NCBI GenBank assembly: GCA_010093605.1
Contig: MU004194.1
Location: forward strand, 782,323 to 846,322
Source of the DNA: Lophium mytilinum
Taxonomy: Eukaryota
Direction of reading: 5' to 3'
Length of the DNA: 64,000 bases
The stretch's first letter is position 1; each line of letters begins with the position of its first letter. The translations under genes were made by a program, and so were the position numbers. The notes under the pieces are model-generated. The model had not been told where the DNA came from and made no database searches. It saw only the letters and a list, made by a program, of their open reading frames with translations. Of the stretch, positions 1 to 64,000 are shown piece after piece.

Positions 1-2125
1 TGGCATTATACCTTCTTTACTACGTTATCAAAGAGCCTCTTTTACCGCGACTTCTTGCTTGGGAAACCTCCTCCAAACTCGCGCCGGAAAACTGAATACT
101 GCACTCCTCTCCTTGTAAATGCGATGTTAGCTCTGGGATGCCACTTTACGTCCTGGCCCGGATCGCGAGCTACTCGGGATGATTCTGCTACTGCGGGTGA
201 CCACTTCTTCAAAGAAGCTAAGAGGTTGATCTTGGTAGACGATCTTCATGAGGTACCGAAGCTGACTACGGGTCCGTGTCTGAGAACGCAGCCGCTATCG
301 TAGATGTGCTAATCCTCTTCTAGTACAAGCACTTGCTCTCATGTCTGTCCGTGAAGCTGGCTGTGGCCGAGAAGCCAAGGGCTGGGTATACAGTGGAATG
401 AGCTTCAGAATGGCCTGTGACCTTGGACTCAACCTCGATTCCGGCGGAATGTATCATGACAAGAACGCAGCTTTAGATGAAACGGAGGAGGATGCACGCC
501 GTATTACATTTTGGGGATGTTTCTTGTTCGACAAGTTCGTATTTCTGCCACGCATTCGGAAGCATTGGCTAATAACCTTGAATCTAGATGCTGGTCAAAC
601 TATCTCGGACGACTGCCACAGCTACCAACCTCGATAATAACAGTACCTAAATTCGAGGTCTTCCCGATGGAGGAAGCTGATCTCTGGTCTGCATATACCG
701 ATTCAGGCTTCAGCCAAGCACACACGCAGCCATCAAGAACTCGCGCTGTAAGCTCAAGCACCTCACCCCTTTTGTTATACACAAGGCTAAATGACGCAAA
801 GGTCGCTCGCCAGATATCTGCCCTCTGTGAGATTAGTAATGACCTAATTAACTTTTTCTACAATCCCATCGACATGGATAAAGCGAAAGGTAAGCAATCG
901 GAGCTCAAGAAGCTGAGCGAGATCCACCAAAGACTAGAGACATGGCGGAGAGAGCTTCCTAATGAGCTCGAACCCAAGGAAGGGGGGTTGCCAAGTATGT
1001 TGGTGATGCACATGTTCTTTCAATTGCTGTACATTCATCTGTTTCGGCCGTTCCTCAAGTACAATCAAGCGACTTCACCGCGTAAGATCTCTCCAAACCC
1101 ATCTTCTGTCAGCCCATTCTGAACATCCAGCAGTACCGGCTCACGTCTCTCCGCGGAAACTATGCACCCAGGCAGCAGCCATGATTTCCAAACTACTCAG
1201 ACTTTACAAACGATCCCACGTAAGCTTCCTCCGAGCCCCCATTCCTCTGGCCCTAGTCTAACCATCTCAGGGCTTGAGGCAAATCTGCAACGTCGCAGTC
1301 TACATCGCCCACAGCGCCTGCACAATCCACCTCCTAAACCTCCCCGAAAAGAACGCCAAACGCGACATCATCCACGGGGTCAAGCACCTCGAAGAGATCG
1401 CCGAAGGCTGGCTCTGCGCCCGCCGAACCCTCGGCATCCTCAGCGTCCTCGCGCGCAAATGGAAAGTCGACCTCCCCGAAGAAGCCGCCGCCGTCCTCTC
1501 CCGAACCGACGCCAAGTTTGGTCCCTACGGCGACGTCACCCCCAAGGTCCCAGCCCGCAAGCTCGAGCCCGTGTCGCCGCCGCTGCCCCAGTACACCATG
1601 CCCGCCATCCAAAACCCCACCCCTTTCTTCCCCGCCGACCCCACGATCGCCACCTCGATCTCCTCAGAGGCGCCCCGCAGCACATCCATACCGCACCCCC
1701 TCCCCCCAAGCTCGGCAGCCGACCTCCAGCAGTTCTCGCGCTATCCCACAGGCACACCGGCTTCGCAGCCAGCAAACACAGGGCGCCAGTCGCTCGACAG
1801 CACGAACTCATCCGGCGCGTCGCCGAGCCAGCTCTTCGGCGGCGTTGATGCCCTTGTCAGCGATGGCCAGGACTGGTGGCTGCGCGACCAGTCGCAGCTT
1901 GCGCTGGGGTTTGATAACTGGAACCTCAGTGAGGCGGATATCGCGTGGTTGAACACGACAACGGCGGCGGTGAGCCCGAGCAATGGGTATACGGCGCCTG
2001 CGGCGGCGGCGGCGGCGAATGGCAATGTGAATGCTAACGGGAATGCTAATGGGAATGGAGTGGGGGGGTTGAATGGGTATGGTGGGGTGCTGGATACGTA
2101 TAATGAGAATGAGTGGTACCAGTAA
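1..2125 (+). CDS. Fungal Zn2Cys6-class transcription factor, NirA/NIT4-like (middle homology region and C-terminus; 5' end lies outside the window)
   Basis: Spliced exons <1-271, 324-534, 588-747, 802-1081, 1134-1219, 1271-2125. Fungal_trans motifs QALALMSVREAGCGREAKGWVYSGMSFRMACDLGL and RRITFWGCFLFDKCWSNYLGRLPQL. Ala/Asn-Gly low-complexity tail. Orthology to true nirA not established. Confidence 0.85.
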
Positions 2126-2500
2126 GATGAAATGAAGGAATATATGTAGAAATGGCCGATCTCTGGAATGGAGCAAGCCGGTCTCGAGGCGTTGGTATAT
2201 ACATCTTGTTTGGGAATCTTGGCTAGGAATTCTGGAGTTATGATTGCCCCGGATACGATACTGTAGATCTCGGATATGTATTGGATCTAGAGGACGAGCT
2301 GGATAACATTCGTTCGTCTAGTAAGATAATGGGTCGTGGATTAATGAATGATGAGATAGTCTGAGCTTAGCTTTGTTGAAGAGAATCATGCAAAGGATAT
2401 ACCTGTAATACTAAAATCATATTGTAGTCTGAAGTGGAACTATTGATGAGAGTCTCATGGGCTCCCTGAAGAACAAACCTTGCCGCCGTTCTCCAACGCC

Positions 2501-4920
2501 TCATTCAATACGCGGCCTCTTAGTAGGCGGCATATCGCTGTACTGAAGCGGACGTTTTTCAGGCTTGCGTCCAGCGCACCAGAACCGATTTGCCTCTTCC
2601 TTTGGCAAATCTGCCAGCTCCTCCCCATCCTCGGCGAAAATATTCTCTTCGTCGAGCATATCCTCCGTCATCGGTGCTGCGTTGAGTTCCAGCGGCTTGT
2701 CATTCTGGCGGTAGAAAGAACGCTTGAGGAACCTCATTCGCGGATGTCTCTTGTGCAGATACCGACCTACCATATGCATATAGCCATCGATACCTGAAGC
2801 TTCGATCCGCCGGCTGACAACGTCAAGCTCCAGCACCTGCCACGACTCGTCGCCCAGTAACTGCGCTAGTTGTTTAGACAACGACCAGGCTTCAAAGATC
2901 CCCGCCGGGATGAGGAGCGTAAGCTTCTTGAGTGCTGTAAGGCGGAGGGCGTAGCGTGCCCAGAACTTCCTCCAACCTTTCATTTCGCGAGCAACGAGGG
3001 CGACCTCACCCTTTGATAGCTGGCGGTTGGATTTTCCCCAGCCGGCCACGCCAGGCATGTCCAGGGAGTACTGAATAATCAGCTCATCAACGAGATGGGC
3101 GATGCGGCTCAGGTTGAATCGTGCTTGGCTTGCCGCGAGAACTTGTTTTCGCTCTGCGCCCTCTCCAACGTGATGCTTATAATCCGAGAAGTACACACTG
3201 CGATCAAGTCCATTATTGGTGTAAGTCATCCCACGATCGCCTATTCTCAGGTTAATGAAAGTACTGATGCCAAGCTCAATATTGCACATACCGATACTCA
3301 ATCTCACCGGGATGCCTAGTTGGCGCAGTGTCTCGAAAAAAGTCTTTAGACCCGATATGATGTCAGCCTTCGGCTTGGTGGTGCTGTGATCAATGTTGGC
3401 TGGGAAGACACTGCTCCTGGATCAGTGTTATTCCGAGGTGTAAGGTGGACAGATACGTACTCGCAACATAAAGAGTCCCATGCAAAAATGGGCCTGAAAC
3501 CACAGGTCCTTACCATCCACTGCAAGGCGGACTGCATGTCTTCATCGACGGAACAGTCTGGGTACTCCACCTGGTTGTTGCGCGTTGGCCTATGGACGGA
3601 AACAAAATGAAAAGGATGAAGGATGATATCACGAAGTGACTCCGTTGGTAGTACTTTGATGTGGGATTCTTGGGAAGCAGTATGGAGCTCCTTGAACATG
3701 TTGCAAAGGGAATGGCCAACTCCTTGGGTGACCTTTTGGCCAATCTCCATGTGGTTTCGCTCACAGGCCTCATAGTCGCCAGTATCAAATTCCCCCTCCT
3801 CCTCTCGATGCTGCGTCCCAGGGATCATGCGATGGGTGAGAAATTGGTATGGGTAGCTTCGGAAACTATCGCGATGCTCGTGCACCCAAGCGCAGAGACT
3901 GACTTCGATCTTGCAAAGCTTGCGTAGCTTGACGTTTTCGGAGACCAGCAGCGAGAGAAAAGGTGACAAGTCGTGCACTCTCAACGTCGTCAACGTTGAG
4001 GGGCCGTGAGTAATAAGTGCATCGACGAAGACGCAGACTCGCTGATGTATCTCCCATTCGGTCCAAGTGATGTGGCGAAAGCTCCCTCGAACTCCTAGTG
4101 TCTTGAGCTGCGTACAGGCTGGAAGGATCGCGCTTGGAACAGAACTCAGGTCTCTACGACGCGATAGCCGAAAGTTAGGCTTGAACTGGTAGTCGTTGTA
4201 TGAGTAGTTATACTCGACTCTTGAGTGAGCTGCGAAATCAGACCAATTGCAGACCTCCAGCTCTTGGAGCCGTGAGAAGAGATTCGGACAAGCCTGGACT
4301 AATTCATTCCACGTCCAGATCTCGGCAGGGGTCCACACAAAGTCTTTGATGTTAGAGATATCGAGACTCGTTAGGTTCGGTAGATTCTCGGCTATCCACT
4401 TGAAGTCATCGATGGAAGAGAAATGGCACATTGCTATCTTGGAAATAAACCGTCTATTGCCGTCATTGACGGACGCACAGAAAGCCTCCCAGCGCTCGCG
4501 GCCAGGGCTCTTGTAATTCCAGTCATTAAGCCGCATTTCTCGGACATCTTCAAATTGAATTGGATACTTGTATATGACTTCATCGATGACCTGGGACTGC
4601 GAGAGTCCACGACAGACTAGCTTGAGCCTCAGAGCGTCCGCGCGCTCGAGGTAATCGGCAATGCATCTGAAGATGTCGGCTGGAATGCTTAGGATTGGAT
4701 TGGTAGCATTGTTCCGAGGAGTTTGGAGAGTGTCAAGTTCCAGGTTCTCGTCGGTGACCATATCTGTGGCTAACGAGGTGCTTCCTTCAGCGCGTGGTGG
4801 CAACAAGAAGCTCCTCGCCTGGCGACGTTCGAGCTGCTCGACGCTCGCCAGCAGTTGTCGGCTTGGATGAGAAATTCGGCCGCCAAATCGAGTATGTGTA
4901 ATTAGGTCGAGCAAATCCAT
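2501..4920 (-). CDS. F-box domain protein with LRR-like segments
   Basis: ORFs 3346-4947 and 2501-3307 join in frame through intron 3411-3460 (GTACGT...CAG). F-box-like ILSIPADIFRCIADYLERADALRLKLVCRGL. LRR-like NLPNLTSLDIS, SRLQELEV, TQLKTLGV. C-terminal PTKRPR is NLS-like. Confidence 0.75.
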
Positions 4921-5679
4921 ATGACGATGTGACTCAATGAGCACCAAGCCTGGGCGAACGGTGGCACAGTGGCAGAGATGTCTAGCTCAACTCTGCAATC
5001 AAGGTGAGGAGAAGTGAGCAAGAAAGTAGTCCAGAAGCTCTTCGTTAGTCTCGTGCAACCAACATGAGCTAGGCAGATGTGATGAGAGTCTCTCTGATAG
5101 GCGTATCTGACGAACACCGATGGATTTTTTTGGGCCGGCTTCAGGTCTGCCAGAAAGATGGATCCGGGAAGGCTGGCTACTACGTTTTCAAAGAATGCTG
5201 ATGCTGCGGTCGTGTTGTCTGCGCCTGGAGGTCAGTTTGTAGCTATCGGGCTATGGCATACCCATGTTTGACCAGGCTGAATTCAGTTTTTGGGGGAGAA
5301 TGATCGTTGGATGCCTGAGCAGGCCACAAACCGCAAGGAGGAACCGTAGGACAAGCCCAGTTACCGATGCACTCGCCCCGTGAAGGCAGTGAATGTTGGA
5401 TGTCCTGGCGGTTGACGAGACGTTCATAGTTGACCTCTGAAACGGGCGCTGCAGGTGGTCTCGCGGGATGTGGCCTGTGCGGCCTTGGCGAGCCAAGCTA
5501 GCGACGCCGGATTTACCATTCCATTTCTTTGAACTATTCTACCCGCTATCCATGCAAGCACACTGAGGCTCGTCAACCCACGTCCCCAGCCCACGCAGCT
5601 CCCAAACCAAAGCCAATACTGCCATAGTATTCCGCGACTCCTGGTTTCCGCTTTCGAAGCTGCCAGCCCATCGCCCGCC

Positions 5680-6181
5680 ATGGCCGACTCCCAGCTCTTT
5701 GAAGAAACCTTCACCATCGAGGCAGTCGATAACCAGAAGTACGACCGCGTCTCCCGTGTGACCGGACAATCGACCGACGGCGGGACTAAGTTCTGGCTCG
5801 ACATCAACCATGAGCTCTTTCCCTTGAACGAAAAAGACAGCGTACAGATGGTTCTGGCAAGCACCCTCAACCTCGACGGTTCAAAGGCCGAGAAGGGCTG
5901 GCGGGAGCTGTCGCGCATGGACAGCACGCTCGCTGACATGTACGATTACGTGTGTCACGGCAAGGTGTATCGATTCGAAGAAGGCGCCGGCGAGAATATG
6001 TGAGTTCTGTCCCCGCAATTCTGAAGTAGCCGGCAAGTTTAGTTGGAATCGCCGCTGACACATCTGGTCTCGTAGCAAGGTGTATATCTCGTTCGGTGGG
6101 CTGCTCCTATATATCGATGGTCCGTATAAGAAACTCACGCCGCTGCGAATCGACTACGTCTATATGCTTCTAAAGAAATGA
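5680..6181 (+). CDS. RPB8: RNA polymerases I/II/III shared subunit RPABC3
   Basis: LFEETFTIEAVDNQKYDRVSRV...LADMYDYVCHGKVYRFEE; intron 6000-6075; exon 2 gives KVYISFGGLLLYIDGPYKKLTPLRIDYVYMLLKK*. Confidence 0.97.
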
Positions 6182-6427
6182 GAGGATTGGTTAAGGGAAA
6201 GCGGTCGTCCGCAAATGTCGTATGAACGACGAACGAATGGGGGCAATTCGGCACATGAGGTCTCAGCTGTGATCTAGACATAGAACGGTCATGATTCCAA
6301 AAAGGCCTGCTTGGAAAATAGGCACTTGCATGGGCGGCGTTCTTGGAGGACTCTTCTATTTGGGAGCCTCATCAGCTCTGGTCTATGATGTAGCGCAGGC
6401 GTCCGGATACCCAAAAAGCTAGGCAGC

Positions 6428-7433
6428 TCATAGAGTCGGGAATTCCAACCTCCGATGAAGCCTCGAGCCAATCTCGATATAGTCTTTCTCATTCTCGGAT
6501 GTCACAATACCGTGCCGAATGAAGAAATCCAGTGTCACAGCCGCACAATTCGGCTTGAACTCCCCCTTAGCCAAGGCCTCCTTGACTTCGTCCACACTCC
6601 ACAGGTAGAACTCTTCCACCTCATCGTCGTTCGGCTTGGGAATCACGTCCTCTGGCAGTTCGAGGTCGTAGACATACTGGCACTCTGGCTGCAGCAATCG
6701 AGTCTCGCCTCCTGCTCTTTCGTCCCTGATGTAGGAATATGTGACTGTACCCGAAGCTTTGGCTTTCTCCCGCACTAATGCCTCGGGCAATGAAGCCTCC
6801 TCTTCGCACTCTCTCACCAGACACTCAAACGGCCCCTCGCCAGACGCGATGCCGCCTGCCACAGTGTTGTCCAGCAGCCCGCCATACGTCTGCTTCGTCC
6901 TCGCCCGCCTCGGAATCCAGAGCTTCAAGCTTCCATCCTTCCCTTTTACATATGCCACCAGATGCACGCCGTACGTCACAATGCCCAACAATGGACTCGC
7001 GCACCGCTCGACATCGAAGAGCAGCTCTCGGTTCTTGCCATACACCGGGTACAATTCGTTCCGCCACTTGCTCAGCACCTTGAAGTGTCCTGTCTCCCGC
7101 ATTGCCACCACTGTCCGCATAACTACTTCGCTGCGCTCGGCGGCGGTGTTCCCCGCAGTCAGCGTCAGCGTGCGCTCGTCGTCGTCCAGGGTCCACGAAG
7201 ACAAGCCGCGGAAGATTTCGGCGACAGACGGCAGCACGTATCCAAGAGGGTAGTCATGGTCGGCGACGCGGAGCTGGTAGTACGTGTCAATGCTGGCGAA
7301 GTAGGCGACTGGGTCGGTTTGGTAGTACGGGAAGCTGTGGGCGCGTTAGCGGGATGGATGCAAGACTTGAAAGATTAAGGGCGGTGGACTACCTGTCGCA
7401 TTCCTCAATCAAGTCGAGATTTGACTTGGACAT
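6428..7433 (-). CDS. Nudix hydrolase (YJR142W/NUDT20-like, thiamine-diphosphate-related)
   Basis: ATG at 7433, intron 7335-7392. Motifs WRNELYPVYG, YGVHL, LDNTVAGGIASGEGPFECLVRECEEEASL (Nudix box), GEFKPNC. Confidence 0.9.
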
Positions 7434-10172
7434 TTTGGGATAGGAGCCAGGAAACTAGGAGTTCAGAGTTCACGAAGAGAAGAGGTGAGCTTGCCAACGG
7501 TCAGCGGCAGGCTGCCTCGCTGCCTGAGGGCTCTACGTCAATGGGCTGGGTTTATCGATAAGCGGTAGGGCTGAAAGCGAGGGTCCACAGCCGCTAGATA
7601 TCCAATCACGCGGGGCATAAAAGAGGTGGCACACTCAACCGCATTCTAGCTCTTATACACTTCTCTGCCGCTATTTGTGGTGCTTCGATACACTTTTTAA
7701 AATGCAAAAGAGGCAGAACCTCTTAGCCTTGGGCTATGTGGAATCCAAGCTGTGGCAGACAGGTGTACACACGACCGCAAAGGACAGATCTCGATGAGAG
7801 TGCCACTTTTTCCATGCCCGGCGTGCCAATGTAGCCTAGGCTCTTGGCGAAATGCTTGAGGATTCTTGACAATGAGCTTTGCAGATTGGCAGTCCCTTGG
7901 CTATGATACGTTGGGGAACATCATGGAACTATTTCGATAGACATCCGAACTGCGGTACAGCAAAGTCCTCAAGTTCAAGACTCGCCGCAGATGTGCCGCT
8001 CGGAAATACACCGCACGTGATTCCGGCATTCCACGGCCTCACACTGGTTGCCATAGTGACTTTTGTTATACACCTAATTTACCGTACAAAGGTATGAGCA
8101 AGTGCATGACTCCTGAGACCCGGGATCCTTGATTTGAAACTTGGACGGACGAGCTACCCACCTGGGAAGTCAAAATATCAAGCAGGCGACAATGTGATGA
8201 TGGACTTGGGGGGTTCATTAGATGGTTTACGTCGTACTACAAAGGTAACTGATACTACGAACTTTCCAGCTGAAGATAAAGCATCTTTGATGAAGGCAAA
8301 TTTTTCAAGCCATCAACGTCCTCATCAGTGCCGACCTTTGATGCTATGGCCTACGCGGTTTGGTGGCTGTAAAACTGATTGCTTCACAGGAATCTAACAA
8401 TATGTTTGAGAATTGCCGTTGCTCCAAAGCCGAATTGTGTTTGTGGCAAAGGGCACGCCAGTTCAAATCGAGTTTGCCATTGACAAATGTTTCTAGTACT
8501 ATGGTATCCGGCGTATCTTTTGTATGTGGGGACTAAGGCAACGTCAGCAGCAGGGGATTAAAACACAGACCAATACAAGGGTTCTCACCAATCGACTCTT
8601 CAGCATTTACCTTACCGCGCAGCCGTGCGCTTACCGAGATGAAAACGCCACAGTCTCCACATACAAAAGATACGCCGGATACCATAGTAGAAGACTACAA
8701 GGGATGTGGAAAGGGATCTGCGCGTTGAGGCAGTGCAAAAGTCCCCACGGCCCAATTCCAGGCGGTCTAGGAATTGTCGGTACCTCGCAGCGTACTCCGT
8801 ATGTAGAGGCAAATGCGTCATCAGCTCAGGACCGCAGGACCGACATAAGTTTCCAAATGGAGTAGAATGATGCGACTAGCATACTCTGAGCTTTCAGAGA
8901 CAACAGCGAGATAGCCTACTGTGAGCTTACCTGCCGAGCCCAGCGCCTAGCTCAGGGCATGTACCCTTGTACCTTTGGCAATTTCAGGCTCGGAGAAGTT
9001 ATCATTGGCCAATATATATGACTGTAATAATGCTCTGTACTATGCACCTCACGCTTATTTCTCAACCTCCGAGGAGTGGTTAAGCGGTATCCCGGTCGTT
9101 AACAGGGCGATTAACCCACTCAGCGTGACGTGTAACACGCACACCAGTTTCTGCAGGTGAGCGTCGGGACTTCGTGGCTTCAGCTGTCTCCATACGACTC
9201 CCGAGGCGAAGTAGCCCGAGTCGGCCCGCTGATCTGTCGTGTCGCTGGCGTGAGCCGACCCCTTCGCAGCGATGGAGATGGATGGACTCGGGCCCGTCGT
9301 GCTCCTGGCCTTGCTTGTGTCTTCGTGGGACAGATGCGAGGACTCTGTATCGATGCGGCGGGAGATGCAGCTGTCCGGCGCAAGGTGGGCCGCACCAGTG
9401 ACGAGGGCGCGGTGATGGGGGTCCTCGAATAATTGGAGACCGCGCCAGTTGAAACATCGACCATGTCCACTCCCAAGCCGCTGCGACTTGGCGATTCCAA
9501 CCGTGGAAAACCTTGATTCTCCGCCAAGAGAGTCCGCCGAGGAGTCTGACGAGCGTCTGCTGGTGGTGACGGTGACGCCGCTGGCGTGCGCTGGCTGTTC
9601 TAAAGCACCACGTCCCTTTCGAACGCGAGCCAGAACTCTCCCAACAACATCCCGATCGCAGATTCACTTGAGCGCCGCTTGATCGTCCTCGCTGTGGCTG
9701 GTGTGACGCTATTCCCCACAAGTAGCCCGCAGGTAAACAAGGATCAAACGCCGCCCCGACGTATTTGTGGCTGAGCACCCTCAATCTCCCAGCGCGCTGC
9801 CCGTCCGTCCTCCTTTCTTCTCATCAACCTCGCAGGCGCCGACGGTAAGCCTTTCTCTTGTCTTCTAGGCAGCTTCCAAATCATCACTCGGCTGTGTACT
9901 ATCACAGGGCTGCAGACACTGACCGGCACAGATACCGACAGCCTGAATTCACAGCCTTCTCGACACTGATAAAAGGCGTCCGTCCGCCCTGCTTTCTGGC
10001 CCCCAATCGCCATCGATCCAGCCACTCAACCTCCGACCTTTGTTTCCCCACACCGGAAGCCTTCTTTCGGGTTGCCTTTCGTGAGAAGCCCCTCTTCGGA
10101 CAAGGCTGAAGTTGCAATCGCGGCTTCAAGGCGCCTGTTGTATCGCGACACCCGTCGGGATCCCATATCGCC

Positions 10173-12253
10173 ATGCGTACGTCGCTCCTCGCCAGCATCC
10201 TGTATTCTTCCCAATCGCGGGAAGCATACCGAGAATGCATTAGAACCATGCTCACCTTCAATAATATAGATTCTGTACGATCAAAAGCCAGGCGCGCCGC
10301 CTGGTCTCTCGAGGGAAACACGCCCAATTACAATCCGTTTGCGCGGACGCGGTCAAACGACAGCAGACGTCCAACAGATGAGGAAAACGACCTGGGTAGA
10401 GTTCGCTCAGAGACTCATTTGGAGCCTACGATCGTAGAGCAGCGTCGCGCCGAAAGTCGACAGGCCACAGAGGAATTTCCTGGTCCTCACCATGCTGGCA
10501 CTGCACCTCCAACATCGGCAACCAGCGAGAAGGCCCCTATGGACATTGGCGCCGACGACAAAGTAACCAATGGGGTCCCCAATGGTGAGCCCAGCTCTAC
10601 ATGGGGCACAAGCAAAGAATCCGCGGAGACCAGTGATACTCTGGTTCCCGCCCCGAAGAAGGGGCTCAGAAACCGGATGAAGTTCAGAAACATACTCCGG
10701 AAGAACACTGAAGAGGATGAAGGCGAAGGCCTGGACCGCACAGAAACAGGTGTATCCATAAAATCCGCGAAGCGTAAGGAGGCATTAGCTCGCAGTATCC
10801 CAGCCATGCAACAGTTCAAAGCTGTTGTCTTCGGGTCTTGGATCAATTTGCTCCTCATCATGGTTCCTGTTGGCTTTGCGGTCAACTATGCGCATCTCAA
10901 CGGCATAGTCGTGTTTGTTGTAAACTTCATTGCCATTATCCCTCTAGCGGCTATGCTCAGTTACGCGACCGAGGAGCTTGCGCTTCGTACTGGTGAGACC
11001 CTCGGTGGTCTTCTGAATGCATCCTTTGGGTAAGTGTGTCAGCCATCACGCAGGTTTGCACCACTAATATCTCGTCCAGAAACGCCGTTGAATTAATCGT
11101 CTCCATTCAAGCGCTTTTCAAAGATGAGATCGTCATTGTGAAGACTTCCCTAATTGGAAGTATGCTCTCAAACTTGCTGCTCGTTCTTGGGATGTGCTTC
11201 TTCTGTGGAGGCTTCGACCGGTTGGAACAGTTCTTCAATGTCACCGTCGCCCAAACCGCTGCCAGTCTTTTGGCTCTTTGCATTGGCAGTCTAATCATCC
11301 CGACTGTGTTCCAGTCTATGATACCATGTATGTCGATTCCTCTATTTTTAGTACGCTAGCTGTATTGACCTCATCTTAGCAAGTGACAGCGACGATAATT
11401 TCTTCAGAAACCAGGAGCTTTCCCATGGAACAGCTGTCATCCTTCTCATCATCTATGGTTGCTATCTCTTCTTCCAACTTAAGACCCATGTCACGATGTA
11501 CAACGAGCCAAGCCAGAAGGTTGAGAGAAGAAAGACGTCTGGAAAGATCGAGGAGGGCACCAGTAGCCGTGGAATTGCCACAATTGGTGCCGGCACTGCT
11601 GCTTTGGCCGGAGGCTCTGTCAATCAAACGCAACTGGTACAAAATGGAGAGGAGGAGGAAGAAGAGTTTGAAGAACCCCAGCTGACTCTATTGGGCGCTC
11701 TCGTCAGTCTTGCAGCTTCGACCGTTCTGGTTGCCTTCTGTTCCGAATTCATGGTCGACAATATTCAGGCTATAACAAAGGGTGGCAAGGTCGGCACCGT
11801 CTTCGTCGGCCTTATCCTGCTTCCCATAGTCGGAAATGCTGCCGAGCACGCAACTGCAGTCACAGTCGCGATCAAGGACAAGATGGATCTCGCCATCGGT
11901 GTTGCAGTCGGGTCCAGCATGCAAATCGCCTTGTTGGTCCTCCCGTTTGTCGTGGTTGTTGGCTGGATTGCCGATAAAACATGCATGACGCTCTACTTTG
12001 ATACCTTCCAGATTGCAGTTCTCTTCATCACGATCCTGCTCGTGAATTACCTCATCCAGGATGGCAAATCTCGTAAGTGTTGCGTTCCTTCTGGGCTTGT
12101 CCTCGCTAACATGGAATAGACTGGCTCGAGGGAGTTCTACTCATGGCGACGTATATCATCATCGCCATTGCTGCCTGGTTCTATCCAAGTGACTTTACCA
12201 ATGACCCCAGGTGTCCTATCAATGCGGATGGCAAAGTCACACCGACTTCTTGA
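10173..12253 (+). CDS. Ca2+/H+ exchanger (CAX/VCX1 family) with long hydrophilic N-terminus
   Basis: Probable introns 10177-10269, 11030-11079, 11328-11379, 12073-12119. Alpha-repeat motifs GGLLNASFGNAVELIV and LPIVGNAAEH, acidic central loop EEEEEEFEE, multiple hydrophobic helices. Confidence 0.95.
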
Positions 12254-14465
12254 TACTCGTCTCTTGGTGTCGCGGCGTTATCTTTGGTAATTGAACATTG
12301 CGTAAACCCGATCGGGCTAAATACGCAACGGGGTTGGCGGACGATTTTCCAACAGTTTTTAGTGCGTAGTTGCTGAGTTCTGTCTTGAGTCTGAACAGTA
12401 GCCTGAACGGCGGGTGTCTTAATTTGTTACGAGCGTGTATCAGTAGAATTCATCTAGGCGACTTGGTTTCTTTTGTTACCGTACACTAAAATACCCCTGC
12501 GCACGGTAAGCGTGGGCATTTTGTTTTGTTAGCACTATCAGGCTTAGGGAACAGTAGGCTTTCATTGGGTTTCTTGGTGGTTTGCTGTCTTTCAACCTGG
12601 ATAACACTGAAGCTACCAATCATATTTAATCACAATCGAGGCATGCTTTCATGCGTGGATGGGCTCGAGGTTCCGGACGTGATGTATCAGGTCCGGCTCC
12701 TTTAGCCAACGACGTTGTATTGCGTGCTGACAGAGATCCAGTGAAGCAAGCCCAGTCTTGCAGATATCACAGCTTACGGAAAGGATTTTGTTGACAGATA
12801 TGTACGATGTCGAAGAGAGAAGCTCCCTGGATATGTGACGTCACAATTAATGCTCTCTCGACTCACAGTTTTACAACCCTACTCCCCGTACTTTTCGGCC
12901 TCGTTTTCACAATGAACATCATCGAAGGTCATTGCGAAGCGCATAGGTACAGCCAATCCTCTTATATGTCGCTAGCTACGGCAGTCCTCCGTCGTTGTCA
13001 AATCAATCATTCGTCGCTTCTTACGGTCCCTCCGTATCGCCAAACACTGTAAGGTTCGTCGCCATGGGATCTGGGACATTTCAAAATGGGAACTCTCCAC
13101 GGGAACATTGACACCAGGCATTTCTGAAGTTCTGTGCCTGGGTTGCCCGCTGACCTAGTACTACAGGTAAATCAATGTATGTTTTCGAACATGCCAAACT
13201 TTGCAAGAATATACAATGGCGACGGATACGCTTCGAGAAGCATACGAACCCCGACATCCGAAATTTAACTCGACAACGACAGGGCTGTCGCATCCCGAAA
13301 GGTCCAACCCGAAGCCGCCTTGAGAAGATAGCTCTGTCGTGGAGATGTTCTAAAGTCGTTCAGAGACTTCTCCTTAGAGTACCAAGGAATTAGGAAACCA
13401 TCGTCGATGGAGAGCCTAATTTCCCCTAAACAAGACAGCTAGTTAGCTAGGCTGAGAAAACTCTATCATCTAAGTATGAAGTTATCATCGAATAAATCCA
13501 GGACGTGCTAGAGTGTCAAGAGACCAATCTCAAGGACTGAAATCCCGAGACAAGTCGTCGATGTCCGTCCGGAAAACTTTGCTTCAAGCATATTGGAGTC
13601 TCTTTTCGCACCTCATATGAAGCCCCCGGCGGTCCTCACACTATCCTGTTCTGCATCCACCACAAATATCCTTTCACACAGCACGCTCCTGGGCAGTTCT
13701 CAACGACTCTCTGCCATCAGCACACTTTTCGACAATTCCCCATCTCCACGGCATTTTGAACCTCACTTCTGAGATTCCTCTTCCACTCTCGATCGGGGGG
13801 TCCAGGACATTACATCTCACTCTCTCTGCGATATAAAGATATAAAAGACTACCTGCCACACTTCTTCCATCCGCTAGCTTCCATCATCAAACACTCCTTC
13901 TCCGTCAACTACTTATCTTCCTCAACAACAATTCCTTCATCTTCCTCTCTGACACTATCCTCTTATCTACCTCCACTCACAACCTGCCTTTATCTACCAA
14001 TCCTCTTCCGCGCATGAACGACTCTTGTTCAACCCACCATCTTTCTCCGCCGATACCTTCCTCCATCCACTACCTTCCCCCATCACTACCTTCCTCCACC
14101 CACTCTACTTTACTTCGACATCCAAGAGCACGATACTCAGGACTGTGAGGGCATCAGTAAGGTAAGCCACCTTTCGTGTTCTCGAATTGTCGGGTTTCGT
14201 TTTGAATTGCATGCAAGCAACCACTCTCACTACATCTTCGATATCCCTACTCGATCCCCACAGAGCTCAGTTGTGGTCGCTTCCCTTTGTTGACACCTTC
14301 GCCTCACTCTGAATAATTCATCCCCATCCATACTCTCACCATCTTCATGGTCTTCGTTACCTTCACCACGCAATTTTGGCCTCCTTCACTCACCACTCAA
14401 TTTAGTGGCTAAACTATTCTTAGCCTCTCGACTCATACTCCACCATCCACTATCCTGCTCCCGAT

Positions 14466-17400
14466 ATGCAGCCTACTCCAGATCATCTGAAGTTGCGAGT
14501 CGAGGATGTCGCAGCGACTGGAGCTATGTTCGATTCCATGAACGCTGCCGACGACGATCGCGACACTACCGTCCCGCCTGACTTTGAGGATGATCAGTTC
14601 GATGCCGATGACTATCCATCCGATGAGGAGGCTGAGACACCAAATCCTGGCTTGATGTCCAACCTCGGCGAATCTGCACCGGCCCTTGGCTCTCAACAAG
14701 ATATCGCCAAGGAGGACCGAGACGGGGAACTCCAGGAGCGGCCAGCGCGCGATTCCGAGATGCTCGATCACGACCACCAGGCCTCCAGCCAGATTACCGA
14801 GCTTCCTACCTCCCAGCATCATATCGAAGTCCCCGTTGAGTCGGAGCTCGAAGAACAACCCCATCTGGAGCGCGAACGAAGTCAGCCGGAACGCGAAGAC
14901 AGCACTCAGCAGGAAGTCGACGAACACGATGAACGGATGTTCCGGGGAAACGTTCAACGGGAGTTCCAGGAACAAACTCGGCCAGAACAAGACAGCGAGC
15001 TCCCTGTTGATACCACTGAACATGCTGCGACTACCTATGAGCTAGCGACATCTATCTCAACAGCACCCTTCGTGTCGCAAGATCAAGATGGGGATGTGAC
15101 TATGACTGAGACCACTCCGGCAGTTGAGCCTGAGAAAGCATCGGTATCTACGCCTAACCTTTTGCTGATGAGGAATATGGCTCCACCTCCACCGCGACCC
15201 TTTGGCGCAGGAACTTCCAGCTATCACCAGTACGACTCAATGCAGTACAATGGACCTGCAGCTATCAGTGAGGCTCGGGGTTCATTGTCTTCCCTGGATC
15301 TCGGAACGAGCATGCTGGGCAACCCACGCAAATCAAGTGCAAACATTCAGGCCCGAGATCTTAGGCCTTCCCTGGACCTTGGGACAAGCATGTTGAGTAC
15401 ACCTCGCAACCCAGCAGCCAATTTGTCAACGAGGGACAAGTTCATGAAAATTCAGAGAGCTGCAAAAGAGAGGGCCGCGAAGGTGAAGACTGCGAGTAGG
15501 GACTCGGGATCCATGGCTCGACAGGACACGCCTCGCTTCGATGCTACAGGAGATGTCCTTGCTAAAGAGCGTATAGACGACGAAGATGAGGATCTCTTCG
15601 CCCGTACTCGGTAATCTCTGCTACTCATCAAAATGTTCTTCTCAAGCTGACAGCTGCATCAATTAGATTCATGCAGCGCAAGGCCCAGATCGAAGAGATC
15701 AAGAGGAATCGCGATCTAAGCCTGAGCGAAGACATCGCTTGGATGAAGGCGGTGTCAGCTGAGACCGCTCGCCTGAACAAGCGCAAGGCCGACAAACTCC
15801 GAGAGCAAGAAGACATGATGTCAGGTTTCAACGACGAAGATTCGCTCTTCCTCGCAGAGTCTACGCCGCCGCGAAACGATATCGAGGAGCGATCATATAC
15901 AGGCACACAGTTCTCATGGGACAACGACAGCGGCTATGGAGATCACATGGACCCGAATGACCCAGGGTATATATATATCTTTCCCAATGGTAATGATATG
16001 TTGCTAACAAGTGCCTTTAGTGAGGGGTCCTCATCAGGACGACGTCGCCAAGCCTCTATTCCGCGGAAGACTCCGAAGCCAGACCGCCTCAAGGGCAGTA
16101 TGGAAAGCATGTTGGTCGGGTTCAAGGCCTTTGAAGATGATGGTCCGAAGAAGAAGAGACAGATGCTTGAAGCCGCCCAAGCAGCTTTGCCCAAAGGCAG
16201 AGGGAGGGCGAAGGGAAAGGCCAAAGCCACCGGCAACACCTCCACTGCCAAAAAAGGCCGCGGTGGTGCCAAAGCTGGTGGAAAGGTTGCTAAGAAGGCC
16301 AAGCCCGTGAAATACACCGGACCGAGTATGACGGATGTTGGAAGTTTGTTCACCAGCAACGTTTTCACGGACCAAGAAGGGAACGAGGACCGTTCAGACC
16401 AACCGACCTTCGACAAAGGAAGGAAAGATCAAGCCTTGAAGCAACTTATTGCAAGCGTTCCGTTGGAGCACCAAAAGTCTGCTCGCGCCGACAAAAAGGT
16501 GTTGTTAGCGGCCACGAAGGACTTCACAGGCCACGGCAGCTGCAAACCCGACAATGATGGCAAATGGCTGGTCAGGGGCATGAAGACATCGCTGAAGAGT
16601 TATCAACTTCTCGGAAGCGCTTTCATGCGCCGCCGAGAGACCGCGGCGGAGGAACCCCGTGGAGGCCTGGTAGCGGATCAAATGGGCTTGGGCAAAACAG
16701 TCATGATGTTGGCGAACATCATCAACGGAAAGCCACCAAAAGACAAGAAAGATGGTCGCGCTACCTTGATCGTGGCGAGTCCAGCTCTTGTAGAGCAATG
16801 GAAAGAAGAGATCAAAGCACATTGCCACCCATGGGCTCACGGTGCTATCATGACCTGGCGCGCTGGCAGTCGGCTCGACTCTACCGAAGCCCTAAAAGTC
16901 ATGGATTCGCATGAAATCATCCTCACTACGTACACCGATGTCATGAAATCCTACCCAAAGACGGAGCCACCAATTGAGATTACTGATCCAGAGGAAAAGC
17001 AGGCATGGTGGATGAACGAGTGGGAAGAGAAGCGAGGCCCTCTTCACCGCATGCGCTTCCTCAGGGTTGTTCTGGATGAAGCGCAAGCCATCAAGAACCA
17101 CACCGGCCGTACCTCGATAGCCTGCCGGGGCTTGATGGCTGATCACAAGTGGGCCCTCAGTGGAACGCCTGTCATGAACGGCATCACGGAGCTCTATCCA
17201 TACTTCAAGTTCCTGAACGTTCCTCATACAGGGAGTTTCAAGATCTTCAAGCACAATTACTGCAACAAGTCAGACCCGGATACAACCCAGCGGCTTCTAG
17301 TCCGGCTCAATGCATTCATGATCCGGCGCACCCACAAAGACATCATGTTCGGCGCACCGATCCTGAAGCTCCCGAAAGCTACACCGATTACTCATTGGTG

Positions 17401-18970
17401 CGAATTCAACGACATCGAGCGTAGTGTCTATGAAATTGTGAGGAAGAGATTCATTGCTCGGATCAACTCCTTTGCTGCCGCAGGCCAGCTTGAAAAGAGT
17501 TACACCAACATCTTCGTGTAAGTACTCGTCCTTTAGATCTGACACTCGATACTAATCAGTCTGTGTAGAATGCTGCTTCGACTGCGCCAGCTCACCGGCC
17601 ATATACTGACGCTTCAGCTGACCATGCAAGATCTCTTGGAGATGGAAGATATTGAGCGGTTGAAGCAGCTTACCCAATCTGAGGTGGCTGGTGAGACGGA
17701 TCGTGGACGCCAGATCGTCTCAATTCGCACTCAACTCACCGCCATGATCAAGAAAACCCGGGAAGCTGATAAGAACAAGGCCGCCCCTCGTGATTCTCCG
17801 GCTGAATCAAGCGTTCGACGCAGTCTGTCGACCGACGCCGATCTGGCGGACAAGGAGGACCAAGATGAAGATGATGAAATGGAGGAGGAGGTTTCTAACG
17901 GAGAGGTCAACATTACTACCGGCGGCGGCTTCGGCATGAGATACGAATTCCAACCATACCTCGACACGCTCACCAGTGGCAAGAGGTGGGAGGCCATCAA
18001 GGAAAAAGCCAAGTGCGCCAAATGTCACCAAACACCCATCGACCCGTGGCTCACTGCCTGTTCTCACATCTACTGCCAGGGCTGCCTCGAGGATCTCCAA
18101 CTCGAAGCAGCTACCACCGGTAGAGAGCGCGCGGTCTGCTCTCACTGCGCCCAGATGTTCAGTTACTCAGTCCCATGCAATGACGAAGACGACCGGGAGA
18201 CCCCAGGCCGCGACAGCTCCCTTGACATGACCGGCGACGAAGATTCAGGCACTAGGAACCGCGTTCGACGCTCGCGGAAGAACAAGGAAGTCAGGGCTGA
18301 TAGAGAGACCATTCCAGACGACTGGATCGACATGTGCGGAAATGCTGTGTTGCCGAGTGCCAAAACCCTTGCTATCAAGGCGCAGGTGCTGAACTGGTTG
18401 CATGAGGCACCCGACACGAAGATCATCATCTACACACAGTTCCTTGCCATCATACGCATCCTCACGAAGATCTGCCAGGAGGAGAAGTGGGCGTATTGCG
18501 AATATCACGGGAGCATGAGTCTCACCGCCAGGAGCAACACTATCAAGACCTTCGCAGAGGACCACGGCAAGAAGATTCTCCTGGCGTCGCTCAAGTGCGG
18601 CGGGCTTGGACTCAACCTGACCATGGCTTCTCGCGTCATTGTGGTTGATCCCTGGTGGAATCACGCTATCGAGCAGCAGGCCTTCTGCCGTGTCTTCCGT
18701 TATGGCCAGGAGTCGAAGACCTATATGACCCGCTTCTGTGTCCGGAACACGGTTGATGAGAAACTGATCAATATGCAGGAGCGAAAGACGGCAGAGATTG
18801 ACGAGGTTATGGAGGATGACGGCAAGACTATGAAGAAGTTGGGCATGAAGGACCTCTTGCGACTTTTTGGACCGGTCCGTGAGGCGGAGGATGGAACCCC
18901 CTTCATTTTGGTGGACGACCCTCAGAACAATGGATGCGTCGACCCAGAGTACGAGGACGAGGACCTTTGA
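14466..18970 (+). CDS. SNF2-family ATPase with embedded C3HC4 RING (Rad5/Rad16/Uls1-like)
   Basis: Introns about 15611-15666, 15967-16020 and 17518-17568. GGLVADQMGLGKT (motif I), VVLDEAQAIKN (II), WALSGTP (III), RING CAKC..CSHIYCQGC..CSHC, HelicC GGLGLNL..DPWWN..QAFCRVFRYGQ. Long acidic N-terminus. Confidence 0.92.
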
Positions 18971-20460
18971 AGCGATCCGCTCGAGGGCATGCGGATGGCA
19001 GAGAGGGGTTTGAAGGCCACTAATATGCATATTGATTGCTGCTGAATTACGACCGGGGCATGGTTTCTGTTTCTGGCGTTTGGGTTTGATTTGCCACTTG
19101 TGCCATCAGCTCACGCCGCCTGCGATTTGGACCCTCTGGGGAGTCTTTTTTCAGCAGGCGGAGGGAGCCGGAGGAGGCTTCAGTGGCTCACTAACTGGCA
19201 GGTTTGGGGTTTTTCTCTCTTTTCCTGATGACGGCATCAGATTCGACGGCCTTGGAGATATTTGCTTCGATTTCCACTCTCTAGGTAGCTACAAAGAGCT
19301 AAATAAAAGTTCCTAAGTCAAACAAGGCCCTTTGCAGTGACATCCAAGCCCAAACTAACCACGCAGTACCGTGCCGTTGACACCTGTTTGACACCGTCTG
19401 GGGTGCCCCAATGAGGCCAGTCAAACGCACGAACTTCCTTTTATCCGACCTAAAAGCCCGTTGACGTGCTTCAAACGGTGGTATAAGAGTGTAAGAGGCT
19501 ACCAGACTCTATACGAATCTTGACCAACCATCCATCACCCTTTGTAGAAAGCTCCTTGGACTTCATATCGGAACGAATGCAGACAACCGTATACATCTGC
19601 TTGCCACTGTCAACAGTCCCCTAGTACATTATCAGATATCCGAATGACGCCAAAACTCCCGAAAACCTCGAATCAGCTAGGGCCATATCCCAATAGCTAA
19701 CTTATCTTCACGCCGCTCACGGTAACTCAACAAATGACCCATAACGCACCTCCGATGGCACTCATTCTATGTCTCAGCACATATCAACACCTGGCTTCTT
19801 TTAAATACACCTTTTGACACCGTCTGAAATCCATCAACCCATTATTAGACCACCGAACGAGACGAAAGTGCCCACATCTGTACATGGACTCGTCATCAAC
19901 CCGTATGTTGAGTAGAACACCAGCCGGGAAATCGTGAGGATTTTGCGAGCATTGGAGGGAGTATCGTAACGCGCTTTCGTGAATAATCTCTGCGAGCTAT
20001 GTAGGAGATGGGGGTGTTTCGATGGATCATTTGATTTGCAAACAATAGAGGTGTAGCCAATATAAAATTAGAGACTTAGATGAGTGAAGGTAGTCTACAT
20101 ACCTTGAAGATTATTCGCGCAGTAGATGTAGCCGATCTTGAAAGAGTATACCTGTATTGATTTGAGGGTAGATTGTCTATCTAAGTGCACTAAATATTGG
20201 TAGAGAGCTGAAGAGTTTCTTTCCCGCTCTTTGGGCAATGCGTTTTCTTGTTTGGAATGTTCTCACTCTTTTATGCAGGGAGAGATGGAAGAGATTCTGG
20301 AATACATCGATTTACTCGAAAGGAAAATGCGTTGGCTATGCAGAGATGCCTGGTGAGGACCGCGGAACTGCTAACCACAACTTCCGCGAAGACAAAATGA
20401 CTTCGAGAAGGGGGACAGAAGACAACATTTGATTATGATCTAGTCATGTCCCGTAAACAC

Positions 20461-21812
20461 CTACAACCTCGCCTTTTCGCTGACAATGCTCTCCACCAAC
20501 CTCTCCACCTCCGCCACACTGCCATAACTGCTTTGATACCCCTGCCCAGCATGTCCGTAGCAATGAACAACCCAGCTCCCCTCTATCTTCTCCTTCTCGA
20601 CGCGTGGCCCATCGGTCCGCATCGGCCGCAGCCCTACACCATGGCGGATGACACTGAGCGCCTCGATACCCTTACCATCCGTAAGTTTGGGGTAAAGCCC
20701 TACGCATCGCTTCATGATGCGCACAGCAAGGTTCGGATCCGGCTGCGACTCCCACACATCCTTCTGCAGACAGCCACCTAAGATCGTCCCGCCGCCAACT
20801 GCACGCTGCATAATGTACGTGATCTCATCGGCGGCATCGTCGGTGCCGGAGAGGCCTCCCATGACGCCGGGCTCGTTGCGGACGAGCACGATCTGCCCAC
20901 GGCCTGGAAAGACGGTGGGGTCCATGACGCCGCCTAGCTTACCGGCGGAGAGCCCGGTGCAGTTGATGGTGATGGAGGCGGGGGTTCCGGAGTGGTGCAG
21001 GGCGGCAGCATCACTGATGTGAGAGAGGATGCTGCGTTTGAAGACGACGCCGTTCTTGACGCATTGGCCGAGGAGCCAAGGGAGGTAGATAGCTGTGTTG
21101 ATGCAGACTGAGGTAAAGGTGGTGCCGTACTCGCAGCCTGCAGGGCACTCCGAAGAGGGTATGACGCGGAACTGGGGAAGATGGTGAGATGAAGTTGAGG
21201 CTCTACAAAGGGAGTGCGGTTGGAATGTTGCCTAAGGCTTGAAAGTGTACGAGGAAATGAGAGTGACTGGATCATGCTGAGGGAGACAGAAGTGTCGTTG
21301 CCTGGTCGGACCGCGTCGTGACTAAAAGCAGGCATGACCAGAATATATCTGCTGCCTAAGAGGCATAATACGCAAAAGAAACAACTACTCTGAGAAACTT
21401 ACGTCAGGTACTGTATTTTTGAACCAAGGGTCTTTCTGCGACATGACAGAGCTCGCATCTTTTGAACGCTTGTACAGCACCGTAGGTTGATGGTGGATCC
21501 CAGCCTCCGGTACATTCTTGGCCAGTCGGTCTAAGTCAGCCCAGGTATCCCGTTCAAAGCGGCATAATGCTGTCCCAGGCTCGCCGACGGGTAGGTAATT
21601 AGCACCAGCCCATGGAGATGCGTACTCGATATCATAGTCGCCGGGCATGTGTTTTGCCACGACGGTGATCTTGACGTTTGCATGCTTGGAGAGAACCAGG
21701 GCGCTTGTGAGGCCTAAGACTCCGGCCCTGGGGGCGCAGGATTCAGATAGATGCCTGATAGAGGATACGAGGTTGCCTACCCGATAACAGTGATGTTCGT
21801 CTCAGCCATCAT
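20461..21812 (-). CDS. DAO1: D-amino acid oxidase (FAD-dependent, probably peroxisomal)
   Basis: Introns 21728-21780 and 21172-21402. ITVIGAGVLGL FAD motif, YASPWAGAN, GRGQIVLV, HCYGHAGQGYQSSYG. C-terminal ARL fits PTS1. Confidence 0.93.
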
Positions 21813-22516
21813 GTGATTGGTCTCTATGCACAGAGTCGCTGCACGGTCGAATGATGGCCTAGAAGACTGCTAGTGACAAAAGCTTGAAGGGTTCTGGGCG
21901 AATGGCATGATGAGCTGATAAGTCGATGCCAAAGAAACCCTGAGGGCGGGCACGACACTTCGCGATTGCGGGCTGTGTAGTATGAAAGTTGCATTTACTA
22001 GGATATATATACAGTCTTCTCCCACGTCCGGTGAACCAGCGCTAAAATAACGCCACAAAATTACCGTATAAGGTACTCTTCCCGGACGCCCTCTAGAGAG
22101 GAATAGAGTCTCCTAGCCAATCAGTAGTCAAACCAGCTCAGCAGTAGACCAGAAAAGGACCTTGACCAGGGTCGACTCAGTTTCCGCGCTAGACCACAGG
22201 ACGTGGAAAGAGGCTGTACATAGAAGAATTGTTGCTGTCACAGATGGAGGTTTTGAGCGTACGTAATATCCTTTCTTAACTGCACGTTGTTTCTGGGGAC
22301 GGGGTCTTCTTATCTACCGAGATAACAGAACAACCATGAGTTTGCGGTGGGGCCACGCCCTACGTGGTAGATCCACCTTGCAAGATTAGCCGGGATAGCG
22401 TTTGGGAGTATGAAATGTCTTTATTCGTCTTTGCTACCTGGAATTCATGAAACAATGTATATTAGGCTCTTAGATACTAGTTGCTGTCGTGATCCTGTAC
22501 CGAGTCTTTACTTCGG

Positions 22517-23569
22517 CTACACCTTTACTACCAACTTCTTCCCACTGACACCTTCGATCAACCTATCGAGTGCCCCTTGAATAGCCTCTAAGCCACCATC
22601 AACAATCTCAATCTTTTCTGGCCCAATCAGGTCATTTGCAAGGCCCATTCCCAAATATTTCCCGAAGATGCCATAAAACCATTGCCTGTATTCTTCATTC
22701 TCTGGGTTCTCGAAAGCAGTTGGGAAACTCTCGAATTTCCTTTCCACATTCTTCGGCAGATCTAGCGGCCCAAAAGGCGGCTGCGTAGCGTAGAAGTTGC
22801 CTCCCTGTTCTGCGAGGACTTGGCCGAGAATGGTGGTTACAGATGGGAGGCCGATAGTGTCGAAGACGGCGTCGTATGGCCCTGCTGCTTTGAGCTCTTC
22901 AATGATGGACGAAGCAGGCTGTGTGTGGTCAATGATCTTGGCGGGATGGAGGGAGGTTACGGTGGGAAGATTTTGTGGAGATGAGGTTGTGATAATGGTA
23001 TATCCAGCTCTGGCGGCGAAGTGCACTGCGAAGCCCCCGACGCTGGAAGATCCACCGTAGATCAGAACTTTCTTTTCTTTGTTGGCTGGGTTTGGCCCTT
23101 TGGGATTCGGACGGTCCAACCTAAGGAAGATAGCAAGTGCGGAGACCGCAGTGGCGAGATTGGTGATGGCTGCTGCTCCCGCCTCGAAAGTGACGTTGTC
23201 TTCAAGTTTGGCGGTCAAATGTGCGTCGGCGATAACATACTTCTGATACGATCCAGTACTGGTTTGTTCGAATGCCTTTGCTGGGTCCTTGCCCCCGCCG
23301 GAAGATCGGTGGACTGCAACGCGATCACCAGCCTTGAAGTCAGTGACCGAGGAGCCAACCTGCTCCACTGTGCCGGCAAAGGACATGCCCAGTATATTTG
23401 GGTACGGTATCGGGAAGACCTTGAACTTCTGGAGCTTGGCTTCGATAGGATTCAAGCCAATGGCGCCAGTCTTTATCAAGAGCTGATTGGGCGTAGGGGT
23501 AGGAGTCTCTGCTGAATCCAGCGTGAGATTGGCCCCTGCGGACTTGATCCACGCTGCTTGGTTGGACAT
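22517..23569 (-). CDS. MDR-superfamily oxidoreductase (trans-enoyl reductase-like/quinone reductase)
   Basis: Single-exon 350 aa. GLNPIE, ILGMSFAGTVEQVGSSVTDFKAGDRV, VLIYGGSSSVG, GVSGKKLVV. Confidence 0.9.
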   Translation of the reverse strand: MSNQAAWIKSAGANLTLDSAETPTPTPNQLLIKTGAIGLNPIEAKLQKFKVFPIPYPNILGMSFAGTVEQVGSSVTDFKAGDRVAVHRSSGGGKDPAKAFEQTSTGSYQKYVIADAHLTAKLEDNVTFEAGAAAITNLATAVSALAIFLRLDRPNPKGPNPANKEKKVLIYGGSSSVGGFAVHFAARAGYTIITTSSPQNLPTVTSLHPAKIIDHTQPASSIIEELKAAGPYDAVFDTIGLPSVTTILGQVLAEQGGNFYATQPPFGPLDLPKNVERKFESFPTAFENPENEEYRQWFYGIFGKYLGMGLANDLIGPEKIEIVDGGLEAIQGALDRLIEGVSGKKLVVKV

Positions 23570-24704
23570 GACTGATGATTGAAGAGGAGGAATGATCAGG
23601 GTTGGATGATAGATGTTTTAGAGTGAAGTGAGGTTATGGAAATGGTAGTATCGAGTGTAGGACGACCGAGAGCAAGACTGTGTGCAGGATGCTCGATTGT
23701 TGTAGGAAGGACCTCTATCTATGTGTATTATATATGTGTATGTTGACATTGTATCGGACGGCATATTTGCCTCTGCGCCTCCGACTGCCGGCCTAGCCAG
23801 TTGGTCAGCGAAGTTCCAGCACGATACATGAGTGGATGGTTGGGGTAAGACTATAGGGATCAGGCCAGATATGGTCTCGCCTCGCGACTTACTTTCACCG
23901 AGCGTTGGAAATCCAACTGTATGCCGCGCGTAGAAGACGGACAACAGACAAAGGACGTCTGAGAAGTTGGCCATACCTCTCAGCAGCAATCTAGCGTGTC
24001 GAGTGTGCAGGATGGCACTGTTGGAGCAGGTCACGTGCAAGAGTATGTCACGTGACTTGGCGACTCTCATGATCTCGGAAAGCGCCAGTGATAGAAGTGA
24101 TGGCTCTGATACCTCGATGAAACAGCCCAGATCACTCGGTTCATCACGTTTAATCCTGTGCGACATGGGAATTTGCGTGCCTTGGTGCCTGGTGCTGGTG
24201 CCGGTGGAAGGAGTCGAGGGCTGCAAATGCGGAGAGGCTTCACCCCCGGCCTAGCTCGACGCCCATTGGCCAGGCAGGCTCGACGCGACAGGCAGGACAC
24301 CACATGCTCCCATAGGAAATAGCTAGAACTCGGTCGGTCCTGCTGCTGCTGTCTTCTGACTGCCCTCGGTCAAGCTGCATCTCTCGCGCACGACTGTGCT
24401 GTGCTTTGCTCGCCCGCCAAACCCGACCGCGCACTCTGCAATCGTCGTGCAAGCAGCGGCGGCGTTGCAGTACGTTTGTCTTTGAGCTTGCCAAAGAGGC
24501 ATAGCGCGGTATTGTACCAGCTTACGTTGGGGCCAGGTACATGGGTATCGTCATAAGAATACTCCCTCTTCACTTGCGACAATAGCTATTGTCGCGCGGA
24601 CGCTGGCTCGCCCCAGCCATCTTCTAAAAAATACTTCGCCGCCGCAACTCGGACAGAACTCTATGCATAAAACTTTCTTTTCTACACCTCTTCCTCACGC
24701 CCTC

Positions 24705-24809
24705 CTCTCACACAATCCTTCCTCACACAATCCGCTCTCTCACAATCCACTCTCTCACAATCCGCTCTCACCAAATCCTCGATCACACAGTCCTACTTCA
24801 CAAAACCCT
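24705..24809 (+). repeat. Degenerate 15-bp tandem repeat, about 7 copies (consensus CTCTCWCACAATCCN)
   Basis: ctctcacacaatcct/tcctcacacaatccg/ctctctcacaatcca/ctctctcacaatccg/ctctcaccaaatcct/cgatcacacagtcct/acttcacaaaaccct. Confidence 0.85.
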
Positions 24810-24847
24810 CCATTCACACAACGTCCTCCGCTCGATCGCAATCAAAA

Positions 24848-26403
24848 ATGGGTCGCTCAGCTACCGAATTCCCTCTCCTTGCTGCCCAAGGCCTGTACGC
24901 CAGCAGCATCCGCGGCGATGGTAAGCTTCTTCCAGTCCCTGCACCATGATATTGCTAACGCAGTCGTGTCTCCAGGCAACTGTCTCTTCAATGCCTTGTC
25001 CGACCAGTTGTTCGGTGACCAGAGCGAGCACCGCGACATTCGTGCCAAGGTCATTGCCTACATGCGAGACCATGCCGAAGTCTACAAATCCTTCATAACT
25101 GTCAATGCCGGAGGTGGCATGAGACGCAATCCAAAGAGAAAGAACACTGCTGCGATCAATGCTCCAGTTGACAACACGGCTCCTACCGACGACGAGATCC
25201 AGGCGACCTTCGAAGAGCATCTGCGAGCTATGGCCCAGGGTGGCACGTATGGCGACAACATGGAAATCACCGCTTTCAGCTCCGCGTTCAAAGTCGACGT
25301 CAAGATCCACCAGCGCGACTTTGCCTACATGATCCATGGCGAGCTTCATGACGAGATTGCAGAAGACCCCCAGGAGCAGCGCCCAGTGGTCCACATTGCC
25401 TATCATGTAAGTCATATCCTTGAGCCGGCTGTGCTGCTGCGCAGCTATACATCGCTAGAAATCATGCTGACTCAATCCGTCACAGACCTGGGAGCACTTC
25501 TCATCCGTCCGCAAGCTTGATGGACCCCACACAGGCCTTCCCGACGTTGAGGTAGTCAAGCCCACCATTGAGAAGCCCACCATGGTGGAGCCCAAGACGC
25601 CGCAGAGCAAGGCTGAGACCTCTTCCTACACTGAGCCCTCGAAGCTCGAGGCGGTCGCCACCGCACTCCCTTTCCTCGTCGACGCCCGCACTCTCAAGAA
25701 GACTCTTGAAGAAGCCAAGGGCGATGTCGTCAATTCGATCTCCAAGCTGAAGGAGTCGAAAAGCTGCACGACCTCTCCCGGTGGCTCAAGCGTCGAGAGA
25801 GAGACTGATTCTGATGATGAAGGTACGGATGGCCCGAACAAGCGTCGAGATCGTCGTCTTAGCCGCGCGACCATGAGCAAGAAGGTCAAGACTGCCTCCA
25901 AGGCTGCGGCCAAGGCCAAGAAGACTAAGGCTCCTCATCCCTTCCTCGTCAGGCTTCACGCGAACAGCTCTCAAGAGTCTCTGACTTCCGACACCGGCTC
26001 TTACAGCCTTCCCCTGGCGGATCCCACCTCCTCGGACAATTCTGATTCAGACTCCAAGCCAGATTGGCACATGGAGTCGTGGTACCAAGGCGACTACAAT
26101 CCTCCCACCGTCCCCGATAGCCAGCGCATTCCTTCTCGTGTCAAGATCAACCTCAAGAAGCCGGAGTCGCCTAGTGGCCGGAAGACTGTCCTGCGTCAGT
26201 CCGGACCTCAGCGTCGCAAGGCCCCGTCTGCCCGCGAGAAAAAGGACATGAAGAAGCTTGCGCAAAAGGCAGCTCGAAAGGAGCGCGCCATCGCTGAGAA
26301 AGGACTGAGTCCCACTACCGTCAAGAAGGGCACGTCCACCACCACCCAGATCAAGAAACCGTCTCCAGGTCTTGATGATGGCTTCAAGATCCTCTACATC
26401 TGA
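24848..26403 (+). CDS. OTU-domain cysteine protease (deubiquitinase)
   Basis: Exon 1 MGRSATEFPLLAAQGLYASSIRGDG, intron 24921-24975, then NCLFNALSDQL (catalytic D..C). Intron 25407-25485, then TWEHFSSVR (catalytic His). Basic, disordered C-terminus. Confidence 0.9.
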
Positions 26404-27190
26404 ACTCCTCACATACCTCTGTGACTTCCACGATCTCCGTCCACGTCACGACCATTTTCCACGTCTCACGGCTGAATCGGCATGTTTCCTTATTCCATCC
26501 CCGGTTTTCTTGATGATATACCCATCCGAGTGCCTTACCGGGAGGCCTCATGCAAAGTCTCCTCTTGATCGTCACCAACATCATCACCTTGCGATTTGGA
26601 CACATGCTCCACTTCCAAGCACATCATAGCGACGGCGTTCTTTTTTGACTTTTCCTCTCATTTTCTCACTTTGCTGCAGCGATGTCGATTCCGACAGCAG
26701 TAGTTTCCTACGTCACGAACTGCATATGCATTGCGAGGGTCCATGGTACTGAAGAGCTCAGATTGACCTTGGATACCTTTTGCACCGGCGACTGGTTGGC
26801 GGTGTTGGGTGGTCTGTTGGTACGCTTGCCTGTTGGCTGAAGCTACTTTTCAATTTGTGTTTGGATTGCATATTGAGCGGCGGGCTGGCATTCCCTGGCA
26901 TGCAGATCTTTGAATAGCATCGGTTCTTGCTTGGATCTCTCCGAACGAGGAGTAGACACTGTGTTAGACACTAATCAGCCTTGAATTCAAGGATGATTCA
27001 AACTAAGAAAACTTCTTGACTTTGTTGTCGTGACCGGACTTGACTTGACCTGACTTGATTGATGCTGAACTCCGAATCTACAAATATCTACCACATGCAC
27101 TTTCCGCATTCACAACAGGTCATTAAGTATGCACATCATGTTCACTCATCTCATCCCAAAATGCTCCACCGCTCTCCAATACGCACGTCA

Positions 27191-28108
27191 CTAATTTATC
27201 CCGCCCTTCGCCGTCCTTACCTTCACGGACCCATCCTGCATCCCGAAATACACAGCTACCGGCTTCTGCCCACCGAGAACAGAAGCCTTGCCCAGTCCCT
27301 GGTCCCTCAACGCCTCCGCCTGCACGCCGTCCAAGCCACAGAACAGCCCCACCTCCAACACCCCCGTAATTTGGTTTATCTCCTTGCTCAGCCTCTCAAC
27401 CTCCCACTTCCCGTCGGTCCCGTCACCCGCACCAAGCCCCAATGCCGTATCTTTAGCCGTCAGCAGCACCGGGAACGGCGCATCTATGATGAAGAAGTCC
27501 TGATCCGTCTTCAGCGGGCCCGCCTTGGCGAGCAGGCCGGTGCGGACGTGAGGATTGGGCGAGCCGAGAAGGCGGAGGGAGCGCAGAACGGTGTTGATGG
27601 ATATCGGGGCGACTTCGATGGGGATGGTGGGCCATTTGGAGAGGAGGCGGGGCTGGTCTTTGCGGTAGTCTGAGCGAGGCAGTCAGTACAAGCAGATTCG
27701 AAGATTGGAACAGCAATCTGGCGACTCACCTGCAACGCAAACGAACTTCTTCGCGCGCTCCGCAACCAGCTTCTCCTGGAACAAGCACGCTCCGCCACCT
27801 TTTATGCAGTTGAGGTCCTCGTCCACCTCGTCGGCGCCGTCGAAGGCAACGTCCAGCATCTTGCCCTCCGGCAGCGAGTCGAATGCGATGGGCGTCAGCC
27901 CGGCTTGGGTGACGACCTGGCGGGACTGGTAGCCGGTGGGCACGAAGAGGATGTTTGGGTTCGTGCTGCGCTCTTTTATGGCTTCGACGACGTAGATGAT
28001 GGTCGTGCCGGAGCCAATGCCGACGTAGGAGAAGTCGGGCGAGAAGTGCTCTTCGACGGCTCGAATCGCGGCCTTGCGCTTTGCGGCTTCGATGCCTGTG
28101 TCTGTCAT
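27191..28108 (-). CDS. RKI1: Ribose-5-phosphate isomerase A
   Basis: VGIGSGTT, DVAFDGADEVD, IKGGGACLFQEK, GVLEVGLF. Intron 27670-27729 restores VADYRK. An upstream in-frame ATG sits at 28345. Confidence 0.96.
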
Positions 28109-28908
28109 ATTGACTGTGGGAGTGGTGTGAAGGGAGCGAGCGCGGGGTCGTTGGGCGGAAGACGCGGAGGCTCGTGTTGGGGTCAATTGAGGTTTGTGCG
28201 TGATTGTATGCTTCTGGCGGACGAGGGAGAAAGAACAGGACTTGGCTTTTGAGACAGGAAGAGGAATTAGGGGGACGGCGGGGGTATATGGGCGCCGCGG
28301 AGTTTTCTGTATCAGCGTGAGAAGGGCTGGACGATGGGCGCGCATGAACGTCACAAGACGTGGCGTGAGGAGACTCGAGGCCTAGAAGGGCGTAAGGGAG
28401 AGTGCGAGGCTGCTATCGGAAGCAATGGAGGCAATTAGTATAGGAGATGCGGCGTGTAACGAGGGGCATAGTGTCTGGGCACGTCACGCTCTGCAAGACC
28501 CCGCCGGCGCATCGTGGTTGAATGTGGTGCATGTGCTTCGTAAGGCTGAGAATAGCTTACAGACAGCAAGTTGGCCGCACCAATCACGACGCCGCCCTCG
28601 AGCCCCTCCTGTCCCCTGCTGGTAGCTGGTACTGCCGGGCGGTAACAGCAGCTCGGACGGTGCCTGGAATCTATCACGTTACCTTCATTGCCGCCTCGTC
28701 GACGCTGAAGCTGATTTCTGGTGAATGTTTTGCGCGGGTAGATGAGCTTTACGCGTAGTAGCCACAACCTTTCTACTACAAGTTCCTAAATCTCCAAATC
28801 CTCCCCTTTCCCGACTTGATCATACAATAGTCGTCCCACCACACTCGTCATTTTGGAGGTCAGAAGCTTGACACGACTCTTTGGTGGTGATCGAACCTGG
28901 ATTCAGCC

Positions 28909-30863
28909 ATGACAGGAACAACACCCCCGATCCTTCATGGGCCAACCTCGAAGGAGAAGAAGTAAGGCTGTCAAGCTCTCCACCGTGTCAAACATTTCCT
29001 AACTATTCTAGGTATGATCGCCAGCTACGACTATGGGCGGCTAGCGGACAGGCGGCGCTCGAGGAGTCTCATATCCTCCTCATAAATTCTGGTCCCGGTG
29101 TTGTGGGGGTGGAAACCTTGAAGAATCTGGTCTTGCCAGGTTCGTCTAGTCCATACAGCTAAAATGGGGGACGGGAATCTGACGTATTGCAGGAATTGGT
29201 AACTTCACCATACTAGATTCCACGATAGTCTCCGAGGAAGATCTAGGCGTCAACTTCTTTCTCGAGGAAGAACAGCTGGGCGGATTTAGGGCAGAGCATA
29301 CCTGCAACCTCCTAAAAGAGCTCAATCCAGACGTGCAAGGCAGCTACATAACAGAGGTATGCTTTAGCTTGATTATGTTCTCAAATGTAGTGCTTGCTAA
29401 CCATCTGCCAGCCCATCGAGTCCTTCATCTTGAAGGCGGACGCATTGAAGCCATATACCTTGATCCTCGTTACCGCGCCCATCGCCCAAGAACTCCTCTC
29501 TAAGCTTTCTGCGAACGCCGAGACCGCCGCCATACCAACTTTCTACATACATTGCACGGGCTTCTACTCCCACTTCTCTATCCATCTACCCCCTGCGTTT
29601 CCCATCGTCGATACACACCCGGACCCGGAGACCACCACCGACCTCCGACTGCTGGCACCATGGCCGGAGCTCTCACAATACACGGCAGAGAAGACGAAAG
29701 GACTGACGGAGATGAACCATCATGATCATGGACACGTCCCATACTTGTGTCTGCTACTATACTACCTGGAAGAGTGGAAGAAGACACACGACGGAAAAGT
29801 ACCACAGAATTACAAGGAGAAGACCGCCTTTAGGCAGACAGTGGCACAGGGCGCGAGGTCAGATAACGCAGAAGGCGGTGAGGAGAACTACGACGAGGCT
29901 GTGGCGGCTGTCTTGAAGTCTCTCAATCCGGCTGAGGTCAAGAGCTCTGTCAAGGAAGTCTTTAATGCGCCCGAGTGCAAGCTCCTCACAGCTGACTCCC
30001 CGGATTTCTGGCTAATAGCCAACGCAATCTGGACTTTTTACGTGGCCCATGATGCACTTCCGCTGCCTGGCTCAGTACCGGATATGAAGGCACAATCTGC
30101 GGATTATGTCCAGCTGCAGAACGTGTACAAGTCGAAAGCGCGGTCGGACCTTGCGGAAGTGCTCCAGAGGGTACGAGAACTGGAAAAGAAGCTAGGTAGG
30201 ACAAAGGCTGCTGAAGAGAAGGAAGTGGAACTGTTTTGCAAGAACGCTGCGCACATCAAGCTGGTGCGAGGAAGGCCATTCCATGTGGTGCAGTCAGGGA
30301 AAGGCGTCAAGTGGGAGGATAGGGCCAAAGCCGCAGGTATGATATAGAGAGCTTCGTTCCCGGATACCACTAACTTGAAGCACAGTCCAAGGCCTCACCA
30401 ACCCGGATTCACTCATCTTGATCTACATCGCCTTCCTCGCCTTTGACATCTTCACATCCACGCATAGCGCGGATGCACTTGGTGGAGCAGCCAAGATCCC
30501 CGGCGAGATAGACGCAGAGGCAGACACGGAGAAGGTCACTGGCATTGCCTTCAAGATCATCGATGACTTGATCAAGGAAGCTGGAACGGTTGTCGAGGAT
30601 CCAGACTACTCGGAGGCGAAGTCAAAGGCGGGAGAGTTTGTGCAAGAGATGTAAGTTCTCAGACTCCCTTGTGCTCAACATTGCAAGACTAATATTTTCG
30701 AAGCGTTCGTGCCGGTGGTGCCGAACTACACAACATCGCTGCTCTCACTGGTGGTCTAGTGTCTCAAGAGGTCATCAAGGCGATCACGAAGCAGTACGTC
30801 CCAGTAGACAACACGTGCATATTTGACGGAGTCAGGAGCAAGACTTCTGTCCTACGATTCTAA
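28909..30863 (+). CDS. ULA1: NEDD8-activating enzyme E1 regulatory subunit (APP-BP1/NAE1)
   Basis: [71 protein letters not shown]. Five short introns (about 28962-29011, 29140-29192, 29357-29411, 30337-30385, 30651-30703). Confidence 0.95.
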
Positions 30864-31184
30864 GGCTCTCAAACCTGTCTTATGTTTGATGCATAGGAAC
30901 CACTTTGGGTTAGAGGTGGATGGAGTCAAGCATCTACTTCGCGGCGTCTAGCCATAAGAGAGATCAAATGATCACGCAGCCTTGGAGATGATGAGCATGA
31001 TCACTCAACAAGGTACAAAATGGAATGTAGACCTATGAAATGTTATAATTTGAACTGTGAATATGTGATTGGCTGCACCCGTAAATTTATTCTGAATCAC
31101 GTGCTCACCCGCCGGACATTCTCGCGTCTCGCACTTGCATTTAACTTCAATGCCGCTTCACCAACGCGACATTCCACACACACA

Positions 31185-32677
31185 ATGAGCAAACTCCACG
31201 CCGTCGAGGACCCCACCGACTGGCTCAACACCTCACTCTCCTGCTTCGAGCCGCTCGAAGCCGCGCTACGATGCCAAGTGTGCAAAGAGTTCTATGACAC
31301 GCCCATGATCACGACATGTTCACACACCTTCTGCTCCCTCTGCATCCGGCGCTGTTTCAACTCCGACGGCAAATGCCCGACCTGCCGCACTAGCGATCAA
31401 GCGGACAAACTGAGGAGGAACTGGGTGGTCCAAGAGCTCGTCGACACGTTCAAGGCTGCGAGGCCTGCGGCGCTGAAGCTTGCGCAGACAAAGGCGGGAT
31501 CGGAGGATGACGAGGCTGAGAGACCGAAACGGAAGCGGAAACTAGAAGACACGGACATTGAGGAAGACAGCTTTGAAGACACGCGTCGGCCGCGCCGAAC
31601 ACGAAGGAGTCGGAGTGTTGCGCATGGGACATCTCAGGAAGAGCCGATTGAGCTGGATGATAGCGGCGATGGGGACTATGACCCGGAAGAAGGGACGACG
31701 CTGTGTCCGATCTGCAAGTCGCGGATGAAGGTGGGGCTGGTCTACGCGCATCTGGATCTGTGCGATGGGAAGCCTGTGAACAATAATGGGGCAACTCGTG
31801 CGAGGTATGTCTTCCTTACTTCATATGGGTTTCCTTGCGACTAACGTGTCACATTAGGACTCAGCCTTCTAAACCAAAGGAACCACTCCCTCCCGCTGCT
31901 CGATTACCTCAACTAAACTATTCGCTGTTAAAAGACAACGCGCTGAAGAAGAAGCTGCAGGATCTAGGAATCGCGGCTCATGGTTCTCGAGCTCTGATTA
32001 TTCGACGCCACACGGAATGGGTCAACTTGTGGAACTCGAACTGCGACTCAAGTCGGCCGAGGACAAAGAGAGAGCTTTTGAGAGAACTGGATAGCTGGGA
32101 GCGCAGCCAAGGGGCTGGAGCGTCGACGGTGCCCTCTGCAGTAATGAAAAAGGACTTCGATGGTGAAGGCTGGGCTGCCAGCAATAAAGACCAGTTTGAC
32201 GAGCTGATCGCGAATGCGAGGCGGAATAGGGCCCGCAAGGAGGCCAAAACAGAAGAAAGGGAAGAGAAGCCTAATGAGGATCAGATAGACAGCATGCCGA
32301 CGCATCAGCCAGAGCAAGCACCGTCAATCAGCACACCAGTACGGCACGACGAAATTCCGAATCCGTACGAAGGAAACGAAAAGGCCCTATCCATAGTGCG
32401 AGAGAAGGTCGATGAGGCCAATTCTCATGGCCGGAGGCTACGATCTTCTGGCCAACCCATACCTGCACCGCCCAGAGACGAGGAGAGACCTGGAAGCATT
32501 AACGAAGGTCCACCGCTGGATGAGGAAGTAGACGCCAACCCACCTATCTCTTCTCAGCAGCCTTCCTCGCAATTCGTTCCAATATCGCCTAACGTGGATA
32601 TGAGTCGGAAAGCTCATATGTTCAGGTTGCCTGAGGACCCTATTATAGATACAGATGGAGGCACATCCGTATCATAA
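31185..32677 (+). CDS. RAD18: Post-replication repair E3 ubiquitin ligase Rad18
   Basis: RING LRCQVCKEFYDTPMITTCSHTFCSLCIRR..CPTCR, UBZ CPIC..HLDLC, SAP domain LKKKLQDLGI..RRHTEWVNLWNSNCDS; intron 31805-31857. Confidence 0.95.
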
Positions 32678-32891
32678 TGCAATAATTCAACATGGCTCCG
32701 TACCAAATCCATTACATTAAATCTCCCACTGGTTCCATGCTAAACATACCAATCACATCTCCCGAACCATCGCAGCAGAAGACACTCGGGGGTCCGTGAG
32801 CTGACAAGAAGAAAATGGGATACGTAGCCTTCACGCTGAACCACGGAACCAAACGCATCAGTACCCACCACCTAGCCTCCAATCGCCCACT

Positions 32892-32936
32892 NNNNNNNNN
32901 NNNNNNNNNNNNNNNNNNNNNNNNNNNNNNNNNNNN
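32892..32936. other. Assembly gap (45 N)
   Basis: Run of n characters. Confidence 1.
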
Positions 32937-33738
32937 CCTTCCCCCATCTCAATATCGCTTTTCCTACAATTACCTTTCTATCAAGTATATAAACTGAATA
33001 ATTACTTGGCACCTCCAGGAAAGTCGCTCAGTCGATATCGCTATATATCTTTATATTTAAACATATTACGCAGTGTAAACTGACATGTTCTTCGGAACCC
33101 TTTCCTTTTGGCTCTTGGGTTCGAGGCGCGGTGGTGTTAGGGCTGTGGGGGGATTCTTTTTTTCCCTTTGCTCTTTTCGTATCGGAGGGATGAACGTCGA
33201 CCTCGCCGCTAGCCGGCGCTTTGAGGCTTGTTATGGGTCTTCGGATATTGATCTATGGTGTTTTAAGGGAAATTTGCGTAGGGTGTAATGCTCGAGGATA
33301 AGGTTTGATGTGCAGTATGGGACCCTCATGACGCGGGCACGAGACGGAGCTTCTTCGCGATGCCAGCGACGATAAATGGGTGGGAGACAAGGAGGTGCTA
33401 TCGTCGCAATAGCCCGCAAATATCAAATCAGATCATCATTCAAACGATTGCAATGCAAACTAACAAGAGTTAAAGCAGTCCACGAGTTTAAATCATCCAT
33501 TCGGGTATCTTCTGAGCTATAGACAAGAACAGGGAGTATATACACATACTCAGTACCGTTATGTACTCCAGCACCTCAAATCTTCCATCGCCTATAAACA
33601 CCAATTCCATCTGTATATCCGAAACGCGCCTCTAGTAGTGCGCTCAAACCAAGCATTATACGTGTCGTTCATATATCATTACGAGACTCCATCTTCTCAG
33701 CCCCAGATCCAAGAAGAAATGCGCCGAATCTTGCAAGT

Positions 33739-36457
33739 CTACAAAGACTCCTTCCAATGCTCATGCAAAAGCGCGTCTTTTTCTTCCACATCGCCGACTT
33801 CTTCCTCGGCATCTTTTCTCCACCTCTTCAAACCGGCATACGTCCCATGCTTCACAATGTCCTTAGTTTCGCCAACGGTACCAAACGTGCAATGTTCCAC
33901 TCGGCCCAACGGGCCATCCCTCCCCTCCCCGTCCTCAAGCAGCACACCGAACTTCAGTTTCGTCTTCCGCAGCTCGGTCGGGAAGGGGTCGCCGCCCAGA
34001 CAGGCGCCAACGCTGAGGCGGTCGATGGTCGGGTTGCGCGTCGTGACCATGATGCGACTGAAGAGGGTGTCGCTCGCAACCCCGTTCTGGAAAATGGACC
34101 AAGCGCCGACGAGCAGGAAGACGAAGGCGATGGCGACGGCGATTGCGTAGCCAATCCACAGGCCTCGAGCTTGGTAAACGTACGAGTTGATGCTGCGGGT
34201 TTTGCTGCACGGCACGCCGTCCGTGGACGCTACTATGAGGTGAGGGTCGCTGAGGAGGGTGACAATCATGTCTTCGAAGAATGATTGCGTTTGGTTCATG
34301 AGGTCCTTGATCGGGTAGGAAGTGCTAGTGTCGACCAACCGGGTCTCGGAGATGTCTGATTTGGTGACTTGGAAAGTGGTCTCGCGGCTGATTGTGCCGC
34401 GGAGGAAATTACGGACAAGAGAGCCCATGGCGTGGTATGTGGCTGTGAGTTTGTATAGTTCGACGTCGTCGTTGGGGCGTACGAAGTTGCTGCTGGGAGT
34501 AGCGACCACCTGGCTTGCATTCCTAGAATTTGGTTGTACATCTGTGTCGACGATTGGCGAGGTATAAGTTCTATTTAAGATCGTTGCTGTTTGAATTGCG
34601 TCGGTGTAGTTCATAAGGACCGTATAGTTCGTATGATATGCTTCACCTAGAATCATCGGGTTAGCTTCGCATCCTCATTTCAAATACAGCACTAAGCCAT
34701 AAGTCTATGGACACTGATACACCATTGCTTGAGTGTCAAATTGGAGGCTTGATGGCACCGTCAGCATCAGGCTCGCTGCGAGGAAGCTAGCAAGTCAAGA
34801 TGCAGCTCAAAATACGCTGCCTGGGATTTGGCAGTGCACCTGGGATTTTGAAACCCAGTAAGGTGCGCCAAGCAGTGGCGAGCAAGTGTACAAAGGCTTA
34901 CGTCTTATCGCTGTAGTGGAACCTGAATACTGTTTACTTACATTTGAAGATCTTGGATACATGTACACCACCCCACTTCGCGTAGTATTCCGAAGACTTG
35001 TCGTATAGTTTGCTAGTATTGATAGAGTACCCGATCCAAAGGACTGGTTCAGTTTGAAATACTCCAAGCAAGGGAGGATACGGGGGTCCGCTGGCAGGCT
35101 CTCCCTTATCGTTGGTTTCGACCTGTGGATCGGCGTAGTCTCCAACATCCACGTTGGCCATGTAAACATTGTTCCCTTGAGGCGCAAGTGCCGTTAGGTT
35201 GAAAGGGGCTCCTTGGCTATTCAACTGCTGCGCGTTGGGAGTACTGCTATTTGCTAGCTCTTCGCAATTATAACCCGGACCTTGGAAATGGATGGTATAC
35301 GTGCAGTTCCAGCCGTTATCACAGTTGTTAACCGATGCCTGTGGGTTCTGGACTGGCTTTTGTAAGTATGCTGCCGTAATTGAGAGGCGCTTCGATATTT
35401 TGCTAGGTTGATCATAGTAGTCAAACCAGCCGGGTGCCTTTCCGTTGACATCTGTCGTGTTGTAGTATATTAAAGAGCTTCCAGGGAATACGGACTCATT
35501 CCGGAAATTAAATCTAGACTCGTTTGAAAAGTCTAAGGTGCCTACGCGTGGGCAGAACGTGATGTTGTGCAAATCCTTCGGCTCTGATGTTAGGGATCCA
35601 GGTGACAAGACTGCAGCTATCGGAATCAGCTGTCACATAGTCAGTATCTACGTTACTTCATAGCTGTATAGGTATCTTACCCAGCTAGCAATCGCCATCA
35701 AGGTCGCCAGTTTCGCATTCCGGACCATCTCGAAAGAACGGAATTTAGTAGGATCTTCAGTGGCTGAGAAGAGACTGTCAATAGCGGAGATAGTCATAGC
35801 CTTCTTCCGGAACGTGTGCCATATCCGCTGCCTGTAGCTTAGGACGACGGTACCCACGAGCATAGCTTTGGTGAAGAAAGCTAAAGCAGTACCGTACCTG
35901 ACCATCTTAAGCTGATTCTCTGCCGGCCTCCCATTCAGATGCATGTAGAAGAGATGGTGCCCTACAGCGCCCATGACACCGGCTACGAATAAAACCAGCA
36001 TGGTGGCCGGCGTCTGCCAATGTACCCTCCATTCTGCAATTTCCCCAGCTCGACGATCAACTAGTGCTTGTGTATCCGGGTCGTTGGTCTTGAAGGGATT
36101 GAGGGTTGAACCGAACGAGTTCAGTGAGGCGCCAAAAGTGTGTACAGATGCGGCTCCCACAGACTTCCGAGGAGCGTGTCCCGCAGGAGGTATTGGCGCA
36201 TAACCAGGCGTGGTATCTGCACCATTATCGGATGGTAAGGACACGGCAGATCTTGATCTCCTCTCGACGAGGGGAATGTCTGTTGTAGAGCGACGCCCTC
36301 GAGGTTCTTCGGCGGAGCGACGTGTTTCCCAGGAAGGAGTATAGCTCTGCATCTCAATAGGATCTAGTGGGGGATCGAATGGGTCGTATTGAGGGGGATA
36401 TATATCCGGAGAGCGAGCGGGAGAGGAATTCCCCGAGTAGGGGCCGCGTGAAGCCAT
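33739..36457 (-). CDS. Uncharacterised fungal membrane glycoprotein (N-terminal TM helices, large luminal domain, C-terminal TM helix)
   Basis: Three ORFs join in frame through introns 35630-35680 and 34647-34941. Motifs GHHLFY..L.G, TISAIDSLF, CNCTYTIHFQGPGYNC-like, FSRIMVTTRNPTID..GACLG; many NxS/T sequons. Confidence 0.85.
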
Positions 36458-37638
36458 AGCGACGGGGAGTTCAATAGAATGCTTAAGTATAATATGGAAG
36501 AATCGCCCGGAAGGAGAGGTAAGCTTGAAATAGGTTCAGAAACATAGTTTGGCCGTAAGATCAATAGGCGAAGGAAGAGCGGATCGTGCACAGCCAACAG
36601 TTCATAGCCGATGTTCGCGGAGCGAAGGGTTTGGTAGAGGGAGGGAGAGCTGAGAGGACCGGGGACCTCTCTGGGCGGAGTCAGCAGTGGCACGACGTGT
36701 GTGCTATGGTAGAGGAAGCAGAGAGAGGTTTAGTTAGTTGAGACGAGAGGTCCCCATGGCAGAAGAGGCGGGCACTGGGGCTGAGGCTGAACCTTGGAAG
36801 AGGCGCCATTGCCCTGGCAAAGCCACAGCTAGTTAGCATCTAAAAGCGTCTAGATATGCAGGCGGTGGGCGGATGGAGGGCTGGATCGCGGCACTTTGGT
36901 GGTGAAGCTGAACGGAGGCGCCCAGAACGCCGAAGTGGTTGAAGCTCAGCCAGCCAAAAGCTTCCTAGGGCTGACCGACAACCATGGGGCACTTATCCAC
37001 TGTCAGCACTCCCTCATCTCCCGAGACCATAGGGCCGCGCGGATTTGACTTCGTCTGCGATTATCAGGGCGTCATTGGGGATCATTTAAGCGTATCCCAC
37101 AGGGCTGTTTATGCAGTGCCTCCCGAATCCTACCCCTCGGGACGATCCTCCAGACACTAAGGAGCATCGTATCTTTGCACTACTTTAGCACCATCTGCGA
37201 ACTTGTCCCATAACAGCATACAACAAGTACTCCCACGTAGAAGAGCTTATGATGAAGTCAATAAAAGTCGCGGGGAGAATAGCGCTCGCCTGCCTGGATC
37301 CTACCTTTCTGCTCAAGCGACGTCTTACAAATGCAGCTGCTAAGCCTTCTTCTGCTTACAGTGTACTAGGGTATCAGTTTGCATCCCATCCAATTGGCCT
37401 ACCCTCACTTCTATACCTTGTAGGCACTGTAGATATGACCCGATTCCTCCCATGTCCAGCTCTCTCCGTAATGTTGAGCTGATTACATGGAATCATGGGT
37501 AGGCAAGTCCATCTCAATTCAGTGAATACATTGCATCTCATTCAAAACGCTTGGTAATTCATTGAACTATGCTCAAAGCCTACTTGTATGGACCCACAGC
37601 TCCAAGCCTCTTCTACAAGCCACACTGCTTGCCTTATT

Positions 37639-38850
37639 CTACGCAATCTTGATGGTGAGCTTGCCGAAGTGCTTCTGATCCCACATGTGCTGGTAAGCCT
37701 CCTTCGCCTCCTTAAGCTCAAACACCTTCTCGTCCACCACAGGCTTGATATCATTCGCCTCAATCGCCCTGTTCATATCTTCAAACTGCAGCCGGGATCC
37801 GACCAGGATGCCGCGGACGGTGCAGATGTTCATCAGACAGTCCAAGAACGTTGGCTGGTCCTTCGACATGCCGCCGAGGAACCCGATGATCGAGATGACT
37901 CCATCGATCTTGATGGCCTTGAGCGACTGCGCCATCGTAGTGGGACCACCGACTTCGAGGATATGCGTCACGCCCGCTCCGCAAGGCGTCAGCGTCTTCG
38001 CCTTCTCGCCCCAGTTCGGCTCATCTTTGTAGTTGATGACATGGTCCGCGCCGAGCTTCTTCAGGAGGTCTGCTTTGGCGCTTGAAGACGTCGTAGCAAT
38101 AACCTGTGCCCCGGCTGCCTTTGCGAACTGCATAGATCTTGTCAATAGACTCGTCCGGGAAAGGACCAAGCATGACATACCTGCACTGCAAAGATGCTAA
38201 CGCCTCCAGTACCTTGCGTCAACACAATATCACCCGGCTTCAGCGCCTTGCTCTCAAGCCCATACAACCCATTCCATGCAGTCAATGCCGCACAGCTGAG
38301 CGTGCTTGCCTCTTGCCAGTCGAGATTCGAGGGGATATGCACCAGTCCCTGCTCATCGAACGCGCCATACTGGCGAAGCGTGCCATCGATCACACCTCCA
38401 AGGCCCGTGGCCACGGATTGCTGGTCCAAAGAACCAGCAATATGGCCTTGGTTGAACAGAGTGGCAACCTTATCGCCGACCTTAAAGCGGGTCACGTGAG
38501 CGCCGACCGCTTCAACGGTGCCTGCGCCATCGGAGGCCGGCACAATGGGGAAGCCCAACGGGAATGGGTATTGGCCCTGGCTATCGTCAACCACTTTCTT
38601 AGTGGGCCTGCGGGGTCCCTCGAAGATTTCTCTCTTACCTTTGGGATGATGAGATCTCGGTAGTTCAACGAAGCCGCATGAACTGATCACTATTAACATT
38701 CTAATTGATCTTGCTGAATTCCGAATACTTGCTCTTGACTAGGACATCCCTATCCCCAATTTTCGGCACGGGAGCACTCTCGTTGAGCTTGAGCGAGTCG
38801 AAGCCGTCCTTCCCTTCGACCGTCCACTGCAGCATTGTCTGAGGCGCCAT
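37639..38850 (-). CDS. MDR-superfamily NAD(P)H oxidoreductase (zinc-type alcohol dehydrogenase-like)
   Basis: Introns 38683-38732 (GC-AG), 38577-38638, about 38129-38180. AASLNYRD, PASDGAGTV, LTQGTGGVS, HFGKLTI. Confidence 0.92.
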
Positions 38851-39964
38851 TATGTTCGAAGAGATGAAATGTACAGTTCAAAAGAAGATGAGTTTCAGAA
38901 AGGCAAGGTGAAGTCTCGTACCAAAGTAGTGGCGAAGTTGTCGTTGATGCTAAAAGAAAGCGGCAACCTCGACCCTTTATGTATGCATGACGTACCCATC
39001 AACCCATCTCTCCACCACGATCCCCCAGACTCCAACTCCCCTGTTCACTAATTGATTGTAAATCTCCCCTAAACTTCCAAGCCCAAGACCACAGCATACG
39101 CCAGCGCCAACGCTTTTCCCTCTAGATCTGGCCCGAGGTGGAGCAAAACCCCCCCAACTACGATGAATAGGGCGTATATCCGAGCTAGCCCACCCGGGGC
39201 CACCCCACTAAACCGGGGGATATAGGCAGGCGCTAGGATCTTGGATACAGATGTCTTGACGCAAAACGGTCCGTAGAACGTTGCTACCGCGGTATAATTG
39301 CTCGTATAAAAAATGTGCCGACCTTCCGCGGAGTCTGATTCGTTCGTGCCTGACACGAAACCCAATGAAATGCCCCCTTCGCCACCATCGCCACAATGAA
39401 ACCAATGCAAAAGACCATGCTGACTTCACACAAAAGTTCTTACAAAGGTTTCATGATTTTCGGTCTTATTGCTCCAGTACCCTGCAGCAAATCCTCGCCG
39501 ATCCTGACGTCCAAATATCAAGTCGTCGGCTTTGGCTCGGGCCTCATCGGACCTTACGGGCCTGTCTTGGTGTGAGAAGAAGCTAGTGTTATATCATTTC
39601 TGACAAATGCAGTCTGATATCAAGGAGAAGGTTGCAAAGATGATTAATATGCGAGCCGAGGGCTTCACTGATGCTTTGCAATTCACGGGGTGGAAGGATC
39701 AACTCGCATGCCGAATGCAACGCTTGTGGAAGATGGCGGTGCAAGAAGACCCCTCATTCAACCAGTTCGGCCGTGAGCACATCAAGCAGCAGACAAAATG
39801 CAATCACATAGATCCTCACGGGGGGCTCTGAATGGGTTCCATACGAAATGTATGGAATTGCAATGCTTCTATATATACAACGCGCCGGTGCTCGTCCGCA
39901 CGGTCGTGGATCTATTAGAATGCCGCAGTGCACGGAAAGGTCATGACCATCAACTCGCTATGCC

Positions 39965-42958
39965 TCATGTTTCCCATTCCGGATTCTAAAAATGACGTTA
40001 GCAAGAAGCTGCAAAGTATAGCGCTAGATGTGTGGAGCACTCACCTTCCGTAGGATTACCACACCCTCTAGATTGCTGCTCAGGCTGAGGTACTGCTCGT
40101 CCTCCAGCTCAGCCCGCTCCCCGTAGGCCAAGAGGACAGGCGTGCTCTGAGTTTGCCAGCCGGTGATCGTCTTCGGGCGACCTGCTTGCCCGACAATGTC
40201 CACCGCCTGACCAACACGCACGTTGACGGTCAGCGGCTTCAGGTCTTCGTCCAAGGTGATGAGGAATCTTGGTGCCATGGCAGTAACCACAAAGTAGAGG
40301 AGATAGTGCGAGTCGCCGAGAATGAATGACTTCGCATCAATCATAGACACGAGTACAGTCAGCAGCCCAGCGGCAGCAACTCGTGACAGCACCTGTCGAT
40401 CTGTGTGGAAGGGGTTGACAGACAGAGTACCTTTGCCCATGTGCAACAAACCTTGGGCGATGCGCACCATAAATAGCGCGTTGGGATCCCGGTGATAGTA
40501 GCTGGCTAGCTGTCGGAGAAGTTGTGCCAGACGAGCATTGTTGGTACCAGCACCGACAAGACCCATGGCGAAGATGGCGTTGATGGCAACATCGTTGTCG
40601 TTGTCGTGACTGTATCTAGACAAAGTGTCATAGACCTTCATCTGAGGATTACTGGGGCTAATGAGACCCATTGCGAGAGGTACAGCTTTCCGGATATTAG
40701 CCTCTCCGTAATGCATGAGATGTCCAAACGTCCGAAGAACCATTTCTTGGCCAACGTCTTCTCCCATGGCAACCAGAGACAAGCCAATGACTGCATATGA
40801 CTGTAGCAGCTCATCTCCCTTCTTCTCATCGCTATCCTCTTCAATGTGGTCGTTGCAGATATGGAGGAGTTGCTGTAGCTTCAGCACAGCTCCAGTACCC
40901 GCCCACGCGCACACTTCAGCCAATACAGATGTTGGCTTGGACATGGGATGATCGATTGCTTTCAGGGTTTCCAGAATGACATCCACCTCCTCTTGCTGCC
41001 CGAAGTACAGAAGGGCCAGCCCGAGTGCCATGAACCTAGTCCACTTGTCTTTGAGCTGCTTTGTCCGGTCCTCGTCCAAGAATGTCTGGATGATGGCTTC
41101 GGACACATCGCTCTGCGCAGATCCAACGAAGATTAGACCCAAAGATAGGGCGGCCATGGCAGAGAGCTGCATGTCGAGGTTGGTATCAGTGACGATAGGA
41201 AGTAGTCGCTCCAGAAGTTCTTCCTTGTTCGACCCTGCGTAGGCAAGACCCAGACCCATGATCGATGCTACTCGTACGTTGATATTCTTGTTGGCCAGGT
41301 TGGTGTCCTCGCCAAGTAAAGCCAGAGCGGGATCTGCATCCATCCGCACTCCAGAGTTGATTATACCTGTCGCGAGGAAAGCACCCGCCTTGATATAATC
41401 ATCGTTGTGGTCGGTATAGGGATCGATCTTATCAAGACCCATCTCTACGTCCCATTGCATGAGCATGCCCAAAGAAGCGGCTGTCGACATCATTCCCTCG
41501 TCTTTGGTTTTCCATACCCAGCTGTGTTTGTTGTCTTCCGTTAGCATTAATTTGTCATTGCCAAATCCAGCGTTGACAAAGGCATTGACGAAAGCGCTGG
41601 CAAGATTGTGCCTAGCGGAGTCGGTGTTGGTCAGGCCTGCAGTCCGACTGCTTTCAAGATGTGTCTTGTAGATGTCGTCTGGTGTTTTCGGGTCCAGTAT
41701 GTTGAGCTCTTTGGCAAGAGCTTTGAAGTGATCCGGCAGCCTCGTGTTGTTCAAACACTCTTGCAACTCTGGGTCTTCGTCCTCCGAGACATCCAACCCT
41801 ATCCGTTGGCGTGCAATAAGGAAAGCCATCTGTCGCCGGATAGACTTGTCATCTGTCGAGTTGAAGGCCTCCTCTATTAGCTCCTGGTCGTTGAGACGAA
41901 TAGCGAGCACGATCGCTTGCGTATACTGCTTATATCTTCGGTATATCTTGTATGCGGTGCGGAGGAATCGGTCGTTGTCGGGGTAGGTAAGAAGGGATAC
42001 CGTGCTAATGCCATTAGTGATTGTCGAAAGATGACCGGTAAGAATAGCGCGTACCTTATCATGTACAAGCACACCCTCGAGTAGATGTTCTCATCCAAAT
42101 GCTCCTCTATGGACTCAATCATCTCCAACTCGCTGAGGATATCGACCGCATCCGCCTCGGCGTTGTGCTTGAGGAAGAAAGGAACCAGGGTCAGTGCGAG
42201 ATCAGTGATGTCGTCTGTGGCCTTGTCATCATTCAAGCGGCTCTGGAATTCCCGGCCAATCTCGAGAGCCAGATGCCGCATATATTCGTGCCCCCAGGAG
42301 CCCAAATCTGTCGAGGGCGCCTGGAGCCTATACTTCAGGCAGTCCAACCGCTCTTCGTCCGAGTAGGTCATTCCGAGTACAGATAGCATGTCTGCAAATG
42401 AAGTCTAGCATCCCGTCAGTACACGGGCTTGATACTCTCCGTCATGTTCCGTACCTTGTTGTCTCCAGCCGGCCATGATTCGTATGCCTTCTCCAACTTC
42501 TCGTAGTGGGGCCGTAGAAATTTGAGCGGTTTGGGTACTGCGGTCATCGATGAAGTCGACGTCTTGATGAAGTTCTTGATAGCTTCCAGCGCGGGCTTGT
42601 ACAGGCTCGTGTCCGATTCCTGCAGCAACGTCGAGTAAGCTTCTGTGACCATGCGAGACATACATGCTCGCGAAACGTACCAGTATTCGCTCGACCAGCA
42701 TGTCGAGTTCGCTCTTAAGTTGTTGATCTTCCTCGCTGAGCTCTTCTGTGAAACAAATACTCGGTCAGCTTGAGCTAGAGACAAGCCCAAAAGGCCAGCG
42801 CTGGGTGCGAACATACCAGCAGGGAGACCGCCTTTCTGTCCATCCTTTATGACTTTGCCGTCCTTGTCCTTTTCTGGGCTACTTGCGCCATCAACTGTAT
42901 CTGAGGCTTTCCCCTTGCCCTTATCCACAGGTGTGGGCTTCTCATCTTCCTTCGCCAT
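39965..42958 (-). CDS. RPN1: 26S proteasome regulatory subunit Rpn1 (PSMD2)
   Basis: [22 protein letters not shown] repeats, [31 protein letters not shown]. Five introns; last exon NPEWET*. Confidence 0.97.
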
Positions 42959-44095
42959 GGTGTACGTAGTAGATGGCTAGGTCGGAGGCGGCGAGCTTGT
43001 GAACAGCGTGTAACGCACGGAGATGTGTCCCCAGAGTCGAAGCTCTAGGAAGGTTCGGAAGCAAATAGCGGACGGGAGAGAGAGGAGAAGGGTCAGTGAG
43101 CTGTGTTGTGAAGGTGGTAACTGAGGTTAATGGGTGCTGTTGATGCGCAAGGTTGGAGCTAGGGCTCTGGTAATCCATCGCCGCGCCAAGCCGCTAAGCC
43201 CTGAAGCTGTGATTTTCCGCGAGTCTATGGGCGTCCATGAGCATCCAAAGTATATATTTTGAGAGAGAAGCCTCAACAACAGGCATGCTTGACTGCGTCT
43301 CAGACACCACGAGTTCGAGCTTGATGGCAATTCAAATGGATTTGGATACTTTCAGTATGGATGCTTCTTCACGAACACCATATCACCAACGTAGTAGAAC
43401 CGATGTATACTGGTGTGGATCATATCATTCACGTATCGAAACTAGCTATCCCGCTGATACTTGACCCTACACCTAGAACCATTTTGCCGCTTAATGACCT
43501 TTTCGCAAATGCCCTCCGACTCCCATCCCATTCGTTGAGTCGTCGCTCTTCACATGACGCATTGCTGCAATAGTCTGTAGTCCATCAGCCTCACAAGGAG
43601 ACGATCCCGAAGTGTTGAATGAATGAAAAGAAGACGACCATCAATGATTGCCACTTCTTCCGTCCATCGCAACAAAAACAAAAGAAAAATCAAGGGGAAG
43701 TGTTGGGTAGCATGAAGAAATTTTTGGGTGATTGATGAAGGGAAGGGAATTAGTGCAAGGTGTGAACAAAGTGTGATGATGCAAGGAAATAAAATTCACA
43801 GTGGAGTGGAGTCTCAAAGCCAGATGTTTGAGTCGAAGTTTTATGCTGGAAAGGCTCCCAAAGTGACGCTGCTCCGGAGCCGGGCGGTTGATCATGCTCA
43901 GATGAAATGAGGTTCGCAGAGGATATCGTTTCGGTGTATCGATGTTGACGGTAATGGCGATACTTTTGGTTACGAGGACCTGGTGACCTCCGTAGTGCCA
44001 AACCAAAGCTGAAATGATGAGGAGGATAGATGCCGGCAAGTAATGCTGAGTGTTGGGAGACCTAGCAAATATGATCGCGGCAGAAGTCGGTGACT

Positions 44096-46146
44096 CTAAT
44101 CGTGGCGGGTAGAGCCATGGCTAGAGCTAGAGGCGTCCTCGACAGACGCCTTGACTGGTGTCGCCGGGGTGGTCTTGGCCTCGCCGTCATGGTCCGAGTT
44201 GGATCCGTCGCCCTCGACCTTGACAATTGAGGGGATGCTAGACTGCGACATCGGGTGCATCGTGGAGCGCTGCATGCCCAGACTGGAGCTGACGGGAGGG
44301 ACCCAGGCGCGGACGCGAGGCGGCTGCGGAGCGTAGGACTGTGGGTGTTGGCTAGAGATCGTGTTAGCTGTGACGTTGCGAAAGCAGGGCAATACGACTT
44401 ACTTCTGCTGGGCCTGAAGGAAAACCTCGAATTCGTTGGCAGCGTCTTGTTCGGTCGCGGAGAGGTGGGAGAATCTCTGCTCAGTCGGGAACATGTTCTG
44501 ACGGGCGACGGCAACGCCCATGTCGTATTCGGCAGCCCTGAACTGACGTCCTGCCGCTGTCTGCTGCTTCAGCAGCTTCTGCTCGTGGGTGTCCGAGTAA
44601 CGAATCTGAATGAGGTGCTCTTCGCCTCCAGGCTTCGACACGGGGGTGTTGTTGAAGTTGCGAATGATTTCTTCGCAGATCTCGCGGGTCTCGAACCTGT
44701 TGGAAGCGTGTTAGTGAGCGCACGACTCGGGTTCGCGATGGGGAGAAGCATACCGAGCGAAGCCAACACCACGGCCGTTGCCGCTGCTGTCACGAAGGAT
44801 CCTGCTCGAGCAGACCTTGTGCGGAGAGAAGATCGAACCGAGCTCCTATGGCGAGGTCAGCAAGCACTCATACAAGTCGGAGTGATGAAGGTACTTACAT
44901 GCTCGTTCATGTTGCGCGGGATATTTGAGACGTAGAGATTGGTGTTGTTCTCATCGGCGAACTTCTTGAGCTTGGCATAGAAGGATTCCTAAAAGTGGTG
45001 GTGAGCATGGACGCTTGGTCGATTGGGGATGGAGGAGACGTACCCTCGCGAAGCTGACTTCGTAACCCAGGTAGTGGAAGCCGCGAATGCAGTCCTCAGC
45101 GTCGGCGAAGTTGTGGTACTTGATGAAGCCGAATCTGAGAAGGGAAGTTAGCGGTGGCCAGGCGAAGACGGAGAGGTGACTCACCCTTTGCAGAGGTTCG
45201 TCTTCAAGTCGATGATTGACTTCGAGCTCTGGATGTCGCCAAAGCGAGAGCCCCAAGCATGGAGCATCTCGTCGGTGGTCTCTGGCAGAAGACCCCGGAT
45301 GTAGACATTCGTCTCTCCGTTCTTGTTCTCAAGACTACGGTCCAAAGGCTTCAGGGGGGACTGCGGAGCTGGGATGGCCCGCGGAATTGCCGGCTCCTGC
45401 TGAAGGAGGATCATCAGGTGAGGAGGCAGAGTCGTCAGGGGCTGAGCCTTGCCCATCTGCGCGAGAGCATAGGGGTGCGACATCTGAGAGGGCGAAGGAG
45501 TTGCACTGTGAGTGAAGACGCCACTCGGAGAACGGTCCATGACGGTCGTGCCGTTGCGGTAGACGCCATAGCCAGTATATGGCGTTCCCGGAAGATCATT
45601 CTCGTTGGAGGAGATGGAGTCGCGACGCGGTGTCATCAAGGCTGGCATCTCGCCCGAGGAGACTCGGCTGGCCCAGGTCGGTCCCATGGGGCTGTTCTCA
45701 GCCATGGCATGGTGGCCATACTGATAGCTGGCCTGCTGCATGTACGGAGTGTACATGCCCGGCGAATGAGGCATACCTGTTTGCTGTTGAGCTGCTTGCG
45801 GCAAGACGTTGTACATGCCCGAAAGGACATGCTGATTGGGGATCCATAAACCTTGGTGGTGAGCGAGGGGGACACCGCCATACTCGGAAGAAGCGGCGGA
45901 GACTTGAGAACCGTTCTTGCTAGCAGCGGAAGAGTTGAAGCTGGAGTGAAGGCTCATGCCGCCCATGCCGTTGGCCAAGGTTGACATGTTGGCGTCGGCC
46001 ATGTGGTGAGCCATGCCTTGAACGCCGCGAGGGAGGTAGCCGGCAGCACCGTGATTCTGGCCGGTGACGCCGTAGTGAGTCGGCATAGTCTGACCCTTGT
46101 AGGCAGCGGAGCCGTTGGCGTAGATGTTGCGACGCTGAGAGTCCAT
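44096..46146 (-). CDS. Two-RRM RNA-binding protein (MSSP/RBMS/Spo5-like)
   Basis: RRM1 TNVYIRGLLPETTDE..KGFGFIKYHN..RGFHYLGYEVSFA; RRM2 NLYVSNIP..RILRD..GVGFA. Several short introns. An acceptor site just upstream of the ATG means the start could lie in an earlier exon. Confidence 0.88.
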
Positions 46147-49100
46147 CTTGCTCGAATGTAACCTGAGATCGTTGCTCGTTAGCTCTTGTTCGTCCAAAAC
46201 GTGCGAGTGCAGGCAGCTCCAGTTCTGTGGCGAGAAGAGAAGGCGATGAAGAGTCAGGATCGTGCGGAGCTGGAGTGAGGGAGTAGAAGAGGGAGCCACG
46301 TGGTGGTGGGGCTGGAGGAGCCGCTAGCAAAGCTGGTGGGGAAGTGCCAGAGCGGCTGATCAGGGAACTGGAAGAGACGGGGAACGAACCGTACAGAGAT
46401 TGGAGGATCGTCTGTAGTGATGTTGTAAGGCGGAAGAGACTGTGCTGCGCAGAGAGTCAGCCGTGGTGTCTCGCCCAAGGTAGGCAGAGGGAGGAGCGGG
46501 CGACGGAGGGGAAGAGGCCGGGCGGTCCCTCGACTCGGTGGAGTGAACGCTGGGACAGACCGCGGCGAGTGAAATGAGGGACGAGGCCGGGGAACTGCTG
46601 GGGGACGAGAGAGGAGCGGGGACTGACCTTCGCAATAGACTCAACTTTTGGAGCTGGGACAAAGTATGAGTGACAGAAGCAAGCTGCGACGAAGTCAGTG
46701 GCAGACTCGTCGATGATGAGCTCGAGATGGGCGGGGCTGACTGACCTCTGGAAAGCTACGAAGAATGTCGGACTCTGAGCAGATGGTGGAAGAAGGTGGA
46801 GAGAAGAGGAGAGGCAGGTCGGCGGGCAGAAGAAGATATGGCGGGCTCGCTTAGGGTGAAGATGTAGAAGGAGCTGCGGAGACGTCAGGGCACGAGTAAA
46901 CAGAGCCAGGACCAGCAACCACCGTCGCCCTCGCCTGCTGCAGCGCTTTATCTCTCCACGCTGCAAGAGTCGCCCTCGAGCGAGCCCCGTGAAGCAGCAG
47001 CGACAATCCGCACGGGGGACGGCAGGCCCACACCGGATGCACGCACCTCTCGATGTTCTCGTCGCCGTCGACGCTGGAGTTGCCTAAGTATACTGACGGA
47101 AAGCTGTCTCGATATCAATGTCCTCGCTGCCCGCGTTCGGTATGTCGTGTGTGTGTTTCTGGGGCGCCCGTGAAGGGTGAGATGCCGCTCTTATATGCAC
47201 GGCGCAGCGTTGGGGCGGCCGTCGATCCCAGGGTGTCGCGCTGCGGGTGAATACCCAGGCACTGGCCGGCTGGGGCAGCTCGTCTTGTGCTCTTGACCAC
47301 GCCCGCCTTCCTACCGTTTGAGACGCCTCTGCCGCTTTAGAGTCTGGGAGCCGCTTGCTTGCAGCGGCCCCGCGGCAATGTGCTGCCTCGAGGGCTGTCT
47401 CGATCGACGCGGTGCAGCCCTTGCCGTAGGCTTAGGAGAGCCCGCGCTGCCATTTTCTACGCCAACCGCTGCAGGGCTCGAGGCCGATGTCCAGGGGCGC
47501 CTCCTGAGTGAGCATGTAGTTCCGCGTCACGTTAGCCCTACCCTTCTTCTTCAAGTCCACGACCTGTCACATAGGAGCCCATGGCCTGCAGTGGCAGCCG
47601 TCCTATCACGGCAGCGCTCGTCCGGTTTTGACGTCAATTGAGTTTGCCGGGATGCTTCGGTGTTACATCTACAACGTCTGGTTCTTACACTGGGGATAGG
47701 GGAGCGTCACCGCAGGCACGGAGTCTGTGCAGAGCTTGAAATAGCCTCGTGGGATGCAGCAGCAGCGCTTGTGCTCGGAGCCCCATGCTGAAGGCTGATC
47801 TATTGCATCAGCTAGTTGTATACATCCCCACTTTGCGACAGCTACACAAGAACCCACACGGCTGGCGTTCTCCATCAGGTGATGGGACAGACTCAAGAAC
47901 TTACCGGCTCTCAACTACATCATCCGTTCGCCCTCACCAGTGGCAACGAACCGCTCGACGGGCCATTCCGTTCGCTACGGCCCAGTGCATGAAGCAAGGG
48001 CAGATTCCGACGGCCTACAGCTATTACCCCGGGCGCCCTGCTAACGGACAAGGAACGTTACGACAATCAGAGACAGCAACTTGTAGGACCACTGTTAGCA
48101 CTGCACGGATATACGAGAGGCTGGAGAGGCAATAGAGGCAAAAGAGGCAAGAAACGGCCACGCTGTGCAAATCGATTCGAGGACGACAGCAGCTCACGGT
48201 GACGGTGGAGGCTGGAGGCATTTCACTAACCATACCTGTCTCTTCTCTGGTCGGCGGCACTGCAAAGCACCGTATCCAGGCACCGCCCCGGGTAGCGTGC
48301 GACGAGATCATGCTCGATAGGGATTCTGCTGCTGCGCGGGCGTGCTGCGCAGGCGTATGCCCCGTGATCCGTGTGTTGAGGCGAAACCATGGCGGCCGTC
48401 CCGGTAGACGGGTCGCCTGCTGAAACATGGACGGGTAGTGAAAACGGTCTTCTAGAAGCTCAACTCTTTTCAAACTGACATGTCGTTTGTGACGGAGAAG
48501 AGGCGTTGCTGGCGGTGATCGGCCTTGCACTTCCGCGCACGTTGAACGGAGGATTTTCGATCAATCACACGGAGATTCTCAACCGGGTTTTCAGACGGTG
48601 GTTGACGGTTTGATGTCGTGGAGCGTTGGCGCTGTGCATCTCCCGCACGGATGCTAGTGCAAACCTGGATGGAAAGACTCAGAGCAGACACTCCAAGGAC
48701 CGACACGACCTGCGGGTCATCTAAGGTTGTTATACCAGACCTGTAACCGGGACGCTGGGACGATCAGCTCAACTTGAACTCCAGACGCAAATGGGTATTG
48801 CTACTAGGGCTCTGTGCAATCGCATTACTGACATGGCGAGAAAGGCCGTCGTATGAGAGACTGGGCTTGCGTGTGCTTTGGTAGACGAACCAGAGACTAC
48901 TGCAGGCTCCCACTGGTATTCTAGAGTGCAGCCAGATTAGCAGGGTTCGTGATGCACGTCTGCAGAGCGCGAGGACACCCCGTGTGACAGCAGGCCTCGC
49001 CGGTCCATCAGTGGTCGTACAGACATCCAAGAGAACAATACTGCAGATCGTAAAGCCTCAGGGAGCTGATACAGGAACCGGATGTCGTAGGAGCAGGTAT

Positions 49101-49524
49101 AGGCAACATGCAGAATGTTGTGTTTATCGGACAGATCACCTGGACTTGACGTCGGGGTGAGGTCCAATGCCGCGCATTATGTAAGCATATTGTTTTGTGC
49201 GCACCTGCGCACTGCGCACTACAGACCCATGGTCCCATATATCCCAGGTTGGCGTAGCAACGTTCATGGGACTTATCTTATCTTTAGGCAGATCTTATGG
49301 AGAGCCGTGTCTAGCCTGGCTTAAATCACAGGAAGGGGTATAGTGAGGCTTATTTTGGTTTGGTTCTATATATCGACGCTCAGATAAGAATGCATATGCT
49401 ATGCTAGCAGCACCCAGATCCCTCTAACAAGACCGTCAAGCTCATCAACCGGAGAAGCTAACGCCAGCCGCGGAGCTCCAAGAGCGGCGAAAATCACAAA
49501 TGCTAGATAGTATAAGCAAGGGAA

Positions 49525-51667
49525 TCATGACCAGACATCCTCCTGGTACTGGTTGGACGCCCTCATCGCCTTCACAATATCCTCAGCCTTGGACTCTGGC
49601 ACACCCCGCTGCTTAGAGATGATCTTCGCTAATAGCACATTGACTTCTCGTGCCATGTTAGCGGCATCACCGCAAACGTAGAAGTATGCCTTCTGCTGGA
49701 GGAGCTTGTCTAGTTCCTCGGCGTACTCCTCGATCTTGTGCTGGACGTAGACCTTCTTAGGCCCATCTCTAGAGAAAGCAACATGCAACACAAAGTTTTC
49801 GCCCAAATCCTTTTCGTATTGCTGAGACGATTATTAGCAAGCCGTTTTTCTAGATGCGCAGATTGTTTCGACTTACCTGCCACTCATTTTCATACAAGAA
49901 ATCTTCTTCCTTTCTTCTGCATCCGAAGAAAAGCACAGTCTTTCCCACGGCTTGGCCAGCGCGAGCCTGGGACGCACGTTCTTGGACGAAGGCTCTGAAC
50001 GGAGCAACGCCGGTGCCGGGGCCGACCATAATGATCGGTTTTGTGGGGTCTGACGGAAGCTTGAAGTTCGAGTGACGCACGTGGACGGGCACGTGAATGC
50101 CATCGTATTTGTTTCGCGGTCCAGTAAGAGCGTAGTTCAAGCCATGAGGATCTGGCTCGGCAGCACCGTGTTGTTTCTGTTTCAGGGCGAGGAGATAATT
50201 TGTGGTGACACCCTTCAAGATGTGTGGCGAGTTTGGCTTTGCCGAAGATTCAACCACGGCTGTTATGGAAATCTTATCCTTTTGCACCAGCGACGACGAC
50301 GAGATGGAGTAAAACCGGGGCTGGATCTTGATCAAGCCTTCGATCATCAGGGAGAATGGTACTTTGTCCCAGGCTTGTCCGTTTGAAAGTGTTTCGAGAA
50401 GCTGGGCAATGTTGAGGCTGCGATCAATGACCTTTTCGTGGAAATAGTCTTTGTCACCACCGAGCTTGGCCATCTCAGCCTTGACATCTTCGGTAGGAGC
50501 AAAGGCAGAAATCGTCGATACGAATTGACGTGATACAGGAGCGCAGATTTCCATGTGGTAGCGGATAGCGGCGTCGTAGGTCGTAGGGGCCGGGAACGGA
50601 ACCTTGGCAGTAGGATCTAGGCCCTTGACACCGATGACCATGTGGCGCTTAGATTCAAGACCGAGGATGTTGATGAAGCGGTCCACTTCTCTGCCGGCGT
50701 TGGTTGGCCAAATTGCGATATGATCGCCGGTCGTGTACGACAAATTAGAGCCAGAGATGTCAATTTCCATGTGCAAGCAGTTCCGGTCTTTCGCGGTGAA
50801 GAGTTCCTGTGATTCGGCGATTGGGGCAATGAAGGGGTTGTTGGCGTTGAACGGGCCTTTCTGGTTGCCTTCGAGATGGTTCTTGTTGGGTTCTCCCAGA
50901 TAGACCTCATCCTCGTCAGCATCCATATCTGGCTTCTCGGTAATCTCGAAAACGGGCTCGTAGACGGCCTCCCGCTCCTCCAAGCCCATCTTCTCGCAAA
51001 CATCGGCCCACATGGGTTCTTTCCAGGCCAAGAAGTCTTCCTCCATTGTTCCAGCACCGTCGTCTCCTTCGCCAGCATTTCCGAATCTCGTGGCGCCCAA
51101 GCGGATGAGGGCTTTGTCGACGTTGCGGACCATGGAATTATAGTGCTCGTAGGTGTTGTTGCCCAGACCGAAAGTAACGTACTTCAAGTGCGAAAGTGGC
51201 TTGTCCTCAGCCTGGATACCCTCACTGAAAGAAACGTCCTCGGCGCTGATGAACTCGTAGAACTCGACAGCATTATCTGTAGGCTCGCCCTCGCCATAGG
51301 TGGCTAGGACGAATACGGCGAGCTTGTCTTCGGGGAATTGGTCGAGGTTTTCGTAGTCGTAGTCCTCCAAGTCAGCGACCATGGTGCTTAGACCAAACCT
51401 CGAATGGCCTTCCTTGGCCAGTCTCGAGGCATAGTCCTCTGCGGTTCCAGTCTGACTTCCATAGAATATTATGCAGTTTTTGCCACTCTCATCCAGCTTC
51501 TCGATAATGTTTCTCGACTTGCCGGACTTGGCGGCGCCGTTCGGCACAGCAGCATTGCCATATGGATCCCCGTAGACAGCCCAGTATGTGCCTTTGGTGA
51601 AATAGGCGATGGTCCCGATGAGAAGCGCCGCGAGGACGACGATGTCTAGGGTGTCGAGCTGGGCCAT
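49525..51667 (-). CDS. cprA: NADPH-cytochrome P450 reductase
   Basis: N-terminal membrane anchor; FMN motifs FYGSQTGTAE and ATYGEGEPTDN; FAD motif RFYSISS; NADPH motif MVGPGTGVAPFR; terminal YQEDVWS. Intron 49822-49876 and a probable 5'UTR intron ending just before the ATG. Confidence 0.97.
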
Positions 51668-53140
51668 ATCTACAGTGCGGCGGTGAGCGAGGTCGAGAGG
51701 CGGGGAGAGAGGTCGGGATGGATGATGCTTACTGGAAGGACTGCGGTCGCGGAACAACAGCAGCGGCGGCGCCGGTATATTTAACAAGCGGCTTCGGAGC
51801 ACGGAAGTAGGTAGGGTCTGATACGTTGCCTTATCGTTGGCCGGAGACGTTGTCGGGCGTTGATGGAGGTGGCCGAGGAGGGTGTCCCGCAGCAGAATAA
51901 CGTTGCCGGAAGACTCAGCGAGCGTGCCGGTGGATGGCCCCTGCGGCGGTCTTGTCTTGTCACAGCGTGCACAATTATGCCGGCCGAGCTGGAGTTTTGA
52001 GGCTGCACGGAGGATCTGTTGAGGGCGGAAATCGACCTTCGCACAAGGTATCCTCGGTAGTGTGGGCGCGAGCGAGACTGTTCCGTCTTCTGCCTGGTGG
52101 CGCCACTACTTCTACCTGGTACTGCCCCCCAGCGAGTGTGGGGGACGAGGGGACTAGCCCAGCAATTGTAGTCACGGGTAACGACGACGGCTTTCACAGA
52201 GAGCTCGGGGGAGGAGGTGTGCACCTCTTCCGGCAGCGTGGGAGACTCGACGTTGTGGATCACTTGTCACGATGCAGCCACATTTCCTGCACCATGGACG
52301 GCGGAGTTGGGATGTTTCAGCGCAGTCAGCAAGTCAGATTTCACTCTGGAAACGCGTCCGGCGGAGACACAGAGGTCAGCAACGCGGCTCCAGAAGTGGC
52401 ACAGGGGACATGGAGACAGAGACAGCTGCGTCGGACTTTTCCCACTCCCAGACGGCACGCAGGGCTGAGCCATGACCGGGCGTATGGGAGTCCGTTCCAT
52501 ACCTCGTACCTGTCCCGGCATGATTTGACTGTTACAACGGACGAGGGACTAGATGTTTCCAGCTCTCCTCTGCCACATCGAGCTTCACGATTGGACCGGG
52601 CCTCTATCAGACGGGTCTTCTTGTCTTCCAACATGTACCCTTTTGGGGGAGATATCTTACCTGCCGTGAGATCATACAACGCAGCTCTAGTCAATATATA
52701 TACTGGCCCGACACCCGGCAGATGGCGGGTAGGAGGTCCAACTACATGTGTCTTGGCATCAATCTGGGTGTTGAGGAGCTAGCGGGGTACATGTCAGATG
52801 ATCTCTGAACCTTATAGCGAATCTCGGGGTAATAGAGGCTTGTAAATATCGCGTCCGGGTTTTCGTCGGCCTGCACTCCGAACCTTTTACCACCCATGTA
52901 AAACTCGAAGCTTTGGTTTCTATGGTCAGGGTTGAGGAAGGGCAAGTGAGGCCAATGAACGATGGAAGTCGAAGGGCTCCTCCGGGCGTCAGGAACTAAA
53001 CCGACACTGTGAAATGCACACTTGCTGTTCGCCCAAATAGGCTGAGTAAATGCGTGCATAAAATCTGTATAAAGCATCCTTGCGCCGGTGATAGCGCGTC
53101 AACCCCGCGCATCATTTCTCCGCCTACGACGCCTACCACA

Positions 53141-54250
53141 ATGCCACCACCAGTGGTAAGCTGTCAATTCGCCTCCAACATTAACCAAGACTGTGCTCAT
53201 CTTCTCTAGACCCCTTCCCCCCACCGCTTCCTACCACCACGCGAACCGCGCGCTCCCAAGCCCTCCGCGCTGCGCAATGGCACCCAGGTCCCGCAACGAG
53301 CTCCAGCTCTGACGCCCAGATTCGCGTCTATAGTCCCAGCAGAACAACTTACTCCAGCGCGCCGCTTTACTTTCGCGTCCCGATCAGTTGGCGAGGGCGA
53401 GAAAACTGCACCAGAGCCAACGCAACGGGGCCGGACACAAACACCGAAACCCACACGGAAGCTCAAGCGAGTAGAAAGCATCGATGACGCGTCTCAGGAG
53501 ACAGCAGCTGGCGATGTTGATGAGGAGCAGTACAATGGCGTAGATAAAACGCCTCAAGATGCAGACGAAGAAGAAGACGAGCTGTTGTTCGGCCCATCGC
53601 AACATAAACGGCGACGCCTCTCCCTCGACCAAGCTTCTATCGAGGACATCTTCAATACTCCAACCGCTCACCCTCCCTCAACCCCAGCGCCAGCATCCTA
53701 CCGGTTCCTCCCACAGCGAACACCTGTCCCCACAGTCGATGCTTTGACTTCAGTAGCGGCGCGCCCAACCTTCCTCTTACCATCTCATACCTCATCTAGT
53801 CCGCCCGCACATCCGCTCCCAGAGGCATTCTCTCCGCAGCGCCGAGGCCAGAAGTATGTTCCTGGTGGGCTAGCAAGCACTGCCCGGAATTGGATCATGG
53901 AGGTTGCCCATACCACTAGTAGCTCCGCCAAGTCTGGCGCTGGAGATGGATATCGGGTGAAGCTACGCGTATCAGACATAAACTTTGGGGATGATGCAGC
54001 TGGACTCGACAGTGATCATGTCGTGGAAACTAACCATGGAGGCATGCTGCTAATTCAGGGCACCTTCGAGCCAGAGCGAGATTGTGAGACTGAAAGGGAC
54101 GCACGAGCGATTCTTACTGGACATAGTGGGCGGAAGCCTGCTCCTTTGCGGGTGAGGCCTGGCAGTATGGTAGGAATAAGAGCGCCGTGGTGGGACGTGG
54201 AGATAAGAGGGAAGAAGTGGATCGTCGCAGCTGACTGGGGCGTACTTTGA
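53141..54250 (+). CDS. Hypothetical protein with disordered N-terminus and beta-rich (OB-fold-like) C-terminal domain
   Basis: MPPPV, intron 53156-53209, then one open frame (TPSPHRFLPP...) continuous with ORF 53585-54250. Confidence 0.8.
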
Positions 54251-54476
54251 GCATTCTTCCTTCACCATGCTTTACTTAGCATGCTGCGTAAGTGATATCT
54301 CGTTCAGAGATATCATTCTTAGTCGCAAAGGTAGGTTCTCTTGTCACTTCTACTTTTCTAGTAACTACGTGACCAACATGAGGACCATCAGATCGTCAGC
54401 TCAAACATGCGTGCAGACAACGCTGCAGTCCCAAAATTCACTTCGAATCATGAAGCTCGCCATTTCTCTATCATCC

Positions 54477-55346
54477 TCAATCTTCCTCACCCTTCTTGAC
54501 CCTTTTGACCGGCGCTGGCTTATGGGCCGCATCCACTGCATACTTCTCCCGCAAAGCATTCTCCCTATCAACAAAACTCCTCACATGATCTGGGATATTC
54601 TTGACACGGTTGTATGGTCCAATCTGTGGCTCACCCAGCTTCTCATACACGGGAATTACACCCGTCCACACAGAATCCAGCACATCCTCCCTCTTCATAT
54701 CCTTCCTCTCATCATTCGGCACCCCCTCCCTCACCTTCCCACTCGCGCCCGTTATCGTAAGCTTCAAAATCCGCGTCGACTGCATCTCCGCATTATCAGG
54801 AGGCACACGCGTGTTCTCATACCGGTTCGGAACCACGGAATTCGTAATCAACTGCATCGCCCAGAGTCTCTCATCTGCGTTGTCCACGATGGTCGCGAAG
54901 CCCTGCAGCACCGCGGAGCGGTAGTTGTAGTTGTGCGAGTTGGGTGTGAGAGTCAGCACGAAGCCGTCAACTTTGGTTGCGGCGACGCAGAGTGGGAGGC
55001 CAGGCTCGCCGAGCTTGACGGCCGCGTCGGCGAGGTTCATCAGCCGCGAGCTGACGTAGCCGTGGAGATAGCACTTCCAATCTTCGTCTTGGGAGCCCGG
55101 GAAGAGTCCCATTTGGCCGATCATCGGGAGGACGATGGGCATGGGAGTCGTGGGGTCGGGTACGAAGGAGACATGGAGCACGGGAGTGCTGTTGACAATT
55201 GAGTGGATGGTCTCTACATCGTAGGTTGCTGTGGGTGTCTGTTAGATTGTGGCTCATGCTAAGCTATGTCTATTCATACCTTGATGTTTGTATCTGTTCA
55301 CGGTATTGGCTTTCGTCTTGGGGTAGGTGGCTGAATCGGTTGCCAT
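54477..55346 (-). CDS. Flavin-nucleotide-binding protein (pyridoxamine 5'-phosphate oxidase-like split barrel, NimA-related)
   Basis: Intron 55229-55279. LHVSF, YLHGYVSSRLM, VDGFVLTLTPNSHNYNYRSAVLQG, VWTGVIP. Confidence 0.88.
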
Positions 55347-55826
55347 GATGTACAGTACTAAATAAGATGATAGGTGAAGATATGAGACGCAGAAATCTCG
55401 TGAGTCTGTTTCTCCAAGTCGAGAGAGACTTCCTTGCGATATATGCTTCAAGTTATGCTCTGTATATCGGGCTCCATGTCCTAGCCTTATCGGAGTCCCA
55501 AAGCGCGAGGTGTTCTTGATAGCCAACAGCTCATGCATGCTTCACCAATCATCGAATGTCACTAACCTTCATTAGGAAAGTCGATGCGAGCCTACTTCCC
55601 ATCATTGATCGCATGCTTTGGGGGCCTGAAGGAGTGAATGCTTTCGGTTGCACGGCGAGGGGCTGACTCGTCTCATCTTCTCATGTTCTTCCGTTGTCGG
55701 ACTTCTCATCTTATCTTCTTGGTAGACTATGCTCTGTATTGTGCTAGGGTAGTATCCGGAGAGGAGACTAGAATGATACAAGTGCTAATACAGTGTAGAA
55801 TCAAACCGCATATATCCTTGTGACTC

Positions 55827-57300
55827 TTATTTTGGGTCGCAGACCATCAAGTAAGGCGTCACCGGCCCTTATCAAAGCGGAGAGATTAGCAAAAGGCTTG
55901 AAGACGCGCTGGAATACGAGGTCTATCTCGACCAATCAAAGGGGTAGAATTACTCACCTCCCATAAACAACCTTCCTGTCTTCACATCGTGTCGAGCGAC
56001 GCTTACTCCGCTCAGAACCCGCTTGTCCCTGTCTTCGATTATCTTCTCTGTACGATATCCCTCCGCAGTCCTCGAAATACGCCAAACAGTCGAAGGAGAC
56101 TGTCGATTGAATGGGTCAGCCACGCTCGCAACGATACCCCGGACTTTTGGTAGTCCAGCAGCGTAGATGTCTCCTTTCGCATCAACGGCTAGATTGTCAA
56201 CCGGCATGCCAAGCTTGATCACTTCTAGCTGTCTCAATGCACCTCCGACTTGGGGTTCCATGACACGAATAGCGTCGCTAGCAGCGCTCGGTATGTAGAC
56301 TAAGCCGTCGAGACCACGCTCGAGGCCGTTGGGGTAGATCAAGTTCTTCGGAGTCGCAGGCAAGCAGCTACCCGAGGACGGGCAGTATACCACGTTGCCG
56401 CCGCCGAGGAAGAGGTCGAGTTTCTTGCGCTAAGAATAGTTTAGTCGACAATATCGTTACTCGACACCAGGACGCGCTGAACCTACGATTCCAACTACGC
56501 AGTACCGTCAGAATACCGATATCACAACAGACAGGATAACGCCTCTCACCTTTCACTGAGTGATCATTACTAACAACGAACGACCCGCCTCCCAGCGCCG
56601 TAATGCCGTTCGGCGAGTAGATCTCTGGATCAAAAACCGTCTTGATATGGATCATTTCACTTGCACTGCGTTTCAACTCGAAGAGCTCAATCGTTGAATT
56701 TACTCCGGTCTTCGTAGCATCGACTGTTCTCCTTTTCGCGTCAACCGGGGGCCTCTGGTTGATGAGCCAGAATCGAAGCGTCGAAGCGTCTACAACTTCC
56801 GCATCGAAGCCGAGGAGGTCTAACGTGCCATCGCCAGTAGCGCCATCATACCCGACGGGCGTTATGTTGTGCATGCCGAAGAAACTATCGGGACCTGGGG
56901 AGTCGATGTGGAGTGCTATGAGCTCTGAACCGGTGGAACGTCTGCCGGAGACGTTGAGACGGTCGACTCTATTTTGAAATGCTCTTAACCTCCATTATAT
57001 AATTGCCCGGCTAGCCTTATGAGAGACTTTTTGCCATGCTTACGATTGGAGCAAATTAGACCGGCTTAGCGAGCCCGCGCAAGCTGCATACAAAACCCGG
57101 GCATCGTCATCCAGCCACATATCCTCGCACGCCTCAAGACGCTCATGTCGCAGTCGCCGGCACGTGAAAGGAAAGTCATCAATCGGCTGTATTGTGCGGC
57201 CGAGGCCTACAGTGGCAAAGAGCAATTCGCGAAGATTGACCTGGTAGAGAATTGCAAAAACGACGACCAAGAGGCCGATGACCCGGTAGCTGGGACCCAT
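55827..57300 (-). CDS. Paraoxonase/arylesterase-like six-bladed beta-propeller with N-terminal signal/anchor
   Basis: Introns 56969-57043, 56495-56549, 56430-56486, 55868-55957. LEACEDM, SPNGI, SNDH, YPNGL, PVDNLAVD (Ca-ligand-type motifs). Confidence 0.88.
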
Positions 57301-58067
57301 TATCAGGAGCCACTTTACGAAACCAGGAGGAATTTTGCAGTTGATAATTTGTTTTCAAAGCTTTAAGTTTGAGAAGATCGTTTTTGGTCGCGAGCTTCCG
57401 CCGATAAATTCCCCGCAGATGGAGTTCCACCTAGGCATTCATCGTGCCAATCGAATCAAGACTAGCCCGGTTTTGTGAAGGGATTTTCGGGCATACTCGG
57501 GTGCAGTCGCAGCGAGACACCACATCTCTTCTTCAGCTCTTTAGTCTGTATGTAGCTCGAACTCAAGGAACACAACTACAGCTCATACGGACATCGAATG
57601 ACTCGCGGCATACATCTGCCCGAAATCCGGGGTATATGGCGGGGAAGACCACAACTCGGCAATTACCCCGGGCACCCCCTCCCACAAAAAGTCCAAAGCC
57701 GAACTTACAGATTCTAGAGGCTCAATAGGTTAAATGACTGCCATATTTTCCCTACCAGTGTTTTCTCCTAACACCGCTTTCTTCGTTCCCTAGGCATTCT
57801 CGAATCATGTAACATCATGGTAGGTCCTAGCTGGGGCAACAGCAGTCTCACTTGCAAAAGGAATATAAAATGCCACCAAGAAGCTTGATTTGTGAATACC
57901 TTATATATGACTTCCGGTGGCCTTTGCGCCAACGCCACATAATTGACCTAAGGGAAATGCCATCATTACCGTCGTAAGCCCGCACTGATCTGAAAACAAG
58001 CAGTTCAAAGTCACTGCTTCCTCTACCCTTGATCTCCTAGATCCCCTGGATAACCGATCATCACCCA

Positions 58068-61000
58068 TTATCTAGTTCGCGGTTGCATTCCAGCTTCCCG
58101 GTTCTTTGCCACTGCAGCCTTGTGGAAGCGGTTTTTGAGATGGATTTCAAAGTTCGCCATGGGAGGTGTATAGAGCTTTCCAGGGCAGTCGACACAGCGG
58201 ATACGGGGTAGGTATGTATACAGCACACCTGGATGAGCAGGGGCAGGGAGATCTGGCTTGAGCTGCAACACTACCGACGACTTGGCATCGATTGCCGAGA
58301 AGACCATGACAGGAGCAATGTTCGAGCTGGGATATGTCTGGCGAAGCTGCTCCAACTCCGAGCACACCCATTGGGGGACAGCGGGGGGGTCTTGGTTCAT
58401 CCGAGCCCGCATGCTTCCCCACGTTTCGGGTACATCTTGTGGCCGAAAGAGATGATCTCGGACTTTAGAGAGTCGTTCCTGTCCGATAGTAGACGTCTTC
58501 TGGCCGGTAAGCAGCGCTGGGCTCTGGCGGGACGAAGAAGGTCGCGACCGTAATGGAGACGGCGAATCACTAAGAGGAACGGAAGTTTCAGGCACCTCGC
58601 GTGATGTTGCACCAGCTGAAAAGGCAGCTTTCATGTCCGGTGTCTCAGAGAAGCATGGTACACTGTGGCGATAAGCCAGTGGCTTCCGGGGCACTTGAGG
58701 TGGTGTCTGCGCAACATCTGCAATGTGATCTACAGCGAAGCCGAGAGCATCCATCCCATCCCATGGTTGGTTACTGGGATGCGCCGACAAGATGCTTTCT
58801 TCCCAACTTGAGGCAGGCTTCTGGGAACCTAGAAGACGAGAAATGCGCGGTTTCGTGGCCGAGTGCTGTGTCAACAATGACGACGGCTTATCTTGATGCA
58901 TCTGCTCCCGTGTATGTGAAGCGGGCGATAACCCTTCAGGCTTCTCGGCTGGAGCTGTGGCTTGTGGTCTGAAGTGAGCCGTCGCAGGAATTTGGAAGTC
59001 AGCAAATAGCGTTGGGCCTGTGCACCATTCCAAGTCTGCAATTACTTCAGAAGCTTCGACTGGCGCCACTTTGCGTGCTTTGGAGGGTATCATTATGCAC
59101 TCCTCCAGGCCAAATCGGATGCAATTAGTGCAGCGGCCCTGATCAACAGGTGAGCATCGCAACTATAGATATTAGTGACCGTTCTAATAAGCCGTTTGAA
59201 GTCCACAGAATCAGCACTGTCTTACCATCCGAGTTCTACAATAGCGACAGGCACCAGCCGTTCTCTTTATTCTGCGTGGCGCTGGCTCCTGCACCGAAAG
59301 CGAAAGCTGAGAGGGCTCGACAAAGGTTTCTAATGAAGATTTCTCCAAAAGGATTACGGGAGCAGTCGTAGCGATAGAAGCATCTTTCTCTGGGACATTG
59401 TGTTTTCCTTCACTCTTGATGATGTTCAGCATCTCTTCGCCCTTTAGGGCGGTAGTTAAGTTCTGATATCCTTTTGCTGTTATCAGGATATCGTCCTCGA
59501 TCCGTACACCACCCACAGGAATGTATCTCGAAAGCACTTCTTTATTAATGTACTTAGAATGTACTGGTGACGGGAGATAAAGAGTTTCGAGTGCGTATAG
59601 CGAGAAGTAGATTCCGGGCTCCACGGTGACAATCATGCCTTCTTCCAGGGCGGGACTTTGGGGGTCTGTTGGTGACAAGCAGAGTCCAGAATGGAATACC
59701 GGGAGATGATAGTTGGGGGAGTATTTGGAGCTCGCTTGGACATTATTGGGATCGAAGGTTTCGTCCTCTGATAACGACATTAGTTCCCGTTGGCCTATGT
59801 CGTGAACTTCAAGGCCAATATGGTGGCCTAGACCGTGGGGAAAGAACGCTCGAGAAGTTCCGGCGCGATAGATCTCTTCGGGTGACCCATTGTATAGGAT
59901 TCCCAAGGCCAACAAGCCACCAATGGCTATCTGATGGGCGAGGATGTGCAGATCCAGATACCTGACTCCAGGTGCTAGTCGCTTGATGCAGCAATCCTGC
60001 ATTGTCTGAACCAAGTCGTGGATTTGCTTTGCCTCCTTGGACGGCCAAGATCCTGATAACGGGAACGATCTTGTGACATCACTTGCGTAGCACTCCCACT
60101 CACAGCCTGCATCCAAGCACATCATCTGTCGGCCTTTGAGCGGTTCATCGTTCTTGATGTAGTGTAAAGTGCTTGCATTCAAACCCGATGCCGCAATTAC
60201 ATCGTATGCCTGGTGCTTAGCCCCTTCAGCAACACAGGCATCGAGAAATATGGCTTCAACCTGAGATTCATTCTTGAACTTCAAGATGTTGAGAAGCACT
60301 TCTCGGTGTGCTTTGGCCGTTATCTCGTTGGCTTTGCGGATCAGACCGATCTCATGGGCGTCCTTGATCATTCGAGCGGAGTTGATAGCCAGCTGCAGCT
60401 TCTTATGATCTACACGTGGATGCTTCTCTTGGCCCGGGACGGCAGCTTGATCCGGATGAAGGATGTATACGTCGCCCTCGTGGCTAAGCGGCCAGTTTCC
60501 GACAAAGTCCGCAACTGAGGTCGTGAAGTGAACCTCATCAACGTCATACTTATCAAAAGCTTCCGCTCGGGTAGATCCGCGGCCGTTCCAGATGACGGTC
60601 GTGGGATCAATCTTCGGAATGAAGAGTGTTAGGGTGTCCTCATCTATGTCATATGCGAGATGACAGTCCGTTTCGTTAACGCTGAGGTTTGTCAGGACGT
60701 CCAAAGAGAGTATGCTAGTGGCGGAAGAAAATAATCGCATAACATTGACCCCTAAGGATTACTGAAAGCAATTCTGTCGCGATCTAGACGTTTATATCTC
60801 AAGGAAACTAGAAGAAGGGAAAGTGGACAAGATTGTGCCTCCGAAGGCGTTAGAGTAACGGACGTAGGAAAGAAAATCCACGAGGGATGTGCATTTGTAA
60901 AATTTGCAGGTCCTGAAACTTGACAGATATCTTGATTGAACTTACCCGCTTAGATAGTAGAAGTACCGCCGCTGACGGAAAGGCTTTGGCTGGTCGCTAT

Positions 61001-61217
61001 CCTCCTCTAACTCCGTCGGCGCACCTGGAAGATAAATGAGTCCTTTTGAGACTTTGAGTTTCTGGGCAACCCTCTGTGCGTGCTGTTTGGCCGGATACTT
61101 CTCCAAGGGAGATGACGAGTCGATGTGGACCCAAAAGTCTGTGACAACCTGCTGCTCGCCCTGGAGCCTGTTATACAGCTCCGTGGCCTGAAGCTCCTGG
61201 GGCGCAGTGGAGGCCAT
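58068..61217 (-). CDS. Xaa-Pro aminopeptidase (M24B) fused to a Zn(II)2Cys6 cluster and a C-terminal CxxC-H-H zinc-finger module
   Basis: Introns 60682-60945 and 59163-59225. [46 protein letters not shown]; then [30 protein letters not shown]; then [24 protein letters not shown]. Confidence 0.88.
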
Positions 61218-63220
61218 ATCCGGTTCCTGCTGATCTGATCTCACGGGATCGCGAAAAGGTTGATGAAGCGTTGAAACGTGAGGTTGTCGGAGCAGGGTGA
61301 TGGCGCAGGTGATAGATAACGTGGGGAGGCTCGCACGGGCCAGCTCAGCCGGTGAACGACTCCACAGCCTCAGTCGCCAGGAGCTTTTGCTGACGGGAAC
61401 TTAGGCAGTGTCCTCCTTTCGCAGTCAGACAGTAGAGCCAGGGGAAGGTCGTGTTGTAAGTGCTGGCACGGTGGTGTATGAGCTTTTGGGAGAGCAGCAG
61501 CCGACGAGGGGCCCTTTCCAAGGTTCGCCCTGGGATCTTCACGCCCTGGTACTACACTGTACAACACGACACCTCGCTCGCATGCATTATCGAACGGAAC
61601 TGAGAATAATGGACAGTTCTGTTTAAGTGACTGATCTAGAGCCGCCCTTACCCTCTCATAGTCAGTGTCCGCCAGACTTTTTCCAATTCATGATTTCTCG
61701 AATTACACTTTACTGGGCGAAGCTACTACCCTCCACGAAGAGGCATAGCTCATCTCACTCTCGACACAGGCTACTAGGTTCCCTGGAATCATCTGTCTGA
61801 CGAAGACGGGCACATAATATACCGTATATGTGGCACAACAATCATCAGCTCTTCTGAATTTAGACGTCCACTGCGGGGTGAATGAGCACAATCCCTTGCC
61901 AAATACTTTTGTAATACTGGACAACTTTAACGATTTCGTGATCCGTCTTCTCTTCCCGTGCCATACTATCAGACTTTGCGCCAGGGCAATACGGGTTAAG
62001 AACTAACAGTCATGGGCAAAACGCCTTATATTCATTAAAAAGACCTCGGGGTATTATTATGGACATGGACGGCCCTAGAGGTCTAGCCCAGTACTCCTTC
62101 TTTGAGAAAGCTACTCTACATCAAATCCGATTTCCAGCTATGTTCCATATCTCTTTAGGATAGGTCTGATTTCAACTTCAGCTTTTGGCCGCCACTTGGG
62201 ACCCAGACCTCAAATACGGAGACACATGCATGTATCGAAAAGTCAGCAACTTTATGATTCAAAGGCTCGCTCAGGACTCATTGGCACCGACATGTAATTG
62301 TCTGAGCAGGATAACAGGCTTGATATCCTGCCAACGAAGAATGTGGTGGCCAACCATTCCATGTAGAGTGCGTCCCGTATCAACAAAGCCTTCTCCGTTA
62401 GCTTGCCGTATGCTCCAGCAACGTGGAGACACATGAATTGACACCCTGGCCCATCACTAAGACCTATGCGGTTCATCGTGGGTTTGAAAGGGGCTGTCCG
62501 ACGCCCAACGGGCCGCCTAAGTCACACGGCCCATTTGCCCAATGCATCGGTCTTACTACTTTCCCAGCAGCGAAAAATAAGGCGCCCAAGGGGCCAGGTA
62601 GTGAACGCTTTGGCGAGACCGTGTCCTATGGCGGATAGATCTGAGATCAAGATGGCGTTTCCGAGTCCGTGGTACAGTCCTCTCGCTGTTCTCATTGATG
62701 CGGGGAAGAATGTCTCACCTGCGGCCAGGCCCCCCGTCATGCACGACGGCTGTGGCTTCGGTTGTGGCTCCGTCCCTGGCACAGTAACGTCACGCTCAGT
62801 CAGCTGTAGGAAGTGCAGTCTGGCTCGTCTAACTTGCCGGGAGATCTGTTTATTCTCGCATCGTTGAGATAGCGAGTGTGATAGTGCCATCAAGTGAGAA
62901 GTAGCCACGGGATAATGGCGTGACAAACGATTGATCAAGCGGTAAATGTACGATTAGGAAAGATAGACAGTCTGGTATATGTTTAAGACAGGCAAACGAA
63001 AGACATTAAAGGTAGGGTACTCGCGGTTCAGACATCCTCCCATCAGTCGAGCGAATCCACTTTAGACTCAACCTACAAAGTGTAAAGTCGGCCTGCAGAA
63101 AGGCGGGAACATTACGTTGGTATCAGTCTAAGGCCCCCCGTCTCATCTTGAGACTTGCAAGGATCATGTCGCCAGCTGAAGTGGCCCTCTCCTATAACTC
63201 CAAAACTCCCACTGCATTCC

Positions 63221-64000
63221 TCACACCTTTCCCCAGCCAAGTTCTTTGCCTTTGCCTTGGTCCTCACCCCAGTAGGCTCTGCTACTTGAGTAAGCACCCT
63301 TCGCTTGCTCCTCTTCGAACAGAGAGCGAGCTTTCTCTGCACGATCTCTCGTGCGGATACTTAGCTCAAACGCGAAGGGTACCGGCTTTGCAATGAGCAG
63401 CGTTGTGAAGTCAAGCGTTGGATCAAGATCTTGGCTAGACTTCTTGGTCTTCACACGAATCTTTTCCAAATGTACCTCCTCTTCAGCTATGTCTGCAGCT
63501 GGCCAGGCACCAGGATAGAAAAGCTCCTCTGCCGTTTCCGGCTTTTCCAAACCAGCGTTCAACTCTTCGGCGGAGATGGTCGCATTCGCGTGGTGGCGTC
63601 GGAGACCGTCTTTCTCGTCAAGTTCTTCGGTTTCAGACAGTGAGTCGTACCCAGAGTCGCCGCATGATTCATCACTGTCATTTTCGCCCTTCTTTGCAAT
63701 GTTGAATAACCAGGCAATAGATCCAATCCCAATCAGCATGTCCTCGTCCGCAACACCCTGGCCTTGGCACACCCTGCGGCCATACCCAAACTGTGTGCAA
63801 TTTATTACTGTGGGATATTGCGTGAGCGGTTCGCGATAAGTCGGGAATTCAGGCTTGACCCAGCGCAGAGGGTTGAAGGATTCAGGGTCTGGGAACATAG
63901 CGGGGTCGCGAGATATGGCCCTAACGTCGGTTAGCGATCGACCAATGATGACAGCACCAGGCTAACGTCAACGTCTGCTTACCATTCGAGTGGATGCATC
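63221..64000 (-). CDS. Cytochrome P450, 3' part (runs off the window)
   Basis: WAISRDP..FPDPESFNPLRW (PERF-like) and heme motif FGYGRRVCQG; intron 63921-63982. Confidence 0.93.

Follow-up and report, generated by a model that had tools for sequence, protein, structure and literature searches.

An apparently active-site-complete prolidase joined in one gene to a putative Zn2Cys6 cluster and a Snf5-type finger in a Dothideomycetes fungus

Does a fungus encode an intact peptidase that is covalently joined, within one protein, to a zinc cluster of the DNA-binding type? The question is raised by a minus-strand locus of Lophium, a member of the Dothideomycetes, a large fungal class with many plant pathogens. 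The locus lies in a 64-kb stretch of DNA (hereafter the window, analysed at its full length), for which an earlier note had proposed a peptidase-zinc cluster chimera, possibly derived from a recent fusion of two adjacent genes. To our knowledge, DNA-binding enzyme-regulators are well known in bacteria and rare in eukaryotes, above all those in which a DNA-binding domain is covalently attached to a catalytically intact enzyme. Among literature titles and the beginnings of abstracts, no description of a fusion between an M24 peptidase and a zinc cluster was found. We report that the chimera stands, with one open frame, one spliced contig and intact catalytic ligands, and that the architecture of enzyme plus zinc cluster is real, conserved and unannotated.

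Gene structure and transcripts

The three exons (Table 1) form a single frame of 940 aa with no internal stops. The 63-nt intron proposed from its GTAAGA, CTAAT and TAG signals is seen spliced out in two sets of contigs. The first record of set X1 (2649 nt, depth 93, no mismatches) joins 58000-59162 to 59226-60682 and runs from the peptidase exon through the zinc cluster to the 3' end, with more than 1000 letters on either side of 59162/59226. Set X2, from another, related organism (~95% identical), has the identical joint, whose shorter side measures 32 letters. Intron 2 is covered by no X1 contig, since the bin depths of 44.5 and 89.1 match the covered fractions multiplied by 93.3. Its retention would stop the frame after VRQC, at aa 581. 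X1 carries the label 'RNA?', a guess, and was taken for RNA-derived on the sole ground that both introns are missing from its contigs.

The joint across intron 1 (60681/60946) is present at a depth of 99 in X1 and of 7 in X2, with a shorter side of merely 29-30 letters in both, and one X1 contig (depth 10.5) retains the intron. This joint is backed by the AMP_N profile, which runs on across it (4-47 in exon 1, 49-111 in exon 2). The N-terminus encoded by exon 1 is collinear with that of Mytilinidion resinicola (P0237), and contig 4 of X1 spans the exon. Splicing of the dominant transcript brings all parts into one frame; contigs of this kind could merge overlapping transcripts, and they do not decide on single RNA molecules across the whole gene or on an internal start site.

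Table 1. Features of the locus; positions are those of the window
Feature	Positions	Strand	Details
Exon 1	60946..61217	-	ATG at 61215-61217 and first 90 2/3 codons; start of AMP_N
Intron 1	60682..60945	-	264 nt, GTAAGT...CAG
Exon 2	59226..60681	-	remaining AMP_N, Peptidase_M24, ~50-aa linker with basic patch, first half-cluster
Peptidase_M24 (pita-bread) domain	59475..60344	-	Pfam match, aa 112-401 of P0001; ligands D281, D292, H377, E445, E486 (spliced-protein numbering)
LDAG	60105-60116	-	metal-ligand motif
SDVTR	60069-60083	-	metal-ligand motif
PHGLGH	59823-59840	-	metal-ligand motif
VEPG	59613-59624	-	metal-ligand motif
RIEDD	59490-59504	-	metal-ligand motif
Basic patch RRIKR	59262..59276	-	immediately before the cluster
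First half-cluster CRYCRTRM	59226..59249	-	end of exon 2
Intron 2	59163..59225	-	63 nt, phase 0, GTAAGA...CTAAT...TAG, splits the zinc cluster
Exon 3	58068..59162	-	opens with the second half-cluster
Second half-cluster	59097..59162	-	22 residues, start of exon 3
Low-complexity linker	58401..59096	-	short conserved motifs inside
GPTLFADF	58995-59018	-	linker motif
WDGMDALGF	58737-58763	-	linker motif
13-residue motif	58653-58691	-	linker motif
C-terminal domain	58098..58400	-	~100 aa, C-x2-C...H-x5-H zinc-finger core
Stop codon TAA	58068..58070	-	sequence

The peptidase

AMP_N (PF05195) was matched in exon 1 (35.9 bits) and in exon 2 (40.5 bits; cut-off 24.6), and Peptidase_M24 (PF00557) with 171.9 bits (E 1.9e-50, profile positions 2-208 of 208). 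Among solved structures the peptidase comes closest to human prolidases (E 3.7e-54). All five motifs that had been read as intact metal-ligand sites were found in place: LDAG, SDVT, HGLGH, VEPG and RIEDD align with the corresponding motifs of human prolidase 5mc0_A, and we take them to supply the dinuclear-metal ligands Asp, Asp, His, Glu and Glu. Across the 97 long-tailed homologues these ligands are retained throughout, apart from a single gap in the column of the second Asp, and two of the five ligand columns are conserved through the selection of the rows itself; the two substrate-side His are kept both in the Lophium protein and in all 97. In the peptidase tree, from which P0289 and P0295 were left out (their peptidase end was not matched by the search expression), the Lophium sequence sits on short branches, 95% identical to Mytilinidion, and the topology follows the expected species groups. 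The domain apparently has a complete catalytic site and would be a working peptidase of the M24B prolidase type, with Xaa-Pro hydrolysis as its probable activity.

The zinc cluster

As the earlier note had read it, the frame stays open past the catalytic domain and runs into RRIKR and CRYCRTRM; a stop in the linker was looked for and none is present, nor is there an in-frame ATG between the C-terminal MLNII of the enzyme and the cluster. Exon 3 has its first Met downstream of the cluster. In the spliced product the predicted pattern C-x2-C-x6-C-x7-C-x2-C-x7-C is indeed present behind the basic patch, at aa 569-598. Zn2Cys6 domains follow the consensus C-x2-C-x6-C-x5-12-C-x2-C-x6-8-C (PF00172), which this six-Cys spacing fits. 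The same Cys regular expression, run over all six reading frames of the window, matched nowhere else, so the spacing of the cluster is not a common chance pattern. RRIKR might serve for nuclear import or contact DNA.

The cluster is atypical. Of the basic residues that contact DNA between the second and third Cys of such clusters, three Arg are present, but Met stands for the usual Lys three residues past the second Cys, where Mytilinidion, Delitschia and P0240 have Lys; the fourth Cys lacks a preceding Pro. On relatives, Pfam Zn_clus reached 19.3 bits (P0177) and 20.5 bits (P0240), below the cut-off of 21, and was the sole family matching their cluster region; it gave no match on P0130 from Delitschia. 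The two clusters of P0240 were folded alone, in a single-sequence model with a pLDDT of just 55, and Foldseek, with a limit of E 10, returned 24 matches from the PDB, with E values of 0.12 or worse. Among the matches listed (17 of the 24), all 17 are Zn2Cys6 DNA-binding domains, with AlcR (probability 0.96), Put3, Pho7, Gal4, Leu3, Hap1, Lac9, Ppr1 and Cep3 among those named, and the score is driven in part by the shared Cys pattern itself. No coiled coil was evident by eye after the cluster. To judge by its cysteines, the cluster is most probably a divergent Zn2Cys6-type module some 50 aa past the enzyme; it may bind DNA, as in the tethering to DNA or chromatin that the earlier note proposed, and the protein may be located in the nucleus.

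The tail and its C-terminal domain

The tail between the cluster and the C-terminal domain is disordered. Apart from its motifs and that domain it evolves fast; phmmer with exon 3 gave no match at E 0.01 against 107 long homologues, and blastp against the long homologues yielded short motif matches only. One motif, GP[ST]LF..F, occurs in 44 of 105 long-tailed homologues, and another, LAYRH, in P0177, P0240 and the metagenome contig L003. No Pfam family was matched in exon 3 at E up to 1, so there is no zf-U1 or zf-met match, and neither Fungal_trans nor any other activation or regulatory domain was detected there.

The last ~100 aa form a third module. Across 44 sequences its C79, C82, H97 and H103 hardly vary (at least 90% conserved), and a search with the domain reached 118 cluster representatives with E values of 0.001 or lower. 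It is 46% identical to the C-terminus of Zymoseptoria Snf5; a SNF5 domain is carried by 10 of the 29 proteins scanned and by all nine of the 'longer' search matches. The domain also travels with Zn_clus, BRCT and bromodomain proteins, and in P0045 it accompanies several Zn2Cys6-type clusters. Between Lophium and X2, the seven listed differences in aa 832-932 are all synonymous. The domain was modelled with a pLDDT of 89.7, and Foldseek found nothing for it in the PDB at E up to 0.001. VIA-align pointed to fingers of the U1/matrin type (TUT4, SF3A2-like, Prp11, TUT1, ZFa, JAZ and U1C) at Z 3.5-4.8, values within the chance range (Z<5), and the protein-atlas leads zf-BED, zf-C2H2_12 and AKAP95 all scored below 0.9. 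We know of no described function for this domain in Snf5. According to the model, the C2H2 domain common to Snf5 C-termini would be an undescribed domain that folds confidently, and as a third module it strengthens the nuclear reading of the protein.

Distribution and age of the fusion

The fusion is not confined to Lophium. The peptidase of L003 is 62% identical, and this contig has the matching layout, including the C-terminal domain: half a cluster, then, at the same codon, an intron of 58 nt (GT..AG), followed by the second half and a 20-residue stretch. Layout and intron at the same cluster codon are shared by L003, Mytilinidion, Glonium and two further relatives. Half a cluster before the intron is present in L003 and in four gene models (P0237, P0238, P0239 and P0274), which read from it into the intron through a V codon (GTN). 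Among these is the model of Mytilinidion resinicola, P0237 (91% identical), and the public models P0237 (605 aa), P0238 (531 aa) and P0239 (666 aa) all end after the peptidase. Whole clusters behind the peptidase were identified in Delitschia P0130, in Coniosporium and in the transcript-derived P0240, with P0177 likewise listed. The signature R-C-[ST]-x-C-x-R-F is common to the second half-cluster of Lophium, to P0130 and to P0240, and the latter is an 828-aa uninterrupted product of a 3378-nt contig that holds peptidase and clusters together.

This distribution bears out the conservation of the fusion and speaks against the part of the earlier note that had allowed for a recent joining of adjacent genes: the comparison of layouts, together with a tree that follows species groups, suggests an old fusion conserved across distant Dothideomycetes. 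Most Pleosporales keep the enzyme and the tail, with persistent GPSLF/APGI motifs, and are missing the cluster. The same holds for L001/L002, an uninterrupted genomic ORF, so a large clade can do without the cluster. The peptidases of L006 and L008 stop ~30 aa after RIED and are of the stand-alone type. The metagenome scan gave 80 loci, of which five were examined (L001, L002, L003, L006 and L008); the rest are L007, at 39% identity, and 74 others at 24-31%.

Three sequences caught by the half-cluster expression (P0185, P0190 and P0216) were dropped as unrelated, their CxxCRxCR end having no following V. P0277 from Westerdykella, with CLRCRVYR followed by A, is an ambiguous half-cluster candidate.

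The cluster is cut by a small intron, and the fusion was therefore missed in genome annotation. The error is systematic: the models of Mytilinidion, Glonium and others stop inside the cluster-splitting intron, which leaves the architecture invisible in domain databases.

Interpretation and alternatives

The best explanation, to which we give a probability of roughly 55% with its proposed mechanism included, is one gene, in a Dothideomycetes fungus near Mytilinidion, for a three-part 940-aa protein made of an active-site-complete prolidase, the cluster and the C2H2 domain. The enzyme domain would stay catalytically competent. Gal4-type clusters usually dimerise through a coiled coil; prolidases are homodimers, as in human prolidase structures, and the enzyme dimer would thus supply the dimerisation in place of a coiled coil. 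With its two clusters held on flexible arms of 50 aa, the dimer could contact paired DNA half-sites, and the C-terminal finger and the short motifs would make contact with nucleic acid or with partners in chromatin and transcription. Such a protein might act as a trigger enzyme, a regulator in which the enzyme domain detects or uses up Xaa-Pro dipeptides, or else as a prolidase targeted to the nucleus. The retention of the cluster and the Snf5-type finger together with a complete-active-site prolidase across ~60% identical lineages argues for a selected function, and the protein is a testable candidate for a direct link between gene regulation and the metabolism of dipeptides or proline.

The trigger-enzyme version taken by itself is unlikely. 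Occupancy or turnover of the active site of a prolidase dimer with two clusters, by Xaa-Pro dipeptides or proline, would alter promoter engagement by the clusters and the Snf5-type finger. Were it true, transcription or chromatin remodelling would respond directly to the supply of peptides and proline. Annotated models from Xylariales and Hypocreales have a Zn_clus/Fungal_trans factor joined to a related peptidase in the reverse order; under the trigger-enzyme version, these would represent a second, independent joining of both functions.

A less likely alternative accepts the fusion as real but gives the tail no role as a regulator with sequence-specific DNA binding: in this view the Cys cluster would be a small structural zinc module, and the tail would serve localisation, RNA/RNP binding or docking of a housekeeping prolidase. 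The loss of the cluster in most Pleosporales, where tail and motifs persist, would fit this, as would the sub-threshold Zn_clus scores in relatives, the RNA-duplex-binding fingers that come closest in structure to the C-terminal domain, and the lack of Fungal_trans or other activation or regulatory domains in exon 3. Against it, lineages whose peptidases are only 62% identical retain six Cys in the same spacing, the basic patch ahead of them and the position of the intron, the PDB matches listed for the P0240 clusters (17 of 24) are without exception Zn2Cys6 DNA-binding domains, and the C-terminal domain keeps company with Snf5, Zn_clus, BRCT and bromodomain proteins.

That the peptidase domain is catalytically dead, serving for ligand sensing or as a scaffold like Ebp1, Spt16 and Arx1 in what would be merely a transcription or chromatin factor, is very unlikely. 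Pita-bread folds have been reused elsewhere without catalysis, but ligand loss, the hallmark of pseudo-peptidases, was looked for and is absent; the conservation of the ligands and the substrate-side His among the long-tailed homologues, and the short branches with 95% identity to Mytilinidion, speak against a dead enzyme. Two separate genes, or an artefact of read-through transcription, assembly error or contig chimerism, are largely refuted and scarcely credible: short-read contigs may merge overlapping transcripts and the closest relatives' public models end after the peptidase, yet those models end by translating the intron, the first three cysteines share the exon and frame of the peptidase with no stop between the parts and no ATG for a separate cluster-bearing product, X1 matches without mismatch, X2 and L003 independently have the same structure, and P0240 unites peptidase and clusters in one product.

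Comparison with known systems

With stand-alone prolidases of family M24B in MEROPS (human PEPD, the fungal 'Probable Xaa-Pro aminopeptidase pepP' type) the Lophium protein has AMP_N, Peptidase_M24 and the five ligands in common. Those enzymes measure ~450-500 aa, and orthologues from Eurotiomycetes and lichen fungi end 32-52 aa after RIED, whereas in Lophium a tail of 425 aa that bears two zinc modules is added. Gal4-type Zn2Cys6 factors (Gal4, Put3, AlcR, Hap1, Leu3 and Pho7) have the same canonical six-Cys spacing after a basic patch, but usually carry the cluster at the N-terminus, whereas the Lophium cluster is internal, behind an enzyme. The Lophium protein further differs from them in its lack of Fungal_trans and of a coiled coil visible by eye, in the Met for Lys and in the sub-cut-off Pfam scores of its relatives. 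The Snf5 C-terminus of Pezizomycotina has the same near-invariant C, C, H and H positions (46% identity in Zymoseptoria); the Lophium protein lacks the SNF5 domain, and no Pfam model covers the shared C-terminal domain.

Pita-bread proteins of chromatin and ribosome biology, namely the N-terminal domain of Spt16, Ebp1/PA2G4 and Arx1, have lost their metal ligands. They illustrate the M24 fold in nuclear or nucleic-acid-associated proteins; the Lophium protein keeps all five ligands and is therefore not to be filed with these inactive regulators. Possible functional parallels come from the DNA-binding trigger enzymes of bacteria, PutA, a proline dehydrogenase with a ribbon-helix-helix domain, and PepA, aminopeptidase A. 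Their folds and DNA-binding domains are different and their hosts are bacteria, not fungi. The likeness to the Lophium protein would lie in an active metabolic or peptidase enzyme that is physically attached to a DNA-binding regulator or acts as one itself, in the case of PutA likewise a proline-related one.

Structure of the gene and its transcripts

One conserved gene on the minus strand of the window encodes, in a single frame, an intact prolidase-type domain, a Zn2Cys6-type cluster and a Snf5-type C2H2 domain. Its structure is of fungal type, and the three exons joined by script gave 2823 nt and 940 aa with zero internal stops. Past the catalytic domain the frame stays open through RRIKR (aa 560-564) into half a cysteine cluster, CRYCRTRM (aa 569-576), as the earlier note had claimed. 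Exon 3 opens with [22 protein letters not shown] (aa 577-598), completing the cluster with the spacing C-x2-C-x6-C-x7-C-x2-C-x7-C directly behind a basic patch, both of which had been proposed and are present in the spliced translation. The cluster expression found no second match in the six-frame translation of the window. No in-frame stop codon separates enzyme and cluster, the stretch from MLNII at the enzyme's C-terminus to the cluster has no in-frame ATG, and exon 3 has its first Met downstream of the cluster; with intron 2 retained, the frame stops five codons into the intron. The neighbouring genes are of unrelated housekeeping types (NUDIX, SNF2/RING helicase, OTU, Rpn1, P450 reductase-like, P450 fragment), and no link of the P450 reductase-type, P450, SNF2/RING or Rpn1 genes to the fusion gene is evident in the window.

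Exons and introns of the fusion gene, and neighbouring genes, in window coordinates
Feature	Position	Strand	Signals or basis
Exon 1	61217-60946	-	ATG at 61215-61217
Intron 1	60945-60682, 264 nt	-	GTAAGT...CAG
Exon 2	60681-59226	-	sequence
Intron 2	59225-59163, 63 nt	-	GTAAGA...CTAAT...TAG
Exon 3	from 59162 to stop TAA at 58068-58070	-	sequence
SNF2/RING/Helicase_C protein	15590-18970	+	domain match
Rpn1	40024-42090	-	domain match
Flavodoxin/FAD_binding_1/NAD_binding_1 (P450 reductase type)	49850-52105	-	domain match
P450 C-terminal piece	63221-63961	-	domain match

Two sequencing runs, X1 and X2, are not on record as RNA; both contain the stretch, with contigs without the introns. X1 contains 97% of the sampled words with 0 mismatches, and X2 derives from another organism, most pieces being 95-99% alike to the window. 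One X1 contig (2649 nt, depth 93) joins 58000-59162 directly to 59226-60682, omitting 63 nt with CT..AC ends on the plus strand and hence GT..AG on the gene's strand. Intron 2 is covered by no X1 contig, the flanking bin depths of 44.5 and 89.1 being accounted for by partial coverage at 93.3. X2 has the identical joint (depth 3, 32 letters on the shorter side), and its loose end at 59163 continues into the end of exon 2. The in-frame union of both cluster halves foreseen from the sequence is thus borne out by the 940-aa frame, the 63-nt intron and contigs of both runs crossing 59226/59162. The intron 1 joint (60681/60946) was seen in both runs with only 29-30 letters on its shorter side (bar, 31); it is also backed by the AMP_N profile, where the exon 1 match ends at position 47 and the exon 2 match starts at 49, and by P0237 of Mytilinidion resinicola, which is collinear. 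An X1 contig containing intron 1 (60653-60975; depth 10.5 versus about 93-99 spliced) may represent intron retention or pre-mRNA; unlike intron 1, intron 2 is retained in no X1 contig. The dominant RNA is spliced so that all parts share one frame, contigs being no proof of single RNA molecules and still compatible with an internal start.

Among the 40 of 117 X2 differences displayed, to which these counts are confined, 36 fall in the coding sequence (21 synonymous, 15 nonsynonymous), and all seven in aa 832-932 are synonymous. Only two indels are listed, at 58043 and 61220, and none lies within the coding sequence; the linker (59230-59430), where the earlier note had considered a stop or indel, has no stop in the window. 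At 58085 (aa 936) X2 carries a plus-strand G-to-A change, CAA to TAA, with which its protein would end five residues early, past the conserved domain.

The peptidase domain

Pfam matched both AMP_N and Peptidase_M24 (171.9 bits, E 1.9e-50), the pair anticipated for this half. The nearest solved structures are human prolidases (5mc0_A, E 3.7e-54), with E. coli aminopeptidase P behind them (E about 5e-38). Alignment with 5mc0_A retains both Asp, the His and both Glu of the dimetal site, which we take to bind the two metal ions, together with the His of LHY and the His of VHD. All five motifs named earlier stand in their places in the window and, as aligned with human prolidase, appear intact. 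The ligand columns of 195 aligned homologues hold D 195, D 192, H 195, E 195 and E 195, and those of the 97 rows with a tail of at least 200 aa hold 97, 96 (one gap), 97, 97 and 97; both Glu columns were fixed by row selection. With its M. resinicola counterpart the peptidase shares 95% identity; it sits on short branches in the tree, and nothing here points to a dead enzyme.

The cluster and its age

The cysteine spacing fits the Zn2Cys6 consensus, and Zn_clus is the sole Pfam family matching the cluster region in relatives, scoring 19.3 in P0177 (Coniosporium uncinatum) and 20.5 in P0240 against a 21-bit cut-off, with no match in P0130 (Delitschia confertaspora). P0177 and P0130 carry a whole cluster directly after the peptidase; P0240, an 828-aa product, carries two in tandem, and is transcript-like since it is uninterrupted from a 3378-nt contig. 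A 112-aa piece of P0240 with both clusters was folded without alignment; the model was poor (pLDDT 55) and had a short helix behind each C-x2-C. A Foldseek search with this low-confidence model yielded 24 PDB matches at E up to 10, and all 17 displayed are Zn2Cys6 DNA-binding domains (AlcR, E 0.12, probability 0.96; Put3, Pho7, Gal4, Leu3, Hap1, Lac9, Ppr1 and Cep3), a score to which the Cys pattern itself contributes. In our reading the window cluster belongs to the Zn2Cys6 family as a divergent member, or is closely akin to it.

The closest public protein, P0237 (605 aa, 91% identical over exon 2), ends in ...ACRYCRTRK plus 29 residues starting with V; its gene model reads into the intron inside the cluster. 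Half clusters followed by V also occur in P0238 (CRYCHSRM), Glonium stellatum P0239 (CTACRKRM) and P0274 (CEYCRVHR). Because these four models translate the small intron, databases show the peptidase only. At the DNA level, the frame of metagenome locus L003, with a peptidase 62% identical to the window's, extends to CTPCKKRM and is interrupted, at the codon where intron 2 lies in the window, by a 58-nt intron (GTACGT...CTAAC...CAG); NRC...C..C.......[21 protein letters not shown] follows, and then a C-terminal domain closely resembling that of the window protein. Of 417 aligned tail positions 185 are identical, with identities densest in the last ~110 aa.

Our survey comprised 228 rows (the window, 107 'longer' and 120 listed 'near' matches), 203 with a recognisable peptidase end. 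After RIED, the last metal-ligand motif, 102 rows have at least 200 aa, 30 have 60-199 and 71 fewer than 60, and in 10 of the 203 a full Cys motif lies at some point downstream of the peptidase; as the set is partly length-selected, these counts are not frequencies. From the 228 rows 66 were picked and 2 of these skipped; in a quick maximum-likelihood tree of the remaining 64 peptidase domains the window groups with Mytilinidion (support 98) and P0238 (99), inside a 33-row clade (98) with Glonium, P0240, Delitschia and Pleosporales. Orthologues from Eurotiomycetes and lichen fungi stop 32-52 aa after RIED. The tree matches the expected species groups, pointing to orthologues and an old fusion. 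A recent fusion of two adjacent genes, as once proposed, is at odds with this tree and with the same-codon intron of L003. Conservation in relatives is supported by the layout of L003 and the whole clusters of P0130, P0177 and P0240. Judged from these comparisons, the fusion of enzyme and cluster is old and conserved.

Some tails carry further elements. The 613-aa tail of P0130 has several LLEQQNKKRL-like motif copies (by eye), with none in the window protein, and P0177 has an SCA7 zinc-binding domain (aa 676-731, 60.1 bits), a SAGA-complex type module. Eight models of 1429-1582 aa from Paramyrothecium, Mariannaea, Fusarium and Hypoxylon (P0188, P0191, P0192, P0197-P0199, P0201, P0203) show the opposite order, N-terminal Zn_clus and Fungal_trans with a related C-terminal AMP_N/Peptidase_M24 (41-46% identical); they reflect either the merging of neighbouring genes or a fusion that arose independently.

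The cluster is missing from about 40 Pleosporales proteins (54-67% identical), whose tails span 330-800 aa. Shared by these tails, counted from RIED, are APGI near +60 and DFEPF.GPSLF near +97; GPTLFADF stands at +141 in the window and GPTLFDNF at +160 in Delitschia. The common GP[ST]LF motif at differing offsets indicates homologous tails, the cluster being part of an extra stretch. Metagenome loci L001 and L002 show the Pleosporales form in a single uninterrupted 453-aa genomic frame after RIED, so the absence is not a modelling error. Four Pleosporales long forms (P0140, P0147, P0172 and P0178, of Corynespora, Massariosphaeria, Polyplosphaeria and Amniculicola) have no peptidase-adjacent cluster, and carry a six-Cys motif at +292 to +474 that is not called by Pfam.

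The C-terminal domain

Residues 255-355 of exon 3 (protein aa 832-932) matched 118 cluster representatives at E up to 0.001. All nine matches of the 'longer' search are SNF5-domain proteins, and identity to the C-terminus of Zymoseptoria Snf5 is 46%. The domain scan covered 29 matches: SNF5 was found in 10, no domain in 9, and in others Zn_clus (P0045), BRCT, ankyrin or a bromodomain, the last probably a merged model; three had sub-threshold PHD, Myb or KH. In P0045 (400 aa) a single copy of the domain is flanked by several Zn2Cys6-type clusters. P0016 (1010 aa) matches the finger in 12 stretches and is thus a repeat protein. No Pfam model covers the domain. Across 44 aligned sequences, C, C, H and H are near-invariant, in the pattern C-x2-C...H-x5-H. 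The AlphaFold model is confident (pLDDT 89.7, pTM 0.77); Foldseek found no match in the PDB, and the best VIA-align rows are U1/matrin-type fingers (TUT4, an SF3A2-like chain, Prp11, TUT1, ZFa, JAZ, U1C), alike in kind at a weak score (Z 3.5-4.8).

Possible function

Prolidases are dimers. An enzyme dimer could position two clusters on flexible arms, by which paired DNA sites would be bound, and the tail motifs and finger may engage nuclear partners or nucleic acid. The protein might then act either as a nuclear prolidase or as a gene regulator that responds to Xaa-Pro dipeptides or proline. The chief rival explanation is a non-DNA role of the tail, favoured by the cluster loss in Pleosporales. 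No description of a fusion of an M24 peptidase with a zinc cluster was found in the literature, as judged from listings; on the sequences compared here, the domain architecture is new, real and conserved, and its function a predicted one.
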